DNA of 64,000 nucleotides. Origin: a virus. The notes beneath the pieces are model-generated. The model was given only the letters and a program-made list of their open reading frames with translations. It searched no databases and was not told the DNA's origin. Made by a program: the position numbers and the translations under genes. This document shows positions 1 through 64,000 of the stretch, piece by piece. Location: the IMG/VR virus record IMGVR_UViG_3300045988_053091; one strand, written 5' to 3'. Within the stretch, counting starts at the first letter, position 1, and each line of letters opens with the position of its first letter.

Positions 1-772
1 GCTTCAAGGCAATCTCTAGTTCTGGATAACCGTACTGACCTACTTCAATATCAGCACGTGGGTTACGAACAGCAAAAGCCATTTCACGTTCATTAAATTT
101 GGCTACGATTCGATTGTCTAGTACTTGTACAAATCGTTCTCCCTTTTCAATAATCTTTCCTTTACCGTTAGTAGCTAAGAAGATTGTTGTGGGGTCTACG
201 GTATCAAATTTTATAAAGTTACCATCTTTATCGAATACCTTCTCAAAGTTAACTTGGTCATACATATAAGTTGCACGTACCATCTTCTTACAAAAAGCAG
301 TAAAATTATCCCTATTTTGGTCTTTGAATACTGCGGTATTTTCTAGAAAGCTTTCAATTCTTTTAATATTTGCAATGTCATGTGTGGATGGCTCTTGTTC
401 AATATCTTTCAGCCGAACCTCGTAACCTACACCTGTCTCAGAGTTTCTTGCAGGTTTACAATACATAGATACCTGATTTGACCGTGTATTAATAATTGAA
501 TTAAGAATGATATTATTACCAAACTTCTTCAACATTTTGTGTAAATCCTGAGAATTTCTAATAGAAGGTTTTGTCTTAAATCCGGGGTTTACTGACATGT
601 CACCAATTATAGGTTGCATGTATGCTACTGGTTTACCATTCATACCTTTCTCTACCGTTTCTGTTAACGGCTGTGCTTGAATTTCTTTAAGCAAGGTTTG
701 GTAGACTTCTTCGCTTTTAACGATGTCAGTATCTTCTTCTACACCCAACACTTTATCTAACCATTTTGGCAA
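1..772 (-). CDS. portal protein, N-terminal ~257 codons (gene continues past window start)
   Basis: Uninterrupted minus-strand frame from TTG 772-770 (GAGGT RBS upstream) to position 1. Translation ...RNSETGVGYEVRLKD...RNPRADIEVGQYGYPELEIALK resembles SPO1-like myophage portal proteins. Absent from ORF track because truncated. Confidence 0.45.
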   Translation of the reverse strand, partial: MPKWLDKVLGVEEDTDIVKSEEVYQTLLKEIQAQPLTETVEKGMNGKPVAYMQPIIGDMSVNPGFKTKPSIRNSQDLHKMLKKFGNNIILNSIINTRSNQVSMYCKPARNSETGVGYEVRLKDIEQEPSTHDIANIKRIESFLENTAVFKDQNRDNFTAFCKKMVRATYMYDQVNFEKVFDKDGNFIKFDTVDPTTIFLATNGKGKIIEKGERFVQVLDNRIVAKFNEREMAFAVRNPRADIEVGQYGYPELEIALK

Positions 773-788
773 CTTGATTACACCTACC

Positions 789-1133
789 TCATATATAAAT
801 TTTTATTCTTTGTTTACCGTTGAAGCTACAACCTTCCGGAAGTGTTAGTTCGACTTTGTGCATATCACTATAAAAGAAGCCTTTCTGACTGTCATTGACT
901 ACTTCATAGTCCTCTACAGCAACATTTCCTTCTCTATCAACTAATAAAACCTGTTTGTTATCTAAGATTCGTAGTATGCGGTAATTTTTATTATCTATAG
1001 CAGTATGAACTTGTACATTGTTTCCACCGTTTTCATAGTAGAGGTGAATAATTAGAATCCAGTCTCCTACAAAACCGTTTTGTTTAGCTAACTGTTTTAC
1101 TGCTTGCCATGTATCGTCCTGTAAGTATGCCAC
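789..1133 (-). CDS. hypothetical protein
   Basis: ORF track 114 aa; TGCTATATT-type -10 motif upstream (1218-1226, minus). Confidence 0.6.
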   Translation of the reverse strand: MAYLQDDTWQAVKQLAKQNGFVGDWILIIHLYYENGGNNVQVHTAIDNKNYRILRILDNKQVLLVDREGNVAVEDYEVVNDSQKGFFYSDMHKVELTLPEGCSFNGKQRIKIYI

Positions 1134-1227
1134 GTATTCTTACCCCCAAGCATTTGTACTAGTTTAAGTATACCACAGGTAGCCCTGTAACAATTTTTCA
1201 TCACTGTCTACTAATTTAATATAGCAC

Positions 1228-1252
1228 AAAAAAGAGGGCTATTTAGCCCTCT
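1228..1252 (-). terminator. intrinsic terminator after lysin gene
   Basis: 8-bp stem AGAGGGCT/AGCCCTCT followed on the minus strand by a T-run. Confidence 0.7.
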
Positions 1253-1261
1253 TAAGTCATG

Positions 1262-2206
1262 TTACTTAAATGTACCCCATGCTTTCTTACCTACAGGTCG
1301 TATAGGGATGTAACGTCCATCGTTTGCATAAATCCAGATGTATCCCTCAGCAGACTTCCAACCAAGGTATCTCACAGATTGTCCCGGATACAATGGTGTA
1401 GCTGTTGGAGAAGATAAGCTTGGTTTGTTCTTACGGGTAGTAATAGGAGCATTACCATTAATAAACGTAGCTTCTTCCTTCGTAAATCCGGCAGGTAGTT
1501 TAGGTTTGCTTCCCCCAACTCTATCTGAACCATATCCACCTTCAATGTCTTGGGAAAGAACCCATCCAAGTACTGTTCCTTTATTTACAATCAAGTATTC
1601 TTGATTAGAGTAAGAATAAGAAATTGGTCGTTGTTGTTTAACGTCAAATGTACCGCCTTTGACAAAGCTTGCCATCTTAGAACCTTTACTTGATGGAGAC
1701 CAGTTGGTAGCGTGTTTAAGTACTTTTACTTTTTTAGTGTTTGGTTTTGAAGGAGTGCTTCCACCTTTTAAACGATACACATACCAACCCATGCTATATG
1801 GACAAGTAGTTGCTTCGTTATCTACGTAAACACCGTTAGCCGTTGCTGATTTCCATGTACAGTGAATAATCTGTGTACTACTAATGAAGATAACCACGTG
1901 ACCTGCGGAACCACCACTTGCACCTTTTTTACCAAAGATAACAATGTCTCCACGTTTAGCTGACCATTCCTGATTTTGTGCAATCAGTTTAAAACCATTT
2001 TTTTCTAGCCAACTGTGCATACTATCTGTATTAAGTACCCAACCTGCATCACTAGCCCCTGCCTTACGTAAAGAATCATAGACAGTACCAGAGCAATCCC
2101 CTGTGCCATCTGCACCTGTTCGGGAGTAGTTCATTGAGTAAGTAATACCTCTTGCTTTTAGAGCGTACATGTTCGCAATTGCGGTTTCCATGTTAATGTT
2201 ACTCAT
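1262..2206 (-). CDS. endolysin, Amidase_5-like (phage peptidoglycan hydrolase) N-domain plus SH3b-like C-domain
   Basis: N-terminus MSNINMETAIANMYALKARGITYSM..DCSGTVYDSLRKAG..GHVVIF..IIHC matches the Cys-His phage amidase/CHAP-like fold. Start moved to ATG 2206 behind a GGAAGTG RBS. Confidence 0.8.
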   Translation of the reverse strand: MSNINMETAIANMYALKARGITYSMNYSRTGADGTGDCSGTVYDSLRKAGASDAGWVLNTDSMHSWLEKNGFKLIAQNQEWSAKRGDIVIFGKKGASGGSAGHVVIFISSTQIIHCTWKSATANGVYVDNEATTCPYSMGWYVYRLKGGSTPSKPNTKKVKVLKHATNWSPSSKGSKMASFVKGGTFDVKQQRPISYSYSNQEYLIVNKGTVLGWVLSQDIEGGYGSDRVGGSKPKLPAGFTKEEATFINGNAPITTRKNKPSLSSPTATPLYPGQSVRYLGWKSAEGYIWIYANDGRYIPIRPVGKKAWGTFK

Positions 2207-2309
2207 AGCTATCACTTCCTGCTTGTTTTTAAGTTACAGTTATAATATAGCATAAGAAAAAGACCCCCTAAAAAGAGAGTCTTTTTTTAATCTGTTAGTA
2301 TTTATTATT

Positions 2310-2918
2310 TTAGTACCAACCGTTGGCTAACCAGAAAGCTTGTGCATTTTCCCATGAACCATAACGTCCTGCAACATAAGCATCTGCTACACGTTCTTGG
2401 TTTTCTGGTGAGTAGTCACCGTTTAAGTAAGATGAATCTAGTTGGTAACGTCCAATGTAACGTCCGTTAGTAGCTGAGTAAGAACCACTAGATTCTTTTT
2501 GTGCAATCCATTCTTTTGCTGAGTTAGATGTAACGGCAGGAGCTTGTTCTACTGGTTCTTGAACAACTGGTGCCTGTTCAACTACAGGTGTTTCTTCTAC
2601 TACAGGCGCTTGTTCTACAACTGGTGCTTCTTGCACTGGTTGAGCTACAGGAGCTTGAACTTCACCGTTTAATGGTAATAATAGTTTGTCTCCAACATAA
2701 ATCAAGTTAGCATCTGAAACTTTGTCTGAGTTGGCTTGGTGAATTAGGTTAAAATCAATTCCGTAACGATTACCAATAGTTGATAATGTATCTCCGGATT
2801 CTACTTGCCAGTAAGTTTGTCCATTTTCTTGGATTTCGTCTGCGTGAGCTTTAGCTCCCAATCCTAATGATAATCCTAGTCCTAAAAGTCCTAATGTTGC
2901 AATTGTCGTTTTCTTCAA
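2310..2918 (-). CDS. secreted LysM protein with PVVEQ-type repeat linker and Apf-like C-terminal domain
   Basis: Signal peptide MKKTTIATLGLLGLGLSLG, LysM (GDTLSTIGNRYGI..YVGDKLLLP), APVVEQ repeats, C-terminus AKEWIAQKESSGSYSATNGRYIGRYQL...WLANGWY typical of Lactobacillales aggregation-promoting-factor domains. Confidence 0.75.
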   Translation of the reverse strand: MKKTTIATLGLLGLGLSLGLGAKAHADEIQENGQTYWQVESGDTLSTIGNRYGIDFNLIHQANSDKVSDANLIYVGDKLLLPLNGEVQAPVAQPVQEAPVVEQAPVVEETPVVEQAPVVQEPVEQAPAVTSNSAKEWIAQKESSGSYSATNGRYIGRYQLDSSYLNGDYSPENQERVADAYVAGRYGSWENAQAFWLANGWY

Positions 2919-3040
2919 GTTGTCGTTCTCCTTTGGGTTGTTTTAGTTTTATGTGTTGCTTACAGGAACTAATATAGCAAATTAATATTACAAAGGTAGT
3001 CCTAAATCATTACAGTTCTATTACATATTATTACAGTAAT

Positions 3041-3066
3041 AAAAAAGACCCACCCGAAGGTAGGTC
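3041..3066 (-). terminator. intrinsic terminator after amidase gene
   Basis: Stem GACCCACC/GGTAGGTC with CGAA loop, followed on the minus strand by TTTTTTATT. Confidence 0.7.
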
Positions 3067-3075
3067 ATTGTACTG

Positions 3076-4344
3076 TTACAATTTGTTAGTTCCACCAAGT
3101 TGTAACTGGTCAGAAATTCCTGTATTCCCTAATGGGTCGGAGCAGTAACGACTTAGGATATAGATGTCTTTACCACGTGCAGGAGATTTAGCATCTAGTG
3201 CATGAGCAAAAGCAAATCTACAGTTTCCTCGTTGCGCAATCGTTCCGTCATATAGTTTTTGAATATCAGGAGAAGCCTTGAATGAAGATTTTGTAACGTC
3301 AAAACGTACAATTTCTTTATTCGTTTTCTTATCCATAATGAATAAGAAGTGTTTGTCAGAGTTTCTACGTTTAGAAGATAAGTGCCATCCATGTAGTGTT
3401 ACCTGACCTTTGTCACCTCTGATTACGTCTAAACAACCACGGTTAATTAATGCAGGGGCTTTAAAGACTTTATCTTTTACGTAAAGCTCTTCTTTGCTAT
3501 CGTTGTTGTAACGTAACAAGAAGTAGTACTCTTTACCCATAAGATTTTGTGGAGTTAAGCCGTTAACAGTAAAACCAACTTCTGCCCCGTTAGGGTTAGA
3601 TGGGTATACTTTTTTAACGTCTTCACGAACTACACGTTTACCTTGGAAACGCCCAATTTCTTTGTTTGTAGCTTTATCCATAAAGTACAACCAGATAGAT
3701 TGCCCTTTTGTAGACTTGCTAGGAATGAACCATCCTTGTACGTTAAATGCACCAGAGTTTACATTCACAATATCAAAGAATGCTTTACGACTGTTTGTTT
3801 GACTAGGCTTAGGTGCGCTGTTATTTCCACCTGCCATAAATTGTTTTGCTTGGCGTACAACTTCGTCTACGTTCATACCTCCGGGACATGCTGTTGAAGT
3901 CACTTCGTTATGACCTAAGACATGTTGGCGGTCACATGGGATACCGTAACGTTTACAAATATCTGCTACTAATCGAGCACAGTTTGTAACCGTACGAGGG
4001 TCAATTGACCAGTTAGGAGCACCACTTGAATTTAAGTTTTCGATACCGATTGAGCGTTGGTTAGGGTTAGACATCTTAGGAATATCTGCACCACCAGTTC
4101 CTCCTGCGTGCCACGCTGCATATTGTTCACCTACGCAACCGATAATCTCTGTTGGAGTAACCTCATAGTGAGCAGATGTACCTGCACTACCACCCGCTAC
4201 CCATGTGTTCATAGCAACATCCTTGTTTGTTGTTGCGTTGTGATGTAGAACAATGCGGTCAATAGCAATACCGTTACGACTACCAGAGTTCATCAGTTTA
4301 GGGTTAACGCTTGTAATTAAACTACTAAATACTTCGCCTGCCAT
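3076..4344 (-). CDS. endolysin, N-acetylmuramoyl-L-alanine amidase (Amidase_2/PGRP type) with two tandem C-terminal wall-binding repeats
   Basis: IVLHHNATT..AHYEV..AWHAG..GHNEVTSTACPG zinc-amidase motifs. The C-terminal half holds two related ~110-aa modules (..GW...L.FMDK.TNKEI.RF..). Start moved to ATG 4344 behind an AGGAGG RBS. Confidence 0.85.
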   Translation of the reverse strand: MAGEVFSSLITSVNPKLMNSGSRNGIAIDRIVLHHNATTNKDVAMNTWVAGGSAGTSAHYEVTPTEIIGCVGEQYAAWHAGGTGGADIPKMSNPNQRSIGIENLNSSGAPNWSIDPRTVTNCARLVADICKRYGIPCDRQHVLGHNEVTSTACPGGMNVDEVVRQAKQFMAGGNNSAPKPSQTNSRKAFFDIVNVNSGAFNVQGWFIPSKSTKGQSIWLYFMDKATNKEIGRFQGKRVVREDVKKVYPSNPNGAEVGFTVNGLTPQNLMGKEYYFLLRYNNDSKEELYVKDKVFKAPALINRGCLDVIRGDKGQVTLHGWHLSSKRRNSDKHFLFIMDKKTNKEIVRFDVTKSSFKASPDIQKLYDGTIAQRGNCRFAFAHALDAKSPARGKDIYILSRYCSDPLGNTGISDQLQLGGTNKL

Positions 4345-4445
4345 CTTGCAACCTCCTGTAAAAAAAGTCACAAAAAAAGAGTCTTCTTTCCTTGTGCAAT
4401 GTTAATATAGCACAAGTAAAAAAGACTCTTTTTAATCAGGAAATA

Positions 4446-4802
4446 TTAGTTTTGTTCTAAGAATTGCTCAATTTCATCAATTTTTGTCTCTCCTGTGTAA
4501 TAGAAAATACATTCCAAGATAGTGGAAGACCGTCCATCTGTAAGGGTTACTTTTTCTCCTGCTTCAATTGCCACATCTAACCCAAAAGATTTATCAGCTC
4601 TAATTAAACCGATATTTTTAATAAATTTTAGTACCTCTTTGTCACCATCTGTTACTAAAACATTAGGAATTGGAATCATAACTGACTGGGGTTCTGGTAC
4701 ATGTAGATTGCTTGCAATCAAGGACTCTCTTTTTCCTTGAAGTGCACGCAATTCTTTGATTAATGCTTGGTTTAATGTTACTTTGGTTGTAGGGTTTGCC
4801 AT
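4446..4802 (-). CDS. hypothetical protein
   Basis: ORF track 118 aa; abuts upstream gene. Confidence 0.6.
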   Translation of the reverse strand: MANPTTKVTLNQALIKELRALQGKRESLIASNLHVPEPQSVMIPIPNVLVTDGDKEVLKFIKNIGLIRADKSFGLDVAIEAGEKVTLTDGRSSTILECIFYYTGETKIDEIEQFLEQN

Positions 4803-5630
4803 TTAGAAATACCTCATGCTTTCTTTAATTTGTTTAACGAGTTCTTGTAGTTCGTGTTTTTCTGCGACTTCATCCACTAATTCGTTAATGACAGCCTCAG
4901 CAAGACGTGCAGATTTAACCACGTTGTCTTTTTGGATTGCTAGTTCTTGTTGCTCTTTCTTCTGCTTTTCCATTTCAGCAGTTTTTTCTTCAATCAGCTC
5001 TTCTTTACGCTCCATGTATGCTTTAGGTGCGAATACAATGTTTACACGTACTTCTTGTGCTTGAAGGATAGAACTGCATCCGGATAAGTTAGGGTCTACA
5101 ATGGCATCCCCTAGTGCTAGTACCTCTCCGTTTTGTAAAGCTTCGACAAAGAGTTTATTGATTTTAATATCGTCTAACCCACGGTCAATAGCTAATCGGA
5201 ATAAATACTCATATTCGACAGGGTATTCCTCTCTAAAAACTTGGAACCCTAAAAAATAACCTGACATGAAATCATCGGGTTGTGGGTCTTGACGAAGAAA
5301 TTGATAATTTGAATATAAATCCTTTACAATCTCTGTCAGTTTCTCAATGAACAATTTGTAGTCTGCATCGCTTGCTTTTTCGACTAACAAGTCAGAGAGT
5401 GTTTGTTCGTTAATAATTACGTTTTCTTTCTCTGGCAACTCCTGTACATCCCCTTTCAGTATGTTTGTTAACTTCTTCGTTAGCTCAGTTGCCCTTTCAG
5501 TTAGCACAACTTGTGCCTTTTTTCTCAAATCAAAAATTGTCTTGACTGTTTGAGCTACAAAAAGATTATAGCATATAAACACAGTTGTTGAGAAGGCTAA
5601 AATTAAAAATAACTCAAAAGTTGAAATCAT
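4803..5630 (-). CDS. membrane-anchored coiled-coil protein
   Basis: N-terminal TM (ISTFELFLILAFSTTVFICYNLFV) then long charged helices. Start set at ATG 5630, which overlaps the upstream stop as ATGA. Confidence 0.55.
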   Translation of the reverse strand: MISTFELFLILAFSTTVFICYNLFVAQTVKTIFDLRKKAQVVLTERATELTKKLTNILKGDVQELPEKENVIINEQTLSDLLVEKASDADYKLFIEKLTEIVKDLYSNYQFLRQDPQPDDFMSGYFLGFQVFREEYPVEYEYLFRLAIDRGLDDIKINKLFVEALQNGEVLALGDAIVDPNLSGCSSILQAQEVRVNIVFAPKAYMERKEELIEEKTAEMEKQKKEQQELAIQKDNVVKSARLAEAVINELVDEVAEKHELQELVKQIKESMRYF

Positions 5631-6475
5631 GGCTCCCCAAGCGCTTCCAGTAGGGAACTCTTGGAAATTATATAACAACTACCACTTTTTTTAAGTCCGT
5701 ATTCTTTAAATAATTCTAGTGCTAACGGGTCATCAGTAGCATCAATCTTAGCACCTAAGCCAAGTTTACGAGCACGTAACAATAGTTGTGTAAATGCTAC
5801 ATAAGCCACTCCACTTGTAAGGTCGTCTGATTGGTAGAAAGCTAAATATAAATAGCTACCCTCTTTACGATAACCTGCCACACCACCAAGTTCTCCGGTT
5901 TCTCCTTGAAGAACTAAGTATGAAGAACAATCAGTTGAAAATGCCCCATTTAAACTACCTGCCTCAGTTTTAAGTTTAGCAATTTGTTTTGGGTCTATAC
6001 CATTATGGTCATCTCCAATAATTGTTTTGCTTAAATCTCTAGCATTTCTTGGCTCAACATTTTCCTCTGTTTGAGTGTCCTTATCTAATGGGTTTTTATT
6101 ATCATCATCTTCTCCGGAACTGTCTTCGTAGATAGTAGTCGTCATCATTTTACCATTTCTCATTACTCGTCTTTTAACTGGCTTCAACTTTGATAAATCT
6201 TTTTGACCGCCTTTAATTAAATAGTCATTTAGTGAATCACAACTATCAGCATAGCAGTATAGGTCATAAAAGGAGTTAAAACCATAAGCCTTCACAATAT
6301 GTGAATAGTCTTTTGATAATTTTTCATTTTCTGATATAACGTACCCGTAGTTTAACTTCTTGCCTAGCATACCTTCTAAAAAGGACTTACTGACTGTAGC
6401 TTCTACAGGTTTAAATTCTGCAACAGAGCTAAGAAGATTATCAACAAGAGCTTGGTATTCTTGATTGTCATTCAT
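5627..6475 (-). CDS. hypothetical protein, possible GNAT-like C-terminal region
   Basis: ORF track 282 aa. C-terminus LLLRARKLGLGAKI resembles an acetyl-CoA-binding R-x-x-G-x-G motif (weak). Confidence 0.5.
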   Translation of the reverse strand: MNDNQEYQALVDNLLSSVAEFKPVEATVSKSFLEGMLGKKLNYGYVISENEKLSKDYSHIVKAYGFNSFYDLYCYADSCDSLNDYLIKGGQKDLSKLKPVKRRVMRNGKMMTTTIYEDSSGEDDDNKNPLDKDTQTEENVEPRNARDLSKTIIGDDHNGIDPKQIAKLKTEAGSLNGAFSTDCSSYLVLQGETGELGGVAGYRKEGSYLYLAFYQSDDLTSGVAYVAFTQLLLRARKLGLGAKIDATDDPLALELFKEYGLKKSGSCYIISKSSLLEALGEP

Positions 6476-6578
6476 GTAAACGTCTCCTTTATTGTTATGA
6501 CAAGAAAAATAACTATTGCTATTATTGACAGGTAGTATAATAGCATATTATTTTTTGTCAATCAATAGCTAATTTGAT

Positions 6579-6712
6579 AAAAATGTCCTATTTTAAATTT
6601 TTGTCTCCCTTATATAATATATTATACTATATATACTTAATAACTAGATATAGGTATATAGATATATAGTATTAATATATAAGGACGTAGAAAAATTAAA
6701 ATAGGACATTTT
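6579..6712. repeat. AT-rich element E1 with ~22-nt terminal inverted repeats (AAAAATGTCCTATTTTAAATTTTT ... AAAAATTAAAATAGGACATTTT)
   Basis: Arms 6579-6602 and 6691-6712 are reverse complements. Interior TATATA-rich. Homologous copy at 12042-12179. Confidence 0.8.
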
Positions 6713-6718
6713 GCTTTT

Positions 6719-7540
6719 TTAAGTAAACTGAGTAAAAATATCAGGAGGTGTAGGGTTCAATTGAGTAGAAATCCAATCAGAGTTAAACCCATAGTCATCT
6801 GCCCCTGTAAATACGTTCATCAAATGTTCATAACCTAACATGGAATAAACACTAGCTTGTGAATAGTGGTCATCACCTTTACGTCCGATGGTTTGTCGGA
6901 ATCCTGTAGGGGATTTTTCATCCTCTTCATCACGAATTACTACATTTCCCCAGTGTTCAATGTAAAGCATTAGTTCACTATCCATTTTGTGGTAGAAACC
7001 AATAACTCCATCTTTCATGTTTGAGATGTATCGTTTATTCTGCATTAGCTTATCAGCAGATACCTTGTTACCTTGAACATTCCAACTTGGTACTAAGTTA
7101 CCTGTAGATTTAGGTGTAGATGGATATACACAACCAAATACACGGTCTTTACCATAAATCTGAATCAGTTTAGCAACTTTATCACCAGAGTCACCAACAT
7201 CGGCAACGATAATATCAGGTTCGTATGGTGCTAATTGTAATCGAATTGACTGAATATCTGTATCAATTGCATCAGGGTTTAATGGGTTAGCTTTACCTAC
7301 AGAGAACAATTTAATTAAGTCTACTTGACCATTCGTTCTGACGCCATGAATGGACACCCAGTGTCTGTTTCCCCAGTCAATGCCTACAGAGATAAACTTG
7401 TAATCTCCACGGTCTCTAGGAGATTCTGGGAGGTCTCCACGTCTGTTACGTTCTACGTCACCGGCATTAACAGTAAGTTTTTGGTCAGCATATGGATACG
7501 AATTACCGCTACTTTCGTAGTATTTTGTTACTGCTCTTGG
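6719..7540 (-). CDS. terL: terminase large subunit, exon 2 (nuclease domain); 5' boundary approximate
   Basis: The frame stays open upstream of the track ORF to about 7558. It contains GIDWG...DVGDSGDK...DDHYSQAS, like RNaseH-type terminase nuclease domains. No start codon or RBS of its own. Confidence 0.75.
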   Translation of the reverse strand, partial: PRAVTKYYESSGNSYPYADQKLTVNAGDVERNRRGDLPESPRDRGDYKFISVGIDWGNRHWVSIHGVRTNGQVDLIKLFSVGKANPLNPDAIDTDIQSIRLQLAPYEPDIIVADVGDSGDKVAKLIQIYGKDRVFGCVYPSTPKSTGNLVPSWNVQGNKVSADKLMQNKRYISNMKDGVIGFYHKMDSELMLYIEHWGNVVIRDEEDEKSPTGFRQTIGRKGDDHYSQASVYSMLGYEHLMNVFTGADDYGFNSDWISTQLNPTPPDIFTQFT

Positions 7541-8780
7541 CAGTCGGACTAGACTATATCATCAACCTATTTTTTGGTTTAGGTTGCTCTGCTTTACACT
7601 ACAAGTTTGACTTCCTGTTCTAAGTATGTCGATACCTTTTCTAATGTATCGAGTGAGTAGGGTACTTCCACTAATCGTAGCCCATGCTCACTTGCGTATT
7701 TTCGTTTTCTTTTATCACTTTCCTGTTGAAGTTCGAACCGTTTAGTTCCACCGAAGTGGGCTATTGGTTCATAATGTTGTATACCTTGGTATTCAATCAG
7801 CAACTGCTGACTAGGTATATAGAAATCATAGGATAGTGATTTTTTAAGTTCTAGACTAGGGAAGGTTTGTTGTTCAGTAAAATCCAAACCTATGTTTGTT
7901 AAGTACTTCCGAATCAATGCTTCACCTTTCGATGACTTACATCTAGGACACATGTTTTGGTGTAGCAGATGACTTGCCTTGATTTCCCACTCATTACCAC
8001 AGCGGTTGTGACGTACCAAAACTTTTTTCTTGCTACCCGTGTACTCAGATAGTACTGTATACTCTTTCGGAAAGCGCTCCTCTAATCTCTGAATAAACTG
8101 CTCTGTAGAGTACCTTTGCTCCTGCGCTGTCATGTCTCTTACGCATGTAGGGCATCGTGTTCCTCGAGATAAAAAGCTATTCGGAGAAACTTTCCATGAG
8201 TTACCACATAGTCTATGTTGGATTGCTACTTTGTTAGTAGCCCCTGTATACTCCCCTACAACGATGTACTCGTTATCCGTTAAGTTTGCAACCTCTTCTG
8301 CGAACTGCTCTTGTGTCTTCGGTTTAGCCCCTCGTAGCTTATTTCTACAATGAGGGCATCGGTTGCCATCCAAAAAACCTTTTGGTTTAACTAGATAAGT
8401 AGTATTACACGTTGTGTGAGTTATAGCTATTTTTGTTTTGTTATTTACATATTCACCAACAACTATGTATTCATTGTCAGTGAGTTCAGCTACTCGAGCT
8501 GTAAATGTTTCAGTGGTTTGTTTCCTTGCCATCTAATCACCTCTCAGTAATTATAATAGCATACTTAGAATGTCTTGTAGTTCTTATCTAGTTCTCACTA
8601 ACCCCGTTTGGTTAGCTACCTAGAAATTTAGTCGTTAGGCATTTACAAGCTTACGCTTGATTTAGCACGGGATTCCCTCTTTCCTTTTCAGGAGGCAGGG
8701 TCTCTTATCAGGATATTGGTTATTTTCCTATGCCCGTTTAACAGAGTTTTCGACAATTGTTACCAATTGAAGGGGCGTTA
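7541..8780 (-). mobile_element. intervening sequence in terL (group I intron-like) carrying an endonuclease ORF; boundaries +/- ~15 nt
   Basis: The terL frame is broken by a stop at 8778-8780 and resumes about 1.2 kb downstream. There is a 240-nt GC-richer non-coding 5' part (8540-8777). A possible P1 pairs GGGU with GCCC, giving a U.G at 8784. Confidence 0.6.
7594..8532 (-). CDS. intron-encoded homing endonuclease, three zinc-ribbon repeats plus Vsr/DUF559-like PD-(D/E)XK domain
   Basis: Three repeats of ..DNEYIVVGEY....C...W.V.P..F......CP.C.. then SYDFYIP..LLIEYQGIQHY. Own RBS GAGAGGTG and TGCTATTAT -10 motif upstream. Confidence 0.7.
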   Translation of the reverse strand: MARKQTTETFTARVAELTDNEYIVVGEYVNNKTKIAITHTTCNTTYLVKPKGFLDGNRCPHCRNKLRGAKPKTQEQFAEEVANLTDNEYIVVGEYTGATNKVAIQHRLCGNSWKVSPNSFLSRGTRCPTCVRDMTAQEQRYSTEQFIQRLEERFPKEYTVLSEYTGSKKKVLVRHNRCGNEWEIKASHLLHQNMCPRCKSSKGEALIRKYLTNIGLDFTEQQTFPSLELKKSLSYDFYIPSQQLLIEYQGIQHYEPIAHFGGTKRFELQQESDKRKRKYASEHGLRLVEVPYSLDTLEKVSTYLEQEVKLVV

Positions 8781-9839
8781 CTCACCCAACGTATAGTTAT
8801 AGAACGCTTGTTTCGATAGTGATGTTAGCTCTTTTGTTTTTAATTGGTCAGCAGATACCCAAACAGCGTTCATTTGAGAAATCATGTATCCTCTAATACC
8901 TAAACCATTTTTAGTACGGTCTGGATATTTAGGAACCCATATACCATTGTACCAACGGTCTAATGGTTCTCCACATTTTTGACAAACGAATTGGAAGGAG
9001 CCATCCACAACTGTTTTGGCAATTGGGTCTACCCCTTTAGGGTTTACACAAAGGATGTTCCCTCTACGTTCCACTGGTGCCTCTGGTACATAGTCTTCAT
9101 AGTTCATTTGGTTATAATGATTACACTTATCACATTTGTGTAGATACCAGTATTGGTCAGACTGTTCAAACAAAGCATGGATACCTACATCAGGAGCTGA
9201 TGGAGTAGACCAACGAGTAACAATCTTATATGGAGAAGATGACATAGATTCCAATGCAGAAGCTTCGGCTAATGCAGGAACACGGTCATACTCGTCCATA
9301 GATAGATAGTCAATATCGACCCCTTCTACAGCTCCCGGTTTAGAACTTGAACGGAAGTATAGAAAACTATTACGAATCTTCTTAGCCTTTAATGAGTCTA
9401 CTTCTGGGTCAATAATCGTACTGTAGTAACCACGTTGTAATACTGGGTCAAGACGTGTTTGTACAAATTTAGTCATTTGTTCGTTTGTTGGGAAGGTATA
9501 CAAACACTTAACTGCATCGTAACTATGTGTATCTGCAAAGTGTAGCATGGTTCCTACACCCATTTCTGAAAGCCCCAATTGCCGTGATTTAATAACTGCC
9601 TTTGTTCGATGTTGGTCATTAATAATTTTTACTTGCCAAGGTCTATGCGCTTGGGCTTTTTGTTGGTCACGTCCGGAAATCATAAATGTAATCGGATGAT
9701 TACGAACGGAGTGGTTTCTTAGTAAGTATGTGGACGGAGTTAACATGTCTGTGATGTAGGCAAGCTGTGCAGTTGTTATTTTGTCCGTCCCATACATTTC
9801 TTTTGCCATTTTAGCAATATGTTGTGCTTTATTTGTCAT
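8781..9839 (-). CDS. terL: terminase large subunit, exon 1 (ATPase domain)
   Basis: KSRQLGLSE (Walker A-like), DIDYLSMDEYD (Walker B), ends ..FYNYTLGE then stop. Start ATG shares a base with the upstream stop (TAATG). Confidence 0.85.
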
Positions 9840-10267
9840 TAAAATGTTGCTTCGTTTTCTTTGTTCATTTGGATTTCCTTATCCAATAGCATCTTATCAA
9901 TTTCTTCATCTGATAATTTAGCTAATTCTTCCAACGAAACAACTTCCTCCTCCTCTCCGTCTATGGTAGCCTTTTCAGTGCTTACCTTGTCTGCAATAAT
10001 ATCCTTTTGCGTAGCACTAAGAGCAGGTAACTGACCAGTTCCCTCCTGCATTCCTGCATTGATATTATTAATCTGCATGTAGATTTGGAATAGACGGGTT
10101 AAATCCCCAACGTCATCTATGTCTATTGAACCTGCCATAACTTTAGCCATGAACTGGTTAATTAACGTAAGAGAAGCGTTATTAAATGTGTCACGTAGTC
10201 GTTGTTCGGATGTACGTTCCATTTTCTTTTGTTCAGCATTTTCTTTAATACGGTCTGCCATACTCAT
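9839..10267 (-). CDS. acidic coiled-coil protein translationally coupled to terL (small-terminase candidate by position only)
   Basis: Start moved to ATG 10267 behind a GGGGGAGG RBS; its stop overlaps the terL start. Confidence 0.5.
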   Translation of the reverse strand: MSMADRIKENAEQKKMERTSEQRLRDTFNNASLTLINQFMAKVMAGSIDIDDVGDLTRLFQIYMQINNINAGMQEGTGQLPALSATQKDIIADKVSTEKATIDGEEEEVVSLEELAKLSDEEIDKMLLDKEIQMNKENEATF

Positions 10268-10271
10268 GTGG

Positions 10272-10550
10272 CTATTCCTCCCCCTTTTTACTTGTATACG
10301 CATAGCAAGACCGTATGTCTTCGCACATGTTCAATCGTACTAAATCTGACATCTTACAGCTTACATGTGCTGTAGTAACTATTGCAGAACCATTAGTAAG
10401 AACAAGTCTAGACAACGGTCTTCCACATACTGCACACATCCGTGTAGCACTTGCTATGCGTTTATCCCCTTTTCGTATATTTGTCGTCTTTTGAGCTTTG
10501 CTAAAAATATACTGCCTTTTTTGCTTTATTTCTTCTCTTGTAAGGGACAT
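10272..10550 (-). CDS. hypothetical Cys-rich protein
   Basis: ORF track; start moved to ATG 10550 behind a GGGGTGGAGG RBS. Confidence 0.5.
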   Translation of the reverse strand: MSLTREEIKQKRQYIFSKAQKTTNIRKGDKRIASATRMCAVCGRPLSRLVLTNGSAIVTTAHVSCKMSDLVRLNMCEDIRSCYAYTSKKGEE

Positions 10551-10569
10551 ATCCTCCACCCCTTATTAA

Positions 10570-10839
10570 TTATTTTTTGATTAACGCTTTTATCTCTTTT
10601 AAATCACGCAGTGCTTCATGAAGCTGTTGCTGTAGATTATCTTTCTTTTTCCTCTGCTCATAAGAATCAAAGATAATACTAGCTATCCAAGCCCACAAAG
10701 AACCCCCTACAAGCATTGTTGCTGTAAAGTGTTGTTCTAAGCCTAGCATATCTGCAATCAGCTTACTTGCACAAATCATGATGATAACAAAGATGGTGAT
10801 AAAAATTGATTTGTATAATAATTTTTTCCGTACCTTCAC
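10570..10839 (-). CDS. small membrane protein
   Basis: ORF track 89 aa with two hydrophobic segments. Confidence 0.55.
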   Translation of the reverse strand: MKVRKKLLYKSIFITIFVIIMICASKLIADMLGLEQHFTATMLVGGSLWAWIASIIFDSYEQRKKKDNLQQQLHEALRDLKEIKALIKK

Positions 10840-10957
10840 TTTTTCTCACTCTTCCGTTTATATTTTTTAGCCTACATATTTAATCTAGCACACCTGATTA
10901 TAAAGGCTTTGGTGTACTATATTAAAGATAGCTCTAGGAAAGAAGAGAGGCGATAGA

Positions 10958-11215
10958 ATGTACCGACTAGCATTTATTGCTATGTTATTACTACAGTTGT
11001 TCGTTTACTCAGCATCCTACTATGTCACCCGAGCTATACAGTACAAAAAACTGCAAGCAGATTTAAGTCCTTTGGCATCGTATAAGTATCTTTTGATATT
11101 ATACGGACTTAGTGTTGGTAGCGTGGTTATGCTCTTCATTGGGCTGTATACTCCAATTATTTACCTTGTCGGATGTATTCTGGGCATAGGCGGTTACATG
11201 TGGTTTTCTAACTGA
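10958..11215 (+). CDS. small multi-TM membrane protein (holin candidate)
   Basis: 85 aa, about three hydrophobic helices, directly upstream of an XhlA-like gene. Confidence 0.45.
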   Translation: MYRLAFIAMLLLQLFVYSASYYVTRAIQYKKLQADLSPLASYKYLLILYGLSVGSVVMLFIGLYTPIIYLVGCILGIGGYMWFSN

Positions 11216-11254
11216 CCGGGAGATTGAGCTATACAACCGAGAGGGGGAGCACAA

Positions 11255-11602
11255 ATGAACGATTACCAAGTAGGTGACCTAGTATTAAGACTGCAACGAT
11301 TGGAAGACAAGCTCCAACATGGAGAACTAACTGAGAAGGGCATTAAACAGGACAACACAGAACTGAATAATGCAGTTAGTGAATTGAAGGACATCGTTAA
11401 CAGTCTTGATAAAAGGTTAGCTGTTCATGAAGAGAAATATTCACATCTTACGTACCAGATTACAAAACTGGAAGAAACCATTGATGCTCTCGAAGGTGTA
11501 AACGACAAAGAGTTTGACCATAAAAGGGACATCGTGGAAAACATCTTCATGATTGTTCTCGGTGCGGTTGTGACTTACGTGTTCAGCATTTTTAAACCAT
11601 AG
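11255..11602 (+). CDS. XhlA-like coiled-coil protein with C-terminal TM
   Basis: N-terminal heptad-rich region (LRLQRLEDKL..LDKRLAVHEEK) and C-terminal TM IFMIVLGAVVTYVFSIF, the architecture of haemolysin XhlA family lysis accessory proteins. Confidence 0.45.
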   Translation: MNDYQVGDLVLRLQRLEDKLQHGELTEKGIKQDNTELNNAVSELKDIVNSLDKRLAVHEEKYSHLTYQITKLEETIDALEGVNDKEFDHKRDIVENIFMIVLGAVVTYVFSIFKP

Positions 11603-11656
11603 AATATGTTATACTTATACTGTAATTATAGCATATTCTGAAAGGAGAAATTATAA

Positions 11657-11995
11657 GTGAACTATCCAACACACGAAAAGGTCGCAGAAATTACAGTAGG
11701 TACTGACAAGGTTTACCTATTTCCACGCTATATGGGCGGAACTGTAGTTGATGCACTAACACAAGCTAATGGCTCTGTCAGAGGTAAAGAATTAACTTTC
11801 TTGCCTGTTCATACAGGTACTGATAGAACAACAGGTATTCGATATTTAAATCTACGTCAAGCTACTTTTATTGACTACAAGATGGTAGAGGTACCTACTA
11901 CAATTACTGACTTGTATTTAGCTCCTGAAGATGAAACTGAGGAAGCTAAAGAAGCTAGAGAATATACAATCAAGGAATACTTTGAAACACGGTAA
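11657..11995 (+). CDS. hypothetical protein
   Basis: ORF track 112 aa; GTG start behind an AAGGAG RBS. Confidence 0.6.
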   Translation: MNYPTHEKVAEITVGTDKVYLFPRYMGGTVVDALTQANGSVRGKELTFLPVHTGTDRTTGIRYLNLRQATFIDYKMVEVPTTITDLYLAPEDETEEAKEAREYTIKEYFETR

Positions 11996-12041
11996 GAGGG
12001 CATTTTGCTCTCTTTCTTTTTATCTAAAAGTGAATTGTCAG

Positions 12042-12179
12042 AAAAATGTCCTATTTTAATTTTTTGCAAGTCTTATATATATTAATAATATATAGTCTAA
12101 TATTTATATAATTTAGATATATAGATTTAATATATAGTATTAAGTATATAAGGAGGTCAAAAATTTAAAATAGGACATT
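12042..12179. repeat. AT-rich element E2, homologue of E1 with terminal inverted repeats
   Basis: Arms 12042-12065 and 12159-12179 (AATGTCCTATTTTAA / TTAAAATAGGACATT). The interior shares TAGATATAT..ATATAGTATTAA.TATATAAGGA with E1. Confidence 0.8.
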
Positions 12180-12382
12180 AATTTGAATATTCTGATAATT
12201 TAACTATTTATAATCTTTTTTGAACTTTTTTGCATTTAGTTGTTGTCAGGATGATAAAAATGTTGTATACTTTAGTTAGTGATTGACATACCTCAATTAC
12301 TTCCTCTTTCTTTAAGTCTTTAACTATTGAGTAAGTTGCTGAATCAGTAGTTAAGAAAAAAGTTGTTAAGTTTGTAAAAAAG

Positions 12383-12413
12383 TTGCTAGTTCTATCAGCT
12401 TCTGTGTTATAAT
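12383..12413 (+). promoter_or_regulatory. promoter for tRNA-Asn unit (extended -10)
   Basis: TTGCTA ... TGTTATAAT. Confidence 0.5.
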
Positions 12414-12430
12414 GTTGATAGAACTAAAAT

Positions 12431-12501
12431 TCACCTATGATGAAACGGTATCATGACTGGCTGTTAACCAGTTCTTGTAGGTTCAAGTCCTGCTAGGTGA
12501 G
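12431..12501 (+). tRNA. tRNA-Asn (GTT)
   Basis: Hand-folded cloverleaf: acceptor TCACCTA/TAGGTGA, anticodon arm ACTGG-CTGTTAA-CCAGT, T-loop TTCAAGT. Confidence 0.85.
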
Positions 12502-12592
12502 TTGCTAGTCAAGATTACTTGGTTAGCAGATTCGTGTTTGTTAATAGCATGATAACCTCCCTCTTCCCCAAATTTAGGGAGGTTCCACCTTT

Positions 12593-12664
12593 TGTCAGGT
12601 CGTCTAACAGGTAGGACATAACTCTTTGGAAGTTACGATACAGGTTCGAACCCTGTCCTGACAG
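12593..12664 (+). tRNA. tRNA-Gln (TTG)
   Basis: Acceptor TGTCAGG/CCTGACA, D-stem GTCT/GGAC, anticodon arm TAACT-CTTTGGA-AGTTA, T-arm ACAGG-TTCGAAC-CCTGT. Confidence 0.9.
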
Positions 12665-12737
12665 TTGTACAGTTACGGCTGTACAAACTATGTTTCTATG
12701 TTATAATGGTTGTAGGCTTTTAGAGACATCTCTCTTA

Positions 12738-12773
12738 CCCCTGTTTAATTACAGGGGTTCCCTTTTTGTTTTT
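12738..12773 (+). terminator. intrinsic terminator
   Basis: CCCCTGT/ACAGGGG stem followed by TTCCCTTTTTGTTTTT. Confidence 0.7.
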
Positions 12774-12799
12774 GGAAGGTTACTCAAATGGTTAAGGAG
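12774..12799 (+). pseudogene. 5' fragment (acceptor strand plus D-arm) of a tRNA-Ser gene
   Basis: GGAAGGTTACTCAAATGGTTAAGGAG is near-identical to the first 26 nt of tRNA-Ser(GGA) at 20144. There is no anticodon arm, T-arm or 3' strand after it. Confidence 0.6.
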
Positions 12800-12807
12800 T
12801 GTTTAAC

Positions 12808-13386
12808 TTGGTATCAGCCAAAGATATTGCAAACAATGACAACATCAGAATGCAATTACAGGAGTTGTTAAACTCGAATTTGTCAAAAGTATCAATAGCT
12901 AGAGAACTAGGTTGTACTCCGAAAACTTTAAATAAAGCTTTAAAAGATATGGGTATTAACTACAACTTTTATAAAGCTGTATCCGGTAATAATGGAAAAT
13001 CTAAAATATGTAAAGTGTGTAAAAAGACTAAACCCTTATCTGATTATTACATGTCGGGTTCCGGTAGACAGCTTAATACATGTAAACCTTGTGTTCGTGC
13101 TGAGGAAAAGCTAAAATATGCTAGTAAGCTTAGGTCTTTTAACGATTATAAATCAAGTATCGGATGTCAAAAATGTGGAGACACTAGACATTACGTTTTA
13201 GACTTTCATCATAAAGACCCTAATGAGAAGGAGTTTACTTTAGCTGATAAAGCAAGGGCTTCATTTCTTAATGATGAAGTGCAAAACGAAATCAAGAAAT
13301 GCGTTTTGCTGTGCTCAAACTGTCACAGAGAATTTCATTATTTAGAGAGAACATCAGGTATAACTATTACAGAATATCTTTCATAA
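12808..13386 (+). CDS. HNH homing endonuclease with N-terminal HTH
   Basis: LDFHHKDPNEK...CVLLCSNCHREFHY HNH motif plus two CxxC pairs. TTG 12808 lies 8 nt after AAGGAG (the track start GTG 12799 overlaps that RBS). Confidence 0.8.
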   Translation: MVSAKDIANNDNIRMQLQELLNSNLSKVSIARELGCTPKTLNKALKDMGINYNFYKAVSGNNGKSKICKVCKKTKPLSDYYMSGSGRQLNTCKPCVRAEEKLKYASKLRSFNDYKSSIGCQKCGDTRHYVLDFHHKDPNEKEFTLADKARASFLNDEVQNEIKKCVLLCSNCHREFHYLERTSGITITEYLS

Positions 13387-13414
13387 AAAAATCAAAAAAA
13401 CTTACAAAAAGGTG

Positions 13415-13443
13415 TTTACAACTTTGTAATGTTATGCTATATT
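13415..13443 (+). promoter_or_regulatory. promoter of the large non-coding RNA locus
   Basis: TTTACA, 17-nt spacer, TGCTATATT. The 16-mer GTTATGCTATATTAGT is identical to 21161-21176. Confidence 0.65.
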
Positions 13444-14025
13444 AGTATTACACCACAAGTTAGTGGTTAAAAATTGAAAACTTAATAGATTTTGAACCTA
13501 GTGCAGAAAGTTTGAACAGCTTGCTAGGATAACGTGGCGTGAATCTGGATGTAACCGAAGGTGCGATAGTGCTTTGGGTTGCAGGTAGGTCTTATGGTGA
13601 CATAGGAGTAACTATTAGTAAAAGCTAATATCAGTTAAGCGTTATGTGGAGTATACATGGATTGTAAGGTACAAGACTCTTGGGGGATACAATAGACGTT
13701 CCTGTGGAAAAGAATCCAAGTTAGGTGGAAGTGTGAGAAGCTTGGCAGACCTTGGAAAACTCAAAAGACTCCCTTTGACGAGAACTGTAGAAATACAGGT
13801 TTAACAAGAGACCTTGGTACAAGTAGCTTAAGTCAGCTTTTGATGAAAATATTATAAAAGACATAAGGATATATGTTCATTAATACTTTTAATAGCTGAA
13901 TGTTTAGGTGAACGTTGTTAGCCACCGTGCTAGACCATACATTAAAGGCAGAGAGAAGCTATCGGGTAGCTCCCGATGGTTCAGCCTCTCTGAGTATGTG
14001 ACCGAATGCAGTGAGTGTATATGAA

Positions 14026-14068
14026 GCAGGAAGAAAAGCCCTTAATCTATTAAGTTTTGAGTTTTTAA
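14026..14068 (+). repeat. 43-nt direct repeat, copy A1
   Basis: GCAGGAAGAAAAGCCCTTAATCTATTAAGTTTTGAGTTTTTAA, identical to 14527-14569. Confidence 0.95.
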
Positions 14069-14428
14069 ACATGTCACTGTGGCGGAAGTAGAAAATGCTA
14101 TGGTAGTAAACCTGTTATGAGTAGTTTTTATCTATTAAGTTAACACTTTAATAGGCGTGAGTGGGGCAGTACCACTCCAGTGACTTAAAGAACCTACGGA
14201 AACAATCAATCTTATCGGATGCCGATTGGTTGGCTGAATTAAGCAGTGTGTCTGCGAATCAGTTAATAGGCATAAAATACTAGCACAGACGTGTGCCGCT
14301 CTCAGGTGTAGGTTAGGAGAGAAACATTAGCAACCGAGGGTTGGAAATGGGCGCTCAAAGTACACGAGCAAGGCGATGTCGGTAGTAATCGACGGAATCG
14401 GTGTAGGTTGCTTGATAGAGCTATAACT

Positions 14429-14455
14429 GCATCTCGTTTATGAGATGTGTTTTTT
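14429..14455 (+). terminator. intrinsic terminator
   Basis: GCATCTC/GAGATGT stem followed by GTTTTTT. Confidence 0.7.
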
Positions 14456-14497
14456 ACAGATTAAATCATTCTAAGAGTGGTCTTTTTATCTTACATA

Positions 14498-14526
14498 AAG
14501 GAAAGAATTTTCTCCTTATTATTTTT
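14498..14526 (+). terminator. second terminator-like hairpin
   Basis: AAGGA..TCCTT stem then ATTATTTTT; resembles the terminator at 15223. Confidence 0.45.
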
Positions 14527-14569
14527 GCAGGAAGAAAAGCCCTTAATCTATTAAGTTTTGAGTTTTTAA
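14527..14569 (+). repeat. 43-nt direct repeat, copy A2
   Basis: Identical to 14026-14068; lies 16 nt upstream of the next tRNA-like gene. Confidence 0.95.
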
Positions 14570-14585
14570 CCAAACTTGTATTACT

Positions 14586-14657
14586 GCGGAGATGCTGAAC
14601 GGTTTAGGCACTTGACTCATAACCAAGCTTTAGTGGGTTCGACTCCCACCTACCGCA
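14586..14657 (+). tRNA. tRNA-like, anticodon CAT (Met/Ile2 type), imperfect acceptor stem
   Basis: Good T-arm GTGGG-TTCGACT-CCCAC and loop CTCATAA, but the acceptor GCGGAGA/CTACCGC pairs at only 4 positions plus a wobble. Confidence 0.45.
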
Positions 14658-14784
14658 ATAGGAACCGCAGAGTGGTAAATTGGTATTCCACTCGTACAAT
14701 TTATTGTCTTGAACAATAATGTATAACCAAAAAAACTCACGTAGACGTACGAATCCCCTAGGTGGCGGTGGTTGGGGAAACATT

Positions 14785-14859
14785 GGGCTATTGGAGCAGT
14801 CAGGAGTGCTCGTCTCCCTGTCACGGAGAAGGTCATGGGTTCAAGTCCCATATAGCTCG
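14785..14859 (+). tRNA. tRNA-Asp (GTC)
   Basis: Acceptor GGGCTAT/ATAGCTC, D GAGC/GCTC, anticodon arm TCTCC-CTGTCAC-GGAGA, T ATGGG-TTCAAGT-CCCAT. Confidence 0.9.
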
Positions 14860-14864
14860 TTTAT

Positions 14865-14936
14865 GGCGCATTGGTCAAGCGGTCAAGACACCGGTCTTTC
14901 GAACCGGAATCGAGAGTTCGACTCTCTCATGCGCTA
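14865..14936 (+). tRNA. tRNA-Glu (TTC)
   Basis: GGTCAAGCGGTCAAGACA D-region typical of Glu, anticodon arm CCGGT-CTTTCGA-ACCGG, G1.U72. Confidence 0.85.
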
Positions 14937-15143
14937 TTATTCATTATTATTTTCTCTTTTATTTATTCTGTTTATATCTTAAAACTATCATTATTGGAAA
15001 GGAGGCATATGGACATGCCTAAGAAATTTATTACTCTCTCAGTCACATTTATTAAACAATTATGGCACTCAACACTAGTATCATATGCCTCCCTTTCTGG
15101 GACTATATGACTTACTAAGGTTTATTTCGTGGTATTATTACAC

Positions 15144-15216
15144 GGACTATTAGCTCAGTAGGTCAGAGCCGTCAGCTCATAACTGACAGGTTTGGGTTCG
15201 ATTCCCAAGTAGTCCA
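15144..15216 (+). tRNA. tRNA-Met (CAT), elongator or Ile2 type
   Basis: Acceptor GGACTAT/GTAGTCC, D GCTC/GAGC, anticodon arm GTCAG-CTCATAA-CTGAC. Confidence 0.9.
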
Positions 15217-15222
15217 TTTTTT

Positions 15223-15252
15223 TAGGGAGAAATATTTCTCCCTATTATTTTT
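15223..15252 (+). terminator. intrinsic terminator
   Basis: TAGGGAGAA/TTCTCCCTA stem then TTATTTTT. Confidence 0.75.
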
Positions 15253-15262
15253 ATAAAAAGTG

Positions 15263-15291
15263 TTGACTTTCGGTACAACACATGATACTAT
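15263..15291 (+). promoter_or_regulatory. sigma-A-type promoter
   Basis: GTGTTGACT, 17-nt spacer, TGATACTAT. Confidence 0.65.
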
Positions 15292-15301
15292 AAGTTTACA
15301 A

Positions 15302-15343
15302 GGTAAGCAGTAAGGGCTTGTAAGGTTCGAATCCTTAATTACC
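15302..15343 (+). other. tRNA minihelix-like element (acceptor-like stem plus T-arm, no anticodon arm)
   Basis: GGTAA...AAGG-TTCGAAT-CCTT..TTACC, immediately downstream of a promoter. Confidence 0.35.
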
Positions 15344-15428
15344 TCTTCCACTTTTAATAGTGGTATGTTTTAATCTCTCATTATCTTACATTTTTCGGAG
15401 GGTTGTTAGTCCCTCCCCTCCGAATCTT

Positions 15429-15500
15429 GCGCTGTTGGTGTAGTGGCTATCATTTCCGGCTCCAACCCGGAAGACGGGGGTTCGAATCCTTCACAGCGTG
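15429..15500 (+). tRNA. tRNA-Trp (CCA)
   Basis: Acceptor GCGCTGT/ACAGCGT (G1.U72), anticodon arm TCCGG-CTCCAAC-CCGGA, T GGGGG-TTCGAAT-CCTTC. Confidence 0.85.
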
Positions 15501-15740
15501 TATTCTTGGACAGCGGTGATAGTTATAGTGTACTATCCTTCACAGGAACGAATTACTGGTATGTAGCACTCTACTGGTAATTGTTGAAGAATGTGACGTG
15601 TTTACAAGAGTAAAGTCATCTAAGGCAGTGTTGCCGAGTCTAGGTTCTGATAGCGCAGGTGTAAAGCAGACTAGTGCCCTGTTTTCACTTATCAGTTTAT
15701 GTGAGTCCCGATGCAGATAAAAACCTAGAGGGATGCTAAT

Positions 15741-15813
15741 GCGGGAGTAGCCAAGTGGGTTAAGGCTAGGGATTGCAAACCCCTGAACGTGAGTTCGAAT
15801 CTCACCTTCTGCT
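15741..15813 (+). tRNA. tRNA-Cys (GCA)
   Basis: Acceptor GCGGGAG/CTTCTGC (two G.U), loop TTGCAAA, T GTGAG-TTCGAAT-CTCAC. Confidence 0.8.
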
Positions 15814-15934
15814 TATGACATAAATCTGACTTGTCATCAGATTTTTAGTACCTGTACTCATTTTTGGGTATCCACACTTCAAAGGCATAGGACTTATCTT
15901 AGTAACCACGTGGGGGATAAGTCCAAATTGACAC

Positions 15935-16008
15935 GGAGAGGTAGCTCAGTAGGTTAGAGCACTAGCCTGAAAAACTAGGGGTCGGTGGTTCAATTCCACC
16001 CCTCTCCA
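15935..16008 (+). tRNA. tRNA-Phe (GAA)
   Basis: Acceptor GGAGAGG/CCTCTCC, anticodon arm CTAGC-CTGAAAA-(A)CTAG, T GGTGG-TTCAATT-CCACC. Confidence 0.9.
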
Positions 16009-16025
16009 TTCTATTGAGGGGTTAC

Positions 16026-16097
16026 GCTGATTTAGTATAACGGCTATTACTCCGGCTTTGTAACCCGGGAATGGGAGTTCGATTCTCTCAATCAGCA
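16026..16097 (+). tRNA. tRNA-Thr (TGT)
   Basis: Acceptor GCTGATT/AATCAGC, loop TTTGTAA, T GGGAG-TTCGATT-CTCTC. Confidence 0.85.
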
Positions 16098-16202
16098 TTG
16101 TGAGCGGAAACTCACAAATTAATGTTTTGAATGATTGGCTAGTTATCTGGTTAGTTAGTGCGAACATTGCATACAATTATCTATATAGAATTTTATCAAT
16201 AA

Positions 16203-16277
16203 GCTAGTTTTGTGTCTAGTGGTCTATGTGAGCTTCATAACCTCATGGCGGTTCGATTCCGTAAGGCTTAACTAGCT
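16203..16277 (+). pseudogene. non-canonical tRNA-like element with CAT anticodon loop
   Basis: Acceptor GCTAGTT/AACTAGC and loop TTCATAA are fine. The D-stem is weak and 6 extra nt sit between the T-stem and the 3' acceptor strand. Confidence 0.35.
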
Positions 16278-16289
16278 ATTGGTAATCTT

Positions 16290-16363
16290 ATCTCCTTAGC
16301 TCAGTTGGTGGTAGCACCTGACTCTTAATCAGGGGGTCACAGGTTCGAATCCTGTAGGGGATA
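16290..16363 (+). tRNA. tRNA-Lys (CTT)
   Basis: Acceptor ATCTCCT/AGGGGAT, anticodon arm CCTGA-CTCTTAA-TCAGG, T ACAGG-TTCGAAT-CCTGT. Confidence 0.85.
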
Positions 16364-16365
16364 TT

Positions 16366-16439
16366 CTCGAAGAGTTGGTGTATGGCTTTGGTAACACGCC
16401 TCTTAGGAGGAGCAGGCAGTTCAAATCTGTCAGTCGAGA
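16366..16439 (+). pseudogene. tRNA-like element with aberrant anticodon arm (CCTC-TTAG-GAGG)
   Basis: Normal T-arm GGCAG-TTCAAAT-CTGTC and 5 acceptor pairs, but the anticodon region folds as a 4-bp stem with a tetraloop and reads TAGGAGGAG. Confidence 0.3.
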
Positions 16440-16497
16440 CCCTTAGTTTTTCTATTAGTAACGGTTTTTCGAGAGGGTTATCTTGAAAAACACAACT

Positions 16498-16571
16498 GTC
16501 TTCATAGCTCAATCGGCTAGAGCACTCGACTTTTAATCGAGGGGTTCGGGGTTCAAGTCCCTGTGGAGACA
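16498..16571 (+). tRNA. tRNA-Lys (TTT)
   Basis: Acceptor GTCTTCA/TGGAGAC, anticodon arm CTCGA-CTTTTAA-TCGAG, T CGGGG-TTCAAGT-CCCTG. Confidence 0.9.
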
Positions 16572-16600
16572 TTGGCTAGTACATTGTTACTAACCTAGAG

Positions 16601-16673
16601 CGACAGTTCGTTCAATTGGATAGGATGCTAGACTACGAATCTAGTGATAGAGGTTCGATTCCTTTACTGTCGG
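16601..16673 (+). tRNA. tRNA-Arg (ACG)
   Basis: Acceptor CGACAGT/ACTGTCG, anticodon arm CTAGA-CTACGAA-TCTAG. Confidence 0.9.
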
Positions 16674-16680
16674 TTAGCAT

Positions 16681-16783
16681 ACGGGAGTGGCGTGTAGGGC
16701 ATACGCACCTGTTAGTTCAGGCAGAGGTTAATAATTCATGAATAAACCCTCGAATATCGTAGGTTCGAATCCTACCTTCCGTA
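16681..16783 (+). pseudogene. 103-nt Leu-like tRNA-like element with 6-nt anticodon loop and oversized variable arm
   Basis: Acceptor ACGGGAG/CTTCCGT, D GCGT/ACGC and T GTAGG-TTCGAAT-CCTAC are good. The anticodon region CCTG-TTAGTT-CAGG is 3 nt short, and the variable region is about 36 nt with an internal palindrome ATTCATGAAT. Confidence 0.4.
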
Positions 16784-16789
16784 TAAAAT

Positions 16790-16823
16790 GCGGGTGTCAG
16801 AGGTTCAAATCCTCTCACTGGTA
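16790..16823 (+). other. tRNA minihelix-like remnant (Leu-like acceptor strand fused to T-arm)
   Basis: GCGGGTG-TC-AGAGG-TTCAAAT-CCTCT-CACTGGT. Confidence 0.35.
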
Positions 16824-16929
16824 TTTGCCTTAATTGGAAAACTATGACCTGTCGTTAGTTTACGTCTTACACTTTGGTGAAGAAACGTTTTTCGGGAGGT
16901 AGCTTTTATATATGAATGGAGGGGCAATT

Positions 16930-17349
16930 ATGACATATAAAGTGTTACACGGAGAGGACAGTTTAGCGCCTCTGCTATGGACATTTTTTATTAGAGAAGG
17001 TCTATCCGTGTCAGAAACAGAAAGTTATAAATGTGTTGGTCAACGAGGACTAAATGCAGATTATGTTCCACATGAATTAAGCCTTGATACACCTGTTATC
17101 TTTTATGAAATGAAGAGTACTGTAGTATTTAAATGTGTTAACGGTGTGCAGGAAAAAACACCTTGTTTATTTTTTGATACATCCGAAAAAACTTGTTGTA
17201 TTACGGAAGAACTATATGATATTCTTGAAGAACTATATGGAACTGATATTTATTTCCTAGCTAAAACACTTGACCCAGAATTAGCATTGTCCTCCGTTTA
17301 TTCAGAAGGTTGGTTATCTACTTTTATAGAGTTGAGACAGCAGGTTTAG
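16930..17349 (+). CDS. hypothetical protein
   Basis: ORF track; start moved to the second ATG, behind a GGAGGGG RBS. Confidence 0.55.
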   Translation: MTYKVLHGEDSLAPLLWTFFIREGLSVSETESYKCVGQRGLNADYVPHELSLDTPVIFYEMKSTVVFKCVNGVQEKTPCLFFDTSEKTCCITEELYDILEELYGTDIYFLAKTLDPELALSSVYSEGWLSTFIELRQQV

Positions 17350-17424
17350 CACACAATAATAAGGAGTGGTTCCTGTGAAGAAAGTATTGTCTAAATTGTA
17401 AGTATCTATTAAGGAGGACTTACA

Positions 17425-17676
17425 ATGAGTAGAAGTTACAGAAAACCCTATTACCGTTATGTTTGTATGAAGGACTCAACTATTCGAGACATAAAAAGAA
17501 TGGTTAACAGAAATTACAGGCATAAATTAAATCAAGGTCGTTTTGATGACGAAGTAACATTGACACATCATAAACGAGTAGAAGAAACTTGTTGGACATA
17601 TGACATGAAAAAATTCTATGCCCACGAGGATGATTACAAGAATAATAATTTTTATCAGAAATTGAGAAGAAAGTAG
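17425..17676 (+). CDS. hypothetical basic protein
   Basis: ORF track 83 aa; AAGGAGG RBS. Confidence 0.6.
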   Translation: MSRSYRKPYYRYVCMKDSTIRDIKRMVNRNYRHKLNQGRFDDEVTLTHHKRVEETCWTYDMKKFYAHEDDYKNNNFYQKLRRK

Positions 17677-17684
17677 GTAATATC

Positions 17685-17906
17685 TTGAAAGCAGACTATG
17701 TAGTTGCAGAAGACTGGGAAGGTATTTATCTTGATGATAAACTTCAAATAGAAGGACACAGTATACAAACAGCAGAAGCAATGAAACTTACTATTGAAAA
17801 TGAAGTAACGGAGTTAACTGTTTACGAGATTGACCAAGAGTACATGAAAGAGCTAGGTTCTCTACCCGAAAGTTTCTCTCAATTAGATTCATCAAAACTT
17901 TTTTAA
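17685..17906 (+). CDS. hypothetical acidic protein
   Basis: ORF track 73 aa; TTG start. Confidence 0.5.
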   Translation: MKADYVVAEDWEGIYLDDKLQIEGHSIQTAEAMKLTIENEVTELTVYEIDQEYMKELGSLPESFSQLDSSKLF

Positions 17907-17925
17907 ATAAATTTCTATGTAAGTG

Positions 17926-17954
17926 TTGACTTTCCTTACAAGATGCTGTATAGT
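17926..17954 (+). promoter_or_regulatory. sigma-A-type promoter for tRNA-His unit
   Basis: GTGTTGACT, 17-nt spacer, TGTATAGT; the -10 lies in the loop of an 11-bp hairpin (17932-17969). Confidence 0.65.
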
Positions 17955-17977
17955 AATTCTTGTAAGGAACACATGAT

Positions 17978-18049
17978 GGTGACTGTAGCCTAATGGTAAG
18001 GCAGTGTTCTGTGGAAACATGAATCTCAGTTCGATTCTGAGCAGTCACA
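17978..18049 (+). tRNA. tRNA-His (GTG) with encoded G-1
   Basis: G-1 then acceptor GTGACTG/CAGTCAC, anticodon arm GTGTT-CTGTGGA-AACAT. Confidence 0.9.
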
Positions 18050-18226
18050 TAAGGTTACACTTTTCCTTACTAGATTAACTTGTCCGAAAATTTTGAGGAA
18101 ATACTCTTTTAGCCTCTTTTTCGTTAAAACATATCTTAACCCATTCATAAGAAAAATGTTGATATATAAAGTGGTATTTTTCCAGAAGTGAGAAATCATA
18201 AGTAATCTAGTTTAAAAAGTGATTAT

Positions 18227-18311
18227 GCGAGAGTGTTGGAATTGGTAGACATGTGGCACTTAGAATGCCATGCCTGTGATGGGCGTGAGGGTTCGAATCC
18301 CTCCTCTTGTA
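18227..18311 (+). tRNA. tRNA-Leu (TAG), class II
   Basis: Acceptor GCGAGAG/CTCTTGT, anticodon arm TGGCA-CTTAGAA-TGCCA, long variable arm, T GAGGG-TTCGAAT-CCCTC. Confidence 0.8.
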
Positions 18312-18543
18312 TTAGGTCAACGGAAATTGACCTTTACGTTTTACATGGTTAAGTAGTTTACGTAATGAAGACTGTCCTGTTAGATTTAAGTAAAATACTT
18401 AGGTTAAAGACCGGAACAACTTACCCTTATAGTCCGGTGGTGGAGACGTTACATTTTCCGTAACTCATTTTCATTTTTTAATTGTATACTTTTGATTAGA
18501 CCCTGCCGGAAGGGTAGGGTTAGTCAAAAGAAATTCTTATGTT

Positions 18544-18891
18544 GGGGCTGTTTTGGTTTCGACTGGCGTAAGGAGTATATGAATAGCGGGCAGAGTGATG
18601 ACTTAATCATCGCAGTAAATATAACTGCTAAAAACGAAGAATTATTAGCTGTAGCCTAGTTTTAGACTAGCTACACACTTACCCCTCTAGACTAGGGTCG
18701 GTTCTACCTAGAGGACTCATTAACCGACAACGCTGAGGTAAAAGTGGATAACTCAGGAGAGGCTTTACCACTCAGTTAAGGTAATTTCAGTTATTAGTTG
18801 TAACCTTAACGTAGATTAAAACTAGTAACTACGCCCGTAGAATTTTGTATGGTTCTACGTCAACACAGGGGTTCGATTCCCCTCAGTTCCA
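18544..18891 (+). ncRNA. ssrA: tmRNA (SsrA), phage-encoded
   Basis: The 5' end GGGGCTGTTTTGGTTTCGACTGGCG and the 3' end AGGGG-TTCGATT-CCCCT-CAGTTCC-A form the tRNA-like domain. Internal tag frame is GCT AAA AAC GAA GAA TTA TTA GCT GTA GCC TAG (AKNEELLAVA), 18627-18659. Confidence 0.8.
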
Positions 18892-18896
18892 TTTTG

Positions 18897-19619
18897 TTAT
18901 TTTATATATGACCAACGGTAGCCACATGAAGTGGTTCTGCCCTCATAACCATGTACTGCTCTTGTTATATTACTAGTAGAAGTTCCGATGTATTCTGAGG
19001 CTTCTCTAACAGAATCAAATTCTTTTATAACAACAGAGGTGTCCTTATCAATCATAGCTATTCGTTTCTTTTTGGTTGATGACTCTGTAGCTAACTTTCT
19101 CATAAGTTCACTATATCTTTTAGACTTTTCGGGATTGTCATAAGCTTTAGCAGATGTAGGTAGGTCATAGTCTTTACACCATTTTTTAATAGCGTTTGAG
19201 GATACACCATAGTAGCTAGCGACTTTACTAAAAGAATCAAGCATTAGCTGATTGTAAAGCTTGTCTCTAGTTACACCATATTTTAATTCACGTTTCTTAT
19301 TAATTTCTTCTTTTGAAAGACCATTGCGTGAAGTGATTATCTGGTTGTAACCATTACCAATAGAGTTATACTTTGCAATATACTTGTTCTCGATAGAATT
19401 AAGTTCCGAATGGTTCGGTACAACTTCTAGGATTTCAAATATGAAGTTTTCCATTCCGTGTTTTCTAAATGCACGGTGTAGGGGAGTTTCGTAATCAGTA
19501 GCATTAGTATTAAAAGTACTATGTCTGTGTTCGTTCCACCTACGTTCAATATCCTTTGATTGTCCTACGTAGTGTCTATTGTTAACAATATTTGTAATTA
19601 AGTAAATTCCTTGTGTCAT
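18897..19619 (-). CDS. GIY-YIG homing endonuclease
   Basis: GIYLITNIVNNRHYVGQSKDIERRWNEH.. GIY-YIG core, with C-terminal helix-turn-helix-like repeats. Start moved to ATG 19619 behind an AAGGAG RBS; TGCTATATT -10 motif at 19653-19661. Confidence 0.85.
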   Translation of the reverse strand: MTQGIYLITNIVNNRHYVGQSKDIERRWNEHRHSTFNTNATDYETPLHRAFRKHGMENFIFEILEVVPNHSELNSIENKYIAKYNSIGNGYNQIITSRNGLSKEEINKKRELKYGVTRDKLYNQLMLDSFSKVASYYGVSSNAIKKWCKDYDLPTSAKAYDNPEKSKRYSELMRKLATESSTKKKRIAMIDKDTSVVIKEFDSVREASEYIGTSTSNITRAVHGYEGRTTSCGYRWSYIK

Positions 19620-19666
19620 GTTGTAAGTCTCCTTTTTATATGTTATACTTACAATATAGCACAAGT

Positions 19667-19698
19667 GGAGTTGTAGGGTTCAATTCCCGTCAGCTCCA
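19667..19698 (+). pseudogene. decayed duplicate of the tmRNA 3' end (T-arm plus acceptor strand)
   Basis: GGAGTTGTAGGGTTCAATTCCCGTCAGCTCCA parallels 18860-18891. CAGCTCC complements the tmRNA 5' end GGGGCTG, but the T-stem keeps only 3 pairs. Confidence 0.5.
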
Positions 19699-19862
19699 TA
19701 GACTGCCTTTGTCAAGCAGTCGAATCCTATCTAATTTTTTCATTAAATAAATATCGAATTGTGGCTGATTTCTACGGATTCAGAGCGGAGCATCCCCGCA
19801 GGTTGGGCATACTACAGTCCCCCCCATGATGCTTCATGGGTTATACATAATAAGGAGGTAAC

Positions 19863-20048
19863 ATGATGTATTTAAAATTCATTGGTTTAAACGGAAGTTT
19901 AGGTTTAGTGAAGGACAAGATATACTTTGTTACCTCTGAGATACATGAACATTATATTATTTTGAGAATACATGGTGTTCACGGTAAGACAGTAATGTGT
20001 CCGTACGAAGCATTAGAAAAAGTGTTAGAAAATTGGCAGGTCTGTTAG
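19863..20048 (+). CDS. hypothetical protein
   Basis: ORF track 61 aa; strong TAAGGAGG RBS. Confidence 0.6.
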   Translation: MMYLKFIGLNGSLGLVKDKIYFVTSEIHEHYIILRIHGVHGKTVMCPYEALEKVLENWQVC

Positions 20049-20143
20049 TATGCAGATAGTAGGGTGTGCATAAAGCCTAGGGAACAACATGCACAGAAGA
20101 TTAGGTATTGTGTACTTGACACAAACCCGCCTGCTCCCAAGAC

Positions 20144-20230
20144 GGAAGGTTACTCAAACGGTAAAGAGGCTTGGTTGGAAACCAAGTAGATGTGTAACAG
20201 CATGTGTGGGTTCGAATCCCATGCCTTCCA
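20144..20230 (+). tRNA. tRNA-Ser (GGA), class II
   Basis: Acceptor GGAAGGT/GCCTTCC, anticodon arm CTTGG-TTGGAAA-CCAAG, long variable arm, T GTGGG-TTCGAAT-CCCAT. Confidence 0.9.
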
Positions 20231-20326
20231 TTTGAAATATAAACTACTAAAGCTGTTTAAAGAGTTCGGTTTAAGTAGTTCCGGTTGGCTAGTCAACTAA
20301 CAGTACTAGTCAATCAATTTCTTTTT

Positions 20327-20413
20327 CGAGGAGTATCATAACTGGAAAAAATTGACTCTTGAAAAGTCATAGACGTGTAAAAGCGTTTGGGGGTTCGAGT
20401 CCCTCCTCCTCGG
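20327..20413 (+). tRNA. tRNA-Ser (TGA), class II, D-stem essentially unpaired
   Basis: Perfect acceptor CGAGGAG/CTCCTCG and anticodon arm TGACT-CTTGAAA-AGTCA. The D region TCATAACTGGAAAAAA has no stem. Confidence 0.6.
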
Positions 20414-20439
20414 TTCATTAAAGATAATGGAGGCTAATC

Positions 20440-20808
20440 ATGAGTTTTCGTAAAGGTAAACACAAGGAGCCTTCTAAGTGGCAAAGATTTATTAAATCAA
20501 TCATGGAAGTAGAAGGTGAAAACATGGAGGACACATTGTTTGAAAAAGCTTTTGATTCTTGGAAAGCAGGAGATAAAAGTGAAGAGGTACAACGAGTTTT
20601 ATTAGATTCTGGTTTAGAGCAGTATAAAACTGGTGGTAAGTATAATGTGGATGCTGTTAGAGAAATCTGTGAGAAAGCCCATAAAGGTGAGACTGTTTAC
20701 AGGAAAGACAAGCATATCTTACAAGATTTCTATGAATGTTTAGAATGGGAAAACTTCCATACTGAAATTGAAGCAATTGAATTGTTTACAGGAGTATCCT
20801 ATATATAG
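20440..20808 (+). CDS. hypothetical protein
   Basis: ORF track 122 aa; GGAGG RBS. Confidence 0.6.
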   Translation: MSFRKGKHKEPSKWQRFIKSIMEVEGENMEDTLFEKAFDSWKAGDKSEEVQRVLLDSGLEQYKTGGKYNVDAVREICEKAHKGETVYRKDKHILQDFYECLEWENFHTEIEAIELFTGVSYI

Positions 20809-20837
20809 TCATATTTATAAATTAGGGGGTAGTTGTT

Positions 20838-21002
20838 ATGAAATACACAGTTAAAAAAGGTGACACATTGTATTCTATTGCTAGAAAATATTATGGCAAG
20901 CCTTGGTTATGGAGACTAATTTGGTTACATGGTCAGAATAGGAATATTAAAGACCCTAATAAAATTAGAATTGGTCAAACAATTTATCTTCCGTTTAAGT
21001 AA
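20838..21002 (+). CDS. small LysM-domain protein (54 aa)
   Basis: Not in the track (under 60 aa). ATG behind a GGGGGT RBS. YTVKKGDTLYSIARKYYG...IRIGQTIYLP is a LysM motif. Confidence 0.55.
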   Translation: MKYTVKKGDTLYSIARKYYGKPWLWRLIWLHGQNRNIKDPNKIRIGQTIYLPFK

Positions 21003-21006
21003 GTAT

Positions 21007-21079
21007 ATCTCCGTAGGCTAATTGGATAAACCACAGGATTTCTAATCCCGCATTCTGAGTTCGAATCTCAGCGGAGGTG
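21007..21079 (+). tRNA. tRNA-Arg (TCT)
   Basis: Acceptor ATCTCCG/CGGAGGT, loop TTTCTAA, T CTGAG-TTCGAAT-CTCAG; one mismatch in the anticodon stem and a weak D-stem. Confidence 0.7.
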
Positions 21080-21087
21080 TTTTATAC

Positions 21088-21120
21088 GGGGCATTAGCTC
21101 AGTTGGGAGAGCGCTACCCT
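21088..21120 (+). pseudogene. 5' half of an Ala-like tRNA (G3.U70) ending two nt into the anticodon loop
   Basis: GGGGCAT-TA-GCTC-AGTTGGG-AGAGC-G-CTACC-CT. Confidence 0.65.
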
Positions 21121-21934
21121 ATTTAAATTATTTTTTAGCCAATTCGAACACTAAGATGTAGTTATGCTATATTAGTGTTCGAAGAGGTGGAAAGTATGGT
21201 TAAAGTAAGTAAAGTTTACAGTGTAAGTGATGAAGATTTTAAGCTAGTTGTTGCTAATTCTAACACAATCACAGATATTCTTTGGAAGTTAGGATACAGT
21301 AAATCTTCTGGAACAGGTAACGCCAGAAATTTAATCAAAAAGCGGATAGCTGAACTAGGCATTACCTTCCAGTCACAACCAGTCAAATCTAGCAGAATGT
21401 CAGACGAGAGCTTTTATGTTAAAGGAACTTATCGTAGTAACCTACGAGTAAGAGTTCTACAAGATGGTTTCTTAGAGTATAAATGTTCGGAATGTGGTAT
21501 AACTAGTACTTGGAACGGTAAACCGTTAACTCTACAATTAGACCACGTTGACGGGGATGCTACAAATAATGAAAAGCCGAATTTACGATGGTTATGCCCT
21601 AATTGCCATACACAAACAGAGACGTATGGGTCAAAGAACAAAGGAAGCACAAGGACTAAGCATAGAGGAACTTATGGTGAACGAGAATGTAAGTATTGCC
21701 ATAAAATGTTTACTGCCAAGAACAGAGAATCCATGTTCTGTAGCGGGCAGTGTTCTGGTAAAAGCCGTAAGAAGACTCCACCTGTTTCTAAAGAAGACCT
21801 ACTAGCTTTGTTAGAAAAGGAGTCATTTTTGTCAGTGGGTCGTAAGTTTGACGTTTCAGATAACACTGTACGTAAATGGTGTATGCGTTATGATATACCT
21901 AGTAAGTCTTCTTATTATAAAAAATAATTTAAAT
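21121..21934 (+). mobile_element. 814-bp HNH-endonuclease insertion in the tRNA anticodon loop, bounded by a perfect 16-nt inverted repeat
   Basis: ATTTAAATTATTTTTT (21121-21136) and AAAAAATAATTTAAAT (21919-21934). Only about 82 nt are non-coding. Confidence 0.7.
21196..21927 (+). CDS. HNH homing endonuclease
   Basis: LDHVDGDATNNEKPNLRWLCPNCHTQ HNH motif with flanking HTH-like regions. ATG 21196 behind a GAGGTGG RBS. -10 TGCTATATT at 21165-21173 sits between 12-bp inverted repeats. Confidence 0.85.
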   Translation: MVKVSKVYSVSDEDFKLVVANSNTITDILWKLGYSKSSGTGNARNLIKKRIAELGITFQSQPVKSSRMSDESFYVKGTYRSNLRVRVLQDGFLEYKCSECGITSTWNGKPLTLQLDHVDGDATNNEKPNLRWLCPNCHTQTETYGSKNKGSTRTKHRGTYGERECKYCHKMFTAKNRESMFCSGQCSGKSRKKTPPVSKEDLLALLEKESFLSVGRKFDVSDNTVRKWCMRYDIPSKSSYYKK

Positions 21935-21971
21935 AAGGTAGATGTCAGCGGTTCAAGTCCGCTATGCTCCA
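21935..21971 (+). pseudogene. 3' half of the Ala-like tRNA
   Basis: AA-GGTAG-ATGTC-AGCGG-TTCAAGT-CCGCT-ATGCTCC-A; GGTAG pairs with CTACC of the 5' half. Confidence 0.65.
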
Positions 21972-22028
21972 TAGCTGTACTCTGCGCAAGGTGCAGTGAA
22001 TTTAGTTACCTAGCTAGAAATTAAATAG

Positions 22029-22095
22029 GTATGCGTAGCTTAAGTGGATAAAGTGACCTATGAAGTAGATAGGGGTTCAAATCCCCTCGCATATC
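22029..22095 (+). pseudogene. short (67-nt) tRNA-like element lacking a normal anticodon arm
   Basis: Acceptor GTATGCG/CGCATAT, D GCTT/AAGT and T AGGGG-TTCAAAT-CCCCT, but only 16 nt lie between the D- and T-arms. Confidence 0.35.
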
Positions 22096-22260
22096 ATTAG
22101 GATTGGTCATCCTTGTTCAGGGTTGCAAACCTGTAACAGAATACGAGGTGAATTAACACCATATTGGGCGTTACCCTAGATTCCTGTCAAATCTATTGGT
22201 ACGGTAACTAGACTAGGTGTGTGTAATCGGAAGATGACAGGTACACAAGCCTATCCAATA

Positions 22261-22337
22261 GGACAGTGTTACACGGGTTCGATTCCCGTCCTGCGGGTTG
22301 TCCCTGCGGGTGGCTGAATGGTTAAAGCACACTGTCC
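22261..22337 (+). ncRNA. circularly permuted tRNA-like RNA domain (YrlA-type tRNA mimic candidate)
   Basis: 8-bp closing stem GGACAGTG/CACTGTCC, 4-nt variable, T-arm ACGGG-TTCGATT-CCCGT, 8-bp acceptor-like stem CCTGCGGG/CCTGCGGG (G.U-containing) capped by TTGTC, then TG and D-arm GCT-GAATGGTTAA-AGC. Confidence 0.5.
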
Positions 22338-22372
22338 CGAATGGATAAATTAAAAAAACTTACAAATAGTTG

Positions 22373-22400
22373 TTGACAGCATGTAAGTTTGTGTTATAAT
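22373..22400 (+). promoter_or_regulatory. sigma-A-type promoter for tRNA-Pro unit
   Basis: TTGACA, 16-nt spacer, TGTTATAAT. Confidence 0.7.
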
Positions 22401-22415
22401 GTATGTATAAGTTAA

Positions 22416-22488
22416 CGGGAAATAGCGCAGTTGGTAGCGCACACGCTTTGGGAGCGTGGGGTCGTAGGTTCAAGTCCTGCTTTCCCGA
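22416..22488 (+). tRNA. tRNA-Pro (TGG)
   Basis: Acceptor CGGGAAA/TTTCCCG, anticodon arm CACGC-TTTGGGA-GCGTG, T GTAGG-TTCAAGT-CCTGC. Confidence 0.9.
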
Positions 22489-22661
22489 TTAGAAGTTTAG
22501 TTGGTGGGCAACAGTAAAACCCAATATTCAAACTTCTATAACAAATATCCTTGGTTAAAATGAGTCCTAGCTCAACTCTAGGCAAGGTATTATGGAGTTA
22601 ATAGGAGAATGACAAGACAGGAATGATACTTCGCTGTCGGGTACCCGCCTATTAACATTAT

Positions 22662-22732
22662 GTGGATTTAGTATAAGGGTAACATCTTTGGCTCTCAACC
22701 AAAGGGTGCGGGTTCGAATCCTGCAATCCATA
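22662..22732 (+). tRNA. tRNA with anticodon CTC (Glu by anticodon)
   Basis: Acceptor GTGGATT/AATCCAT (G1.U72), anticodon arm TTTGG-CTCTCAA-CCAAA, T GCGGG-TTCGAAT-CCTGC; D-stem weak. Confidence 0.7.
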
Positions 22733-22928
22733 TATTCGTATCGCCTTGCGCCTCTTAATATGCGTACCAAGGGTGGTCTATTGGGTTGTATGTAGGCATT
22801 GTGTATATAAGACTAGTCACGTGTGAGGCAATACTAGTTGAAGTTATACAATGTACCCCATTAATACACTATGAGAGCTACCTCACTAAAAGTTTTTGTA
22901 CATTGTATTGATATATACATACTTATAC

Positions 22929-23010
22929 GGGGAGTTATACCGTAAGTAGTAGCGGGGCTGACTGTAAATCAGTTGCGAAAGCTCGGGTGGTGCAACTCCA
23001 TCACTCCCCA
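22929..23010 (+). tRNA. tRNA-Tyr (GTA), class II, unusual T-loop TGCAACT
   Basis: Acceptor GGGGAGT/ACTCCCC, anticodon arm GCTGA-CTGTAAA-TCAGT, variable arm GC-GAAA-GC. Confidence 0.7.
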
Positions 23011-23040
23011 TTAAAATAAAATGACCGGAGGTCACATAAC

Positions 23041-23265
23041 ATGTCTAAATTTTATGGAATTATTTCAACAACTTCTACTCGTACAGAAGAGTACGAACAA
23101 AAGTTAAAAAACGGAAAGACGGTTAAGAAAACTCGTGAAATTACTGTGCCAAAAGAAGTTACAGTACAGTCTTCTCAACCAGACCGTTTAGGTGCTCGTA
23201 AAGAGCTAGAAGCTTTTGCACGTAAATGCAAAGGTACTGTTAAATATATTGGAGCTTTTAAATAA
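23041..23265 (+). CDS. hypothetical basic protein
   Basis: ORF track 74 aa; GGAGG RBS. Confidence 0.6.
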   Translation: MSKFYGIISTTSTRTEEYEQKLKNGKTVKKTREITVPKEVTVQSSQPDRLGARKELEAFARKCKGTVKYIGAFK

Positions 23266-23289
23266 GTTTCAATATATTTAAATTAATAC

Positions 23290-23318
23290 TTGACAGTTTA
23301 AATAGCTTATGCTATTAT
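23290..23318 (+). promoter_or_regulatory. promoter of the Y-RNA-like transcription unit
   Basis: TTGACA, 17-nt spacer, TGCTATTAT. Confidence 0.7.
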
Positions 23319-23334
23319 AAAGACAAGATAAAAA

Positions 23335-23515
23335 GGTTTTGACATATGTCATAGTTCCAACCTAACAGGTAGCCGGAACATAAAGAACGCCACAGCAAAC
23401 TTTTAAAACTAATACATCTGGAAAATGTGAGTTGTTGGTTCGAATCCAACTGCCACCCTTGGTGGTATAGCTTAATTGGTAAAGCTTAAAGTTAATGCGT
23501 TCTTGTTACATAAAT
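23335..23515 (+). ncRNA. Y-RNA-like RNA 1 with internal permuted tRNA-like domain (YrlA-like candidate)
   Basis: Conserved 5' module shared with RNA 2. Helix AAGAACGC (23383-23390) pairs with GCGTTCTT (23497-23504). Inner helix 23398-23406/23486-23493. T-arm GTTGG-TTCGAAT-CCAAC. 7-bp acceptor-like stem capped by CTT. D-arm GCTT-AATTGGTA-AAGC. Confidence 0.5.
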
Positions 23516-23520
23516 AAAAC

Positions 23521-23640
23521 GGTTTTAGCATAGCTATAGTTCCATCCTTAATGGGTGCCGGAACATAAAGAACCCTACAGCAATCAACTACTAATATATT
23601 AAAACTATTGAATTTAATTAAGCCTGTGGTTCTTGATATT
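23521..23640 (+). ncRNA. Y-RNA-like RNA 2 (no tRNA-like domain; YrlB-like candidate)
   Basis: The first ~60 nt are homologous to RNA 1, with compensatory changes in two hairpins. Helix AAGAACC (23568-23574) pairs with GGTTCTT (23628-23634) around an AT-rich loop. Confidence 0.4.
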
Positions 23641-23698
23641 GTAATGACAAGTTAAACGGTAGCCGCTAAACCGAATGTTTAACTGTCGGTTATTTGAA

Positions 23699-23726
23699 AC
23701 TCATTCTTAATTGAATGGGTTTTTTA
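23699..23726 (+). terminator. intrinsic terminator
   Basis: ACTCATTC/GAATGGGT stem then TTTTTTATTT. Confidence 0.7.
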
Positions 23727-23739
23727 TTTATAAAAGGCG

Positions 23740-23768
23740 TTGACTTACATAATATTACATGTTATAGT
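23740..23768 (+). promoter_or_regulatory. sigma-A-type promoter of the vWA protein gene
   Basis: TTGACT, 17-nt spacer, TGTTATAGT. Confidence 0.7.
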
Positions 23769-23809
23769 TATGTTAGACAAAACATTACCATACAAAGGAG
23801 AAATGTCAG

Positions 23810-25345
23810 ATGTCGTTTTTAGACAACCTAAAAGAAGAAACAACTGTTGGCTCTACAGAAAATGGAGCTAAAACTTATACATCAACTTTAAACGCTAACT
23901 TAGACTTCTTTGCACAAGCAGGGGCTATGCGTGGTCGTTTAGAAGATGTACGAAACATGTTTTCTAAAGCTTATGCTGAAAACCCAGAGTTAGCATTACG
24001 CAATTTGGTACACTTACGTAATATCCGTTTAGGTGGATTGGGTGAACGTTCCGCTTACCTAGAAGCAATCAAATACTTAGTGGATGGTCGTAACCAAAAC
24101 AAGCAAGTAATCGTTACTTTAATGGAGTACATGGCATATGTTGGTCGTTGGACAGACTTATTTGAAACTATGGAGTACGCACACAAACGTAGTATTCACT
24201 TTGTGGATACAGAAGGCGCACGTATCATCGGTAACCAACTAACATCTGATATTAAAAATATGTCAGAAGGTAAGCCTGTATCATTACTAGGTAAATGGTT
24301 AGCTAATGTAAGTTCTCCAAATAGCAAGAAACGTAATCAAGGTGCTCGTATTGCTAACTATTTAGGTTTTGAAGGCAAAGCAGGTCTAACTCGTTATCGT
24401 AAAATGATTGCTAAATTACGTGATTACTTAAATGTAATTGAAGTTCGGTTAGCAAGCAAGGAATACCATAAGATTGATTTGAACCAAGTATCCTCTAAAG
24501 CATTGTTCAAATACCGTAAAGCTTTGCAATTACACATGCCAGATGAATATGAAGCGCTTATGGAAAAGGTGGAGTCGGGTGAAGGAAAGCTTAATGCAAG
24601 TTTGGTATTACCTCACGAGATTACAGGAGCATACCGTAAAGCACGTGCAGGTCAGGGTGTAAATCGTTCTTTAGAAGCTACTTGGCAGTCTTTAGATGAT
24701 GTTATTAAGGATGTGGAAGATAACGCAATTGTAGTTGCTGATTCTTCTAGTTCAATGACTTGGGAACAAACGAACGGGGTTTACCCTTGGGATGTTGCAC
24801 AAGGTTTAGCATTATACACGGCTGAAAAATTAAACGGTACTTTCGCTAATCATTTCATTACATTTGCATCAGAACCTAGTTTAGTATATTTGAATCCACA
24901 GGATACTGTGTATGACCGTATGAGAGCATATAACAGTGCAAGAGTTGGCTATTCTACTAATATTCAAGCAGTGTTCCGATTGATTCTTGATACTGCGGTT
25001 AAGCATAACACACCGCAAGAAGAACTACCATCCAAGATTATTATTATCAGTGATATGGAATTTAATACTGCTTGTGAACGAGGACAAAGAACAAACTTTG
25101 AGCAAGCAAAACAGGAGTTTGCAAATCATGGCTACGAGTTACCTGCTATTATTTTCTGGAATGTACAATCTCGTCATGATAATGTACCAGTACGGTTTAA
25201 TGAAGATAATGTTGCGTTAGTTTCTGGATTTTCCACAAATATTTTATCGCAAGTACTAGGTGGGGAAGTTACTTCCCCAGAAGAAATGATGTTGTCTGTT
25301 TTAAATAAACCAGAATACGACTTTGTAAAAGAAGCACTTAAATAA
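23810..25345 (+). CDS. helical-repeat plus vWA (MIDAS) protein, DUF2828-like, with Ro60/TROVE-like architecture
   Basis: The N-terminus TENGAKTYTSTLNANLDFFAQAGAMRG..LRNLVHLRNIRLGGLGERSAYLEA resembles the DUF2828 family. The C-terminal VVADSSSSMTW..IIISDMEFN is a vWA fold with a DxSxS MIDAS motif. Confidence 0.55.
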   Translation: MSFLDNLKEETTVGSTENGAKTYTSTLNANLDFFAQAGAMRGRLEDVRNMFSKAYAENPELALRNLVHLRNIRLGGLGERSAYLEAIKYLVDGRNQNKQVIVTLMEYMAYVGRWTDLFETMEYAHKRSIHFVDTEGARIIGNQLTSDIKNMSEGKPVSLLGKWLANVSSPNSKKRNQGARIANYLGFEGKAGLTRYRKMIAKLRDYLNVIEVRLASKEYHKIDLNQVSSKALFKYRKALQLHMPDEYEALMEKVESGEGKLNASLVLPHEITGAYRKARAGQGVNRSLEATWQSLDDVIKDVEDNAIVVADSSSSMTWEQTNGVYPWDVAQGLALYTAEKLNGTFANHFITFASEPSLVYLNPQDTVYDRMRAYNSARVGYSTNIQAVFRLILDTAVKHNTPQEELPSKIIIISDMEFNTACERGQRTNFEQAKQEFANHGYELPAIIFWNVQSRHDNVPVRFNEDNVALVSGFSTNILSQVLGGEVTSPEEMMLSVLNKPEYDFVKEALK

Positions 25346-25388
25346 TCTGTTTGCCCTAGGATTTCCTAGGGCTGTAGTTACATATAGA

Positions 25389-25619
25389 ATGGAGGGGAGA
25401 ATCGTGGAAAGCAAGCCAAAACCCTTGGTGCTGAAACGTGTTCGTGAAGAAAAGCATGAATCCTTGCGTTCTGTAGCTAAAAAACTAGGTGTACACTGGT
25501 CAACTGTATCCTATTGGGAGCATGGAATCAAAAAACCCAGAGCAAATAATCAAGCTAAATTAGCTCGGATTTTTGATATGCCTGCGGACAAGCTATTAGA
25601 ACCTGATGACAAAAACTGA
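25389..25619 (+). CDS. XRE-family HTH protein
   Basis: SLRSVAKKLGVHWSTVSYWEHGIKKP; an alternative GTG start at 25404 is possible. Confidence 0.7.
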   Translation: MEGRIVESKPKPLVLKRVREEKHESLRSVAKKLGVHWSTVSYWEHGIKKPRANNQAKLARIFDMPADKLLEPDDKN

Positions 25620-25646
25620 TTGCCAAATATTTTTTGGCAATTTTTT
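25620..25646 (+). terminator. intrinsic terminator
   Basis: TTGCCAAA/TTTGGCAA stem then TTTTTT. Confidence 0.8.
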
Positions 25647-25658
25647 GTAAGATAGGTG

Positions 25659-25687
25659 TTGACTTTTATAATATGTAATGATATACT
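25659..25687 (+). promoter_or_regulatory. sigma-A-type promoter
   Basis: GTGTTGACT, 17-nt spacer, TGATATACT. Confidence 0.7.
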
Positions 25688-25712
25688 TTGAGTATAGTAA
25701 AGAAAGGGAGAG

Positions 25713-26024
25713 ATGGTCATGAGACTAACAACTACAGAAGTAAAAGAAAAAGAACTAGAGCGCAACTTTAAGGAATACAAACGTGTTCAGGAATTGCTTG
25801 ATTCTTTAAACGAGCAAAGAGATGAACTTAGAAAAGAAATTCTTGAACAAATGATTCAACTTAAGAAAACAAAAGTTGAATCTCAATACGGAACTTTCAA
25901 ACTTATTAGCGCCTATGAACGCATTGGTGTAGACCGAAATACCTTAGAAAAATGCTATCCTAATGTATTTAAAAAGGTTAAGAAGATTACTGAGGTAAGT
26001 CAAAGCATTCAATACAAAAAATAA
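25713..26024 (+). CDS. hypothetical coiled-coil protein
   Basis: ORF track 103 aa; the second ATG at 25719 is equally possible. Confidence 0.6.
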   Translation: MVMRLTTTEVKEKELERNFKEYKRVQELLDSLNEQRDELRKEILEQMIQLKKTKVESQYGTFKLISAYERIGVDRNTLEKCYPNVFKKVKKITEVSQSIQYKK

Positions 26025-26042
26025 TTAAGGGAGAGATGACAG

Positions 26043-26873
26043 GTGTCTAAAGAAAAGAAGCAAGATAAAGCAGTAAAACAGGTCTATGAAACAGCAGACC
26101 TGTCCAAATTCAAACGACTAAAAGGAAACAGACCAGTTAAAATTTCTAAGGCTTTACGGGACTCAATTGCGAAACGTGGGGTTCTTACCGAGATTAAAGT
26201 AAATCGAAAGATGGAAGTTATTGACGGACAACACCGTTTAGCTGTAGCTCGTGAACTTGGGTTACCCATTACTTATACGTTCGATGACAGTGACATTGAT
26301 GTTGGAGAATTAAACAGTACAAGTAAATCATGGAAGGTCGAAGACTACATCCATAAGTATGCTGAATCAGGGTACCAAAGTTATAAACAACTATTGAACT
26401 TGATGTCCACGTATCCGGCATTACGGGTGTCCTCTACTATTGCTACTGCGTTAGGTTATAGTAGTACAGCAGGAAGAAAAACAGATGTTGTACGTGATGG
26501 TGCGTTCCGTTTTCGTAACTATAAAGAATATGTCAAGTTTGCTCAGTCCTATCAAAAGTTTATTGATTCAACAGATTTTAGGTCAAACACACAGTTGCAG
26601 GGAGTTTATTTCTTGTTATATACGCTAGACTCATTTAATGCAGAGCGTTTCACTAAGAAAGTTATTGCACATGACCTTGCTAGTAAACTAGTAGGGGTGA
26701 CCTCCTTCCCTCGATTGTTCCGAGCATTTTTAGACGTTAACAATAATCGTTTGAAACCGAAGTCTCCTTACTGGATTTCCGTGGTAACGAACGAACTTGG
26801 GGAAGCTGTTATTTCTGGAAAGTTCAATAATAAACTTCTTGAAGCTATGCCTAAAATTAAATTAAAAGACTAA
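26043..26873 (+). CDS. ParB N-terminal domain (ParB/Srx-like) protein
   Basis: KRLKGNRPV...VLTEIKVNRKMEVIDGQHRLAVARELGLP. Confidence 0.65.
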   Translation: MSKEKKQDKAVKQVYETADLSKFKRLKGNRPVKISKALRDSIAKRGVLTEIKVNRKMEVIDGQHRLAVARELGLPITYTFDDSDIDVGELNSTSKSWKVEDYIHKYAESGYQSYKQLLNLMSTYPALRVSSTIATALGYSSTAGRKTDVVRDGAFRFRNYKEYVKFAQSYQKFIDSTDFRSNTQLQGVYFLLYTLDSFNAERFTKKVIAHDLASKLVGVTSFPRLFRAFLDVNNNRLKPKSPYWISVVTNELGEAVISGKFNNKLLEAMPKIKLKD

Positions 26874-26884
26874 GAGGTGTAACT

Positions 26885-27154
26885 GTGGCAATTAAGAATA
26901 AAATCGGAGCTTATACAACTGAGGATGGTACAGTTAAGGTGCAAATGTCAGGTAGTCGAGAAGAACTACTAGGGCTTCTAGCTGTACTGAATGCAAAGTT
27001 CTTACTTGATGCGACATCTAGTGCCGAAGAGTACCGTAGAGCTTTTGAAAGACTACAAGTTGAGACTGGTAACAAGTACTTAATGTTTAAGACAGATGAG
27101 TACAAACACAAGAAACCAGATAACGGAGAGGACTTCTTAGGGGAGCTAATCTGA
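26885..27154 (+). CDS. hypothetical protein
   Basis: ORF track 89 aa; GTG start after a GAGGTG RBS. Confidence 0.55.
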   Translation: MAIKNKIGAYTTEDGTVKVQMSGSREELLGLLAVLNAKFLLDATSSAEEYRRAFERLQVETGNKYLMFKTDEYKHKKPDNGEDFLGELI

Positions 27155-27187
27155 GAAAAAATTAATCAATTTGTAATATTTGTTGAA

Positions 27188-27225
27188 AAAGACTACAACT
27201 TAGTTTGTAGTCTTTTATTTTTTGT
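27188..27225 (+). terminator. intrinsic terminator
   Basis: 11-bp stem AAAGACTACAA/TTGTAGTCTTT then TATTTTTT. Confidence 0.85.
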
Positions 27226-27238
27226 TAACAATTACATC

Positions 27239-27267
27239 TTGTAATGTAAGTATTGTTATGCTATACT
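27239..27267 (+). promoter_or_regulatory. promoter of nrdD
   Basis: TTGTAA, 17-nt spacer, TGCTATACT. Confidence 0.6.
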
Positions 27268-27303
27268 AAATATACTAGATATTGTAAGAAAGGCGGAGTT
27301 TAA

Positions 27304-29398
27304 GTGCAAGCAACACAAGATGTAGATGTTAAGACAAAACAGATTTTTGTAGTTAAACGAGACGGAAGAACTGTCAAGTTTAATGAAGGAAGGATTGTAC
27401 GTGCCGTAGGACGAGCTGAGAAGGATGCTACGGGCGCTAAAACAGATTTAGGGGAGATTATAGCTGAACGTGTTAAACGCTTTGTAGTGAAGCATTACAG
27501 CGATACAGGACGTGTCGATATTGCAAAACTTCAAAGTATTGTAGAGCAGGAATTAATGAAGTCTTTTGCTAAAAACGTAGCTAGAAACTATATTGAGTTT
27601 CGTTCTTTACGTGATGCTGAACGTGCAGGTGATACAGACATTAATGTAAGGCTACGTAAGCTACAAGAAAAGGACAAAACTATTGTCAACGAGAATGCAA
27701 ATAAGGACTCAAATACCTTTGCAACAGAACGAGACCTTACAGCAGGTACAGTTAACAAAGTTGAGGGTCTTAAAATGCTCCCTCCCCATGTAGCTAACGC
27801 ACATTTACGTGGAGATATTCATTATCACGATTTAGACTATCAACCTTATCGTCCAATGACAAATTGTTGTTTGATTGACTTTGAATATATGTTGAAGAAT
27901 GGGTTTAAAATGGGTAACGCAGAAATAGGTTCACCTCATTCCATTCAAACAGCTACAGCACAAACAGCACAAATTATTGCGAATGTAGCTTCCAGTCAGT
28001 ATGGGGGTTGTTCATTTGACCGCATTGATGAAGTACTAGCGCCTTATGCCGAAATGAATTATCAAAAACATATGACAGATGCTAAACGTTACCGTATTCC
28101 TGAGCCAGAAACATATGCAATCGAGAAAACAAACAAAGATATTTACGATGCAATGCAAAGCCTAGAGTATGAAATCAATACGTTATTTACATCGAATGGT
28201 CAGACTCCTTTCACGTCTATTGGTTTTGGTTTAGGTACTGGACGTTGGGAAAGAGAAATCCAAAAAGCTATTTTTAAAGTACGTATCCAAGGTCTAGGAA
28301 CAGAAGGACGTACAGCAATCTTCCCTAAATTATTGTTCACTATTAAAGACGGAGTTAACCGTAAACCAGAAGACCCAAACTATGAAGTAAAACAGTTAGC
28401 GTTGGAATGTTCAGCTAAACGTATGTACCCTGATATTTTGAACTATGACAAAATTGTTGAGCTGACAGGTTCATTTAAATGTCCTATGGGTTGTCGTTCA
28501 TTCTTACAAGGATGGAAAGATGAACATGGAAACGAAGTAAACTCTGGTCGTATGAATTTAGGAGTAGTAACCCTTAACTTACCACGTATTGCTATTGAAT
28601 CAGAAGGGGATAAAGAAGTTTTCTGGGAAATTTTTGAAGAACGAGCTAAGGTATTACATGATGCTTTGGTTTATCGAATTGAACGTACTTACGAAGCCCA
28701 ACCAAAGAATGCTCCTATCTTGTACAAACATGGTGCTTTTGGAGCTAATTTAACCGATGATGACGATGTAAAACAATTGTTCATAAATAACCGTGCAACG
28801 GTTTCTATGGGCTATATTGGGCTGTATGAGGTTGCTAGCATGTTCTACGGTGGTGACTGGCAAGATAAAACAGACCCAAGACATGAAGAAGCAAAAGAGT
28901 TTGCTTTAGACGTTCTACGTAAGCTTTATGATAAAAAGGATGAATGGACAAAAGAGACAGGCATCTGGTTCTCTATCTACTCAACACCAAGTGAAAGCCT
29001 AACCGATAGATTCTGTCGTATGGACACAGAAAAATATGGAATCATCGAGAACATTACAGACAAAGAATACTATACAAATAGTTTCCACTATGATGTTCGT
29101 AAAGCTCCAACACCTTTTGAAAAGATTGACTTTGAGAAAGAGTTTCCAAAATATGCTTCTGGTGGTTTTATTCACTATGTAGAGTATCCTAAACTAGTTC
29201 ATAACCTTAAGGCGTTAGAAGCTGTTTGGGACTACAGCTATGATAAAGTTGGTTATTTAGGAACAAACACCCCGATTGATAAATGTCATGAATGTGGTTT
29301 TGACGGAGAGTTTAACCCCACATCAGATGGCTACGAATGTCCACAATGTGGGAATAATGACCCCGCAACATGCGATGTCGTTAAAAGACAGTGTGGGT
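27304..29398 (+). CDS. nrdD: anaerobic ribonucleoside-triphosphate reductase, exon 1
   Basis: ATP-cone N-terminus (VVKRDGRTVKF), class III RNR core, C-terminal Zn ribbon CHECG..CPQCG. The frame ends ..VVKRQCG just before the expected glycyl-radical tail. Confidence 0.9.
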
Positions 29399-30454
29399 TA
29401 AAAAAATAATAGCCTAAAGGCTCACACTATAATAAACCGTGTAAATTGACGGGAACTACCTTATAGCTCCAAACACCAACCTGTAGTAGTAATACATACA
29501 GGGGCTGAACTAACCACTCAGGTATGGTAAAAGAGTTGGAGATTGGTAAATCCGCAACGAAGATTCCTTATTTAAACGTAAAATCAGTTAGTTAGGTTTT
29601 ATGTTATACTAGACATATAAGGAATAACGCTCAACGACTATAATCACGGAGGCTACAAAATGACTAAACAACTTGATAAAAACATACAACAGGAAATAGC
29701 AAAAAAATATGGAACAACTACTGCACAGAATTTAGCAAACCAATATAACTGTACAGTACACCAAGTTTACGAAATAGGGCGTAGGTTTAAGAAGCAACAA
29801 CCCCACAACAAGGAAGTAAACATCAATCCAATACAGCACCAAGTATTATTAGGTGGTTGGTTAGGTGATGGTCGGTTTAAACTTAACGGAAGGCATAATG
29901 TGCAATATTCTGAGTGTCATGCTTTAGGTGAAGCGGATTACTTACGATGGAAATACCAATCGTTAGGTGAACTTACAGAAAACTCGACTATTTACGATAA
30001 GAACCAGAATGATTGCAGATTTTCGGATGCAAAAGAATTTACAACGCTAACTACCCCATCATTACTTCCGTATAAGCAGATGACAAGATTGGAAGTTATT
30101 AAGGAGTTAGACGAACTGGGTCTTATTATCCATTTACTTGACGATGGTTGGTTTGCTTATTCTAATAAGGAGCGGACTAAGGGGCGCTTCTGCATTACAA
30201 CTTACAATTGGACTGACGAAGAGCGCCAAGCTTTAATCGACCAATGGTACGCTAAAACGGGCGTAAGGTTCTATGAACATGGCATTAAAAGAGTAAACCT
30301 AGGTGCTAGCAGTCAAGAGAACGAAAAACTATTTGCTATTGTTGTACGCTATTTCCCGTTATCGTTAGATATTATCAAGAAAAAGTTCAAAGTTTTGTTG
30401 TCTAAGGTATAGTCTACTCCCCTAATAAATATCGGGAAACCGAGGGTATTAAGG
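29399..30454 (+). mobile_element. group I intron in nrdD (1056 nt) with LAGLIDADG ORF
   Basis: P1: exon GTGTGGGU pairs with GCUCACAC (29420-29427), giving U.G at the 5' splice site. The intron ends in G. Splicing gives TGT GGG T|AT TTA GGT = CGYLG. Confidence 0.8.
29660..30412 (+). CDS. LAGLIDADG homing endonuclease
   Basis: Two motifs, LLGGWLGDGRF and IIHLLDDGWF; own RBS GGAGG. Confidence 0.85.
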   Translation: MTKQLDKNIQQEIAKKYGTTTAQNLANQYNCTVHQVYEIGRRFKKQQPHNKEVNINPIQHQVLLGGWLGDGRFKLNGRHNVQYSECHALGEADYLRWKYQSLGELTENSTIYDKNQNDCRFSDAKEFTTLTTPSLLPYKQMTRLEVIKELDELGLIIHLLDDGWFAYSNKERTKGRFCITTYNWTDEERQALIDQWYAKTGVRFYEHGIKRVNLGASSQENEKLFAIVVRYFPLSLDIIKKKFKVLLSKV

Positions 30455-30531
30455 ATTTAGGTCAACCACAAGCTCGTCCTAATGCACACGGACGTAAAAA
30501 AGAAATAGATGCACGTGTGAAACATATGTAA
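30455..30531 (+). CDS. nrdD: anaerobic ribonucleotide reductase, exon 2 (glycyl radical tail)
   Basis: (Y)LGQPQARPNAHGRKKEIDARVKHM*, the conserved class III RNR C-terminus. Confidence 0.85.
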
Positions 30532-30594
30532 GGTTTATTAGAGCCTGCTAGTCAGGCTCTTAATATTGTCAAAAATAAGAAAAAGTTAGAGGAG

Positions 30595-31416
30595 ATGGTT
30601 ATGATAATTACATTAGCCGGAGTTATTGGTGTAGGTAAATCATCAATGACAGAAATATTAGCAAATCTTTTAAATACAAAAGCAGTTTATGAACCGGTAG
30701 AGGAAAATCCAATGCTTGAATTGTTCTACCAAGATAAAGCAAAGTATGGACTACTTTTCCAAATAGATATGTTGTCTAAACGCTTCGAAATGATTCAAGA
30801 AGCTATGAGTGTAGATAATGGTATTTTAGACCGTTCTATTTTTGAAGACAGTATCTTCTTAGACCAACTAGTACAAGAGGGTCATGTCACAGAAATGGAA
30901 CAGGGAGTTTATCACCGATTGCTTAATCGTATGTTAAAAGAATTAGAACCATTACCTAAAAAGACTCCCGATTTAATGATTGTATTAAATTGTTCTTTTG
31001 AAGAAGAAATCAAACGAATCAATGCACGTGCCCGTGAGTTTGAGAAAGTAGAAGAGGGTACTGAATTATATGAATACTTTAAACGCCATCATGAGAACTA
31101 TCAAAATTGGTTACAAAAAGATATGGGATTCCCTAAAATTGTTTTAGATGTAACAGATAAAGACTTTGTGAATGATAAAGGAGACCGTGTTTACTTGTTA
31201 ACAATTATTTTGAGTAAGTTGTGTGAAGTCGGGGCACTATCTACTGTAGATACGGTTAAATGTTTATGTGAGTTAAATGGCTTACCTTGGTGTAAAGACC
31301 ACGCTACACAAGTTGCATTGAAGCTATACAATAGATTAGAGGGTAAACTACCTTTCCATGAATTAAGCAAGTTTACTGACAATCAAGACTTATACACACT
31401 AGAGAAAGCTATTTAA
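30595..31416 (+). CDS. deoxynucleoside kinase with C-terminal extension
   Basis: P-loop LAGVIGVGKSS, YEPVEENP, DRSIFEDSIF motifs of the dNK family; ATG 30601 is also possible. Confidence 0.75.
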   Translation: MVMIITLAGVIGVGKSSMTEILANLLNTKAVYEPVEENPMLELFYQDKAKYGLLFQIDMLSKRFEMIQEAMSVDNGILDRSIFEDSIFLDQLVQEGHVTEMEQGVYHRLLNRMLKELEPLPKKTPDLMIVLNCSFEEEIKRINARAREFEKVEEGTELYEYFKRHHENYQNWLQKDMGFPKIVLDVTDKDFVNDKGDRVYLLTIILSKLCEVGALSTVDTVKCLCELNGLPWCKDHATQVALKLYNRLEGKLPFHELSKFTDNQDLYTLEKAI

Positions 31417-31433
31417 TGGAGGAAAAATAACAA

Positions 31434-32198
31434 ATGGACAAGTTAAAAAAGTTTTGGAAAGATAACAAAGAGAATATTGAAAAATTATTCACTTACGAAT
31501 ATTATAAAGATGGTTTAACTGGTTGGAACAAATCAGCTCGTGTATTATGGTTTGTCGGAATGGCAGTCCAAGTATTTACCGGTATTATTCTACCTATGCT
31601 ACAAGGTCAAGGGTTAACAATGACCGGGTTTACTGCTACAATTGCAGGAATTATTGGATTTACATGTACTGTAACAATTACAATGGGTAAATCAATTAAT
31701 GGTATTTTAGGGTTTATTTCTGCTATTTTATTAATCGGTGTAGCAACTGTAACAGGTAACTACAGTGATATTATTATGCAAACCGCTTATATTGTTTTGT
31801 TAGATATTCCTATCATCTTCTCTAAACAATGGAATGAGGGTTTGAAACCTCGTAAAATGCAACCTGTACACATGCTTAAAACATTAGGTCTTATTGTTGT
31901 TTTCTGGGTCGCTTTATACTTATTAGATACGGTTGTTTTACATTCACCGCAGGCTTTCTTAGATGCAACAAGTGCAATGATTGGTTTAGTTGGAGCTGTA
32001 CTGTGTGTGAAAGGCTTTAGAGCACAATATTACTTCTGGACTTTCCAAGGACTAATGTCAGTAGCTCTATGGATTCAAACAGCTTTACATGGACATGCAG
32101 TTTATGTACTAATGCTAACTTACATGTTATACCTAGCAAATGATGTATTAGCATTTACAAACTCTAAATGGTTTAAAAAGGAGGCTCCTCATGCCTAA
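31434..32198 (+). CDS. pnuC: PnuC-like nicotinamide riboside transporter
   Basis: About 7 TM helices; ..GNYSDIIMQTAYIVLLDIPIIFSKQW resembles the PnuC signature. Confidence 0.55.
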   Translation: MDKLKKFWKDNKENIEKLFTYEYYKDGLTGWNKSARVLWFVGMAVQVFTGIILPMLQGQGLTMTGFTATIAGIIGFTCTVTITMGKSINGILGFISAILLIGVATVTGNYSDIIMQTAYIVLLDIPIIFSKQWNEGLKPRKMQPVHMLKTLGLIVVFWVALYLLDTVVLHSPQAFLDATSAMIGLVGAVLCVKGFRAQYYFWTFQGLMSVALWIQTALHGHAVYVLMLTYMLYLANDVLAFTNSKWFKKEAPHA

Positions 32199-32430
32199 AG
32201 TAACAGTCTACTCAAAAAATGGTTGTGGTCAGTGTACATTCGTGAAACGTATGCTTGAAGGGGAGAAAATTCTCTTTGAAGAACGAAACATTGATGAAGA
32301 CCCAACAGCCAGAGATTATTTAGTTAGTAAGTCCGTAACTTCATTACCTTACGTAGAAACGTCTACAGGTATTAGTTTTACGGGCGTACAAATGGGAAAA
32401 ATTAAAGAAATAAAAAATTCTTACAAATAA
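32191..32430 (+). CDS. nrdH: NrdH-like glutaredoxin
   Basis: VTVYSKNGCGQCTFVKRML CxxC thioredoxin fold, 79 aa. Confidence 0.7.
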   Translation: MPKVTVYSKNGCGQCTFVKRMLEGEKILFEERNIDEDPTARDYLVSKSVTSLPYVETSTGISFTGVQMGKIKEIKNSYK

Positions 32431-32444
32431 TTTGTAAGATAGTG

Positions 32445-32473
32445 TTGACTTAGTGATACTCATAAGGTATACT
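32445..32473 (+). promoter_or_regulatory. sigma-A-type promoter embedded in a terminator hairpin
   Basis: GTGTTGACT, 17-nt spacer, TATACT; the -10 lies in the 5' arm of hairpin 32464-32502, which is followed by a T-run. Confidence 0.65.
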
Positions 32474-32524
32474 TCTTCTTGTAGCAAAGAAGGGTATACC
32501 TTTTTTATTTGAAAGGAGAAACAA

Positions 32525-32902
32525 ATGAAAGATTTATCAAAGTGCAAATACATAGCTATCGACTTTGATGACACTATTGTAAGAAGTGAATTTCCAAATA
32601 TTGTAGGGCTACAACCACATGCGAAAGAAGTGATTAACAGCCTATATAAGTCAGGAAAACAAATTCTTATATGGACATGTCGTGAAGGCGAAGAGTTAGA
32701 ACAAGCAAAAAGGTTTTTGGCAGAATGTGGTATTAACTATCACTACATCAATGAGAATCATCCAGATTTGATGAAAGCATATGGAAATAACAGCCGTAAG
32801 CTTGGTGCAGATGTTTACATTGATGACAAAGGACATACAACAGAATATGTCAATTGGAGAGAAATTCTTAAACAGTTCTTAGGAGGAAAAGCACATGAAT
32901 AA
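32525..32902 (+). CDS. HAD-superfamily phosphatase (nucleotidase-like)
   Basis: IAIDFDDTIV DxDxT motif and a C-terminal DD motif (YIDDKG). Confidence 0.6.
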   Translation: MKDLSKCKYIAIDFDDTIVRSEFPNIVGLQPHAKEVINSLYKSGKQILIWTCREGEELEQAKRFLAECGINYHYINENHPDLMKAYGNNSRKLGADVYIDDKGHTTEYVNWREILKQFLGGKAHE

Positions 32903-32981
32903 AGCGAATACAATTATTGTTTCACTTTATTGCGTACCTAAGAAGTTACATTTAACTTTTCTTGCGGATGCTAGTGAAAAA

Positions 32982-33011
32982 TTGAAAATAACTAGTAAAG
33001 TGTGGTATAAT
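32982..33011 (+). promoter_or_regulatory. promoter of nadR-like gene
   Basis: TTGAAA, 18-nt spacer, TGGTATAAT. Confidence 0.65.
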
Positions 33012-33049
33012 TAATTATAGTAAAAAATACCTAAAAGGAGGAATAAGGT

Positions 33050-34177
33050 ATGAAAAAGTTCGGAGTAGTAGTTGGGAAATTCTATCCCTTACACAAAGGA
33101 CATGTAGATATGATTCAAAAAGCAAGCACACAAGTAGAGACTCTTGTTGTAGTAGTAAGCCACTCAGATAGTCGAGATGACCGTTTATACATGGATTCTA
33201 ACATGAAACGTCCACTAACAGCACGTGATAAGCTACGAATTGTTCAAAAGACTTTCCAAGTTCAACGAGATGTCATTATTCCCGTATTAGTAGACGAATC
33301 AAACATTCCAGAATATCCTAATGGGTGGGAAGCATGGGCAAACCTTGTGAAAGAGACTGTAACAGGTAATCGTGTGTTGGCTGAAAGAGGCTTTGATTGG
33401 GAAGAAGCAACATTCTTTTCAAGTGAACCACAGGATGCGGAAGGCTATCAAAAATACTTTGGCTGTCCTACAATGTTAGTAGACCCAGAGCGTTCTAATG
33501 TTAACATCAGTGCAACAAAAGTACGTAATAACCCTATTAAGTACTGGGACTATCTACCTCGTGCTAGCCGGGAAGCGTTGGCTCCCACAATTGTAATTGC
33601 AGGAGGAGAGTCTAGTGGTAAAACTTTGATGGTAGATAAGCTAGGTAACTACTTTGCTACTACGACTGTTTGGGAATACGGTCGCAACTACTGTGAACTT
33701 GAATTAGGTGGAGATGAGAGTGCATTACAGTACAGTGACTACCAAGCAATTGCTAATGGTCACTATCAAGATGTTAGATTTGCAAGACGTAATGCTAACA
33801 GATTTACTATTTCTGATACAGATTACGTAGCCACACAAGCTTTCTGTATTACGTATGAAGGAAAACCGCATCCGTCTGTGCAAGATAAGATTGATAATGA
33901 CCGATTTGACTTGGTTATTTTGTTAGATAATTCGACTAAATGGGTAGACGATGGTATGCGTTTAATCGGTGATGAAAAACGTAGACAAGACTTCCAAAAC
34001 CTGTTGAAGAAATTATATGCGGAGAATCATATTCCTTATGTGGAAGTAACTGCAAGCGATTATGAAACTCGTTATGAACTTTGCAAGAAAATTATCGAAA
34101 AGTACCTAGAAGGAACTACAGTTGATACATTACAATTATACGTTGACGAAATTTGGACTAACAAGGAGGAAATATGA
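33050..34177 (+). CDS. nadR: NadR-type bifunctional NMN adenylyltransferase / ribosylnicotinamide kinase
   Basis: GKFYPLHKGH nucleotidyltransferase motif, ISATKVR, and second-domain P-loop GGESSGKT. Confidence 0.75.
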   Translation: MKKFGVVVGKFYPLHKGHVDMIQKASTQVETLVVVVSHSDSRDDRLYMDSNMKRPLTARDKLRIVQKTFQVQRDVIIPVLVDESNIPEYPNGWEAWANLVKETVTGNRVLAERGFDWEEATFFSSEPQDAEGYQKYFGCPTMLVDPERSNVNISATKVRNNPIKYWDYLPRASREALAPTIVIAGGESSGKTLMVDKLGNYFATTTVWEYGRNYCELELGGDESALQYSDYQAIANGHYQDVRFARRNANRFTISDTDYVATQAFCITYEGKPHPSVQDKIDNDRFDLVILLDNSTKWVDDGMRLIGDEKRRQDFQNLLKKLYAENHIPYVEVTASDYETRYELCKKIIEKYLEGTTVDTLQLYVDEIWTNKEEI

Positions 34178-34539
34178 TGAGTGAAAAAGAAGAATATTCT
34201 TGGGCAGATGAGTTTTTAAATAGGCTAGTAGAAGAGAGAAAGTTGACAGACTTTAATGCTGAAAGTGCTAGACAGCTCTATGCGAAAGAAAACTATGAAA
34301 AAGAGCTTAATCACATTTTAGGTTTAATCAAGAAACAGGCTCCCCATAGTAGAGAACTAATTTTAGCTTCAAATAAAAATGCGTTAGCGTGGAAGATGTT
34401 TTATAGTCAGGAGCAAGTTCTGTCAGAGGTTTTGGCAGAAAGAGGTTTTACAGTAAATGCTAAAACGCATAGTTACATCAATGGGGAACCGGTAAGAGTA
34501 GTTATAATTTCTTGGGCAAAAACAAAGGAGGAGAAATAA
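34174..34539 (+). CDS. hypothetical protein
   Basis: ORF track 121 aa; ATGA overlap with nadR. Confidence 0.6.
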   Translation: MMSEKEEYSWADEFLNRLVEERKLTDFNAESARQLYAKENYEKELNHILGLIKKQAPHSRELILASNKNALAWKMFYSQEQVLSEVLAERGFTVNAKTHSYINGEPVRVVIISWAKTKEEK

Positions 34540-34540
34540 T

Positions 34541-35278
34541 ATGAAAACATTTATGGACAATATTTCACTAGCCAATGGGAAGTGGCGCAAACAGTACGCA
34601 ATTACTTTGGTGGTACTGGGACTGGTTGTCGGTGTGTTTGTCACCGACTGGTCAGATAAAACTAATTGGTTGTTCTATATCACAGCTTACTGTTTAGGTG
34701 TACCTTGTGTGGTATCTTTAGCAGACCGTTATCCTAAAATGGGAAATATCTTAGGTATTAGTTCTAACGTTGGTGAAATTATTATTAATACTATGTTCGG
34801 GAACTTCGGTTTGGCTTTTGCAGGTATATATTATGGTATTACACACATTATTGGGTTAAAAGAGTGGACTAAAGAGTCTAATCAAGATGAAGATGGGCGT
34901 ATTAAAGTAGGTAAGATGAACGCTTTTTGGGTAGTATTTACTTTAGCGTTCACGATTGTAGGTTTAATTGTTTTAATTATGTACGGAGATAAAATTGGTT
35001 TTACTACAGATGGTTCCCTAATGGGTAACATCATGTATTGGGGTAACATTATTGCTTACTTGCTAGGAATCGTATCACAATTCTTAATGATTATGCGAAT
35101 TGACTTCTCATGGTGGGGATGGTTCGCAAGTAATTTCTTCTGGTTCTTATTAGACTTTGGTTCTGGGAACTACTGGTTTGCAATTCGAGATGTTTTATAC
35201 CAAACAAATGTTGTCACAGCAATCTATGCGTGGTATGATGAAAGTGGCAAATTAACTAAACAAAAAGTTATTGAATAA
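34541..35278 (+). CDS. second PnuC-like membrane transporter
   Basis: Multi-TM; ..GLAFAGIYYGITHIIGLKEW.. and a W-rich C-terminal half. Confidence 0.5.
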   Translation: MKTFMDNISLANGKWRKQYAITLVVLGLVVGVFVTDWSDKTNWLFYITAYCLGVPCVVSLADRYPKMGNILGISSNVGEIIINTMFGNFGLAFAGIYYGITHIIGLKEWTKESNQDEDGRIKVGKMNAFWVVFTLAFTIVGLIVLIMYGDKIGFTTDGSLMGNIMYWGNIIAYLLGIVSQFLMIMRIDFSWWGWFASNFFWFLLDFGSGNYWFAIRDVLYQTNVVTAIYAWYDESGKLTKQKVIE

Positions 35279-35292
35279 ATGGAGGAATTAAC

Positions 35293-35760
35293 ATGATTGA
35301 AAAAGTAGGATTTAACATTACATTAATACCATTAAGATACCGTCCCGAAACAGGGGGTATGGTGTTGCTACACCGAGTTCAAGAAGGGGTATACGAAATC
35401 CCTAATGCTTTCTTAGGAGCTACGGATACACCTGAAATGACTGTACACAGTGTTCTAGAGGAGCTTGGTTTAAATGGTCAAGAAGAATCAATTAGTGCAT
35501 CAACCATCTTCGGAGAACCTTCTAGAGACCCATCAGGACATAATATAGCTCAGTTGTACGTTGCTCAAATGCAACAAGATGCTGAACGTAAAACAGATGA
35601 AACAGACAGTGATTATGTATGGTTTGTTGCTACTTCTCACGAAGCAAAAGTAGACCTTTCTACTGATGATACTACAATTATCTTGTATCGTGATGGTAGA
35701 ATTACAGGAGATGCAACATTAGCCCTAGACCATAGCAACATGTTTACAACAATTTTCTAA
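35293..35760 (+). CDS. Nudix-like protein (degenerate Nudix box)
   Basis: GATDTPEMTVHSVLEELGL resembles GX5EX7REUXEEXGU but lacks the RE pair. Confidence 0.35.
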   Translation: MIEKVGFNITLIPLRYRPETGGMVLLHRVQEGVYEIPNAFLGATDTPEMTVHSVLEELGLNGQEESISASTIFGEPSRDPSGHNIAQLYVAQMQQDAERKTDETDSDYVWFVATSHEAKVDLSTDDTTIILYRDGRITGDATLALDHSNMFTTIF

Positions 35761-35767
35761 TACAGTG

Positions 35768-35796
35768 TTGACTTTATTCCTTACAGATGGTATATT
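35768..35796 (+). promoter_or_regulatory. sigma-A-type promoter nested in a terminator hairpin
   Basis: GTGTTGACT, 17-nt spacer, TATATT; the -10 lies in the loop of an 11-bp hairpin (35776-35812) followed by a T-run. Confidence 0.65.
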
Positions 35797-35834
35797 ACTT
35801 ACTGTAAGGAATATTTTTTTTAGGAGGAAATATC

Positions 35835-36584
35835 ATGACTGAAAACTTAACAACTAAATCAGTAGAGGAACTATCACCTACAGAGTTCTTCGAACGAGTG
35901 AAACAAAGTAAAAAAGAAAATCAAGATGCTGACCTAGACCGTTATTATGCAAATGCACTACGTATGCTAGAGAAAGCAATTAAAACGAAGCAAGACCGAC
36001 AAATATCATTGCTACGTCATCACATTCGAACGATTCAACTAGAAAAAGAAATTCGTGATATGGGTATTACAACCTTTGTATACTCAGAAGACGTTGAGAA
36101 TTTTATTGAAAACGTAGAAAATCGCACAGTTAAACTAGCTGACCTTAAAGATTTTCCTCGTGAAATCCCAGATGAAGTCGTTCCTGTAATTGAACGTGTA
36201 CAAGATAAATTTGACCGTCTAGTTGTCATGTTTACAGACTATACAGATGAAGTAGGACAACAAGTAGCAAAAGATAGTAGAGACAAAGACCCAATTTTAT
36301 TTGGTGTATTCTTAGATGAAACATCAGATTATGTCATGGAGCGTATGTATTTCTTAGCTGACTGGGAAGACGAGTACTGTGATTTGACTCTTGATAAATT
36401 GATTGAAGAAAATAGAGAGCTAACTGGGGAGGAGATTGCTTTTTATTGTGAAACAGTGAACCCTGATGAATTGCTAACACTTGCAGATAATTACAATGAT
36501 AAATTAAAACGTACAAATTCTGAGTACAAGGAACCTGAAAAGAAACCTCCTTTCAGTAAAGTGCGTTCATGGCTAGGTTTGTAA
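35835..36584 (+). CDS. hypothetical acidic protein
   Basis: ORF track 249 aa; AGGAGG RBS. Confidence 0.65.
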   Translation: MTENLTTKSVEELSPTEFFERVKQSKKENQDADLDRYYANALRMLEKAIKTKQDRQISLLRHHIRTIQLEKEIRDMGITTFVYSEDVENFIENVENRTVKLADLKDFPREIPDEVVPVIERVQDKFDRLVVMFTDYTDEVGQQVAKDSRDKDPILFGVFLDETSDYVMERMYFLADWEDEYCDLTLDKLIEENRELTGEEIAFYCETVNPDELLTLADNYNDKLKRTNSEYKEPEKKPPFSKVRSWLGL

Positions 36585-36585
36585 T

Positions 36586-37215
36586 ATGCAAGGTATAGAC
36601 TACACACGAGGACGTTTATTCACAAAGAAAAGACGTAAACGTATAACAGATGTTCGGGTGTTAGCAGACCGAGAAGAACGCAATGTAGTTACTCCGGTAA
36701 TTAGCCCCTCTGGAACAATTAGTTTTTCTTTTAATTTTGATGGTAATGACCCAGTTGGTGTTAAGGTTAAGAAAAACAAAATAGTACTAAGAAAAAGAGT
36801 TAAAATAACTCAAACTAAATTGAGGCTTACACCAAAGTCACCTCGTAAGGGTGTAAATTACTATGAATTTAATTATGGAACTGAGTGCATACGTTGTGGT
36901 AGAACCCTACCAGATTTGAGTGTGCTAAATAGGAAAAAAGAGCCGGAGGAGCTGTGTAAGGGATGCAAAAAGTTATTTCCTCCAAAACCTACTATTTCAC
37001 GATTAATGCTTATAGGTAATACTGGCGGGGTAAACAAGATTATTGACGTCATAGACAAAAACAAACCATTAGTATTCAAACGTAAAAAACGGGAAGAAGT
37101 CAAGAAGTGGTATGGTTCTTTAAAGGCAATTGCGCAGGAAGAGCACAATAGCTACACAGATTGGGTACGCAGAAAAGGGTACACAGATGCTATCAATATA
37201 GTTAGACGAACATAG
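36586..37215 (+). CDS. hypothetical basic protein with CxxC..CxxC
   Basis: ORF track 209 aa. Confidence 0.6.
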   Translation: MQGIDYTRGRLFTKKRRKRITDVRVLADREERNVVTPVISPSGTISFSFNFDGNDPVGVKVKKNKIVLRKRVKITQTKLRLTPKSPRKGVNYYEFNYGTECIRCGRTLPDLSVLNRKKEPEELCKGCKKLFPPKPTISRLMLIGNTGGVNKIIDVIDKNKPLVFKRKKREEVKKWYGSLKAIAQEEHNSYTDWVRRKGYTDAINIVRRT

Positions 37216-37230
37216 AAAAGGAGAGTATAC

Positions 37231-38190
37231 ATGAGTTTTGATAAGATTTACGCTGACCTTGTGTTGGCTATTAAAGAAAAAGGTATTTTGCAAAACCCCG
37301 ATGAGGTACGAGCACATTATGAAGATGGAGAACCTGCTCCTGCGTATGCAATTGAAGGTGTAAGCTTTAAAATTACACCAGACATGGGGCTACCAATTCT
37401 TAAAAGTAAGTTTGTAGGGTCTAAGTGGGCGTTTACAGAGTTAGAATGGATTTGGCAAGCAATGTCTAACGATGTCAAGTGGTTACAAGAACGTGGAGTT
37501 ACTATTTGGGACTCTTGGGAAAAAGAAGATGGGACAATTGGAAAAGCTTATGGTTGGCAGTTACGTAATAAAGAACGATTTGTTGCATCAGGCGATGGGA
37601 TTACGTTAGCTAAAAATCGGTTAGAAGATTGCCCAATTACAAAGTTTGTACCACTGGATGGTTACAATTTAGGTAGTTACCAACCTTATATAAAGCTGAA
37701 TCAGGTAGAGGCAGTTATTGCACAGCTTAAAAACAACCCAAGTTCACGAAGAATTATGACTACTTTATGGGATGTCGAAGACTTAGATGACATGGCTTTA
37801 GAGCCTTGTGTATGGGCTACGCATTGGACTGTACAAAATGGTAAGTTAAACCTACATGTTAAACAGCGTAGTTCAGATTGTTGCTTAGGACTCCCATTCA
37901 ATGTACTACAGTATCATGCTTTACAGGTAGTTATGGCTAAGGTATCTGGTTTAGAGTTGGGTACAATGTTCTGGAATATCGACAATGCACATATCTACGA
38001 CCGTCATATGGAACGAGCTGTCGAACAAGTAACTGCTCCTATGACAGAGGAAGTTTTAAACGCAGAACCTAAGCTAGTATTACCTTGGGAAGAAGCTGAC
38101 ATGACTAACTTCTTTGAGTGCCCACTATCTGAACTTAAGGTTGAAGGCTACAAACATAACGGAAGATTTAATTACGAGGTGGCAATTTAA
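37231..38190 (+). CDS. thymidylate synthase family protein (ThyA-like, divergent N-terminus)
   Basis: SRRIM, LEPCVW (catalytic Cys), QRSSDCCLGLPFNVLQY, NAHIYDRH. Lacks the usual RTGTGT segment. Confidence 0.7.
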   Translation: MSFDKIYADLVLAIKEKGILQNPDEVRAHYEDGEPAPAYAIEGVSFKITPDMGLPILKSKFVGSKWAFTELEWIWQAMSNDVKWLQERGVTIWDSWEKEDGTIGKAYGWQLRNKERFVASGDGITLAKNRLEDCPITKFVPLDGYNLGSYQPYIKLNQVEAVIAQLKNNPSSRRIMTTLWDVEDLDDMALEPCVWATHWTVQNGKLNLHVKQRSSDCCLGLPFNVLQYHALQVVMAKVSGLELGTMFWNIDNAHIYDRHMERAVEQVTAPMTEEVLNAEPKLVLPWEEADMTNFFECPLSELKVEGYKHNGRFNYEVAI

Positions 38191-38483
38191 TGAATACAGC
38201 TTCCTCTTTACAAAATCTTTTAGCTATTGCAGAGTCTGCAATTCTACATGAAGAGCGTAGACATCTTGCAAAGAAAGAACGATTAATCAAGCAACGAAAC
38301 GAAATATTAAATGCGCTACAAAAAGCGTGTACCCACCAAGATGAAGACGGGGAAGACCAAGTGGTTCCGTATAATAATCTAGGGTACAAAGCCTATAAGT
38401 GTGCAATTTGCCAAGCTAAGTTTACCCAATCAGGGTATGACGAAGGCTTACATGTTAAGAAAGAAGGAAATACAGATGAGTAA
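38190..38483 (+). CDS. hypothetical protein
   Basis: ORF track 97 aa; ATGA-type overlap with the upstream gene. Confidence 0.55.
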   Translation: MNTASSLQNLLAIAESAILHEERRHLAKKERLIKQRNEILNALQKACTHQDEDGEDQVVPYNNLGYKAYKCAICQAKFTQSGYDEGLHVKKEGNTDE

Positions 38484-39090
38484 AGACCCAATGACATGGA
38501 CAGCAGAAAGATTGTCTAAGGGTAAATATGCTGATTACAAGTTTCCTGTAATGGTAGACGGTATCGGGGTACGTGGAAGTATCTACGTCTCCGGTTGCCC
38601 TTTTAATTGTTTAGGATGTTACAATAAAAAGGCACAAAACTTTAGTTGGGGAAAAGACTATACCCAAGAAGTAGAAGACCAAATCCTTAAAGATATTTCA
38701 CAAGATTATTGTGATGGTATTACTTTGTTAGGCGGAGAACCTTTCTTAAATACACAAGTCCTATTGCCTTTAGCTAAACGTATTAAATCGGAGCTAACAG
38801 GTAAAACAATATGGTCATGGTCAGGTTACACATTTGAAGAGCTTACAGATTCTAACGCTGAAAACTGGGAAGATAAGCTTGAACTATTATCTTACGTAGA
38901 TGTACTCGTAGATGGGCGTTTTGAGCAGGATAAATTCAACCCTAACCTTGTTTTCCGTGGTTCATGGAATCAACGTATCATTGATGTACAGAGAAGCCTA
39001 GAGAAAGGCTCAGTGGTCTTGTGGGAAGATGGTAAATATCTTGAAGGAGAAGACCATACACCCATTAAATTATTTTCTACAAGAAAATAA
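38476..39090 (+). CDS. nrdG: anaerobic RNR activating protein (radical SAM)
   Basis: VSGCPFNCLGCYN CxxxCxxC cluster motif; start moved to ATG 38476. Confidence 0.85.
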   Translation: MSKDPMTWTAERLSKGKYADYKFPVMVDGIGVRGSIYVSGCPFNCLGCYNKKAQNFSWGKDYTQEVEDQILKDISQDYCDGITLLGGEPFLNTQVLLPLAKRIKSELTGKTIWSWSGYTFEELTDSNAENWEDKLELLSYVDVLVDGRFEQDKFNPNLVFRGSWNQRIIDVQRSLEKGSVVLWEDGKYLEGEDHTPIKLFSTRK

Positions 39091-39098
39091 AAAAGTTG

Positions 39099-39127
39099 TT
39101 GACTTGTTATAAAGTGTACGGTATACT
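39099..39127 (+). promoter_or_regulatory. sigma-A-type promoter
   Basis: GTTGACT, 17-nt spacer, TATACT. Confidence 0.7.
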
Positions 39128-39185
39128 GTTATTTGTAAGGGGAAAACTTACACATAAAAAACTAAATATTGGAGGAATTATTTTT

Positions 39186-40055
39186 ATGAGCGAGAAGACG
39201 TTTAAACGCCTAGTCGTAACCGGAGTGGTTGCAGTTATTTTATTGATTGGAGGTACAATCGGTGCGTTCCGTTTCTTCGAACGAATCGACAACGGTTATG
39301 TAGGTGTACGTTTCTCACCTAACGGTGGTGTTAAATCCGAAGCATTACAGCCCGGCGTTAAATGGGTAGGTATTGATAAAGTAACACAATACCCAATCCG
39401 TTTACAAACTATCCAAGCTAAAGATGTTGCGGTTTCTACATCTGATGGTAAGAAAACTGTAGTTAACATTAAGTATGACTACAAAGTAGACCCTAAACAA
39501 GCAACTAAAATGTACAAAGAGTTCGGTAACGTAACATCTGAGGACATTGAAAAAGGTTGGTTGAAATCTCGTTTACAAAAGACTGCTCGTGAAGTTTACT
39601 CTAAGTACAGCTTGCTAGATGTTCTTTCAGGTAAGTCTTCTGAGGTTGAGGGAGAAGTGCTAGCTCGTTTTTCTGATTCAGTTGAAGGTAAAGGTTTCTT
39701 AGTTGAAAACGTAACGGTAGGTGTACCTGACGTTGACCCAGAAACACAAAAATCAATTGATGCAATCATCCGTTCAGGACAAGAAGCTAAAAAAGCTGAG
39801 TTAGATGCTAAAACTCAAAAAACACAAGCAGAAACTGAGGCTACAAAAGTTACTTTGAAAGCCCAAGCAGAAGCCCAAGCTATTAGAGACAAAGCTAATG
39901 CACAAGCAGAAGCTAACAAGAAAATTGCAGAATCTGTTACGGATGAACTAGTTCGTTACGAAGAAGCACAAGCTCGTAAGGAAAACGGTTGGGTCACTAC
40001 TATTGTAGGAGATAAAAGCTCCGTAATGGTTGATGGTAGCGATGACGGAAAATAA
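39186..40055 (+). CDS. SPFH/band-7 (prohibitin-like) membrane protein
   Basis: N-terminal TM, then YVGVRFSPNGGV..PGVKWVG..YPIRLQT and an Ala/Glu/Lys-rich coiled coil. Start moved to ATG 39186, downstream of the promoter. Confidence 0.7.
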   Translation: MSEKTFKRLVVTGVVAVILLIGGTIGAFRFFERIDNGYVGVRFSPNGGVKSEALQPGVKWVGIDKVTQYPIRLQTIQAKDVAVSTSDGKKTVVNIKYDYKVDPKQATKMYKEFGNVTSEDIEKGWLKSRLQKTAREVYSKYSLLDVLSGKSSEVEGEVLARFSDSVEGKGFLVENVTVGVPDVDPETQKSIDAIIRSGQEAKKAELDAKTQKTQAETEATKVTLKAQAEAQAIRDKANAQAEANKKIAESVTDELVRYEEAQARKENGWVTTIVGDKSSVMVDGSDDGK

Positions 40056-40668
40056 ACTCCCTAAAGGAGTAAAAAATCTCATAGGGTTTACTACAGGAAA
40101 GCTAACAGTGACTGAATTTTCACACTTAGCTAGACGTAGCTACTGGAAATGTCTATGTGAATGTGGAAATACTGTAGTCAAACCGCAAGATAAGCTCACT
40201 TCCGGTGAAGTTAAGAGCTGTGGATGTCTTAAGAATAAAAGTTTTGGACATAAGAAACTTTATAAAGTATGGCAAGGTATCCATTATAGGACTTCCAATC
40301 CTAAGTCAAGTGACTACCATAACTATGGTGGACGGGGAATTAAGGTAGCGCCGGTATGGGCTACCTTTTCACCGTTCCTAGACTGGGCTTTGTCTTCTGG
40401 TTACGAAGAAGGGCTTACTCTAGATAGAATTGATACGAACGGAGATTATTCTCCGGATAACTGCCGATGGACTGACTGGAAAGTACAAGCTTTAAACAGA
40501 AGGCACCGTAAACATGTTGGTATATACAAACGAGGTGACCACTATTCAGCTAGGTTAAAGCGAGATGGTAAGGTTTACTATTTAGGTACGTACAACACGT
40601 TAGATGAAGCTTATCAAGCTAGATGTGAGGCTATTGACTATTACAATGAACATGGAGTGATGCACTAA
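40030..40668 (+). CDS. HNH endonuclease with AP2-type DNA-binding domain (free-standing)
   Basis: YHNYGGRGI..LTLDRIDTNGDYSPDNCRW then VGIYKRGDHYSARLKRDGKVYYLGTYNTLDEAYQA. Confidence 0.75.
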   Translation: MMVAMTENKLPKGVKNLIGFTTGKLTVTEFSHLARRSYWKCLCECGNTVVKPQDKLTSGEVKSCGCLKNKSFGHKKLYKVWQGIHYRTSNPKSSDYHNYGGRGIKVAPVWATFSPFLDWALSSGYEEGLTLDRIDTNGDYSPDNCRWTDWKVQALNRRHRKHVGIYKRGDHYSARLKRDGKVYYLGTYNTLDEAYQARCEAIDYYNEHGVMH

Positions 40669-40871
40669 TGGGATTCTTCATTGCTAAATTCTTTATCGCT
40701 CTAATTATACTGTTGCTTGGGGGTATAGCTTTCTCTATTGGTTACTACTTTGTCAAGAAAAATAAAGAAGAGAAACCAGAGGAAGATGAGCATGTTAATA
40801 TTATTAACATTAAAGGTAAAGAACACTACACAGATGATTCTTATGATAAAGATGATTGGTGTGATTTTTAG
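40668..40871 (+). CDS. small membrane protein
   Basis: ORF track 67 aa, N-terminal TM. Confidence 0.55.
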   Translation: MGFFIAKFFIALIILLLGGIAFSIGYYFVKKNKEEKPEEDEHVNIINIKGKEHYTDDSYDKDDWCDF

Positions 40872-40872
40872 G

Positions 40873-40897
40873 ACAGCAGAAATGCTGTTCTTTTTTT
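40873..40897 (+). terminator. intrinsic terminator
   Basis: ACAGCA/TGCTGT stem then TCTTTTTTT. Confidence 0.8.
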
Positions 40898-40909
40898 GTA
40901 AAAAAAGTG

Positions 40910-40938
40910 TTGACTTACTGATACCATAGAGGTATACT
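40910..40938 (+). promoter_or_regulatory. sigma-A-type promoter
   Basis: GTGTTGACT, 17-nt spacer, TATACT. Confidence 0.7.
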
Positions 40939-41038
40939 GTATACATGAAAGGTGAACAAATCATGAGTAAGGTTTTAGTACCAGATAAATGTCCTTACTG
41001 TGGAGCTAAGAGTGAGAATTTAGGGGAGGAAAATTAAG

Positions 41039-41602
41039 ATGAGTGAGCCGTTAAAATTATATGTTGCAGTAAGAGAAGATGGCTTTTATAAAACAGGATA
41101 TAATACTGCTTCCGGAACGATAGTTAAAGATGCACTAATGTGTAGCTATCTTGGAGCTAGAGATAGACTACGTACCCCAAATGAAGTAGAAAAAGGTAAA
41201 GTAGTCGAGGTTGCTGTAGTAGAAAAAGAGCACTACGATAGTTTAAAACATTCAAATGAACTACGTATGAAAAAAGGCGTAATGGACTACGTGGCACCTT
41301 TCTTTAACTTAACAGGAATTAAGTTCTATGAAGTAACTAGTCCTTATTTTGCTCTTATATCAGCTTATAGTCCTAACAAAGCTTTAGAGATATACAAAGA
41401 GCAAGCTTATGCGGATGATGGAGATGAAATCTCTGTTGAACTAAAAGAGGTTTCCCAAGTTCATGCAATACGGATTTTAGCTAAGACTTATTCCGAGGAT
41501 ACGAATACAGCTATTTCACTGGAAGAAGCAGTTAACCAAGTAGAGGAAACTGTAAAAGATAAATATTCTGGTATATTAAGTATTTCGTTAGAACTTGTGT
41601 AA
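41039..41602 (+). CDS. hypothetical protein
   Basis: ORF track 187 aa; GGGGAGG RBS. Confidence 0.65.
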   Translation: MSEPLKLYVAVREDGFYKTGYNTASGTIVKDALMCSYLGARDRLRTPNEVEKGKVVEVAVVEKEHYDSLKHSNELRMKKGVMDYVAPFFNLTGIKFYEVTSPYFALISAYSPNKALEIYKEQAYADDGDEISVELKEVSQVHAIRILAKTYSEDTNTAISLEEAVNQVEETVKDKYSGILSISLELV

Positions 41603-41615
41603 AGGGGAGACTACT

Positions 41616-41792
41616 ATGCGCAACAAGTATCCGGGTTATTGCTACAGGTGCGGTAATTTTGTAGAGAAAGGTCAAGGTCATTTTGAAAGAAAGAATGGCT
41701 ATTGGAGACTACAGCACGCTGACTGTGCTATTAAGTATAGGGGAACAAAAGTACAAGGAAACGGAACAAGACCAACAAAAGGAAGGAAGTAA
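41616..41792 (+). CDS. hypothetical Zn-ribbon-like protein
   Basis: Start moved to ATG 41616 behind a GGGGAG RBS; CYRCG..HADC. Confidence 0.5.
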   Translation: MRNKYPGYCYRCGNFVEKGQGHFERKNGYWRLQHADCAIKYRGTKVQGNGTRPTKGRK

Positions 41793-41885
41793 TTAAAATG
41801 GAAATATGAACTAAGCCACACAAAGACTTTCGTGGTGTAGAAGTATCTTTTATATTACAAAATATAGTAAATACGGAGGTAACAT

Positions 41886-42152
41886 ATGAAGTACAGAAAG
41901 AAACCAGTAGTAATTGAGGCATTTAAATTTGATGGGGATTTTATGGATTCCACAGGAAACTACTATGTCCCAGAATGGATATTAAATGCAGATTACAGTT
42001 TTGAAGAAGGAGAACTTTATATTAAAACACTTGAAGGTTGGATGCACGTTTCTGTGGGAGACTATATCATTCAAGGTGTTCAAGGTGAAGTTTATCCATG
42101 TAAACCAGACATCTTTGCAGACACTTATGAAGAAGTTGAGGAAGGTAACTAA
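41886..42152 (+). CDS. hypothetical protein
   Basis: ORF track 88 aa; GGAGG RBS. Confidence 0.6.
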   Translation: MKYRKKPVVIEAFKFDGDFMDSTGNYYVPEWILNADYSFEEGELYIKTLEGWMHVSVGDYIIQGVQGEVYPCKPDIFADTYEEVEEGN

Positions 42153-42413
42153 ATGAGCACTCAGTTTGTTATAAGAGCCTATGATACAGAGTGGGAGATG
42201 TATATGTATTATACAGCCGGTTTAACTCTCCATGCGTGGTCTTCTAACCCGTCATATGCTCAAATGTATCCCATGCGTGAATCTGCGGTAGGCAGAAGAG
42301 ACACAATGATTCGAATTTTGCTAAAAGAAGGCAAATATAATAATAAGTATAGAAACCTAGAGGTTGTTCCTGTAGAGGTAACAGCTTCCTTAATCAGGAA
42401 GGTGACAAGGTGA
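42153..42413 (+). CDS. hypothetical protein
   Basis: ORF track 86 aa. Confidence 0.6.
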   Translation: MSTQFVIRAYDTEWEMYMYYTAGLTLHAWSSNPSYAQMYPMRESAVGRRDTMIRILLKEGKYNNKYRNLEVVPVEVTASLIRKVTR

Positions 42414-42979
42414 ACTTGTTTAAATCCCTAAAAAAGAAACCAGAACCGACAGTTAGTAACCGAACTAATATTATCCAATATGACGAAATGGGTTACCCAT
42501 TACGCCTTATTTGGATGAGTGATGGCACTAAACGTTGGCTAGATACAGATGAAGAAGCGGGAGATACAGTTCTTAGGAGAACAATAGAGTATATACCGCT
42601 TAATGAACTAATTGAAGATACCGAGTCTAAGCATACGGAGGAAAAGCAATTGATTAAACTAAATGAACATAAATATCTGTTGTGTAAAAAGACATTTATG
42701 TATGGAAGTAGCACATTGTTTATTAAGGGTGAATGCTACCCTATCGAGTATATTGGGAATAAATACTATATAAAAGATAAGGCAGGTACACAGTGGAATC
42801 AAGACTGGTACGACAAGCTATTATACAAAGCGTTTGAACCAGAAGTAACCGAAGATATTAAAATACCAATTAACACAGTGCTAAATAGAATTAGCCTCTC
42901 GTCAGATATGGATGAACTTGAAGATTGGCTTAAAGCTTACCGAGAAGGTTATCACGATTGTAGGGAGGAACAAGAATGA
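42410..42979 (+). CDS. hypothetical protein
   Basis: ORF track 189 aa; overlapping start. Confidence 0.6.
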   Translation: MNLFKSLKKKPEPTVSNRTNIIQYDEMGYPLRLIWMSDGTKRWLDTDEEAGDTVLRRTIEYIPLNELIEDTESKHTEEKQLIKLNEHKYLLCKKTFMYGSSTLFIKGECYPIEYIGNKYYIKDKAGTQWNQDWYDKLLYKAFEPEVTEDIKIPINTVLNRISLSSDMDELEDWLKAYREGYHDCREEQE

Positions 42980-43326
42980 CACCATATATTACTATGTTTG
43001 TTATGTTAGTAGGAGCACATGCTGTAGGAGACTATGCACTACAAAGTGAATATATTGCAAGAGAAAAAACACGAGACTTGTATGTGTTATTTATCCATGC
43101 AACTATTTGGACTTTTACAATTGCTATGACAGGTTACCTAATTGGTTTGTCTATTACATTAGCACACATTTTACTTGTTCTATGGTTACCACACTTTGTA
43201 ATGGACTATCTCAAAGCACAAAGTACATGGTTTCCTTCAATAGTACCAGACCCAAAAACACAATTAACAATTGACCAAACAGTTCATTACCTTCAATTGC
43301 TAATTCTATTAATAGTCACAACATAA
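42976..43326 (+). CDS. membrane protein, DUF3307-like
   Basis: HAVGDYALQSEYIA motif and 3-4 TM helices. Confidence 0.5.
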   Translation: MTPYITMFVMLVGAHAVGDYALQSEYIAREKTRDLYVLFIHATIWTFTIAMTGYLIGLSITLAHILLVLWLPHFVMDYLKAQSTWFPSIVPDPKTQLTIDQTVHYLQLLILLIVTT

Positions 43327-43353
43327 TCATAATTAAATTGCATAGAGGAGTAA

Positions 43354-43887
<534 letters not shown>

Positions 43888-44463
43888 ATGAGTAAGATTT
43901 GGTTTACATCCGACACACACTTTGGACAAGAACGTACTTTCAAATACTCCATGCGAGGTATGTATTTTGATAATGTAGAACATGCTGATTTAGCTATGAT
44001 AGAACGGTGGAACGATGTTGTAGATGAAGAAGACACTGTTTACCATTTAGGAGATTTCGGTAACTTCGAAGTAGCTAAACAGCTTAAAGGTAAAATTCAT
44101 TTATTATTTGGTAACTACGAACGGGATGGAAAAGGTGGACTTATTACTCCGGAACAAGAAAACTACTTTGAGTTTGTTCGAAAAGGAACAGTTGTCACCC
44201 TTGTAGACCAAAAATTAGTTCTTGTCCATGAGCCTTCCCATATGAGTTATTCAGAAGATAAAATCAAAGATGGGTATTTTGGCTTATTCGGACATATTCA
44301 TGAAAAGCAAAAAGTAAAACGTAATGCTCTTAACGTAGGGGTAGACGTACACAACTTCACCCCAGTTAGTCTAGAAACTGTAGAGTTCTATCGGAATGCC
44401 ATTCAAAATGTATACAATGCAGAGTGCTTCGATAACTTTGAATTGGGAGGGTTGCTAGAATGA
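43888..44463 (+). CDS. calcineurin-like metallophosphoesterase 1
   Basis: SDTHFG, HLGDFG, GNYE, HEPS, GHIHE. Confidence 0.75.
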   Translation: MSKIWFTSDTHFGQERTFKYSMRGMYFDNVEHADLAMIERWNDVVDEEDTVYHLGDFGNFEVAKQLKGKIHLLFGNYERDGKGGLITPEQENYFEFVRKGTVVTLVDQKLVLVHEPSHMSYSEDKIKDGYFGLFGHIHEKQKVKRNALNVGVDVHNFTPVSLETVEFYRNAIQNVYNAECFDNFELGGLLE

Positions 44464-45068
44464 AAACATATGTAATTTCAGACATGCACTTTAATCACCA
44501 CAATATTTGTGGAGAAGATGGCTTTGTAGAAACAAGGCGCAGGTTTGCTGATGTAGATGAAATGAACGCTTACTTAATCAAAACATGGAACAAACGGGTA
44601 AAACCGGAAGATACTGTGTACCATCTAGGTGACTTTGCCATGAACCAGAAACCAAAGGATACTCTAGAGATTCTTCGTAAGCTAAACGGTATCATTATCA
44701 TGGTTAAAGGAAACCACGACAGTACCAAGCTTTTAAAAACAATTAATCGGGATGAGGAATTACGTGAACGAGTATTTTGGAGTGATGTTGGTGTAATACT
44801 AAAGCAGGAAAGAAAAATCATCCATTTAACACACTATCCACTTATTATTGGTAGTCGAGGAAACCGAGTAAACTTACATGGACACATTCACGAAATGGCT
44901 TATCAAGAACCTAACTTATTAAATGTAGGTGTCGATTCACCAGAATTAACTTTACATCCTTTTGGGACACCATACACAATTAAAGAGTGTATTGACCTGA
45001 TTGAAGAAAAGGAAAAGCGTTTCAATGAGTCCGGCTTAACTTATACGAAACATGGTACAATAGAATGA
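44460..45068 (+). CDS. calcineurin-like metallophosphoesterase 2
   Basis: SDMHFNH, HLGDFA, GNHDS, THYP, HGHIHE. Confidence 0.75.
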   Translation: MKTYVISDMHFNHHNICGEDGFVETRRRFADVDEMNAYLIKTWNKRVKPEDTVYHLGDFAMNQKPKDTLEILRKLNGIIIMVKGNHDSTKLLKTINRDEELRERVFWSDVGVILKQERKIIHLTHYPLIIGSRGNRVNLHGHIHEMAYQEPNLLNVGVDSPELTLHPFGTPYTIKECIDLIEEKEKRFNESGLTYTKHGTIE

Positions 45069-45322
45069 GACCGACATACGAACATGTTTTAGGAAAGAGG
45101 TACCGTCCTAAAAAGCGGTACCCTAAATTATTAATGCGAGAAGTCATTCCAACAAGAGTTTACTATGATTACCCTCGCAGGCTTCCTTGGGAACCAATAG
45201 ACCCTCATGCAGTTAAACACAAATACGTTGAGTTTGTATTTATGTACGAGAGTAAGCAGGTTACTGAACGATATGACTGGTATGCGTTCTTTCGATATTT
45301 TGAGAAAGTAGAGGACGATTAA
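45065..45322 (+). CDS. hypothetical protein
   Basis: ORF track 85 aa. Confidence 0.55.
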   Translation: MRPTYEHVLGKRYRPKKRYPKLLMREVIPTRVYYDYPRRLPWEPIDPHAVKHKYVEFVFMYESKQVTERYDWYAFFRYFEKVEDD

Positions 45323-46062
45323 TGAGCAAAGAGAAAGCGTTCGTAGTATCAGATATACATGGTATGTACGATGAATTTATGGAGTTATTAAAAAATTGGA
45401 ATCGTGAAGAACAGGAATTGATTCTTTTAGGAGATTATGTAGACAGAGGTCTCCAATCAAAAGAAGTTCTAGGTTTTGTTTACGAACATATGGCTTCTGG
45501 TGGCACAGCAATTAAAGGGAACCATGACCAAATGCTATTAGATTTTCTTAGTTTCCCATTAAGATTAGAACCAGATTACGAGGACTTGCAAGAGATATAC
45601 TCAGTGTGGTATTATCAAGGAGGTCAAGAGACAGCTAATTCTATTCTAGGAACTAAGACAGCTTCTCTTAGCGCCCTAGCGTTGCGTACAGAGCTTCTTA
45701 ATAACTCTAATGTAAAAGACACCTTGGAACTCCTAGAACCTTACTACGAGTTCGGTAACGTGCTATTTGTGCATGGGGGTATTCCGAGATGGAGACAGCC
45801 AGACTGGAAAACAGCAGAGGAACATGAAATGCTTTGGACTAGACCAAATCCATTCCAAAAGAACGAGACAAGTAAAACTATTATTGTAGGACATACACCT
45901 ACAGTTAACTTCCATAAAGGTAATAACTGTGATATTTATTTAGGAGACCGTACAATATACATTGATGGTGCTTGCGCCTATGGCGGACAGTTAAACGGTA
46001 TTGTTGTAGATAAAGACGGTAATATCCAAGAGAAATATTTTGTACCGAAAAAACATACTTAA
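45322..46062 (+). CDS. PPP-family Ser/Thr phosphatase / ApaH-PrpE-like diadenosine tetraphosphatase
   Basis: VSDIHGMYDEF, LLGDYVDRG, GNHDQ, VHGG, VGHTP. Confidence 0.75.
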   Translation: MSKEKAFVVSDIHGMYDEFMELLKNWNREEQELILLGDYVDRGLQSKEVLGFVYEHMASGGTAIKGNHDQMLLDFLSFPLRLEPDYEDLQEIYSVWYYQGGQETANSILGTKTASLSALALRTELLNNSNVKDTLELLEPYYEFGNVLFVHGGIPRWRQPDWKTAEEHEMLWTRPNPFQKNETSKTIIVGHTPTVNFHKGNNCDIYLGDRTIYIDGACAYGGQLNGIVVDKDGNIQEKYFVPKKHT

Positions 46063-46085
46063 TTGTATGTTTTTTTATTTTATTG

Positions 46086-46115
46086 TTGACTTTTGTAAGG
46101 CTTAACATGTATACT
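46086..46115 (+). promoter_or_regulatory. sigma-A-type promoter
   Basis: TTGACT, 18-nt spacer, TATACT. Confidence 0.6.
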
Positions 46116-46135
46116 GTTTACATGGAGGTGAAAAC

Positions 46136-46456
46136 ATGTTAGACAGATTAAAGAAGCGGTTTAATAAAAAGTTGGATAACTGGGCATTTTCTCGAGTTGG
46201 AAAGAGTCCTCTTATAAAAGAGCCAATAACAGTCACCCATGTACACCAGAAAGTGTTACCTTACAGAGTAAGCTTAGATGTGAGTGTATTTGACAGTGAT
46301 GAACTTGTAAACTTACGAATGCTAGAAGCTTCACATAAGTTAGGAGAAGGACTACTAAGAGAAGGTGTAATCAAGAAGATAAAAGATGAAGTACATGAAA
46401 TAGAACCGATTAGAACCATTGTATTAGAAGCATACGTTGCAAAAGAAGAAAGATAA
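46136..46456 (+). CDS. hypothetical protein
   Basis: ORF track 106 aa; GGAGGTG RBS. Confidence 0.6.
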   Translation: MLDRLKKRFNKKLDNWAFSRVGKSPLIKEPITVTHVHQKVLPYRVSLDVSVFDSDELVNLRMLEASHKLGEGLLREGVIKKIKDEVHEIEPIRTIVLEAYVAKEER

Positions 46457-46465
46457 GAGAGGTAA

Positions 46466-48106
46466 TTGGATGTGGCAAAAGAATCGAAAACTGTTGCAGT
46501 ACACTATAGAAAACACTGCAAAAATATAAACAGACCACAATATGAGAGTGATTTTACTAAACGTATAAACGAGCTTGAAACTATCGGCATAGTTGTTCAA
46601 GACATTTATTTTTCTAAGTCTAGTGAGTCTGTCTACGTAACGTTTACCCTAGGAAATCGTAATGAAAACCGTTTAAATTTAAAAGGTAAACGATATATTG
46701 GGCAGTTTGCTATTTCGAGTCATGAACGTTTCTATGATACGACAATCAGAACATTTAAGACTCAGAAGGCAAAAGATGCAAACGATTTATTTAAACAGAT
46801 TTTGCAAGAGATGAACACCGCTTTAGCTTATGAAAACAAAATCAGTCAGTATGTTGTAACTATTGAGGAACGAGAATTAGAGGCACTTCGTATAATTGAT
46901 AAACTAGGCAGACAAAAACGTGGGTTAGAGGTGGAGCACGAAGCTTTTGTTGAGCAAAAGAACTTCCCTGTCTTCTATATGGAGTATGGTTATAAACAAA
47001 TATTAAAACTTATTGAAGATAAAGCAACGAACGCTATGTTACTTTCTTTGCGATATAAAGGGTGTATTCAAGATTACAACGAAGGTATCAATAGTCGAGG
47101 TAAGGTTACGTTAACCTCAATTGGAAAGCAAATGTTATTGCAATATGGAGAAGACCCAAGTGATACATTATGGAGAGAGTTTTGTCTCCGTAAAACATTT
47201 GATTTATGGGATAATGATTTAGATAACATGGAAGTTGAGGAAGACACGTCTGCTACTATTGATGTTCCAGTAGATGAAGAATTAACTAAACTAAAAATTT
47301 CCGAAGATTGGTATACTGCGTTTGACCTGCTGTTCTATAAACTTCAAAAGAAGGAAGCACTAGTCAAGGACGAGCAGTTCTTATGGAAAGAACTTTTAGG
47401 TAGTTTTATTGAGTCTCATCTGCCAGAAACCCAAGAATTTATCCATGTAGGATTTGTCCCGAGTAGCTTACTAACTACTATTTTTATCGGGGAAGATAGT
47501 GACCTAGAGGGGGCTACTATATATGGAATCTCTTGTGCAAAAGAGGTAATAAATACGTCTGACTATATCAGTATTTCTTACTCTGGTAAGAGACCTGTAA
47601 CCTTCTTAAGTAGCATTGTAGAATGGATAAATGCAGACCATTCAAAATACCAAAAATCATTCTCAGAAGATGACTTGCGATGCTATTTACAGCTTAAGTT
47701 CCTAGAACAATCAAAGGTTGGTTTAACTACTACAGAGTACTTCTTAAATAGTGATACTACAATGAAGTTATCTGCACAAGCAATTCCAATTTATATGGAA
47801 CAACGATTGAAGAAGAAAATAACATATTCTCCGGCTTTAGAAGACGAAAACATTACAAGAATGTTTAAGTTGTTATGTAAGCTAAGTAAAAATCAGGCAA
47901 TTATAGCAAACCCTACGGATAAGAAACGGATACGATTAATAACAACGGGTAGTTCAGATGCTATCTTCCGTTATGTTGAATCAGAGATGCTATATGTACG
48001 AGACAACATCATGTATGAAGACAAAGCAGAGTATCCGATTGTACAGGACGTAGAAAAAGGTTTGATTACTTATATTAACGTAGCTTCCTTATTATCTGTA
48101 CAATAA
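46466..48106 (+). CDS. hypothetical protein (546 aa)
   Basis: ORF track; TTG start after a GAGAGG RBS; no motif recognised. Confidence 0.6.
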   Translation: MDVAKESKTVAVHYRKHCKNINRPQYESDFTKRINELETIGIVVQDIYFSKSSESVYVTFTLGNRNENRLNLKGKRYIGQFAISSHERFYDTTIRTFKTQKAKDANDLFKQILQEMNTALAYENKISQYVVTIEERELEALRIIDKLGRQKRGLEVEHEAFVEQKNFPVFYMEYGYKQILKLIEDKATNAMLLSLRYKGCIQDYNEGINSRGKVTLTSIGKQMLLQYGEDPSDTLWREFCLRKTFDLWDNDLDNMEVEEDTSATIDVPVDEELTKLKISEDWYTAFDLLFYKLQKKEALVKDEQFLWKELLGSFIESHLPETQEFIHVGFVPSSLLTTIFIGEDSDLEGATIYGISCAKEVINTSDYISISYSGKRPVTFLSSIVEWINADHSKYQKSFSEDDLRCYLQLKFLEQSKVGLTTTEYFLNSDTTMKLSAQAIPIYMEQRLKKKITYSPALEDENITRMFKLLCKLSKNQAIIANPTDKKRIRLITTGSSDAIFRYVESEMLYVRDNIMYEDKAEYPIVQDVEKGLITYINVASLLSVQ

Positions 48107-48123
48107 AAAAGTTACCCAGAGTG

Positions 48124-48152
48124 TTGACAGATGCTTTGGGTTTTGATATACT
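48124..48152 (+). promoter_or_regulatory. sigma-A-type promoter
   Basis: GTGTTGACA, 17-nt spacer, TGATATACT. Confidence 0.7.
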
Positions 48153-48181
48153 TTAGGTAACAAATAAGGAGGAGATAAATC

Positions 48182-48445
48182 ATGGCAAGTGGCACAAAGG
48201 AAGAATTTGTACAAATCTGTGAACTATTACAGGAGCTGTATGACTTAAAAGGACATCACACAAGATTCCATCAGTTTATGTATAATGTTAACCATGAGTT
48301 CTATAGACGTATTGGTGTGGACTATGCGTATCATAGAGAACTAGGAGCCGTATATGTTCAAGACATGTTTAATATAGAAAATCCAAGGTACATTAATTTT
48401 TTACAAAGTGAAATTCAAAAAGCGAAGGAGGAGCAATATGTGTAA
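48182..48445 (+). CDS. hypothetical protein
   Basis: ORF track 87 aa; AGGAGG RBS. Confidence 0.6.
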   Translation: MASGTKEEFVQICELLQELYDLKGHHTRFHQFMYNVNHEFYRRIGVDYAYHRELGAVYVQDMFNIENPRYINFLQSEIQKAKEEQYV

Positions 48446-48830
48446 TTGGTGTGAGGGTGGAGCATTACTTTATAATTTAGAGGACGAATCCGGAGGTATC
48501 GGAGTAGACATAGACCATAATGTGCTACGTGTACAATTTGGCTTCCATAGTTACGGGAATGTTCGTACGACAATGACCGCAGAAGCTAGAACATTTATTA
48601 AGTATTGCCCAATGTGTGGTGAGCATCTTAAGGGAGTATTTAACATTGGAGATTGTGTTCTCTACTCACCGTCAGGACTTTATACAAGAAATGAACAACT
48701 AATGGGAGCTAATTTAATAATTATTGGGTATGATGAAGATAAACTTAGAGTAGCAGTTCTCAATAAAGACGGAATTAGGGGTGAAGAACATTATTCAGTA
48801 TCACCAACAGACCTCCTTTTAAGACAGTAG
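48438..48830 (+). CDS. hypothetical protein with CxxC..CPMC
   Basis: Start moved to ATG 48438 behind an AAGGAGGAG RBS. Confidence 0.55.
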   Translation: MCNWCEGGALLYNLEDESGGIGVDIDHNVLRVQFGFHSYGNVRTTMTAEARTFIKYCPMCGEHLKGVFNIGDCVLYSPSGLYTRNEQLMGANLIIIGYDEDKLRVAVLNKDGIRGEEHYSVSPTDLLLRQ

Positions 48831-48834
48831 CAAA

Positions 48835-49005
48835 CCGGGCGTGTCACATTAACGGTATGTATAAGGGTGTGTTTATCCTTAGCCCTTACCTAGATAGTAA
48901 CCTCCGCTGTTAGCGGACAGGTCTAGGTACGAGGCTTTTATCCGAGTCTAATCAAGTAAGCTTTCAGCTAAGGTGTGTATCTTAGACTCTATTCACGCAC
49001 ACCGG
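48835..49005 (+). promoter_or_regulatory. structured GC-richer 170-nt leader / small RNA candidate
   Basis: Closing helices 48835-48843 with 48994-49005, nested hairpins 48889-48927 (inner TCCGCT/AGCGGA), and the 8-bp stem 48944-48951 with 48982-48989. Confidence 0.35.
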
Positions 49006-49017
49006 AAAGGAAAATAT

Positions 49018-49464
49018 ATGGATTTAGGAGCAAATGAAACAGAGAATCGTATTACTCTTCTATTAGACTATACAAAAGACCACCTATATGAAATAGACAA
49101 TCGTCTCAAGATGGCTTACTATAAACCAGTCTTTTATGATGCGCAATATGACCAATTGATTATTCGATTACGCTTTTCTATCTATGATAAATACACAGTT
49201 GAACGAGTCCTCATTATTGGCAGTAATACCATTGACTATTACATGTTAGCTACTGATGAATATTACCTAGCTAAATATGTAGGTGAAAAGTTACGTGCAG
49301 AGATTGACTATTGTTCTTCTCTTGCAGATATGTTTGAACGCCAATCAGACAAGAAGATTCGGCTTAAACGTAAGTATCAGGAAGTCAAGCGCAACACCCG
49401 TGTTTTATCACGTAAATTTAAACCTCATACAGGGAACCAACGAATGAAAAGGAGAGAGAAATAA
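49018..49464 (+). CDS. hypothetical protein
   Basis: Start moved to ATG 49018 behind a GGAAAGGA RBS. Confidence 0.55.
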   Translation: MDLGANETENRITLLLDYTKDHLYEIDNRLKMAYYKPVFYDAQYDQLIIRLRFSIYDKYTVERVLIIGSNTIDYYMLATDEYYLAKYVGEKLRAEIDYCSSLADMFERQSDKKIRLKRKYQEVKRNTRVLSRKFKPHTGNQRMKRREK

Positions 49465-49760
49465 TGTTAAACATGAAAGTACTAGACTACCGTATTACCA
49501 GTGATGCAGACAACGTAACGGTGAGACGAGTGGTTCGCAATGAAAAAGATGAAATTACTTACGATAAAAAAGGAAACGAGAATGTTTCTTTAGTCGGTTA
49601 CCAAACAAACCTTACCAAAGCCTTACACATGATTCAACGTCACTGGGTCTTAGGTGGAAATGGAAAAGAGATTACAACTATCCGAGAATACCAAGAAGCC
49701 ATTGAAGAAATCACTGAAATTGCAAAACGTGAACTTGATTTAGATGAAGCATTTAAATAG
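49464..49760 (+). CDS. hypothetical protein
   Basis: ORF track 98 aa; TAATG overlap. Confidence 0.6.
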   Translation: MLNMKVLDYRITSDADNVTVRRVVRNEKDEITYDKKGNENVSLVGYQTNLTKALHMIQRHWVLGGNGKEITTIREYQEAIEEITEIAKRELDLDEAFK

Positions 49761-49773
49761 GGGGGCTGTACAA

Positions 49774-50004
49774 ATGTATAAAGGAATTATCTTAGAAGAA
49801 AAAGAAATGTATCCGACTTGTCCATTCTGTGAAGAGACTATGAAAGACAGCGAAGACCTGTATCATTCCGGAATCTATGATTCAGATAACGTGGAGGATG
49901 GTGCAAATTGGAAAACAACGTGTCCAAGCTGTAATAAGGTCTTCTATGTTAGAACGCAGGTACATTATTCTTACGAAACGTTTAAAGACAAAGACCATAT
50001 TTAA
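49774..50004 (+). CDS. hypothetical Zn-ribbon protein
   Basis: Start moved to ATG 49774; CPFC..CPSC. Confidence 0.55.
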   Translation: MYKGIILEEKEMYPTCPFCEETMKDSEDLYHSGIYDSDNVEDGANWKTTCPSCNKVFYVRTQVHYSYETFKDKDHI

Positions 50005-50033
50005 GGGCGATTACAATGTCCTAGAGAGAGAAA

Positions 50034-50064
50034 AATCCTAGTAAATACTGGGATTTTTTTTTAT
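50034..50064 (+). terminator. intrinsic terminator
   Basis: AATCCTA/TGGGATT stem then TTTTTTTTT. Confidence 0.8.
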
Positions 50065-50073
50065 TTAAAATTG

Positions 50074-50102
50074 TTGACGTACTGAAAGGTATCTGATATA
50101 CT
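50074..50102 (+). promoter_or_regulatory. sigma-A-type promoter
   Basis: TTGACG, 17-nt spacer, TGATATACT. Confidence 0.7.
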
Positions 50103-50134
50103 ATGGGTATAGATAGTTAAGGGGGGAAGAAAAT

Positions 50135-50617
50135 ATGCTTAAAGCATCAAATTTAAAACATGGAGACACTATTAAATATTTGTCTAGTACCAATGACAAG
50201 TTTATAAAGAACAAAGTATATCTAGTATGGGTAGTTGACCATAGCGGGATTCCAGCTGTATTATCAGAAGAACAGCACTATGTATCTGTCACTGATTTAA
50301 ACCCGCAGAACTGGGAAAATAGTAAAGGGCAGGTAATGGAAAAGATTAACTTGAATGAAGTAGTTACTGAACTAGGTGTTAATAAGAATGATACAGAAGA
50401 GTATACACGTGCTCTATCTGATACACTACGAGGATATATTCACAGCGCAAGAGAAGAGCAAGGGTTATCGCAACGGGCATTAGCTACGAAGGCAGGCATT
50501 ACACAGAAAGCCATCTCTACATATGAAAATGGGTTAACTGTAATTAGCTTACCGTCCTTGTTTAAGATTATGGCTGTGTTAGATATAGAAGTAATAATTT
50601 CAATTCCGGGGGAGTAA
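50135..50617 (+). CDS. protein with C-terminal XRE-type HTH
   Basis: QGLSQRALATKAGITQKAISTYENG. Confidence 0.65.
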   Translation: MLKASNLKHGDTIKYLSSTNDKFIKNKVYLVWVVDHSGIPAVLSEEQHYVSVTDLNPQNWENSKGQVMEKINLNEVVTELGVNKNDTEEYTRALSDTLRGYIHSAREEQGLSQRALATKAGITQKAISTYENGLTVISLPSLFKIMAVLDIEVIISIPGE

Positions 50618-50620
50618 CAA

Positions 50621-50935
50621 GTGACCGTTGTAAATAATACTATACTAGATAACCTGTCCTTTATAAATATGACAGAGCGTGCTTTACTACTACACAGTTA
50701 TCTGTATTATGAATTAGATGCAATTATAATACCAGATTATCAATTTGACCAACTCATGTATAGGATGGTTGAATTGAAAAAGTGGGATGAGTTTAAAGAA
50801 TCGGAATTTTATGAAGAGTTTAAAGACTTCGAAGGTGCTACCGGTATGAACTTAGATTATGATAAACACTTTTGTCGTAAATGGGCACATATATGGGGTC
50901 TGGATAAGGATAAAACAGGAGGAAAGAAAAAATGA
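50621..50935 (+). CDS. hypothetical protein
   Basis: ORF track 104 aa; GTG start. Confidence 0.55.
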   Translation: MTVVNNTILDNLSFINMTERALLLHSYLYYELDAIIIPDYQFDQLMYRMVELKKWDEFKESEFYEEFKDFEGATGMNLDYDKHFCRKWAHIWGLDKDKTGGKKK

Positions 50936-51786
50936 GCAATGAGTCTTTAGTAGGAAAATGGATGTGTGCAAGTGATGCGGATATAGAAGTTTGGAGAGCC
51001 TGTTCTTATTTCGACACCAAAGAAGATGCTATCCATGCAGGTAAACTAGCCGTAGATGCCGTTAGAAATGGGAAAACTTTTGTAGAGGAAATCTGGGAAC
51101 ATGTAGAGGACATTTTAGGTTTTCTTCCAGAAGAACCAATCAACAGTTTTGTAGTTGGAAGGGTGGCTCCAGTTTACCTTCCTGTAGATATTGAGTCATT
51201 ATTGGAACGAACCCAAGAAATCGTCTATGATGAAGTCGGAGAAGTTGCAGATGACTATTGTCTAACAGATGAGATCCCAGAGGAAAAACAAGAGGAGCTA
51301 TGTTCTTTAATTAGCAACTGGTTTGCTAAGAATGGGTATGACTGCCCCTTCACTAAAATCACTAATATTGAACCTGTGTATGTTTCAGGAGAAGATTCCT
51401 TGGTTTTAGTTGGTGTGCGAGTAGATGTTAGACCATCAGAAGTAATCGAAGGGGACTTTACATGTACCACTCGTGTAATGAAAGTCCGAGAAGAAGACTT
51501 GAAAATTACCGAGAAACAGATTGAAAACCGTAGTAAAGAGCCAGACTATCTGTTTAAAACTCGTGTATTAAAGAGTGAGTTAGACTTACCTATTTGGGCA
51601 TTTTGTAAAGATAACATTACTATGTATGCTCTAGTAAAAGAACCAATTGTAAACTTAAAAGTTTCTGAATTTGAAAGTAACATTAAAACGTTGCTAGCTT
51701 TTCATTATACCGAACAAGCTAACATGTTTAACAATAAAATCAAATTGCTAAAACTAGGGAAAGAGATTGGAGTGGGTTTGCAGTGA
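50932..51786 (+). CDS. hypothetical protein
   Basis: ORF track 284 aa. Confidence 0.6.
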   Translation: MSNESLVGKWMCASDADIEVWRACSYFDTKEDAIHAGKLAVDAVRNGKTFVEEIWEHVEDILGFLPEEPINSFVVGRVAPVYLPVDIESLLERTQEIVYDEVGEVADDYCLTDEIPEEKQEELCSLISNWFAKNGYDCPFTKITNIEPVYVSGEDSLVLVGVRVDVRPSEVIEGDFTCTTRVMKVREEDLKITEKQIENRSKEPDYLFKTRVLKSELDLPIWAFCKDNITMYALVKEPIVNLKVSEFESNIKTLLAFHYTEQANMFNNKIKLLKLGKEIGVGLQ

Positions 51787-51882
51787 TGTCAGCAGAAGAT
51801 GCCCGCATATTAGAGCAGATAGAGAAAGCTAAGGAAGCCTCTTTTAAAAATGAGGGACTACAATTTGTAGGAGGGGTACAAA

Positions 51883-52467
51883 ATGCCACTTGTTGATGAA
51901 AAACATTTCGATTTTATGAAGTTTGTAGAAGCTCAGCATAATTTAAATATGCGAGGTGTACATGAAGTTGTTCCATTTGATTACTTCCCATTTAAAGCGG
52001 GTGACATTGTTGAGTACATTGGAGCAGGAGTAGATAAAAGTTTTGAAGATACGGAGGCACCTCTAGTTAAGGGAAGAAAATACGTTATCGCTGAGGCTAA
52101 GTACAAATATGAGGGGAAGCACTCATGGTATCCAAATAGTCCACTCATTTATCTTTATATTGACCGTCCAGATGAAATAGAAAAAGCGAGCGCAGAAAGC
52201 TTACTGCGAAAATCAGGAGCAAGTGTAAGGGCAAGTTACTTTAATATTAGACCTGTACCTACAAAATTAGACATTGACTTAAATAAACTAGACCCAGACC
52301 AACTTATCAGATATGTTGAGTTGATAACTGAATATAAAAAAATACTCAATGCCAGAGTACAGCAAGAACGTATTGAACGTGAACTATGCCAGTTATTTGG
52401 TGCAACAACACCTAAAGACGTTGATGACGTTTTTAATCTTATTAAAAAGAAAACGGGGGAAGAATGA
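51883..52467 (+). CDS. hypothetical protein
   Basis: ORF track 194 aa; GGAGGGG RBS. Confidence 0.6.
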   Translation: MPLVDEKHFDFMKFVEAQHNLNMRGVHEVVPFDYFPFKAGDIVEYIGAGVDKSFEDTEAPLVKGRKYVIAEAKYKYEGKHSWYPNSPLIYLYIDRPDEIEKASAESLLRKSGASVRASYFNIRPVPTKLDIDLNKLDPDQLIRYVELITEYKKILNARVQQERIERELCQLFGATTPKDVDDVFNLIKKKTGEE

Positions 52468-53207
52468 TGGGATGTTTCGGTTATATTTGTCCAGTATGTA
52501 ATACACAGATTGTGGGTGACTGCTTTAACGGTGGGGAACTTTGTCGGTTAAAACATATCAGACAGGGAAAGTTAATTGGAGAAACGGTTGGACATTACAA
52601 TGAATATGGTGGTGTCACGGAAGATAAGGACTATAGAGGGGAAGACTATACAGTAGACGGTGCGCCAAACCCTAATAGCCATTCTGAAATATGTGATTCA
52701 GAGTTTGGTAGGGCGGATTCTCACCATTTTGGTTCTAACAAGATACTTCCAAGTGGAGATATTTTATCTACAAGTTACTTATCTTTATTCGGTATCTCAT
52801 CAGGGGATGCGAAGTATCAATTAGTAGAGTATTTACAAAATGGTATTGATGTTGACCCGATAGCTAAAAACTATGCTAAAAGACTAACTAAAGCAGTCAA
52901 GTATCTTGAATTACAAAGAAAAAATTTTTATGATGCCCCTAGTGAGGAAAACATTGCAAATGCACGTAAAGCAGAATGCGATGTGTATGTCCTAGTCGAT
53001 AACGATGAAGATGAAGACTATAAAAAGTTTAGGGAAGCCATGTGGGAATTGATTAGTGTGTTACCTGTTGCTCAGGGAAGTTCTGGAACTATTGCAGTAC
53101 ACGAGAAGTGCTATCAGAGCTTATCTAAGGAAGAACAGGATAAGCTACCTTTTAGCTTATCAGACCCAGACCAAAGTTGGGGAGAAGTAAGAGAAGAATT
53201 TGTTTAA
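52464..53207 (+). CDS. hypothetical Cys-rich protein
   Basis: ORF track 247 aa; N-terminal CPVC..C..C. Confidence 0.6.
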   Translation: MMGCFGYICPVCNTQIVGDCFNGGELCRLKHIRQGKLIGETVGHYNEYGGVTEDKDYRGEDYTVDGAPNPNSHSEICDSEFGRADSHHFGSNKILPSGDILSTSYLSLFGISSGDAKYQLVEYLQNGIDVDPIAKNYAKRLTKAVKYLELQRKNFYDAPSEENIANARKAECDVYVLVDNDEDEDYKKFREAMWELISVLPVAQGSSGTIAVHEKCYQSLSKEEQDKLPFSLSDPDQSWGEVREEFV

Positions 53208-53295
53208 AAAAGTATAGCAAGTAGTGTAAAAACTGCTTGCTTCTTTTTATCTTACATGATATGCTTTAAGTATAGAAAACAAGGAGGTACTTGTA

Positions 53296-53484
53296 ATGGA
53301 ATTTGAAGCTACACCATTTACACGTAAATTAGAAGAACTAACTACAGAAGAACTATTTGCTTATGCTAAGTATAAAAAACAGCGTGAACACCATGCAAAG
53401 CTAGCTCAGGAACAACAAGAGATTATACAGAGACTAGATGAAAAGATGAAGAAAGTATTAGTGGGGGAGAAGACTGATGAATAA
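53296..53484 (+). CDS. hypothetical protein
   Basis: ORF track 62 aa; AAGGAGG RBS. Confidence 0.55.
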   Translation: MEFEATPFTRKLEELTTEELFAYAKYKKQREHHAKLAQEQQEIIQRLDEKMKKVLVGEKTDE

Positions 53485-53617
53485 CCTAATTGAACTTAAT
53501 GGTAAGTATACCGATGCGAAAATGTTTATTAACACGGTGGATGAAGGCACTATCGGTCAGGTTACAACAATGATTAATGAACCAGTAACAGACGGTGGCA
53601 TGGGGTGGGTTTGCTAG
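53477..53617 (+). pseudogene. N-terminal remnant (46 aa) of an RtcB-type RNA ligase gene
   Basis: MNNLIELNGKYTDAKMFINTVDEGTIGQVTTMINEPVTDGG matches the usual RtcB N-terminus up to just before the metal-binding MPDxH segment, then stops. Confidence 0.45.
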
Positions 53618-53712
53618 TCACCTTGTACTTACTACTTTGAATATTATAGGAATTTATATCTTAGGATATATTTTGTTTATTGGTAATGTAATTTTATTGG
53701 AGGTATACAAGA

Positions 53713-54135
53713 ATGATTGAATTAATTAAACATACTGTGGTCATTACAGAGGCTGAGCACCCAGAGGTAGACAGTGACGACCTAGATGTAATAATGGAAC
53801 ATGCTGATTTCCAAACGAGATATGAGCAACTATATTTACCAGAGGAATTTACTCACGAAAAAATTAAAACATATCTACAAGAACGTGACCTATCATTTGC
53901 TAAATACTACTACAATGTGCAGTTTTTAGCTAGTAAACCTGTTAAAGCCTATATAGCTGACGAACTCGTGGATGAATTAACTGAGGCTATAAAAGATAGT
54001 CTTAATGGTTACCACGTAGGGCATGGGACTTATTATGATAGACAATCAGACTGGACGTATAAATCTCCGACAGAAGAAGAGAAAGCTGAGACTGTTACAG
54101 AAATTCTTAAAGAGGTCGGACTATATGAAGAGTGA
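53713..54135 (+). CDS. hypothetical acidic protein
   Basis: ORF track 140 aa; GGAGG RBS. Confidence 0.6.
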   Translation: MIELIKHTVVITEAEHPEVDSDDLDVIMEHADFQTRYEQLYLPEEFTHEKIKTYLQERDLSFAKYYYNVQFLASKPVKAYIADELVDELTEAIKDSLNGYHVGHGTYYDRQSDWTYKSPTEEEKAETVTEILKEVGLYEE

Positions 54136-54289
54136 GTTATGTTGCGTTAACTGCGGGAAATTAGTAAGTGAATTAGACTGTGACTTCGATTACACCTTCG
54201 AAATCTGTTATAGCTGTATAGACAAAGACATAGAACTACAAGAAGACATGGCTATTTATGAAGAGCAAGAAAGGTACAGTGGTTCGTAA
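54125..54289 (+). CDS. small Zn-ribbon protein
   Basis: Start moved to ATG 54125 behind an AAGAGG RBS; CVNCG..CYSC. Confidence 0.5.
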   Translation: MKSELCCVNCGKLVSELDCDFDYTFEICYSCIDKDIELQEDMAIYEEQERYSGS

Positions 54290-54486
54290 TGAAAGAATTA
54301 CGCATTGTTAACAAGGTTTTCAGTATTGCAGAAGCTAGTAGCTTTATAAGAGAAGAACACCCCTACACTGTACGTTTGTATGAAGTGATAGATTACAATC
54401 CTTACGCTATTATAGGTAGGGACATTCACACACGTAAGGTAGAAGTGTTCCGTCCGCAACAAAATAGAAAGATTTCATGGGTATAG
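54289..54486 (+). CDS. hypothetical protein
   Basis: ORF track 65 aa; TAATG overlap. Confidence 0.55.
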   Translation: MKELRIVNKVFSIAEASSFIREEHPYTVRLYEVIDYNPYAIIGRDIHTRKVEVFRPQQNRKISWV

Positions 54487-54498
54487 GGGGAATTAATT

Positions 54499-55017
54499 AT
54501 GGCTATTGTGCCTTTTTGGGGACATATTGCTAAAAATCCAAACAAAATAGGAAAAGAGTGTTTATCACAATGGTATCCTGCATCATTCACCGCCTTAGAA
54601 GGTACCATATCTTTCTCTACATGCGAACATTTTATGATGTATAACAAAGCTATTTATTTTGGTGATTTTGAGACAGGAAGTAAGATATTACAAGTTGCTA
54701 CACCTAAAGAAGCAAAGGCATTAGGAAGACAAGTGAAGAACTTCGATGAGTCTGAATGGCAACTTGTTAGAGAACGCATTGTTTACTACGGAAATTTTTA
54801 TAAGTTTACGCAGAATAAGGAGCTATTGGACTTCCTGTTGAGCTTTCCGAAGGATACAGTATTTGTTGAAGCTAGCCCTTACGATAGAATTTGGGGTGTT
54901 GGACTAAAAGAGAATGACCTACGTATTAACTACCCAGAACAATGGCAGGGGCTAAACTTGTTAGGTAAAGCTCTTAGTAGAGTTCGAATGGACATAGACT
55001 TTTTAAGCGGAGAGTAA
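54499..55017 (+). CDS. NADAR (DUF1768/YbiA-like) domain protein
   Basis: FWGH....LSQWYP.SF....F.TCEHFMMY.KA..F.D......I....P.EAK.LGR.V..F....W......IV..GN..KF.QN..L...LL......VEASP.D.IWG.GL. Confidence 0.7.
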   Translation: MAIVPFWGHIAKNPNKIGKECLSQWYPASFTALEGTISFSTCEHFMMYNKAIYFGDFETGSKILQVATPKEAKALGRQVKNFDESEWQLVRERIVYYGNFYKFTQNKELLDFLLSFPKDTVFVEASPYDRIWGVGLKENDLRINYPEQWQGLNLLGKALSRVRMDIDFLSGE

Positions 55018-55084
55018 TACACTTTAAGTGTAAGCTACAGCTAATAGCTATTCTAGACATTACAGAGCCGGAGGTATTAAGTAA

Positions 55085-55318
55085 TTGAAACTAACACTTA
55101 GACAAGTTAGAGACATCTTATCAGTTGATGACTCTTTCCGAATTTATATTAAAGACTTTGACGGGGAACCTTATTGCGCAGAACAGTCGTGGTGTACGGA
55201 GTTTTACCCAAAAGATTTCCCAAAACAATTACTGGACTATGAAGTAGACTATATCACATATGACAGTGAAGACTACGGTGCTTGTATCTATATGTGTATT
55301 GTTCTAAAGGAGGGGTAA
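55085..55318 (+). CDS. hypothetical protein
   Basis: ORF track 77 aa; TTG start. Confidence 0.5.
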   Translation: MKLTLRQVRDILSVDDSFRIYIKDFDGEPYCAEQSWCTEFYPKDFPKQLLDYEVDYITYDSEDYGACIYMCIVLKEG

Positions 55319-55319
55319 C

Positions 55320-55547
55320 ATGATTTATATACACAAGCTAACAGGTGAACGTTACGAACTATTAGACACGGAGAAGACTCCATTATTTGTAGTGGACAAA
55401 GATGGAAACTCTCGTGAAGACGGGGAAGAAGTCACATACAAACTAAAACAGGTGACAGGTAGTAAAGAAGGAGAAATCACTTATGTAAACAAATGGGGAA
55501 TCTCCGACTTCTATCTACAAGACCCATTAAATACGGAGGAAAACTAA
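55320..55547 (+). CDS. hypothetical protein
   Basis: ORF track 75 aa. Confidence 0.6.
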   Translation: MIYIHKLTGERYELLDTEKTPLFVVDKDGNSREDGEEVTYKLKQVTGSKEGEITYVNKWGISDFYLQDPLNTEEN

Positions 55548-55772
55548 ATGAAGTATCACACAGAGTTATATGACGTTGTTCAAATAGTCCCGCATTTTGA
55601 TGCTGTATTTGGGGGATGTTTTGCTACAGTAACCGAAGTCAAAGACTGGGGTGTAGTTGCTTACGTATGCTCTCCGGGAGTGTTGGGAGTTAATTATAAG
55701 TATGTAAGGTTAAAAGAAAAGGAATATGTACCATTAAAGGCTAAAGCAAGATTTATATTGGGGGAAGACTAA
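55548..55772 (+). CDS. hypothetical protein
   Basis: ORF track 74 aa. Confidence 0.6.
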   Translation: MKYHTELYDVVQIVPHFDAVFGGCFATVTEVKDWGVVAYVCSPGVLGVNYKYVRLKEKEYVPLKAKARFILGED

Positions 55773-55997
55773 ATGAAGTATCTAATCTATGTTTTATTAA
55801 CAATCGAGGGGGCACTCCTCTTATTTGCTTCCTGTGCACTCGGATATGGCACATACTGGGAGTTAACAAATGAAGCAAGTAGACCTACGCCTTGGCTCGT
55901 TATTATACTATGCGCAGTCGGGATACTAGTGCTAATTGCTACATTTATTCTGCAAATAATCATTTTCAGACAAATAAACAGAATGGACAAATTTTAA
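55773..55997 (+). CDS. small two-TM membrane protein
   Basis: ORF track 74 aa. Confidence 0.6.
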   Translation: MKYLIYVLLTIEGALLLFASCALGYGTYWELTNEASRPTPWLVIILCAVGILVLIATFILQIIIFRQINRMDKF

Positions 55998-56010
55998 GGA
56001 GGAAAAACAA

Positions 56011-56421
56011 ATGGAAAACAAAAAACAAGAAAACTGGGAAGAACGCTTAGAAGGCGCAAAGTATATAGGGAAGATTATCATGCAAGGTAACCGAACTACT
56101 ATTACGCTTCAAGGTATCGTAGACGAAGAAAGCCTAATGGTTATTCTTGGAGGGTTCCATGCAGAAGAGATTTATTCCCATACAGAAGCAGATAACCTAT
56201 GGATGGGCATTCGAGCTAGTCACTTCGCTGTAGAAATTGGTACGATTGAGCATAATCTAGAGTACTTAGGGCTTGATGACTTAGGTGTTAAAGAATCCTT
56301 ACATCACGTAGAGGACGGTATCTACGAAGGAGAGTCCGCACAGTTCTGCTTGGTAACAGGGAACCATAAAGGTACTCGAGTTACTACTATATGGTTATTA
56401 AAAGACACACTTAAATTTTAG
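56011..56421 (+). CDS. hypothetical protein
   Basis: ORF track 136 aa; GGAGG RBS. Confidence 0.6.
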   Translation: MENKKQENWEERLEGAKYIGKIIMQGNRTTITLQGIVDEESLMVILGGFHAEEIYSHTEADNLWMGIRASHFAVEIGTIEHNLEYLGLDDLGVKESLHHVEDGIYEGESAQFCLVTGNHKGTRVTTIWLLKDTLKF

Positions 56422-56438
56422 TAGTTAGGAGCATTAGC

Positions 56439-56711
56439 ATGAAGAAACGATACAGATATTACACATATAGAGGGTTCGACATAAACCTTAAGGATGACAC
56501 CCTTATTAATGGCAAACCTTGTATACGTGTAATTGTGAGATATAGTGACACACAGGCAATCTATGATGAAGAAGTCTACTGGAGGGGAGAACCTATGGAT
56601 GTAGTCAAGGCTCTTGTCCAATCTTCATTAGAGGCGCACCTATATGACCTGTATGGGCATGAACCAGATTTTGTACCCTATGCAGAGGAAATGGTTGTAC
56701 GTAAGAATTAA
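56439..56711 (+). CDS. hypothetical protein
   Basis: ORF track 90 aa; AGGAG RBS. Confidence 0.6.
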   Translation: MKKRYRYYTYRGFDINLKDDTLINGKPCIRVIVRYSDTQAIYDEEVYWRGEPMDVVKALVQSSLEAHLYDLYGHEPDFVPYAEEMVVRKN

Positions 56712-56714
56712 TAA

Positions 56715-56749
56715 AAAGACCTCATCCCTATCAACGGGGTGGGGTCTTT
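56715..56749 (+). terminator. 14-bp hairpin, terminator-like
   Basis: AAAGACCTCATCCC/GGGGTGGGGTCTTT (two G.U); contains copy 1 of ACGGGGTGGGGT. Confidence 0.55.
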
Positions 56750-56766
56750 ATAAGGAGGAAAGCACT

Positions 56767-56979
56767 ATGGTAGAACAAGTAGTGATAGGTAAGGAATACA
56801 GGACAGTATTAGGACATGTAGTGCAGGTGGTCGGTGGAGATGTTTTAAACGGAGAAGTTAGCTCCCTAGAGGATGTCAGTGCTCCTAGGATAATGTTCTT
56901 GGAGTGTATCGTTCTAGAGGGTACGGGTGTGGGTGGTACTATGTATCTATTAAACACGCAGATAGAAGAAACCGACTAG
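56767..56979 (+). CDS. hypothetical protein (70 aa)
   Basis: Start moved to ATG 56767 behind a TAAGGAGG RBS; last plus-strand gene before the convergence zone. Confidence 0.55.
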   Translation: MVEQVVIGKEYRTVLGHVVQVVGGDVLNGEVSSLEDVSAPRIMFLECIVLEGTGVGGTMYLLNTQIEETD

Positions 56980-57171
56980 ATAAAACAACGGGGTGGGGTT
57001 AGTGTAAGGTGTTGACTTTTAGTGTTGACTTTCCAAATTTCTAGAAAAAATTTCTAGCTCCCAAAATTTATACCCGAGGGTGCGCCCTGCCCTGATAGCC
57101 CCGCCCCTAAATACGGTCGCAAAACCACGGGGTGGGGTTAACTGGTATATACCTATAGGACTGGTATAGTC

Positions 57172-57315
57172 CTATTCGGTTACCTCTTCAAGTTCTTCGA
57201 TTAGTCTTTGGAATGCTTGGTAAACTTCTTCCGAATAGTCTTCAATATCCATCAAATCATTTTGTAAGTTTTCTACCTCGTTCAGTAGTTTATTATATGC
57301 TTTGTTAGTTTCCAT
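57172..57315 (-). CDS. small acidic helical protein (47 aa), early cassette
   Basis: Not in the track. ATG 57315 lies behind the cassette leader (AGAGAGTG..) and promoter 57359-57387. Confidence 0.45.
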   Translation of the reverse strand: METNKAYNKLLNEVENLQNDLMDIEDYSEEVYQAFQRLIEELEEVTE

Positions 57316-57358
57316 TCTTAACACTCTCTTTCATTTGTTTTATTTATCTTACAAGTAT

Positions 57359-57387
57359 AGAATACCAAAGTCATTGCTTAATGTCAA
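57359..57387 (-). promoter_or_regulatory. early-cassette promoter
   Basis: Minus strand: TTGACA, 17-nt spacer, TATTCT. Confidence 0.55.
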
Positions 57388-57578
57388 TAAAAAAGACTAA
57401 ATGATTAGATAATAATTTTATAACCCGCTTTTAATACTGTACTAACCTTACAATCTGGCAAGCCTAGCACCTCCATAGCAAAGCCTGCTTTCCATGCTTC
57501 TTTACTCACTAGCCACCTAACGCCCCTATTTTCCACTGTAAGCACTTGTAAGCCCTCCTTAAGGTATTTATATGTAAA

Positions 57579-57602
57579 GCCCGTTAAAACCTCGCTACGG
57601 GC
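57579..57602 (-). terminator. 3' hairpin after early gene
   Basis: GCCCGT/ACGGGC stem, followed on the minus strand by TTTACATAT. Confidence 0.45.
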
Positions 57603-57618
57603 TTTGTATGCCGTTATA

Positions 57619-57927
57619 TTAGTATGCTTCTATGATTGTGTTTCTTTCTGTTAAGTATCTGCTAATGTCTGCTCCTAGTTGTTCCAATTCATACCTAACA
57701 ATTTCGCTAGTTGTGATATTCGTGTAGTTTTTTCCTTTGTGTAGTGTTTTAATATAAACATGCTTAAAATTATCTGTAATAGTGCTAGGCTTCTTGTCCT
57801 TGATAGCTTCTTTTAGTTTAGCATTGATATGGTTAAATAATTCCATAGGTATTTTTACCGTTTGCCGGTATATCGTCCCGTTTTCGTCCCAATCTTTTTG
57901 GTATGAAATAATTATTTTTTTATTCAT
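57619..57927 (-). CDS. hypothetical early protein
   Basis: ORF track 102 aa. Confidence 0.6.
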   Translation of the reverse strand: MNKKIIISYQKDWDENGTIYRQTVKIPMELFNHINAKLKEAIKDKKPSTITDNFKHVYIKTLHKGKNYTNITTSEIVRYELEQLGADISRYLTERNTIIEAY

Positions 57928-58117
57928 TTTTATCAGTCCCGCTTTCTGTAATTTCTGGCATTTGTCTTGCTACGTCTTGTAACGCAAGGTGTACCTGTTG
58001 TAATCGGTCTAGATGGTCAACAAACCATTGTGGCGGTCTCTTACATGCCGTTATGATTAGAGTAGTTTCGTTTATTTCTTCTTGAATAGCTTTCATTGCA
58101 ATTTTTATATTTTCCAT
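57920..58117 (-). CDS. hypothetical early protein
   Basis: ORF track 65 aa. Confidence 0.55.
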   Translation of the reverse strand: MENIKIAMKAIQEEINETTLIITACKRPPQWFVDHLDRLQQVHLALQDVARQMPEITESGTDKNE

Positions 58118-58144
58118 TTTTATTCAGTCCCCTTTTTTTTGTAA

Positions 58145-58166
58145 GTGAGGGGCTTTTCCCCCTCAC
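58145..58166 (-). terminator. 3' hairpin after early gene
   Basis: GTGAGGGG/CCCCTCAC stem, followed on the minus strand by TTACAAAAAAAAA. Confidence 0.45.
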
Positions 58167-58182
58167 TAGTATTATATTATTT

Positions 58183-58449
58183 TTATAGTTTTAACTCTGA
58201 TGATAGTTCTTTCTCGTTTGGATAGATAAGACTTACATTTTTATAAACAAATACTAATTCACTAAGTTCTTTACTTTCTAGTTCCTTGTTTGATATTTCT
58301 ACGCTGTAAGCTCCTTGCATGTAAGCAATCAAAACCGGATTCGGGTCTACTGTGTCCCCTCTAGTCAGTTCATAGCCTCCTAGCTCGTTGTATGCCTCTA
58401 ATGTAGCGCCCTTGGATTCTGCTAGTTTGATAAAGTCTTTTAGTTTCAT
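58183..58449 (-). CDS. hypothetical early protein
   Basis: ORF track 88 aa. Confidence 0.6.
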   Translation of the reverse strand: MKLKDFIKLAESKGATLEAYNELGGYELTRGDTVDPNPVLIAYMQGAYSVEISNKELESKELSELVFVYKNVSLIYPNEKELSSELKL

Positions 58450-58482
58450 TTTTATTAGTTCCCCTCTCTCTTATCTGTGTTA

Positions 58483-58511
58483 AGTATATCAAGTTTATCT
58501 CTTTTTGTCAA
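58483..58511 (-). promoter_or_regulatory. early-cassette promoter
   Basis: Minus strand: TTGACA, 17-nt spacer, TATACT. Confidence 0.65.
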
Positions 58512-58585
58512 TAGAAAAGTATAAATTTTTTTCTTTGTGTGGTCGTGCTCGTTTTCCTGTAAGGTTTAACCCTAACCACACTCTT

Positions 58586-58614
58586 ATATTATCATGTATG
58601 TTTTAACTTGTCAA
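58586..58614 (-). promoter_or_regulatory. second-type early promoter with no ORF directly downstream
   Basis: Minus strand: TTGACA-AGTTAAAACATACATGA-TAATAT; paralogue at 61470-61498. Confidence 0.5.
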
Positions 58615-59030
58615 GCATTAAACTCAACTTTTTTTGTTTTGTTTCTCGTCCGAATAAATGAAGCTCTCTTTTAACTATCTATACTATACCATGTATAGAG
58701 ATGAAATGCAAGTATAAATTATTAAATATTTCAATTTATTTTACGCTATTTTAAAGCATTCTAGCATAGTTCTGTTTATTTATGGATAATTATATATAAA
58801 TCTATGTAAAACCCCGCTACGGGCTTCCTGTGGCTTCCTATGGCTATTGTGTGCCCTCTAGCTTCCTGTTTGTGCTAGAATGATAGAAAAAACAGTGTGC
58901 GCCTCTATAAGCGGGTTCCGAAAAGCTCGACTTTTGAAAATCTGGGGCTTTTTGGTCTTTTTTGTTCTTTACTCCTTTTAGTTTAGGTCTTTGCTCCTTT
59001 TAGTTCTTTGTTAGTCTTTCCCCTCTCTCT

Positions 59031-59240
59031 CTATTCCTCTATAATAAGAAAAAAATAGTCTTCTGTTTCCTTGAGTACGGTTATAACATAAATAGGTATA
59101 ACGCTCCCCGCTTTATGATCGGTTATAAAGATTATATCCCCGTCTGATATTTCCCCCATAATATTATAATCACCGCCGCCCCACGTGTGACAAGTGTCTA
59201 TTTCTTTCTTGTCTAATTGAATAAGTTTAACTTCTTTCAT
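59031..59240 (-). CDS. hypothetical early protein
   Basis: ORF track 69 aa. Confidence 0.55.
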   Translation of the reverse strand: MKEVKLIQLDKKEIDTCHTWGGGDYNIMGEISDGDIIFITDHKAGSVIPIYVITVLKETEDYFFLIIEE

Positions 59241-59323
59241 TGTTTCCCCTCTCTCCCCTCTCTCTTATGTCTCTCTCTTTCCCTTTGCCTTTGTCTGTTC
59301 CCGTGCAGCCTATTCTTTCACGT

Positions 59324-59599
59324 TCATGTTAAAACTCCCAACTCTTTCAAGGCTTTTTTTACCGCTGTTTCGATATGCGCGTCGTTGTAGTCGTCGTTGT
59401 CCATAATATCCATACGTAATTCACTAGGTACACAAGCATAATAAACTTCAAAAATTAAGCGGGTCTCTACGTTTTTTATGTTACTTTCACCAGAAGCAAA
59501 TAGCTCCTCGAGTTGCTCCTTGTATGCTGTTATCTTTTCTACACCAAAAACAGACAACGATTCTTTAATTTTTTCATACTCTCTTTTTGTCATTTTCAT
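59324..59599 (-). CDS. hypothetical early protein
   Basis: ORF track 91 aa. Confidence 0.6.
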   Translation of the reverse strand: MKMTKREYEKIKESLSVFGVEKITAYKEQLEELFASGESNIKNVETRLIFEVYYACVPSELRMDIMDNDDYNDAHIETAVKKALKELGVLT

Positions 59600-59622
59600 T
59601 TTTATCAGTTCCTCTCTTTATC

Positions 59623-59910
59623 TTACAAGTTTATTGTATCAAGTTTATTTCTTTTTGTTTGTTTGTGGTTACATTTAAGAACGTACTCCGCAATCAATTC
59701 AAGCTCCCCGTCAGTATTTGTAGGAATGTATACACGTTTATAGAATTGTGCTGTATGAAATAGGTAACCGCTACGCCCGTGCAAGCGTAACCGAAAAGCA
59801 ATAAACTCCTTTAGGCTTTCTTTTTCCTTTTCTGTGAGTGGTTCTTTTGTTATTGACTCGCAAGCCTTTAAAATGCCACCAATCAAAAGCGCCTCTTTCG
59901 TTTGTTTCAT
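59623..59910 (-). CDS. hypothetical early protein
   Basis: Start moved to ATG 59910 (the track start is a GTG inside the conserved leader). Confidence 0.55.
   Translation of the reverse strand: MKQTKEALLIGGILKACESITKEPLTEKEKESLKEFIAFRLRLHGRSGYLFHTAQFYKRVYIPTNTDGELELIAEYVLKCNHKQTKRNKLDTINL
59633..59661 (-). promoter_or_regulatory. early-cassette promoter with degenerate -35
   Basis: Minus strand: CAAACA, 17-nt spacer, TGATACAAT; overlaps the 3' end of the upstream ORF. Confidence 0.4.
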
Positions 59911-59948
59911 TCTTATCACTCTCTTTCTTTTATTTATCTTACAAGTTA

Positions 59949-59977
59949 AGTGTATCAAGTTTATTTCTTTTTGTCAA
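59949..59977 (-). promoter_or_regulatory. early-cassette promoter
   Basis: Minus strand: TTGACA, 17-nt spacer, TACACT. Confidence 0.6.
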
Positions 59978-60009
59978 TAGATAAACATAAAAATTTTTAA
60001 TTTTAGAAA

Positions 60010-60024
60010 GAGGGGTTTCCCCTC
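60010..60024 (-). terminator. 3' hairpin after early gene
   Basis: GAGGGG-TTT-CCCCTC. Confidence 0.4.
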
Positions 60025-60033
60025 CCCCCTTTG

Positions 60034-60447
60034 TTATGCCTGTACCCGATTAAATTCATTTATAACGGCGGTTTCCCCGTGTTCGTCTAGATAGATTTCT
60101 TGTCTTTCCCCGTCCTTGTAAGTGAATAACCAAAAACCCCCGTTTACCGGTTTAAAACCAAAACCAAAATTTTTAAAACCTAACTCAGATAAGAAAGTTG
60201 CCACGCTATCACTATCGGAACGGCTTTCCCCGTATATCTCTATTAGTTGCATGTTTTCAAGGTCAACTTTTGCGGTTAGTGTTTCATAGTGGTATAAGCT
60301 TATTGTTTTACCGTTGTTTTCTACTCTATAAACTTCTTGTAAGTCTCCCACGCCCCACGTGTCCCGTTCTCTTACTCGTTTGATTGCTACGCCTTTTTTT
60401 TCTGCTCGTTTCATTAGTGTAATAACTGTTTTAAGTGTTTTACTCAT
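60034..60447 (-). CDS. hypothetical early protein
   Basis: Start moved to ATG 60447. Confidence 0.6.
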   Translation of the reverse strand: MSKTLKTVITLMKRAEKKGVAIKRVRERDTWGVGDLQEVYRVENNGKTISLYHYETLTAKVDLENMQLIEIYGESRSDSDSVATFLSELGFKNFGFGFKPVNGGFWLFTYKDGERQEIYLDEHGETAVINEFNRVQA

Positions 60448-60485
60448 TCTTATCACTCTCTCTCTTTTATTTATCTTACAAGTTT

Positions 60486-60514
60486 ATTATATAGTGTTTA
60501 TTTCTTTTTGTCAA
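60486..60514 (-). promoter_or_regulatory. early-cassette promoter
   Basis: Minus strand: TTGACA, 17-nt spacer, TATAAT. Confidence 0.7.
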
Positions 60515-60535
60515 TAACTTTTTTTTAATTTTTTT

Positions 60536-60814
60536 TTATTCGTGTTTATTGACGTTTTTCCCTAGTTCGTTCCCTAGTTGATTCTTTACACTTCTAACAT
60601 ATAATTCCAATGAACATGCAAGATTAGAAAGCTCGTTCATTTCTTTCGCTAATTCTTCCAATTGTTTGGCTACGTGTTCCGGTGTAGCTCCTTTTCTTGT
60701 CTGGTTTTTTAAGTTGTTAATTTCTTGTTTGTGTAGCACTGATAAACGTTTAATATCGTTCATTGGGTAAAAACTTCTCTCTAATTGCTGATATAAATAT
60801 TCTATATTTAACAT
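60536..60814 (-). CDS. hypothetical early protein
   Basis: ORF track 92 aa. Confidence 0.6.
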   Translation of the reverse strand: MLNIEYLYQQLERSFYPMNDIKRLSVLHKQEINNLKNQTRKGATPEHVAKQLEELAKEMNELSNLACSLELYVRSVKNQLGNELGKNVNKHE

Positions 60815-60853
60815 TTTTTAGTTCCCTCTTTCTTTTATTTATCTTACAAGTTT

Positions 60854-60882
60854 ATTGTATCAAGTTTATTTCTTTTTGTCAA
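60854..60882 (-). promoter_or_regulatory. early-cassette promoter
   Basis: Minus strand: TTGACA, 17-nt spacer, TGATACAAT. Confidence 0.7.
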
Positions 60883-60919
60883 TAGATAAACATAAAAATT
60901 TTTTATTTTTTTTATGTAA

Positions 60920-60938
60920 GGCGGGAACGTGTCCCGCC
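60920..60938 (-). terminator. GC palindrome GGCGGGAACGTGTCCCGCC (copy 1 of 3)
   Basis: 7-bp stem directly after the stop of 60946..61329; conserved ~60-nt flank. Confidence 0.5.
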
Positions 60939-60945
60939 GTGTTTG

Positions 60946-61329
60946 TTATGCTTCTTCTAGTTCGTTGAGTTCTTGTATTGCTAGTTCCTCCACCGCAAAC
61001 CATGCCAACAAATTTTGGTTGTTTGGGTCTGCTAACGGGTCTAAGTCGTCCGCCTCTTCTTCGAGTAAGTCTTCCCAATCGTTCCACTTATCACCAAAAA
61101 GCCCTTTTTCGTCTAGTCCTGTATCTTCTTTCAGTTCGTGTAACATTGCGAGAATCTCGTCACGGTGTTCGTTAAAAAATTGAGTTGTTTCGTGATAGGA
61201 AATCAAACCGCTAACCATTCCGCTAATTGCTCCATGTTGTGTTAAGTCTTGTAAGTATGTTTTTCGTTCTTCTGGGTTGTTTAGATTGCTTTCAATAATT
61301 TCGTTGTATGCTTCTTTTAATGTTTTCAT
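60946..61329 (-). CDS. hypothetical acidic early protein
   Basis: ORF track 127 aa. Confidence 0.65.
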   Translation of the reverse strand: MKTLKEAYNEIIESNLNNPEERKTYLQDLTQHGAISGMVSGLISYHETTQFFNEHRDEILAMLHELKEDTGLDEKGLFGDKWNDWEDLLEEEADDLDPLADPNNQNLLAWFAVEELAIQELNELEEA

Positions 61330-61367
61330 TTTTAAGTCCCTCTTTCTTTTATTTATCTTACAAGTTT

Positions 61368-61396
61368 ATTGTATCAGGTCTATTTCTTTTTGTCAA
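61368..61396 (-). promoter_or_regulatory. early-cassette promoter
   Basis: Minus strand: TTGACA, 17-nt spacer, TGATACAAT. Confidence 0.7.
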
Positions 61397-61469
61397 TAGT
61401 TTTGACTAAAAATTTTTATACTCTTTTTTGAGTTCGTCCGAATAAGTGTTTCCCTTGTTTACATGTATA

Positions 61470-61498
61470 ATGTTATCATGTATGTTTTTCTTTGTCAA
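61470..61498 (-). promoter_or_regulatory. second-type early promoter
   Basis: Minus strand: TTGACA-AAGAAAAACATACATGA-TAACAT. Confidence 0.5.
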
Positions 61499-61503
61499 CT
61501 GTT

Positions 61504-61677
61504 TTATTCTCGTTTTTTAATTCCTTTTAGTCGTTTTCTTTCTTCCATGAAATAAAACATTTCTTCTTGTGTATAGTTACCGTTATAAATAAATTCAATT
61601 GGCTTCTCGATTGTCTCACGGGCTAACTTTTCCATTCTAGCCCGTTTCAGTGCCTCTAGTTTCTTGTTCGGTCTCAT
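61504..61677 (-). CDS. small basic protein (57 aa)
   Basis: Not in the track; MRPNKKLEALKRARMEKLARE...; GGGGGACGGTG RBS region upstream. Confidence 0.45.
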   Translation of the reverse strand: MRPNKKLEALKRARMEKLARETIEKPIEFIYNGNYTQEEMFYFMEERKRLKGIKKRE

Positions 61678-61696
61678 ATTGTCACACCGTCCCCCC

Positions 61697-62077
61697 TTAG
61701 TCTCTTTCTACATATACAAGCCCGCCAATAGTGAATACATTATATAGTGCGGTGTATACTCGTATATAATCCCATTTAGTCATGTTTTCGCTGTTTTCCT
61801 CTGTTTCTTCTAAAATAGTGTATAATTCTCCAAAATGTAAGTCGTTAAAAATAGCTTCTAAAATATTTTCGTCTGTTAACTCGAAAAACGTGCTTTCTTG
61901 TGTAGCGCCGTTATAAGTTGATAATGTAATATTTTGAATAAAACCATCTGCTAGTTTTTCATTAAAATCGGTTTGCGCTTCTTCTAGCGTTTCATAGTCC
62001 TGTTTGTAGTCATTCATGTCCTTATAACGTGTAACGCTTCCTAGTGCTAATTGCGTATTAAATTCTTTATTTGTCAT
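61697..62077 (-). CDS. hypothetical early protein
   Basis: ORF track 126 aa. Confidence 0.6.
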   Translation of the reverse strand: MTNKEFNTQLALGSVTRYKDMNDYKQDYETLEEAQTDFNEKLADGFIQNITLSTYNGATQESTFFELTDENILEAIFNDLHFGELYTILEETEENSENMTKWDYIRVYTALYNVFTIGGLVYVERD

Positions 62078-62090
62078 TTTCTAGTCCCCC

Positions 62091-62345
62091 TTAAAATGTT
62101 TCTGTAATTAGTTCCGCTATTACGTCGTTAACAGTTAACAAAGTCCGGTCGCTTTCAGGGTATTTATAGCCCGCAAGCTTTACCGCTTTTTTACTTTTTT
62201 CATAAAAATACTTACTTGTTACGCCGTTGTATCTTAATTCTGAAATTGGTCGACTTGCTAACCATGAATTTTTTACCTCTGCTTTAAAACCTGTAAAATC
62301 TACATTTTCTCTTAAATAGTTTTTTACCTTTGCTTTTTTACTCAT
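62091..62345 (-). CDS. hypothetical early protein
   Basis: Start moved to ATG 62345. Confidence 0.6.
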   Translation of the reverse strand: MSKKAKVKNYLRENVDFTGFKAEVKNSWLASRPISELRYNGVTSKYFYEKSKKAVKLAGYKYPESDRTLLTVNDVIAELITETF

Positions 62346-62383
62346 TCTTATCACTCTCTCTCTTTTATTTATCTTACATGCTT

Positions 62384-62412
62384 ATTGTATCAAGTTTATC
62401 TCTTTTTGTCAA
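62384..62412 (-). promoter_or_regulatory. early-cassette promoter
   Basis: Minus strand: TTGACA, 17-nt spacer, TGATACAAT. Confidence 0.7.
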
Positions 62413-62431
62413 TAACTTTTTTAAAATTTTT

Positions 62432-62671
62432 TTATTCTTCTTCTTCTAACGTTTTCCAACTGTTTTCCTTTATTAAATCTATTTCTAAGCTTTGCAAGTC
62501 CGAAAATAAAAGGTTCAAATCATACTTTTCTAATTCCTGTTCATTGTCTGCCACGTCACCAATATCAATAAGATAGTCTTTGCCTGTTTCTTTTTCGATT
62601 AGGTGATAATTCATGTCCCACGAATTTAATGGATATTTTAATAAATATTTTTCATTTTCTGCAATAATCAT
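62432..62671 (-). CDS. hypothetical acidic early protein
   Basis: ORF track 79 aa. Confidence 0.6.
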   Translation of the reverse strand: MIIAENEKYLLKYPLNSWDMNYHLIEKETGKDYLIDIGDVADNEQELEKYDLNLLFSDLQSLEIDLIKENSWKTLEEEE

Positions 62672-62709
62672 TTTTAGTTCCCTCTTTCTTTTATTTATCT
62701 TACAAGTTT

Positions 62710-62738
62710 ATTGTATCAAGTTTATTTCTTTTTGTCAA
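62710..62738 (-). promoter_or_regulatory. early-cassette promoter
   Basis: Minus strand: TTGACA, 17-nt spacer, TGATACAAT. Confidence 0.7.
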
Positions 62739-62775
62739 TAGATAAACATAAAAATTTTTTATTTTTTTTATGTAA

Positions 62776-62794
62776 GGCGGGAACACGTCCCGCC
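62776..62794 (-). terminator. GC palindrome GGCGGGAACACGTCCCGCC (copy 2 of 3)
   Basis: 7-bp stem after the stop of 62805..63095. Confidence 0.5.
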
Positions 62795-62804
62795 GTTTTA
62801 TATG

Positions 62805-63095
62805 TTAATAATGAATAGCATTGTCTTTATATTGTTTTACTTCTCTTTGTAGTACGTTTTTCGCTTTGCATGTATTTGCTACAATTCCTCTAGTGCTTGC
62901 GGTCATGCTATAAAGCTCGTAAACTGTTCCATCGTTCATCGTTATATATTGATATACGTAGCAACCGCCATAAACTCGTGGTCTTGATTGGATATAGTAA
63001 GATTGTTTTTGATTGATTTGTGTAGTATCTAAGTAACCAGCACCTCTCCATTCTGTAGCCTCTAATAAATGTTTTTTGTCAAATTGTTTTTCCAT
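62805..63095 (-). CDS. hypothetical early protein
   Basis: Start moved to ATG 63095. Confidence 0.6.
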   Translation of the reverse strand: MEKQFDKKHLLEATEWRGAGYLDTTQINQKQSYYIQSRPRVYGGCYVYQYITMNDGTVYELYSMTASTRGIVANTCKAKNVLQREVKQYKDNAIHY

Positions 63096-63133
63096 TTTTA
63101 TCATTCCTTTTCTTTTATTTATCTTACAAATAC

Positions 63134-63162
63134 ATTGTACAACAGTTATTGTTTAATGTCAA
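63134..63162 (-). promoter_or_regulatory. early-cassette promoter
   Basis: Minus strand: TTGACA, 17-nt spacer, TACAAT. Confidence 0.65.
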
Positions 63163-63181
63163 TAAATTTGATTAATTTTTT

Positions 63182-63370
63182 TTATTTATTTTTTACTGTA
63201 TAATCTAAGTCGTCAAAAATCATAAATGATACTAGAAACATAGTTAACCCGATAATCAGTGATACAATGAATGAAAATACCGCCGTAACAACCGAACCTA
63301 GTAAAAACATAATAGCAAAGGCAGCCAACTTTTTATAAAAATCTCTTTTCTTGTATAATTTCTTTTGCAT
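63182..63370 (-). CDS. small two-TM membrane protein, early
   Basis: ORF track 62 aa. Confidence 0.55.
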   Translation of the reverse strand: MQKKLYKKRDFYKKLAAFAIMFLLGSVVTAVFSFIVSLIIGLTMFLVSFMIFDDLDYTVKNK

Positions 63371-63405
63371 GTTTCTTTTTCCTCCTTGTTATATCTTACA
63401 TGTTT

Positions 63406-63434
63406 ATTGTATCAGCTTTATTTCTTTTTGTCAA
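63406..63434 (-). promoter_or_regulatory. early-cassette promoter
   Basis: Minus strand: TTGACA, 17-nt spacer, TGATACAAT. Confidence 0.7.
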
Positions 63435-63439
63435 TAGTT

Positions 63440-63559
63440 TTATATAAGTTTTTTATTTAAATTTTTAAGCTCGTTTATTGCCTTGCTTCTTGTCTGTAAA
63501 ATCTCTTTTACTTCTTTCTTTTCCCTCCTTGCGATTAAAAAGGCTCTTACTCTTTTCAT
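63440..63559 (-). CDS. possible small basic protein (39 aa)
   Basis: Not in the track; ATG 63559 behind the GAGAGGGGAAAAC leader of cassette promoter 63586-63614. Confidence 0.35.
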   Translation of the reverse strand: MKRVRAFLIARREKKEVKEILQTRSKAINELKNLNKKLI

Positions 63560-63585
63560 GTTTTCCCCTCTCTTTCTATGTCTTT

Positions 63586-63614
63586 ATAATATCAATTTTA
63601 TTTCTTTTTGTCAA
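63586..63614 (-). promoter_or_regulatory. early-cassette promoter
   Basis: Minus strand: TTGACA, 17-nt spacer, TATTAT. Confidence 0.6.
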
Positions 63615-63651
63615 TAGATAAACATAAAAATTTTTAATTTTTTTTATGTAA

Positions 63652-63670
63652 GGCGGGAACGTGTCCCGCC
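63652..63670 (-). terminator. GC palindrome GGCGGGAACGTGTCCCGCC (copy 3 of 3)
   Basis: 7-bp stem after the stop of 63681..63956. Confidence 0.5.
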
Positions 63671-63680
63671 GTTTTATATG

Positions 63681-63956
63681 TTAGTTTTCTACAATTAGTA
63701 AAGCATTTTCCAAAGCTTTCGAGGCGTTTTCTTTTTGCTCGTTTGTTCCTAAAAATAAGTTATCAAGTGTTTTACGTGTATAATGTAAGTCCATGGTTAC
63801 AGTGTCGGGATTGATTGTTTTCATTGCTAACTTAATACCGTTATACATGCCAACAAGTTCGCTGTGAGTTTCGTTTTCAGATTTTAAACCTCTGTTTACC
63901 ATTTTAATATTTTTTTCAATCTCTTTTAAAAAGTTTATAATAATTTGTTTTTCCAT
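63681..63956 (-). CDS. hypothetical early protein
   Basis: ORF track 91 aa; its cassette leader and -10 run to the window end. Confidence 0.6.
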   Translation of the reverse strand: MEKQIIINFLKEIEKNIKMVNRGLKSENETHSELVGMYNGIKLAMKTINPDTVTMDLHYTRKTLDNLFLGTNEQKENASKALENALLIVEN

Positions 63957-64000
63957 TTTTAAGTCCCTCTTTCTTTTATTTATCTTACAAGTTTATTGTA

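What the first reader, a model, noticed from the sequence alone, without database searches (positions are those of the whole stretch)
22261..22346. Second, independent circularly permuted tRNA-like element 1.4 kb upstream of the Ro-like gene
Seen in sequence: an 8-bp closing stem GGACAGTG (22261-22268) with CACTGTCC (22330-22337). A 4-nt variable segment. The T-arm ACGGG-TTCGATT-CCCGT. An 8-bp acceptor-like stem made of two copies of CCTGCGGG pairing through G.U wobbles (22290-22297 with 22303-22310), capped by TTGTC. Then TG and the D-arm GCT-GAATGGTTAA-AGC. The closing stem can extend after an internal loop (ATCCA 22253-22257 with TGGAT 22342-22346). The spacing of every element matches a class I tRNA rotated so that the ends exit through the anticodon stem. 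Inference: this is a second YrlA-type mimic or a decoy for tRNA-binding factors. Two such elements in one genome argue against chance.
Basis: partly seen in the sequence, partly recalled or inferred. Interest (0 to 1): 0.7.

Follow-up and report, generated by a model that had tools for sequence, protein, structure and literature searches.

The report
tRNA-shaped domain of phage RNA
The flagged element is a real, evolutionarily maintained tRNA look-alike with no anticodon loop, and it is the tail end of a previously undescribed ~255-base folded RNA that Enterococcus and Listeria phages carry in their tRNA gene cluster, upstream of a gene for a Ro60-like RNA-binding protein.

Summary
Orthologues in four diverged uncultured phages and in Listeria phage P100 keep every helix through compensatory changes (16 of 32 pairs; 0 of 500 shuffles).

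It has the architecture of YrlA, the bacterial Y RNA, and lies 1.46 kb upstream of a gene on the same strand. That gene's predicted fold matches Ro60, although Pfam calls it DUF2828+DUF7788.

It is not a clean YrlA member:
- It scores 29.4 bits against Rfam's cut-off of 69.
- It lacks the GNCGAAN0-1G motif.
- It lacks the ACAGCAA / GUCUUGUUAC signature of the small RNAs that sit next to DUF2828 genes in many phages.

It is also not a stand-alone element. It is the 3' domain of a ~255-nt RNA (about 22097-22350). The 5' half has three hairpins with invariant loops, a nested helix pair and two long-range (pseudoknot) pairings. All are conserved in six lineages, and none matches any Rfam family.

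Function is inferred only. Most likely it is a Y-RNA-type adaptor or tRNA-elbow decoy cut out of the tRNA-array transcript. I rate it a new variant of a known kind.

The parts
22097..22350 (+). Whole conserved structured RNA (~255 nt): a pseudoknotted 5' domain plus a tRNA-like 3' domain. It begins 1-3 nt after the upstream tRNA-like gene.
   Evidence: The same helices sit at the same positions in six lineages. RNAalifold predicts 50 pairs, 30 of them with compensatory changes. No Rfam family covers the 5' half.
22099..22113 (+). Hairpin H1 (AGGAU / AUCCU). Its loop UGGUC (22104-22108) pairs at long range with GACUA (22211-22215).
   Evidence: The stem differs in sequence between lineages. For the loop-to-distal pairing, UC->CU is matched by GA->AG in L098 and L099 (columns 15-19 with 124-128).
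22118..22133 (+). Hairpin H2 (CAGG / CCUG) with the invariant palindromic loop UUGCAA.
   Evidence: The stems covary: CUCGGG/CCCGAG, CUAUG/CAUAG, ACCG/CGGU, UUGUG/CACAA.
22147..22160 (+). Hairpin H3 (GGUG / CACC) with the conserved loop AAUUAA.
   Evidence: The stem is GCGG/CCGC in L099 and UCUG/CAGA in P100.
22170..22208 (+). Helix H4 (GUUACC 22170-22175 with GGUAAC 22203-22208), which encloses hairpin H5 (UAGAUU 22177-22182 with AAUCUA 22190-22195).
   Evidence: Both helices covary in six lineages.
22183..22241 (+). Pseudoknot: the H5 loop CCUGUCA (22183-22189) pairs with UGACAGG (22235-22241).
   Evidence: The pairing is CUUGCC/GGCAAG in L004, CUUGCCUU/AAGGCAAG in L098, ACCUAUC/GAUAGGU in L099 and GUCUC/GAGAC in P100.
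22252..22347 (+). Outer stem of the tRNA-like domain (UAUCCA 22252-22257 with UGGAUA 22342-22347). It flanks a conserved asymmetric internal loop: AUA at 22258-22260 and CGAA at 22338-22341.
   Evidence: Helix 1: 96% of cells paired, 2 pairs changed on both sides. The loop consensus is 5' NUA / 3' YGNA.
22261..22337 (+). Closing stem (GGACAGUGU 22261-22269 with ACACUGUCC 22329-22337), in the place of the anticodon stem.
   Evidence: Helix 2: 5 of 9 pairs changed on both sides.
22273..22289 (+). T arm: ACGGG-UUCGAUU-CCCGU.
   Evidence: Helix 3: 100% of cells paired, 3 of 5 pairs compensatory. The T loop UUCRANN is invariant.
22290..22310 (+). Acceptor-like 8-bp hairpin: CCUGCGGG-UUGUC-CCUGCGGG.
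   Evidence: Helix 4: 97% of cells paired, 4 pairs compensatory. It keeps pairing after a 2-nt deletion in Porthos and iF6. It is absent in L099.
22311..22328 (+). U8-G9 linker and D arm: GCU(G)-AAUGGUUA-(A)AGC.
   Evidence: Helix 5: 2 pairs compensatory. G18-G19 are invariant.
22030..22096 (+). Upstream tRNA-like gene whose 3' end probably sets the 5' end of the RNA. The gene at this position is a different tRNA or pseudo-tRNA in each lineage.
   Evidence: Relatives annotate it as tRNA-Pseudo or tRNA-OTHER. The corresponding gene is tRNA-Leu in L004, tRNA-Arg in L098, tRNA-Phe in L099 and tRNA-Gly in P100.
22373..22400 (+). Strong sigma-70-type promoter for tRNA-Pro. It marks the end of the transcription unit that contains the RNA.
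   Evidence: 12 of 12 hexamer matches, with an extended -10 TG.
23375..23512 (+). Proximal YrlA-like RNA. It has a tRNA-like module plus the ACAGCAA (23392-23398) and GCGUUCUUGUUAC (23498-23510) signature.
   Evidence: Rfam YrlA 33.2 bits. Found by the signature descriptor at 23383-23507.
23560..23642 (+). Second proximal small RNA. It has the same signature but no tRNA-like module, so it resembles YrlB.
23810..25345 (+). Gene for a Ro60-like protein: an alpha-helical ring plus a vWA domain. Pfam DUF2828+DUF7788, PHROG 850 'RNA-binding protein'.
   Evidence: AlphaFold2 model with pLDDT 91.9. The top 12 Foldseek hits in the PDB are all Ro60/TROVE.

Best explanation
The element is the tRNA-like 3' domain of a ~255-nt non-coding RNA. 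The RNA is encoded in the tRNA array of Enterococcus phages (Schiekvirus and four uncultured relatives) and of Listeria Pecentumvirus phages.

Shown:
- The domain adopts a class I tRNA fold, with a T arm, a D arm, the elbow contact positions and an acceptor-like hairpin. A covarying 9-bp stem, a conserved internal loop and a 6-bp outer stem replace the anticodon arm. This is the YrlA (bacterial Y RNA) architecture.
- It is fused to a 5' domain of three hairpins, a nested helix pair and two long-range pairings.

Inferred:
- The RNA is co-transcribed with the neighbouring tRNAs. RNase P and the tRNA 3'-end processing enzymes acting on the flanking tRNAs then release it.
- It works as a Y-RNA-type adaptor. 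The stem and internal loop, and/or the 5' domain, would bind a protein, most plausibly the phage's Ro60-like DUF2828 protein. The exposed tRNA elbow would engage host enzymes that recognise tRNA shape, such as PNPase (as in known Ro-Y RNA-PNPase complexes), RNase P or modification enzymes.
- The effect would be to redirect RNA or tRNA surveillance, or anti-phage nucleases, during infection.
For: Structure:
- The MFE fold equals the proposed fold, z = -3.96.
- 16 of 32 pairs are compensatory and 0 of 500 shuffles reach the observed values.
- The covariance model recovers L099 and P100, which were not in its training set.
- RNAalifold on six lineages gives 30 of 50 pairs with compensatory changes.
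- The manual helix table is perfectly complementary in all six lineages.

YrlA-likeness:
- Rfam RF02553 aligns over its full length.
- Comparable sub-threshold YrlA hits lie beside DUF2828 genes in L068 (49.2 bits), L004 (40.9) and mycobacteriophage UPIE (39.8).

Link to the Ro-like protein:
- The RNA is on the same strand, 1.46 kb upstream of the gene in the window and 3 kb upstream in P100.
- The protein's predicted fold matches Ro60.
- Co-occurrence: the RNA and the gene are present in Schiekvirus (31 records, with one exception listed under evidence against), in 54 of 54 Listeria records, and in L004, L096, L098 and L099. Both are absent from phiEF24C, a member of the sister genus, in the 100 kb scanned of its 142-kb genome.
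- RtcB lies next to the DUF2828 gene in L102, as in the Salmonella rsr-yrlBA-rtcBA operon.

Processing:
- In P100 the RNA is directly flanked by tRNA-Gly and tRNA-Arg.
- The window has no strong promoter between the tRNAs and the RNA.

Precedent:
- The Ro60 of Thermus phage phiLo binds two phage Y-like RNAs and recruits host PNPase (PMC12135203).
- A Ro60-like protein encoded next to the tRNA genes of phage Bas63 counters a defence system (PMC11482910).
- Non-coding regions near the tRNA genes of the P100-like phage CKA15 are very highly transcribed (PMC12282133).
Against: - The RNA lacks the GNCGAAN0-1G motif of TROVE-associated YrlA. The window has AUCCAAUAG on the 5' strand. CGAA occurs in the 3' side of the internal loop only in the Schiekvirus copy; the orthologues have CGUA, UGUA, GCAA or GUAU.
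- It lacks the ACAGCAA / GUCUUGUUAC signature that marks the RNAs next to DUF2828 genes in Gram-positive, Gram-negative and mycobacterial phages. Those RNAs, not this one, are the obvious partners of the protein.
- Phage EFP01 has lost the DUF2828 gene and the proximal RNAs but keeps the tRNA-like domain intact.
- Most DUF2828-encoding phages have no copy. For example, VRE9_1, wV8 and SEP9 gave no specific hit.
- No transcript ends, binding data or phenotype exist for this RNA.
Confidence: 0.45

Rival explanations
1. A Ro-independent tRNA-elbow mimic. The RNA would act alone as a sponge, decoy or recruiter for host factors that read tRNA shape: RNase P, T-loop and D-loop modification enzymes, tRNA-directed toxins or defence nucleases. 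Alternatively it would be a self-assembling RNA that dimerises through its palindromic loops. Its position near the Ro-like gene would only reflect a shared 'RNA island' that also holds the tRNAs, a tmRNA and a ROOL RNA.
For: - It lacks both known Ro-binding signatures.
- EFP01 retains it without the DUF2828 gene.
- The hairpin loops UUGCAA and AAUU are invariant and palindromic.
- It is embedded among tRNAs, not next to the protein gene.
- The part kept in every lineage is the elbow plus the stem. The acceptor-like hairpin is missing in L099.
Against: - Within Herelleviridae it was found only in lineages that also encode the DUF2828 protein, and it is absent from phiEF24C.
- It has no anticodon loop, so it cannot be a decoy for anticodon nucleases.
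- The EFP01 deletion may be recent.
Confidence: 0.3
2. A cis-acting leader or processing signal. The structured RNA would control translation, stability or 5'-end formation of the downstream gene. In four lineages that gene is a WDGH-domain ORF starting 10-25 nt after the outer stem. The tRNA-like fold could recruit RNase P in the way mascRNA does for MALAT1.
For: The WDGH ORF, with a good ribosome-binding site, follows the RNA directly in L004/L100, L096, L098 and L099.
Against: - The window has no WDGH gene (tblastn). There the RNA is followed by a promoter and tRNA-Pro.
- In P100 it is followed by tRNA-Arg.
- Conservation of the RNA without the gene argues for a function in trans.
Confidence: 0.12
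3. A non-functional relic: a rearranged or tandemly fused pair of tRNA gene halves left over from recombination in the tRNA array.
For: - tRNA arrays in these phages are rearrangement-prone. tRNA-Ala is interrupted and a pseudo-tRNA lies just upstream.
- My descriptors and the covariance model do pick up tandem tRNAs as false positives.
Against: - Compensatory changes occur in all five helices across six lineages that span two phage subfamilies.
- The flanking stems and the 5' domain co-evolve with it.
Confidence: 0.03
4. A circularly permuted (two-piece) tmRNA-like gene, or a permuted true tRNA gene that is matured through a circular intermediate.
For: The order T arm, 3' acceptor strand, loop, 5' acceptor strand, D arm, with pseudoknots upstream, is the same topology as in permuted tmRNA genes.
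Against: - Neither RF04321 nor RF00023 matches beyond the T arm.
- There is no conserved tag reading frame after the D arm.
- The D arm is a real stem.
- The phage already has a standard tmRNA at 18544-18894.
- There is no anticodon arm, so no tRNA could be produced. ARAGORN finds nothing here.
Confidence: 0.03

Closest known systems
YrlA, the bacterial Y RNA-like RNA (Rfam RF02553; Chen et al. 2014, PMC4201824)
   Same: - The modules come in the same order: 5'/3' stem, internal loop, second stem, T arm, closed acceptor-like hairpin, D arm.
- The tRNA elbow nucleotides are conserved.
- It is encoded on the same strand within 4 kb of a Ro60-type protein.
- Several such RNAs occur per locus.
   Different: - It scores 29.4 bits against a gathering score of 69.
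- It has no GNCGAAN0-1G motif.
- It has no V stem-loop.
- It carries a ~150-nt pseudoknotted 5' domain that is unknown in YrlA.
- The neighbouring protein is DUF2828/DUF7788, not TROVE by sequence.
- It sits inside a tRNA array, 1.5-3 kb from the protein gene.
Yrl1 and Yrl2 of Thermus phage phiLo, with phage Ro60 (PMC12135203; PDB 9L5Y)
   Same: - It is a phage-encoded Ro60-type protein with two or more Y-like RNAs upstream.
- There is a stem-bulge-stem layout. The window copy even has CGAA in its internal loop.
- The phage protein is among the best structural matches.
   Different: - CGAA is not conserved in the orthologues of the element.
- The phiLo RNAs are not described as having a tRNA-like domain (no occurrence of 'tRNA-like' in the paper's text), and I found no mention of a pseudoknotted domain.
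- Binding has been shown for phiLo, not here.
The ACAGCAA / GUCUUGUUAC small RNAs that flank DUF2828 genes
   Same: - They are in the same genome, on the same strand and near the same protein gene.
- Many carry a permuted tRNA-like module with the same T, acceptor-like and D order.
   Different: - The element lacks both signature motifs.
- Its closing stem joins the tRNA-like module directly.
- It has a different phyletic range: two Herelleviridae groups, against phages of many bacterial phyla.
Mycobacterium smegmatis YrlA, which is cleaved by RNase P and receives CCA (PMC4201824)
   Same: It has a long acceptor-like stem, 8 bp here including a 7-bp acceptor equivalent. That paper identifies such a stem as the determinant for RNase P cleavage.
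   Different: Cleavage has not been tested here. The hairpin is absent in L099, so it cannot be essential for the conserved function.
Circularly permuted (two-piece) tmRNA genes and permuted tRNA genes of red algae (from my own knowledge of these families)
   Same: The gene order is circularly permuted, with the 3' half of the tRNA-like fold upstream of the 5' half. Pseudoknots lie next to the tRNA-like domain.
   Different: There is no tag reading frame, no anticodon arm and no Rfam match. The acceptor-like stem is a closed hairpin in the gene, with no evidence that it is opened.

Membership tests
YrlA / bacterial Y RNA (RF02553) | T-arm-like stem-loop with the conserved T loop | tested here: met
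   ACGGG-UUCGAUU-CCCGU. UUCRANN is invariant, and 3 of 5 pairs are compensatory.
YrlA / bacterial Y RNA (RF02553) | D-arm-like stem-loop with the conserved GG | tested here: met
   GCU(G)-AAUGGUUA-(A)AGC. GG is invariant, and 2 pairs are compensatory.
YrlA / bacterial Y RNA (RF02553) | [quoted passage not shown] | tested here: met
   An 8-bp hairpin with 4 compensatory pairs. It is missing in one lineage, L099.
YrlA / bacterial Y RNA (RF02553) | Long stem formed by the 5' and 3' segments, with an internal loop | tested here: met
   A 6-bp outer stem and a 9-bp closing stem, both covarying.
YrlA / bacterial Y RNA (RF02553) | GNCGAAN0-1G motif near the 5' end (the proposed Ro60 contact; PMC4201824) | tested here: not met
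   The 5' strand reads AUCCAAUAG in the window and YYCYNUWRG across the orthologues.
YrlA / bacterial Y RNA (RF02553) | Score at or above Rfam's gathering threshold (69 bits) | tested here: not met
   29.4 bits.
YrlA / bacterial Y RNA (RF02553) | Encoded within about 4 kb of a Ro60 orthologue, on the same strand | tested here: inconclusive
   Distance and strand are met: 1.46 kb upstream, + strand. However, the protein is DUF2828+DUF7788 by Pfam and has no sequence-level match in the PDB. It resembles Ro60 only by predicted fold (TM 0.64).
YrlA / bacterial Y RNA (RF02553) | Bound by the Ro60/Rsr protein | not testable with these tools
   Needs immunoprecipitation or gel-shift assays.
DUF2828-associated ACAGCAA-type RNAs (defined here) | A helix followed by ACAGC[AGU]A on the 5' side, and the helix's 3' strand followed by GU (GUCUUGUUAC-like) | tested here: not met
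   In the window the descriptor finds only 23383-23507. Neither motif occurs in 22097-22350.
tRNA | Anticodon arm with a 7-nt loop and a free acceptor end | tested here: not met
   ARAGORN and the Rfam tRNA model find nothing here. The anticodon position is occupied by a continuous stem, and the acceptor is a closed hairpin.
Permuted or standard tmRNA (RF04321, RF00023) | tRNA-like domain plus a resume codon and tag reading frame; a match to the family model | tested here: not met
   Only the 17-18-nt T arm matches RF00023. No conserved reading frame follows the D arm (read from the orthologue sequences).
Ro60 / TROVE protein family (for the neighbouring gene) | A ring of alpha-helical repeats followed by a vWA domain | tested here: met
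   The AlphaFold2 model has pLDDT 91.9. The top 12 PDB hits are all Ro60/TROVE, aligned over 500-580 columns. The Pfam TROVE domain itself is not detected.

The most novel reading that the evidence does not exclude
The ~255-nt RNA would be a new class of phage non-coding RNA. A tRNA-elbow mimic is fused to a compact double-pseudoknot domain with invariant palindromic loops, and the RNA acts independently of the canonical Ro-Y RNA interaction. It might, for example, assemble into dimers or higher-order particles, or capture a host tRNA-recognising enzyme or defence nuclease. The true Y RNAs of the DUF2828 protein would then be the ACAGCAA-type RNAs.
Probability: 0.3. Interest if true: 0.8.

Novelty: new variant of a known kind. 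Interest (0 to 1): 0.62.

Why it matters
- Ro60-Y RNA particles are conserved from bacteria to humans, yet their mechanisms are still poorly understood. Phage versions have only just begun to be studied: a phiLo structure in 2025, and a Ro60-like counter-defence gene in phage Bas63.
- This finding adds a structurally well-supported tRNA-mimic RNA in phages that are used in practice. These include Listeria P100/A511-type biocontrol phages and Enterococcus EFDG1-type therapy candidates. In their database records the RNA is unannotated or mis-annotated as a small protein gene.
- Because it is fused to a second, elaborate RNA domain and lacks the usual protein-binding motifs, it separates two questions that can now be tested in tractable phage-host pairs. 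What does the tRNA shape do? And which RNA does the Ro-like protein actually bind?
- It also shows that DUF2828 proteins, which are very common in phages, come with their own recognisable family of small RNAs.

Tried and rejected
- Exact-pattern scans for more copies. The element's core pattern in IMG/VR found only the contig already held.
- Two patterns based on the 5' domain, run in IMG/VR and in the metagenome collection, returned the same lineages plus chance matches. L130 and L156 proved to be coding-like sequence.
- blastn with the L098 copy against the phage collection found nothing.
- Covariance-model hits of about 30 bits were checked. They turned out to be ACAGCAA-type RNAs or two adjacent tRNAs, such as L051 341-425, so they are not counted as members.
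- The first loose descriptor gave 62 hits on the gene strand against 2 on the other. It is confounded by co-oriented tandem tRNAs. After masking ARAGORN tRNAs, 31 against 0 remain.
- I considered and rejected a K-turn in the internal loop, because the sequence does not fit the tandem G.A rule. This is inference from the sequence, not a tool test.
- I considered and rejected an RNase P RNA CR-V match: 'ACAGAA' occurs only in the window copy.
- A short reading frame after the D arm (EWIN*, VWVN* and similar) is too short, lies within the outer stem and is not conserved, so it is not a tmRNA tag.
- The supplements of Chen et al. 2014 are not held. I could not check whether any DUF2828-type phage protein was in their set.
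- The CKA15 paper gives no coordinates or expression values for the locus of this RNA.
Full report
**Source and setting**

The window comes from an Enterococcus phage of the genus Schiekvirus (Herelleviridae, Brockvirinae). The region 21900-23800 matches 31 phage records at 90-99% identity (28 of them at 95-99%), including EFDG1, EfV12-phi1, Porthos and phiSHEF16. The finding lies in an 'RNA island'. The island holds 19 tRNA genes, a tmRNA (18544-18894) and a ROOL RNA (13473-14059, 267.9 bits).

**The observation**

All stated sequence features are present at the stated coordinates.

The energy is -42.1 kcal/mol, z = -3.96 against 200 dinucleotide shuffles, and no shuffle folds as well.

No tRNA finder calls the element. 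Rfam's YrlA model (RF02553) aligns to 22251-22351 over its full length at 29.4 bits. It aligns to the proximal element 23405-23512 at 33.2 bits. Both scores are far below the gathering score of 69.

**Conservation within close relatives**

The element is present and unannotated in all 31 Schiekvirus records at 95-100% identity. Ten aligned copies differ as follows:
- in the variable segment, the T loop and the cap of the acceptor-like hairpin;
- by one C-to-U change that keeps a G.U pair;
- by one 2-nt deletion (Porthos, iF6) that still leaves a 7-of-8 hairpin;
- by one G-to-A change in the D stem of phage 113.

Because the flanks are equally conserved at this distance, this alone proves little.

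**Diverged orthologues and covariation**

Contigs that encode more distant relatives of the neighbouring protein (56-73% identity) carry orthologues at the same syntenic position: L004/L100, L096, L098 and L099.

The result:
- 93.6% of cells pair, against 31-50% with slid partners.
- 16 of 32 pairs show changes on both sides.
- 0 of 500 shuffles reach any of the five measures.
- Each of the five helices has at least two compensatory pairs.

A covariance model built from this alignment scores two sequences outside its training set: L099 at 35.8 bits and Listeria phage P100 at 35.6 bits. The P100 copy has no non-canonical pair. L099 lacks the acceptor-like hairpin but keeps everything else.

The P100-type copy is present in all 54 Listeria Pecentumvirus records. 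Lower-scoring hits proved to be other RNA types or tandem tRNAs.

**The element is part of a larger RNA**

The ~150 nt between the upstream tRNA(-like) gene and the element is also conserved. In six lineages the same helices occur at the same positions with different sequences:
- H1.
- H2, with the invariant loop UUGCAA.
- H3, with the loop AAUUAA.
- H4, which encloses H5.
- A pairing of the H5 loop with a segment about 45 nt downstream. This is CCUGUCA/UGACAGG in the window, CUUGCC/GGCAAG in L004, ACCUAUC/GAUAGGU in L099 and GUCUC/GAGAC in P100.

RNAalifold, run independently on the six full-length sequences, predicts 50 pairs, 30 of them with compensatory changes. It adds a long-range pairing of the H1 loop with the conserved UAGACUAG box. 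No Rfam family matches this 5' domain, even with relaxed filters.

The 5' domain ends 8-10 nt before the outer stem of the tRNA-like domain. The RNA starts 1-6 nt after a tRNA or pseudo-tRNA that differs between lineages. In P100 a tRNA-Arg gene follows after 5 nt. The window has no strong promoter between the upstream tRNAs and the RNA, and a perfect promoter follows it.

I infer one ~255-nt RNA (22097-22350) released from the array transcript by tRNA processing. No transcript data were available for this locus.

**The neighbouring protein**

ORF 23810-25345 is Pfam DUF2828+DUF7788 with a weak vWA match, and PHROG 850 'RNA-binding protein'. It has no sequence-level match to any solved structure.

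An AlphaFold2 model (pLDDT 91.9) has Ro60/TROVE structures as its top 12 PDB matches. These include 1yvr (TM 0.64/0.63 over 560 columns), D. radiodurans Rsr, and the Ro60 of Thermus phage phiLo.

Homologues are abundant in phages: 695 phage records and more than 586 IMG/VR loci. They include the mycobacteriophage genes annotated 'Ro-like RNA binding protein'. 'Ro-like' is therefore justified by fold, not by family assignment.

**A different RNA family looks like the protein's regular partner**

Next to DUF2828 genes there are small RNAs with a constant signature. A 6-8-bp helix has its 5' strand followed by ACAGC(A/G)A, and its 3' strand runs into (U)GU, as in GUCUUGUUAC. Many carry a permuted tRNA-like module and some do not.

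A descriptor for the signature gives 102 hits on the gene strand against 3 on the other strand in 80 IMG/VR loci, and 51 of the 80 loci have at least one. It also hits beside the gene in the following:
- wV8 (Felixounavirus);
- SEP9 (Staphylococcus);
- FADO (Bacillus);
- UPIE (Mycobacterium);
- P100, which has three copies, all without a tRNA-like module.

The window has two: 23375-23512 and 23560-23642. They lie in their own transcription unit, with a promoter at 23290-23318 and a terminator at 23696-23723.

The finding's RNA has neither motif. It also lacks the GNCGAAN0-1G motif of TROVE-associated YrlA (PMC4201824). CGAA does sit in the 3' side of its internal loop in the window, but the orthologues have CGUA, UGUA, GCAA or GUAU there.

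**Phyletic pattern**

Within Herelleviridae I found the RNA only in lineages that encode the DUF2828 protein. phiEF24C, a member of the sister genus Kochikohdavirus, has no DUF2828 gene in the region syntenic with the window's Ro-like locus and no covariance-model hit in the 100 kb of its 142-kb genome that I scanned.

Two observations point the other way:
- EFP01 has lost all but the last 50 codons of the gene, and has lost the proximal RNAs. It keeps the tRNA-like domain, with homology starting exactly at the outer stem.
- Most DUF2828 phages have no copy.

In four lineages a WDGH-domain ORF (PF25311, function unknown) starts 10-25 nt after the RNA. It is absent from the window and from the P100 locus.

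**Literature**

- Phage Ro60 homologues with Y-like RNAs are known in mycobacteriophages, CcrColossus, Bacillus phage G and Thermus phage phiLo. The phiLo protein binds two upstream Y-like RNAs and recruits host PNPase (PMC4201824, PMC12135203).
- A Ro60-like protein encoded next to the tRNA genes of phage Bas63 counters the 'ppl' defence system. The authors guessed that some of the adjacent 'tRNAs' are Y RNAs (PMC11482910).
- For the P100-like phage CKA15, the authors reported three very highly transcribed non-coding regions near the tRNAs. They proposed Y RNAs and an Rsr-like CKA15_055 (PMC12282133).
- By position, their top region (CKA15_059-061) is the ROOL-like RNA. The RNA studied here is mis-annotated there as the CDS CKA15_066.
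- I found no description of this RNA itself.

**Interpretation**

Shown:
- It is a conserved, covarying, YrlA-shaped tRNA mimic that forms the 3' domain of a larger structured RNA.
- That RNA is conserved in phages of two Herelleviridae subfamilies (Enterococcus and Listeria hosts).

Inferred:
- It is released by tRNA-processing enzymes.
- It acts as an adaptor or decoy that presents a tRNA elbow.
- It is functionally linked to the Ro60-like system.

The link is supported by neighbourhood and co-occurrence. It is weakened by the missing binding motifs and by EFP01. I therefore give the adaptor model 0.45 and a Ro-independent role 0.30.

It fails two defining tests for YrlA membership, so I file it as a new variant of a known kind and not as a member.

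Noticed in passing
window 13473-14059 (+); L091 1459-2010; L173 2989-3299 (-): A full-length ROOL RNA (267.9 bits) lies in the phage's tRNA island. Listeria phage P100 has a ROOL-like RNA (86 bits, below the cut-off of 99.1) between tRNA-Pro and its DUF2828 gene. By position this equals CKA15_059-061, which a 2025 RNA-seq study reports as by far the most abundant phage transcript without identifying it.
   Followed up: partly
window 18544-18894 (+): A phage-encoded standard tmRNA (124.9 bits; tag AKNEELLAVA*) lies in the same array as the tRNAs.
   Followed up: no
window 21088-21117 and 21935-21971 (+), insert 21118-21934: tRNA-Ala is split by an 817-nt insert. The insert carries an HNH-endonuclease ORF (21175-21927) and is bounded by ~20-bp inverted repeats that extend the anticodon stem. 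The 7-nt anticodon loop seen in relatives is missing, so the gene may be disrupted or may need an unusual excision.
   Followed up: partly
window 22030-22096 (+): A tRNA-like gene with a shortened anticodon region. ARAGORN and the Rfam tRNA model miss it, and relatives annotate it as tRNA-Pseudo or tRNA-OTHER. Its 3' end abuts the start of the structured RNA.
   Followed up: partly
window 23375-23512 and 23560-23642 (+); also L091 2653-2920, L093 4719-5496, L094 2762-2902, L090 4455-4705: A family of small RNAs has the signature helix + ACAGC(A/G)A ... helix + GU(UAC). It flanks DUF2828 (Ro60-like) genes in phages of Firmicutes, Proteobacteria and Actinobacteria: 102 hits on the gene strand against 3 on the opposite strand in 80 loci. 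These are probably the real Y RNAs of this protein family and seem not to be annotated.
   Followed up: partly
window 23560-23642 (+) versus L001 4140-4330: The window's second proximal RNA lacks the tRNA-like module that the orthologous RNA has in phages 163, 113, EFDG1 and others. This is a natural YrlA-to-YrlB-like conversion between near-identical phages.
   Followed up: partly
L102 7107-9260: An RtcB RNA ligase gene lies about 1 kb downstream of the DUF2828 gene in one uncultured phage. This echoes the Salmonella rsr-yrlBA-rtcBA operon.
   Followed up: no
L089 (Enterococcus phage EFP01): EFP01 has deletions that remove the upstream tRNAs and the 5' RNA domain, tRNA-Pro/Gly, the proximal RNAs and all but the last 50 codons of the DUF2828 gene. 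The tRNA-like domain and the following promoter remain.
   Followed up: partly
L004 1283-, L096 2999-3370, L098 3000-3386, L099 2858-3223: A WDGH-domain ORF (PF25311, function unknown) starts 10-25 nt downstream of the structured RNA in four lineages. The window has no homologue.
   Followed up: partly
window 22931-23008 (+) and 22661-22733 (+): A tRNA-like sequence just under the Rfam cut-off (27.7 bits, with a long variable region) corresponds to tRNA-Tyr in relatives. ARAGORN reads the gene at 22661-22733 as tRNA-Glu(CUC), whereas relatives annotate tRNA-Gly at that position.
   Followed up: no
L173 296-1816 (-), CKA15_055: [quoted passage not shown] It may therefore be delivered with the genome.
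   Followed up: no

What the first reader, a model, noticed from the sequence alone, without database searches (positions are those of the whole stretch)
23290..25345. Candidate phage Ro-like RNP module: two Y-RNA-like RNAs just upstream of a helical-plus-vWA (DUF2828-like) protein
Seen in sequence: a strong promoter (23290-23318) drives about 400 nt of non-coding sequence that ends at a terminator (23699-23726). A second promoter then drives a 511-aa gene. The non-coding unit contains two homologous ~60-nt 5' modules (23335-23397 and 23521-23583). Both local hairpins keep pairing through compensatory changes (TGACatatGTCA versus TAGCataGCTA; ACCTaacAGGT versus CCATccttaATGG). Each module is followed by a long helix built from distal strands (AAGAACGC/GCGTTCTT in RNA 1, AAGAACC/GGTTCTT in RNA 2). 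RNA 1 encloses a tRNA-like domain and RNA 2 encloses only an AT-rich loop. The protein has a helical N-terminal region and a C-terminal vWA fold with a DxSxS MIDAS motif. Established knowledge: Ro60/Rsr proteins (a TROVE helical ring plus vWA with MIDAS) bind Y RNAs. In bacteria these are encoded next to rsr, and they include YrlA, which has a tRNA-mimicking domain, and a smaller YrlB. Inference: this is a phage Ro-like RNP in which a DUF2828-type protein takes the Ro60 role. I am not aware of that pairing being described.
Basis: partly seen in the sequence, partly recalled or inferred. Interest (0 to 1): 0.85.

Follow-up and report, generated by a model that had tools for sequence, protein, structure and literature searches.

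The report
Phage Ro-like protein with partner RNAs
An Enterococcus phage encodes a protein predicted to fold like the Ro60 RNA-binding ring, next to two small tRNA-mimicking RNAs, and those RNAs carry a conserved helix-plus-ACAGCAA signature that I found beside this protein family in about 150 other phage and bacterial loci but in no RNA family library or held paper.

Summary

**Protein.** The 511-aa protein (Pfam DUF2828 + DUF7788) gives a confident AlphaFold model. Its ten best PDB matches are all full-length Ro60/TROVE structures. By sequence it is not a TROVE member.

**RNAs.** The upstream 400 nt holds two tandem RNA units. Close relatives have three, so RNA 2 of the window is a deletion chimera.

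**New finding.** Each unit has a core "handle": a covarying helix (AAG…/…CUUG) followed by ACAGCAA.
- The handle lies on the gene strand within 1-1.5 kb of the gene in 74 of 84 phage-derived loci (80 viral contigs, 3 relatives, the window).
- It also does so in 75 of 80 bacterial loci, and in FelixO1, Listeria P100 and mycobacteriophage Faith1.
- It is absent beside four canonical TROVE Ro60 phage genes.
- It matches no Rfam family.

The loops carry tRNA pieces: whole permuted tRNAs, T-arms or anticodon-loop mimics.

**Context.** In about half of the bacterial loci the gene sits between WYL regulators and the RtcB RNA ligase, like Salmonella rsr-yrlBA-rtcBA.

**Prior knowledge.** Ro-likeness of this family is already in annotations and one preprint. 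The RNA handle appears undescribed.

**Verdict.** New variant of a known kind. RNA binding and function remain inferred.

The parts
23290..23318 (+). Promoter 1 (TTGACA-17-TATTAT, TG extension) for the non-coding unit
   Evidence: 11 of 12 matches. Both hexamers are invariant in 4 Enterococcus phages except one position of the -10.
23335..23379 (+). RNA 1 5' module: GGUUUU lead, P1 hairpin (23340-23343/23348-23351), P2 (23354-23358/23375-23379) enclosing P2a (23360-23363/23367-23370)
   Evidence: Alignment A3 of 13 units: 97% paired, 10 of 13 pairs with changes on both sides, slid controls 29-53%.
23383..23398 (+). RNA 1 handle, 5' side: helix strand AAGAACGC (23383-23390), one spacer base, ACAGCAA (23392-23398)
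   Evidence: Consensus AAAG-R-C-R-C-NN-ACAGCAA from 227 contexts. Helix covariation.
23413..23487 (+). RNA 1 cargo, a circularly permuted tRNA-like domain: anticodon-arm mimic 23413-23429 (loop CUGGAAA), T-arm 23434-23450 (GTTGG-TTCGAAT-CCAAC), closed acceptor-like hairpin 23451-23467, D-arm 23469-23486
   Evidence: Rfam YrlA 33.2 bits, E=2.2e-5 at 23405-23512, and partial tRNA match at 18.8 bits. MFE fold. ARAGORN makes no call.
23497..23505 (+). RNA 1 handle, 3' strand GCGTTCTT plus conserved G
23521..23564 (+). RNA 2 5' module (P1 23526-23529/23533-23536; P2 23539-23543/23560-23564; P2a 23545-23547/23553-23555). In relatives this module belongs to unit 2.
23565..23638 (+). RNA 2 core: helix AAGAACC (23568-23574) / GGTTCTT (23628-23634) + G23635, ACAGCAA 23577-23583, AU-rich 44-nt loop. 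In relatives this body belongs to unit 3.
   Evidence: This is the only match in the 64-kb window to covariance model R1, which was built from 41 units of unrelated loci (26.4 bits, E=0.0025). The deletion junction is shown.
23636..23695 (+). Variable spacer with a local hairpin. It is absent or different in relatives. 23648-23665 resembles part of the 5' module.
23696..23731 (+). Intrinsic terminator ending the RNA unit
   Evidence: It is conserved in relatives, with differences in the 3' arm.
23740..23768 (+). Promoter 2 (TTGACT-17-TATAGT, TG) for the protein gene; RBS AAAGGAG at 23794-23800
   Evidence: Invariant in relatives.
23810..25345 (+). 511-aa Ro60-like protein. Helical ring region at about residues 1-295 (Pfam DUF2828). 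vWA domain at 305-492 (Pfam DUF7788) with MIDAS D311-x-S313-x-S315, T383, D415.
   Evidence: Pfam. PHROG 850. AF2 model. Foldseek PDB. Invariant residues.

Best explanation
This is a two-part ribonucleoprotein module of the Ro60/Y-RNA kind, built from a different protein family and a different RNA recognition element.

**Shown**
- The gene encodes a protein predicted to have the Ro60 architecture: a helical-repeat ring plus a vWA domain with a complete MIDAS.
- Just upstream, a strong promoter and a terminator delimit a transcript of about 400 nt with two tandem structured units.
- Each unit holds a 'handle'. This is a 7-8-bp helix whose base is AAG/CUU(G) and whose upper pairs covary, followed after 1-2 nt by an invariant single-stranded ACAGCAA.
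- The handle accompanies genes of this protein family across phages of Firmicutes, Proteobacteria and Actinobacteria, and in bacterial operons.

**Inferred**
- The protein binds the handle, much as Ro60 binds the conserved Y RNA stem.
- The variable loop is a 'cargo' that mimics tRNA. In RNA 1 it is a whole circularly permuted tRNA. Elsewhere it is a T-arm or an anticodon stem-loop.
- The cargo brings the RNP to tRNA-handling enzymes or nucleases.
- In bacteria the module works with the RtcB ligase under WYL regulators, which points to RNA damage response.
- In this phage, which carries 19 tRNAs, a tmRNA and a ROOL RNA just upstream, the module most likely serves surveillance, repair or protection of tRNA-like RNAs during infection, including counter-defence.
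For: **Protein fold**
- AF2 model with pLDDT 91.1 and pTM 0.90.
- The top 10 PDB matches are all Ro60/TROVE, full length, E 6e-8 to 3e-6.
- BFVD neighbours include a TROVE protein and a Gordonia phage Ro-like protein.
- The MIDAS residues are invariant.

**RNA-gene association**
- ACAGCRA occurs 360 times on the gene strand versus 45 on the other strand in 83 loci. It peaks at -500..0 before the start codon.
- This replicates in 80 bacterial loci: 323 versus 82, with 75 of 80 loci holding a unit within 1 kb.
- Reciprocal search by RNA pattern alone gave 59 of 120 viral stretches encoding the protein, all 59 on the same strand.
- Units are present in FelixO1, Faith1 and P100.

**Helix covariation**
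- 170 of 226 perfect partners versus about 43 after swapping strands among units.
- Anchored test: 104 of 170 versus 38±3.8.
- 87% of cells paired versus 30-49% in slid controls.

**Specificity**
- No units and no R1 hits beside 4 canonical TROVE phage genes.
- Only the two units in the whole window have the full motif.

**tRNA mimicry**
- YrlA hits at 33-47 bits.
- 75 of 392 loops hold a T-loop hairpin, against 0.44 in shuffles.
- 67 of 392 loops hold a CU-NNN-AA hairpin, against 2.1 in shuffles.

**Operon context**
- RtcB lies immediately downstream in 39 of 80 bacterial loci. WYL and WCX regulators lie upstream in 44 and 42.
- P100 has RtcB 1.3 kb downstream.

**Literature**
- Bas63 gp130 is Ro60-like and counters the ppl defence (PMC11482910).
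Against: - No expression, processing or binding data exist for this phage or any relative. Protein-RNA contact is inferred from co-location only.
- Sequence methods do not link the protein to TROVE. Pfam gives no TROVE hit. A profile search of PDB finds no Ro60. hhalign against human Ro60 aligns only the vWA part, at 6.9% probability.
- Foldseek TM-scores are moderate (0.44-0.64) with rmsd 6-12 Å.
- The RNAs fail the YrlA gathering score.
- At least 10 motif-bearing viral stretches with more than 3.5 kb on each side lack the gene, so adjacency is not obligatory.
- There is no RtcB in this window, and only 2 of 80 viral loci have it, so the repair link is weaker for phages.
- The window lost one of three units without obvious harm, so individual units are dispensable.
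Confidence: 0.7

Rival explanations
1. The units are cis-acting leader elements. The protein, or another factor, binds them in the 5' UTR to autoregulate translation or read-through of its own gene. On this reading they are not stable trans-acting partner RNAs.
For: In many loci the last unit lies 25-130 nt before the start codon. In Eubacterium sp. OM08-24 two units lie between the promoter region and the RBS with no terminator between them.
Against: - In the window and its relatives a conserved terminator and a second conserved promoter separate the RNAs from the gene.
- In FelixO1, Faith1 and several viral loci the units lie downstream of the gene, among tRNAs or before a terminator.
- Arrays of 2-8 units with tRNA-like cargo are hard to explain as operators.
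- The Salmonella Y RNAs are also co-transcribed with their operon, so co-transcription does not exclude a partner role.
Confidence: 0.12
2. The RNAs are free-standing tRNA mimics, acting as decoys or sentinels for host anticodon nucleases or tRNA-modifying enzymes. They act without the protein, and the neighbouring gene is only co-regulated or stabilises them.
For: Cargo domains mimic tRNA arms, including anticodon loops with 21 different triplets. The units sit at the edge of tRNA banks. Phage tRNAs are known to counter tRNA-targeting defences (own knowledge).
Against: This does not explain why the invariant part is the non-tRNA handle (ACAGCAA + helix). It does not explain why that handle tracks the gene even in bacterial operons without tRNA banks. 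RNA 2, like most of the 392 distinct unit loops examined (67 had a CU-NNN-AA hairpin, 75 a T-loop hairpin), has no recognisable tRNA piece.
Confidence: 0.1
3. The units are by-products of the tRNA bank, such as degenerate or permuted pseudo-tRNAs and processing hairpins. On this reading they have no specific tie to the protein, and the protein is a vWA/MIDAS adaptor for proteins rather than RNA.
For: A tRNA bank lies immediately upstream. The cargo is tRNA-derived. vWA/MIDAS domains usually bind proteins (own knowledge).
Against: - The strand-specific, position-specific association was replicated in two independent locus sets and by reciprocal search.
- Covariation shows selection on the handle helix.
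- The units occur in bacterial loci next to the gene without tRNA banks.
- The full-length fold match is to Ro60, not only to vWA domains.
Confidence: 0.05

Closest known systems
Bacterial Ro60 (Rsr) with YrlA/YrlB Y RNAs in the Salmonella rsr-yrlBA-rtcBA operon under RtcR (Chen 2014, PMC4201824; Hughes 2020, PMC7790460)
   Same: A ring + vWA/MIDAS protein. Two or more small RNAs encoded beside it on the same strand. One RNA has a T-arm / acceptor / D-arm tRNA mimic and one is smaller and lacks it. RtcB is an operon neighbour in bacteria, with a ligand-sensing regulator upstream.
   Different: - The protein belongs to Pfam DUF2828 + DUF7788, not TROVE + vWA_Ro60.
- The RNAs score 33-47 bits against a YrlA gathering score of 69, and the model's Ro-binding stems do not pair.
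- The conserved element is a helix + ACAGCAA handle, absent from the YrlA consensus and from four TROVE phage loci.
- The regulators are WYL/WCX, not RtcR.
- The window units carry an extra 5' three-helix module.
Phage-encoded canonical Ro60 with Y-like RNAs (Thermus phage phiLo φRo60-Yrl1/Yrl2, PMC12135203; Bixzunavirus mycobacteriophages such as Rizal and Streptomyces phages)
   Same: A phage gene for a Ro-shaped protein with two RNAs just upstream, often beside tRNAs. phiLo Ro60 is among the best structural matches.
   Different: Those proteins are detected with human Ro60 by tblastn (356 phage records). This family is not, and it is about twice as common (707 records). The phiLo Yrls were defined by a CGAA bulge motif, not by ACAGCAA.
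Bas63 gp130 (FelixO1-like coliphage), PhageMaP preprint PMC11482910
   Same: Probably the orthologue. All 251 Felixounavirus-type records carry this gene directly upstream of the tRNA cluster. The preprint reports Ro60-like structure and a counter-defence phenotype against ppl, and proposes that nearby 'tRNAs' are Y RNAs.
   Different: The preprint identified no RNA partner. Here the candidate partners in FelixO1 are four ACAGCAA hairpins lying between the annotated tRNAs, not the tRNAs themselves. The identity of gp130 with this family is inferred from synteny and was not checked on the Bas63 record.
Rfam YrlA (RF02553) and tRNA (RF00005)
   Same: T-arm, closed acceptor stem and D-arm in the YrlA order. 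In other loci the handle sits in the anticodon-arm position of 112-126-nt RNAs that pass the tRNA gathering score.
   Different: The window RNA 1 is below both gathering scores. It also keeps an anticodon-arm mimic, so it is a full permuted cloverleaf.

Membership tests
Ro60 / TROVE protein family (Pfam PF05731 + PF25045) | Ring of helical repeats (TROVE fold) followed by a vWA domain, seen as full-length structural similarity to solved Ro60 | tested here: met
   Foldseek on the AF2 model. The top 10 PDB hits are all Ro60/TROVE over 503-585 columns, E 6e-8 to 3e-6, TM 0.44-0.64.
Ro60 / TROVE protein family (Pfam PF05731 + PF25045) | Sequence match to the TROVE and vWA_Ro60 profiles | tested here: not met
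   No TROVE or vWA_Ro60 hit at E<=1. Human Ro60 hits both. A profile search of PDB finds no Ro60. hhalign aligns only the vWA part, at 6.9% probability.
Ro60 / TROVE protein family (Pfam PF05731 + PF25045) | Complete MIDAS motif (DxSxS, T, D) in the vWA domain | tested here: met
   D311, S313, S315, T383 and D415 are invariant in 42 homologues.
Ro60 / TROVE protein family (Pfam PF05731 + PF25045) | Binds Y RNA on the outer ring surface and single-stranded RNA ends in the central cavity | not testable with these tools
   This needs binding assays or a complex structure.
DUF2828 / DUF7788 family (Pfam PF11443 + PF25043; PHROG 850) | Scores above the curated cut-offs of both Pfam models | tested here: met
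   DUF7788 156.1 bits (cut-off 27.1). DUF2828 95.1 bits (cut-off 29). PHROG 850 at 2.3e-139.
YrlA Y RNA (Rfam RF02553) | Score at or above the gathering threshold (69 bits) | tested here: not met
   33.2 bits in the window. 34.3 and 47.4 bits in phiSHEF16. Canonical phage loci also reach only about 36 bits.
YrlA Y RNA (Rfam RF02553) | tRNA-like domain with T-arm, closed acceptor stem and D-arm in that order | tested here: met
   Aligned with high posterior probability to model positions about 30-85. Fold.
YrlA Y RNA (Rfam RF02553) | Terminal stem with the conserved Ro-binding helix | tested here: not met
   The outer stems of the model are marked non-pairing in the alignment. The conserved element here is AAG-helix + ACAGCAA.
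YrlA Y RNA (Rfam RF02553) | Encoded within a few kb of the Ro orthologue on the same strand | tested here: met
   300-420 nt upstream, same strand. This holds for a Ro-like protein, not a TROVE orthologue.
tRNA | Called by ARAGORN or at or above the Rfam tRNA gathering score (29 bits) | tested here: not met
   No ARAGORN call in 23300-23730. Rfam tRNA 18.8 and 16.1 bits.
Helix-ACAGCAA 'handle' RNAs defined here | AAG…/…CUUG helix with covarying upper pairs, 1-2 spacer bases, ACAGCAA, on the strand of a DUF2828 gene within about 1 kb | tested here: met
   Both window units fit. RNA 2 is the only window hit of model R1, which was built without Enterococcus phage sequences (E=0.0025).
RtcB RNA-repair operon of the rsr-yrlBA-rtcBA type | RtcB ligase gene adjacent on the same strand | tested here: not met
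   No RtcB in the 64-kb window. It is present in 39 of 80 bacterial loci and 2 of 80 viral loci of the family.

The most novel reading that the evidence does not exclude
The helix-ACAGCAA RNAs are the cognate partner RNAs of a second, larger and uncharacterised branch of Ro-shaped proteins.

- The branch comprises about 10,000 clusters at 50% identity. It is in 707 phage records against 356 for canonical Ro60. It also occurs in Clostridial RtcB operons and giant viruses.
- The RNAs are modular. A fixed protein-binding handle carries swappable tRNA-mimic cargo: whole permuted tRNAs, tRNAs with the handle in place of the anticodon loop, T-arms, or anticodon stem-loops with at least 21 different triplets.
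- On this reading the RNP would display tRNA look-alikes as sentinels, decoys or repair substrates for anticodon nucleases. That would couple damage sensing to RtcB in bacteria and to counter-defence in phages.
Probability: 0.3. Interest if true: 0.85.

Novelty: new variant of a known kind. Interest (0 to 1): 0.72.

Why it matters
Ro60-Y RNA particles are a classic RNA-surveillance system, conserved from bacteria to humans, whose bacterial and phage roles are still poorly understood.

- If the inference holds, most phage 'Ro-like' genes belong to a separate family with its own RNA recognition code. That family has been overlooked because searches for Y RNAs started from TROVE-annotated genes (Chen 2014).
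- The handle gives a simple sequence-and-structure signature for finding partner RNAs in FelixO1-, P100/A511-, Schiekvirus- and L-cluster-type phages. Several of these are used therapeutically or in food safety.
- It supplies a concrete candidate for the RNA component behind the reported anti-defence phenotype of Bas63 gp130.
- The link to RtcB and WYL regulators in gut Clostridia extends the Rsr/RtcB RNA-repair paradigm beyond Proteobacteria.
- The modular handle-plus-tRNA-mimic design is directly testable by binding assays and mutagenesis.

Tried and rejected
1. **First pattern scan.** My first collection scan used a pattern one base out of register (7 instead of 6 bases between G and ACAGCAA). 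It returned 4 uninformative loci. I corrected it.
2. **Sequence link to Ro60.** phmmer and a profile search against PDB, and hhalign against human Ro60, gave nothing beyond the vWA domain. Homology with TROVE therefore rests on predicted structure only.
3. **Donor tRNA.** I looked for a donor tRNA for the permuted domain among the 19 tRNAs of the window. There is no convincing parent; the best is Ser-GGA with a low local score.
4. **Motif-bearing loci without the gene.** I checked whether they encode another Ro-like protein. From the printed translations, which I did not run through Pfam, the neighbouring large ORFs look like terminases, a portal, a recombinase and a transposase.
5. **Known Rfam family.** I considered whether the units belong to a described family. 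Sensitive cmscan of the window region, phiSHEF16, FelixO1, Faith1 and P100 found only YrlA and tRNA sub-threshold hits on the cargo and nothing on the handle.
6. **Literature.** Searches for DUF2828, DUF7788, PF11443 and 'Ro-like RNA binding protein' gave only genome announcements and unrelated plant papers. Burroughs & Aravind 2016 (RNA repair systems) and the supplements of Chen 2014 are not held. I therefore could not check whether they had already merged this family with TROVE or listed such phages.
7. **Bas63.** The Bas63 record was not among the listed FelixO1-like hits. Its orthology is inferred.
Full report
**Setting.** The window is from a roughly 150-kb Enterococcus phage of the Schiekvirus group (Herelleviridae). 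The region 23200-25400 is 95.9% identical to phage phiSHEF16, and 31 Enterococcus phages match it. Upstream on the same strand lie 19 tRNA genes, a tmRNA and a ROOL RNA. The finding sits at the downstream edge of this RNA gene bank.

**Observation check.**
- A near-consensus extended -10 promoter lies at 23290-23318, an intrinsic terminator at 23696-23723, and a second promoter at 23740-23768.
- A good RBS and a 511-codon ORF follow at 23810-25345.
- The two 5' modules form a 48-nt direct repeat with 83% identity.
The energy z-scores are unimpressive, at -1.7 and -1.8.
- In an alignment of 13 such modules from Enterococcus-type phages, three helices (P1, P2, P2a) are 97% paired. Ten of 13 pairs change on both sides, against 29-53% pairing when the partners are slid.

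**A deletion chimera.** Alignment with phiSHEF16, EFDG1 and vB_EfaM_A2 shows that relatives carry three tandem units between the 74-aa ORF and the gene. The window lacks about 190 nt running from the end of the unit-2 5' module to the end of the unit-3 5' module. Its RNA 2 is therefore the unit-2 module fused to the unit-3 body. The lost piece is a second tRNA-like domain, which scores 47.4 bits on YrlA in phiSHEF16.

**The protein.**
- Pfam assigns DUF7788 (1e-45, residues 305-492) and DUF2828 (5.5e-27). PHROGs assigns family 850, 'RNA-binding protein'.
- Sequence searches against PDB find no Ro60, with a single sequence or with a 42-member profile.
- hhalign of the profile against human Ro60 aligns only the vWA domain, at 6.9% probability.
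- Human Ro60 is TROVE + vWA_Ro60 in Pfam. The FelixO1, Faith1 and P100 homologues are DUF2828 + DUF7788.
- The AlphaFold2 model is confident, with pLDDT 91.1 and pTM 0.90. Its ten best PDB matches are all Ro60/TROVE chains aligned over the full length. They are Xenopus Ro (1yvr, E=6e-8, TM 0.64), phage phiLo Ro60 (9kop, 9l5y), human Ro60 complexes and Deinococcus Rsr (2nvo). Isolated vWA domains begin only at E=2e-3.
- In the viral structure library the nearest neighbours are DUF2828/DUF7788 proteins of phages and of giant viruses. A phage TROVE protein and a Gordonia phage 'Ro-like RNA binding protein' follow.
- The MIDAS residues D311, S313, S315, T383 and D415 are invariant, as are several Arg, Lys and Trp residues of the helical part.
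- The family is large. It has 9,930 representatives at 50% identity with E<=1e-3 and occurs in 707 phage records, against 356 for canonical Ro60.

**The RNAs: a conserved handle.**
- Scanning 80 viral loci that encode homologues of 33-80% identity with Rfam gave odd 112-126-nt 'tRNA' hits beside the gene. Reading one locus showed a repeated ACAGCAA next to a helix, the same as in both window units.
- ACAGC[AG]A occurs 360 times on the gene strand and 45 times on the other strand in 600 kb. 138 copies lie within 500 nt upstream of the start codon, and a second peak lies just after the stop.
- The consensus from 227 non-identical contexts is A-A-A-G-R-C-R-C-N-N-ACAGCAA followed by U/A-rich sequence.
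- Positions -9 to -3 pair with a strand that ends in CUUG or CUAG. 170 of 226 units have a perfect 7-bp partner, against about 43 when 5' strands are swapped among units.
- When the partner is fixed by the CT[TA]G anchor and only the four variable positions are scored, 104 of 170 are fully complementary, against 38±3.8 in 200 shuffles (maximum 48). 44 different tetramers occur.
- On 70 mini-units, 87% of cells pair against 30-49% when slid. 83 cells change on both sides, against 24±4 in shuffles. The partner was chosen among anchors by complementarity, so these counts lean towards pairing. The swap and slide controls bound that bias.
- 74 of 84 loci have at least one unit within 1.5 kb, usually 2-6.

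**Two topologies.**
- In 'open' units the helix encloses the loop that begins with ACAGCAA.
- In 'closed' units a 3-5-nt loop caps the AAG/CUU end, and ACAGCAA leads into a scaffold. This form sits in the anticodon-arm position of otherwise complete tRNAs that encode CCA.
- Both are permutations of one motif: a helix with ACAGCAA following the 3' end of its AAG strand.

**Replication and specificity.**
- Eighty bacterial and MAG loci form an independent set. They are mostly Clostridia and include the isolates Eubacterium sp. OM08-24 and Sarcina sp. DSM 11001. They show the same bias: 323 versus 82, with 139 copies in -500..0 and 75 of 80 loci holding a unit.
59 encode the protein, all on the motif strand, and most often within a few hundred nt.
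- Many of the other stretches are short or one-sided. At least 10 have more than 3.5 kb on both sides and no homologue, although their units look genuine. Adjacency is therefore usual but not obligatory.
- Units are present in Salmonella phage FelixO1 (four, between the tRNAs downstream of the gene) and in mycobacteriophage Faith1 (three tandem units plus a terminator downstream, the middle one with T-arm, acceptor and D-arm). They are also present in Listeria phage P100 (three, upstream).
- Four phage loci with canonical TROVE Ro60 (Rizal, Sparky, Phredrick, Phosso) have no such units. Two of them have weak YrlA hits.
- Covariance model R1 was built from 41 simple units of unrelated loci. Its only match in the 64-kb window is RNA 2 (23565-23638, 26.4 bits, E=0.0025). 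It also hits P100, Faith1, FelixO1 and the Enterococcus relatives, and nothing in the TROVE loci.
- RNA 1 is missed, as expected, because of its 108-nt insertion.
- No Rfam 15 family matches the handle.

**Cargo.**
- RNA 1 encloses, in order: an anticodon-arm-like hairpin (loop CUGGAAA), a T-arm, a closed acceptor-like stem and a D-arm. This is a full cloverleaf opened between the D-arm and the anticodon arm.
- Across 392 distinct unit loops, 75 contain a T-loop hairpin, against 0.44 in shuffles.
- 67 contain a hairpin with a 7-nt CU-NNN-AA loop, against 2.1±1.5 in shuffles. These carry 21 different triplets.

**Genomic context.** Clustering the neighbours of 160 loci gave the following.
- RtcB lies immediately downstream on the same strand in 41 loci (39 of 80 bacterial, 2 of 80 viral).
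- WYL- and WCX-domain regulators lie upstream in 44 and 42 of the bacterial loci.
- All three occur together in 24 loci.

In Eubacterium sp. OM08-24 the order is WYL, WCX, terminator, two units, the gene, RtcB. P100 has RtcB 1.3 kb downstream. The window has no RtcB. This layout parallels Salmonella rtcR / rsr-yrlBA-rtcBA (PMC4201824, PMC7790460).

**What is known.**
- Phage Ro60 with Y-like RNAs is established (Chen 2014; φRo60 of phage phiLo, PMC12135203; Iyer 2021, PMC7824862). Those studies started from TROVE-annotated genes.
- This family is labelled 'RNA-binding protein' or 'Ro-like RNA binding protein' in databases.
- A 2024 preprint found Bas63 gp130 Ro60-like and anti-ppl, and guessed at Y RNAs among the tRNAs.
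- I found no description of the ACAGCAA handle or of partner RNAs for this family. The held library is incomplete.

**Mechanism.**
- Shown: the predicted fold, the transcription signals, the structured and covarying RNA units, and their strand- and position-specific association with the gene family.
- Inferred: that the protein binds the handle, that the cargo recruits or mimics tRNA partners, and that the module acts in RNA repair, surveillance or counter-defence.

**Verdict.** The system is a new variant of the Ro60/Y-RNA kind. The protein's Ro-likeness was already recognised informally. The RNA handle and its modular tRNA-mimic cargo appear to be new.

Noticed in passing
window 13473-14059 (+); L210 (Listeria phage P100) 1459-2010: A ROOL RNA (267.9 bits) lies in the tRNA bank about 10 kb upstream of the module. 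P100 has a sub-threshold ROOL-like match (86 bits, gathering score 99.1) about 1 kb upstream of its DUF2828 gene. There may be a recurrent co-occurrence of ROOL with this module.
   Followed up: no
window 18544-18894 (+): A phage-encoded tmRNA (124.9 bits) with tag peptide AKNEELLAVA.
   Followed up: no
window 14586-14657 (+): An extra tRNA-model hit (35.5 bits) that ARAGORN does not call. It may be a degenerate or unusual tRNA in the bank.
   Followed up: no
window 23564/23565 junction versus L001 1860-2050: The window lacks about 190 nt that are present in the three aligned relatives. The longer record spans of the best megablast hits suggest they have them too. The missing piece comprises the second tRNA-like domain and one 5' module, apparently removed by recombination between repeats.
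   Followed up: yes
L006 2575-2927, L017 2139-2713, L028 2277-2841, L012 4586-4991, L008 4732-4844, L016 4584-4702: RNAs of 112-126 nt that pass the Rfam tRNA gathering score but are not called by ARAGORN. In the one read in detail (L006 2575-2688) it is a complete tRNA with an encoded CCA end. Its anticodon loop is replaced by a capped helix + ACAGCAA handle.
   Followed up: partly
392 unit loops in L001-L083 and L208-L290: Anticodon-loop-like hairpins (CU-NNN-AA) occur in 67 loops with 21 different triplets. The commonest are UGA, UUU, GAA, GCA and CAU. This suggests a repertoire of anticodon-arm mimics.
   Followed up: partly
L229 (Eubacterium sp. OM08-24) 583-5727 and 38 other bacterial loci: A conserved operon with the order WYL regulator, WCX regulator, RNA units, DUF2828 protein, RtcB ligase. 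The second unit in L229 reads GUCAGCAA rather than ACAGCAA, so the motif tolerates U at its first position.
   Followed up: partly
L088, L092, L096, L104, L115, L173, L176, L187, L196, L203: Well-formed handle units with perfect helices, but no DUF2828 homologue within 3.5 kb on either side. The neighbours look like terminase, portal or recombinase genes. The gene may lie elsewhere in those genomes, or the motif may have another partner.
   Followed up: partly
window 23648-23665 (+): A third, partial copy (78%) of the P2a-AGCCG segment of the 5' module, in the variable spacer before the terminator. It may be a remnant of another unit.
   Followed up: no
window 21175-21927 (+): A 250-aa ORF inside the tRNA bank with a weak HNH endonuclease match (E=0.005). 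EFDG1 has an annotated homing endonuclease nearby.
   Followed up: no
BFVD matches to the model: Close structural relatives in giant eukaryotic viruses: Pithovirus, Cafeteria roenbergensis virus, Mimiviridae, Marseillevirus. The only papers that mention DUF2828 are mostly on plants. The family therefore reaches well beyond phages.
   Followed up: no
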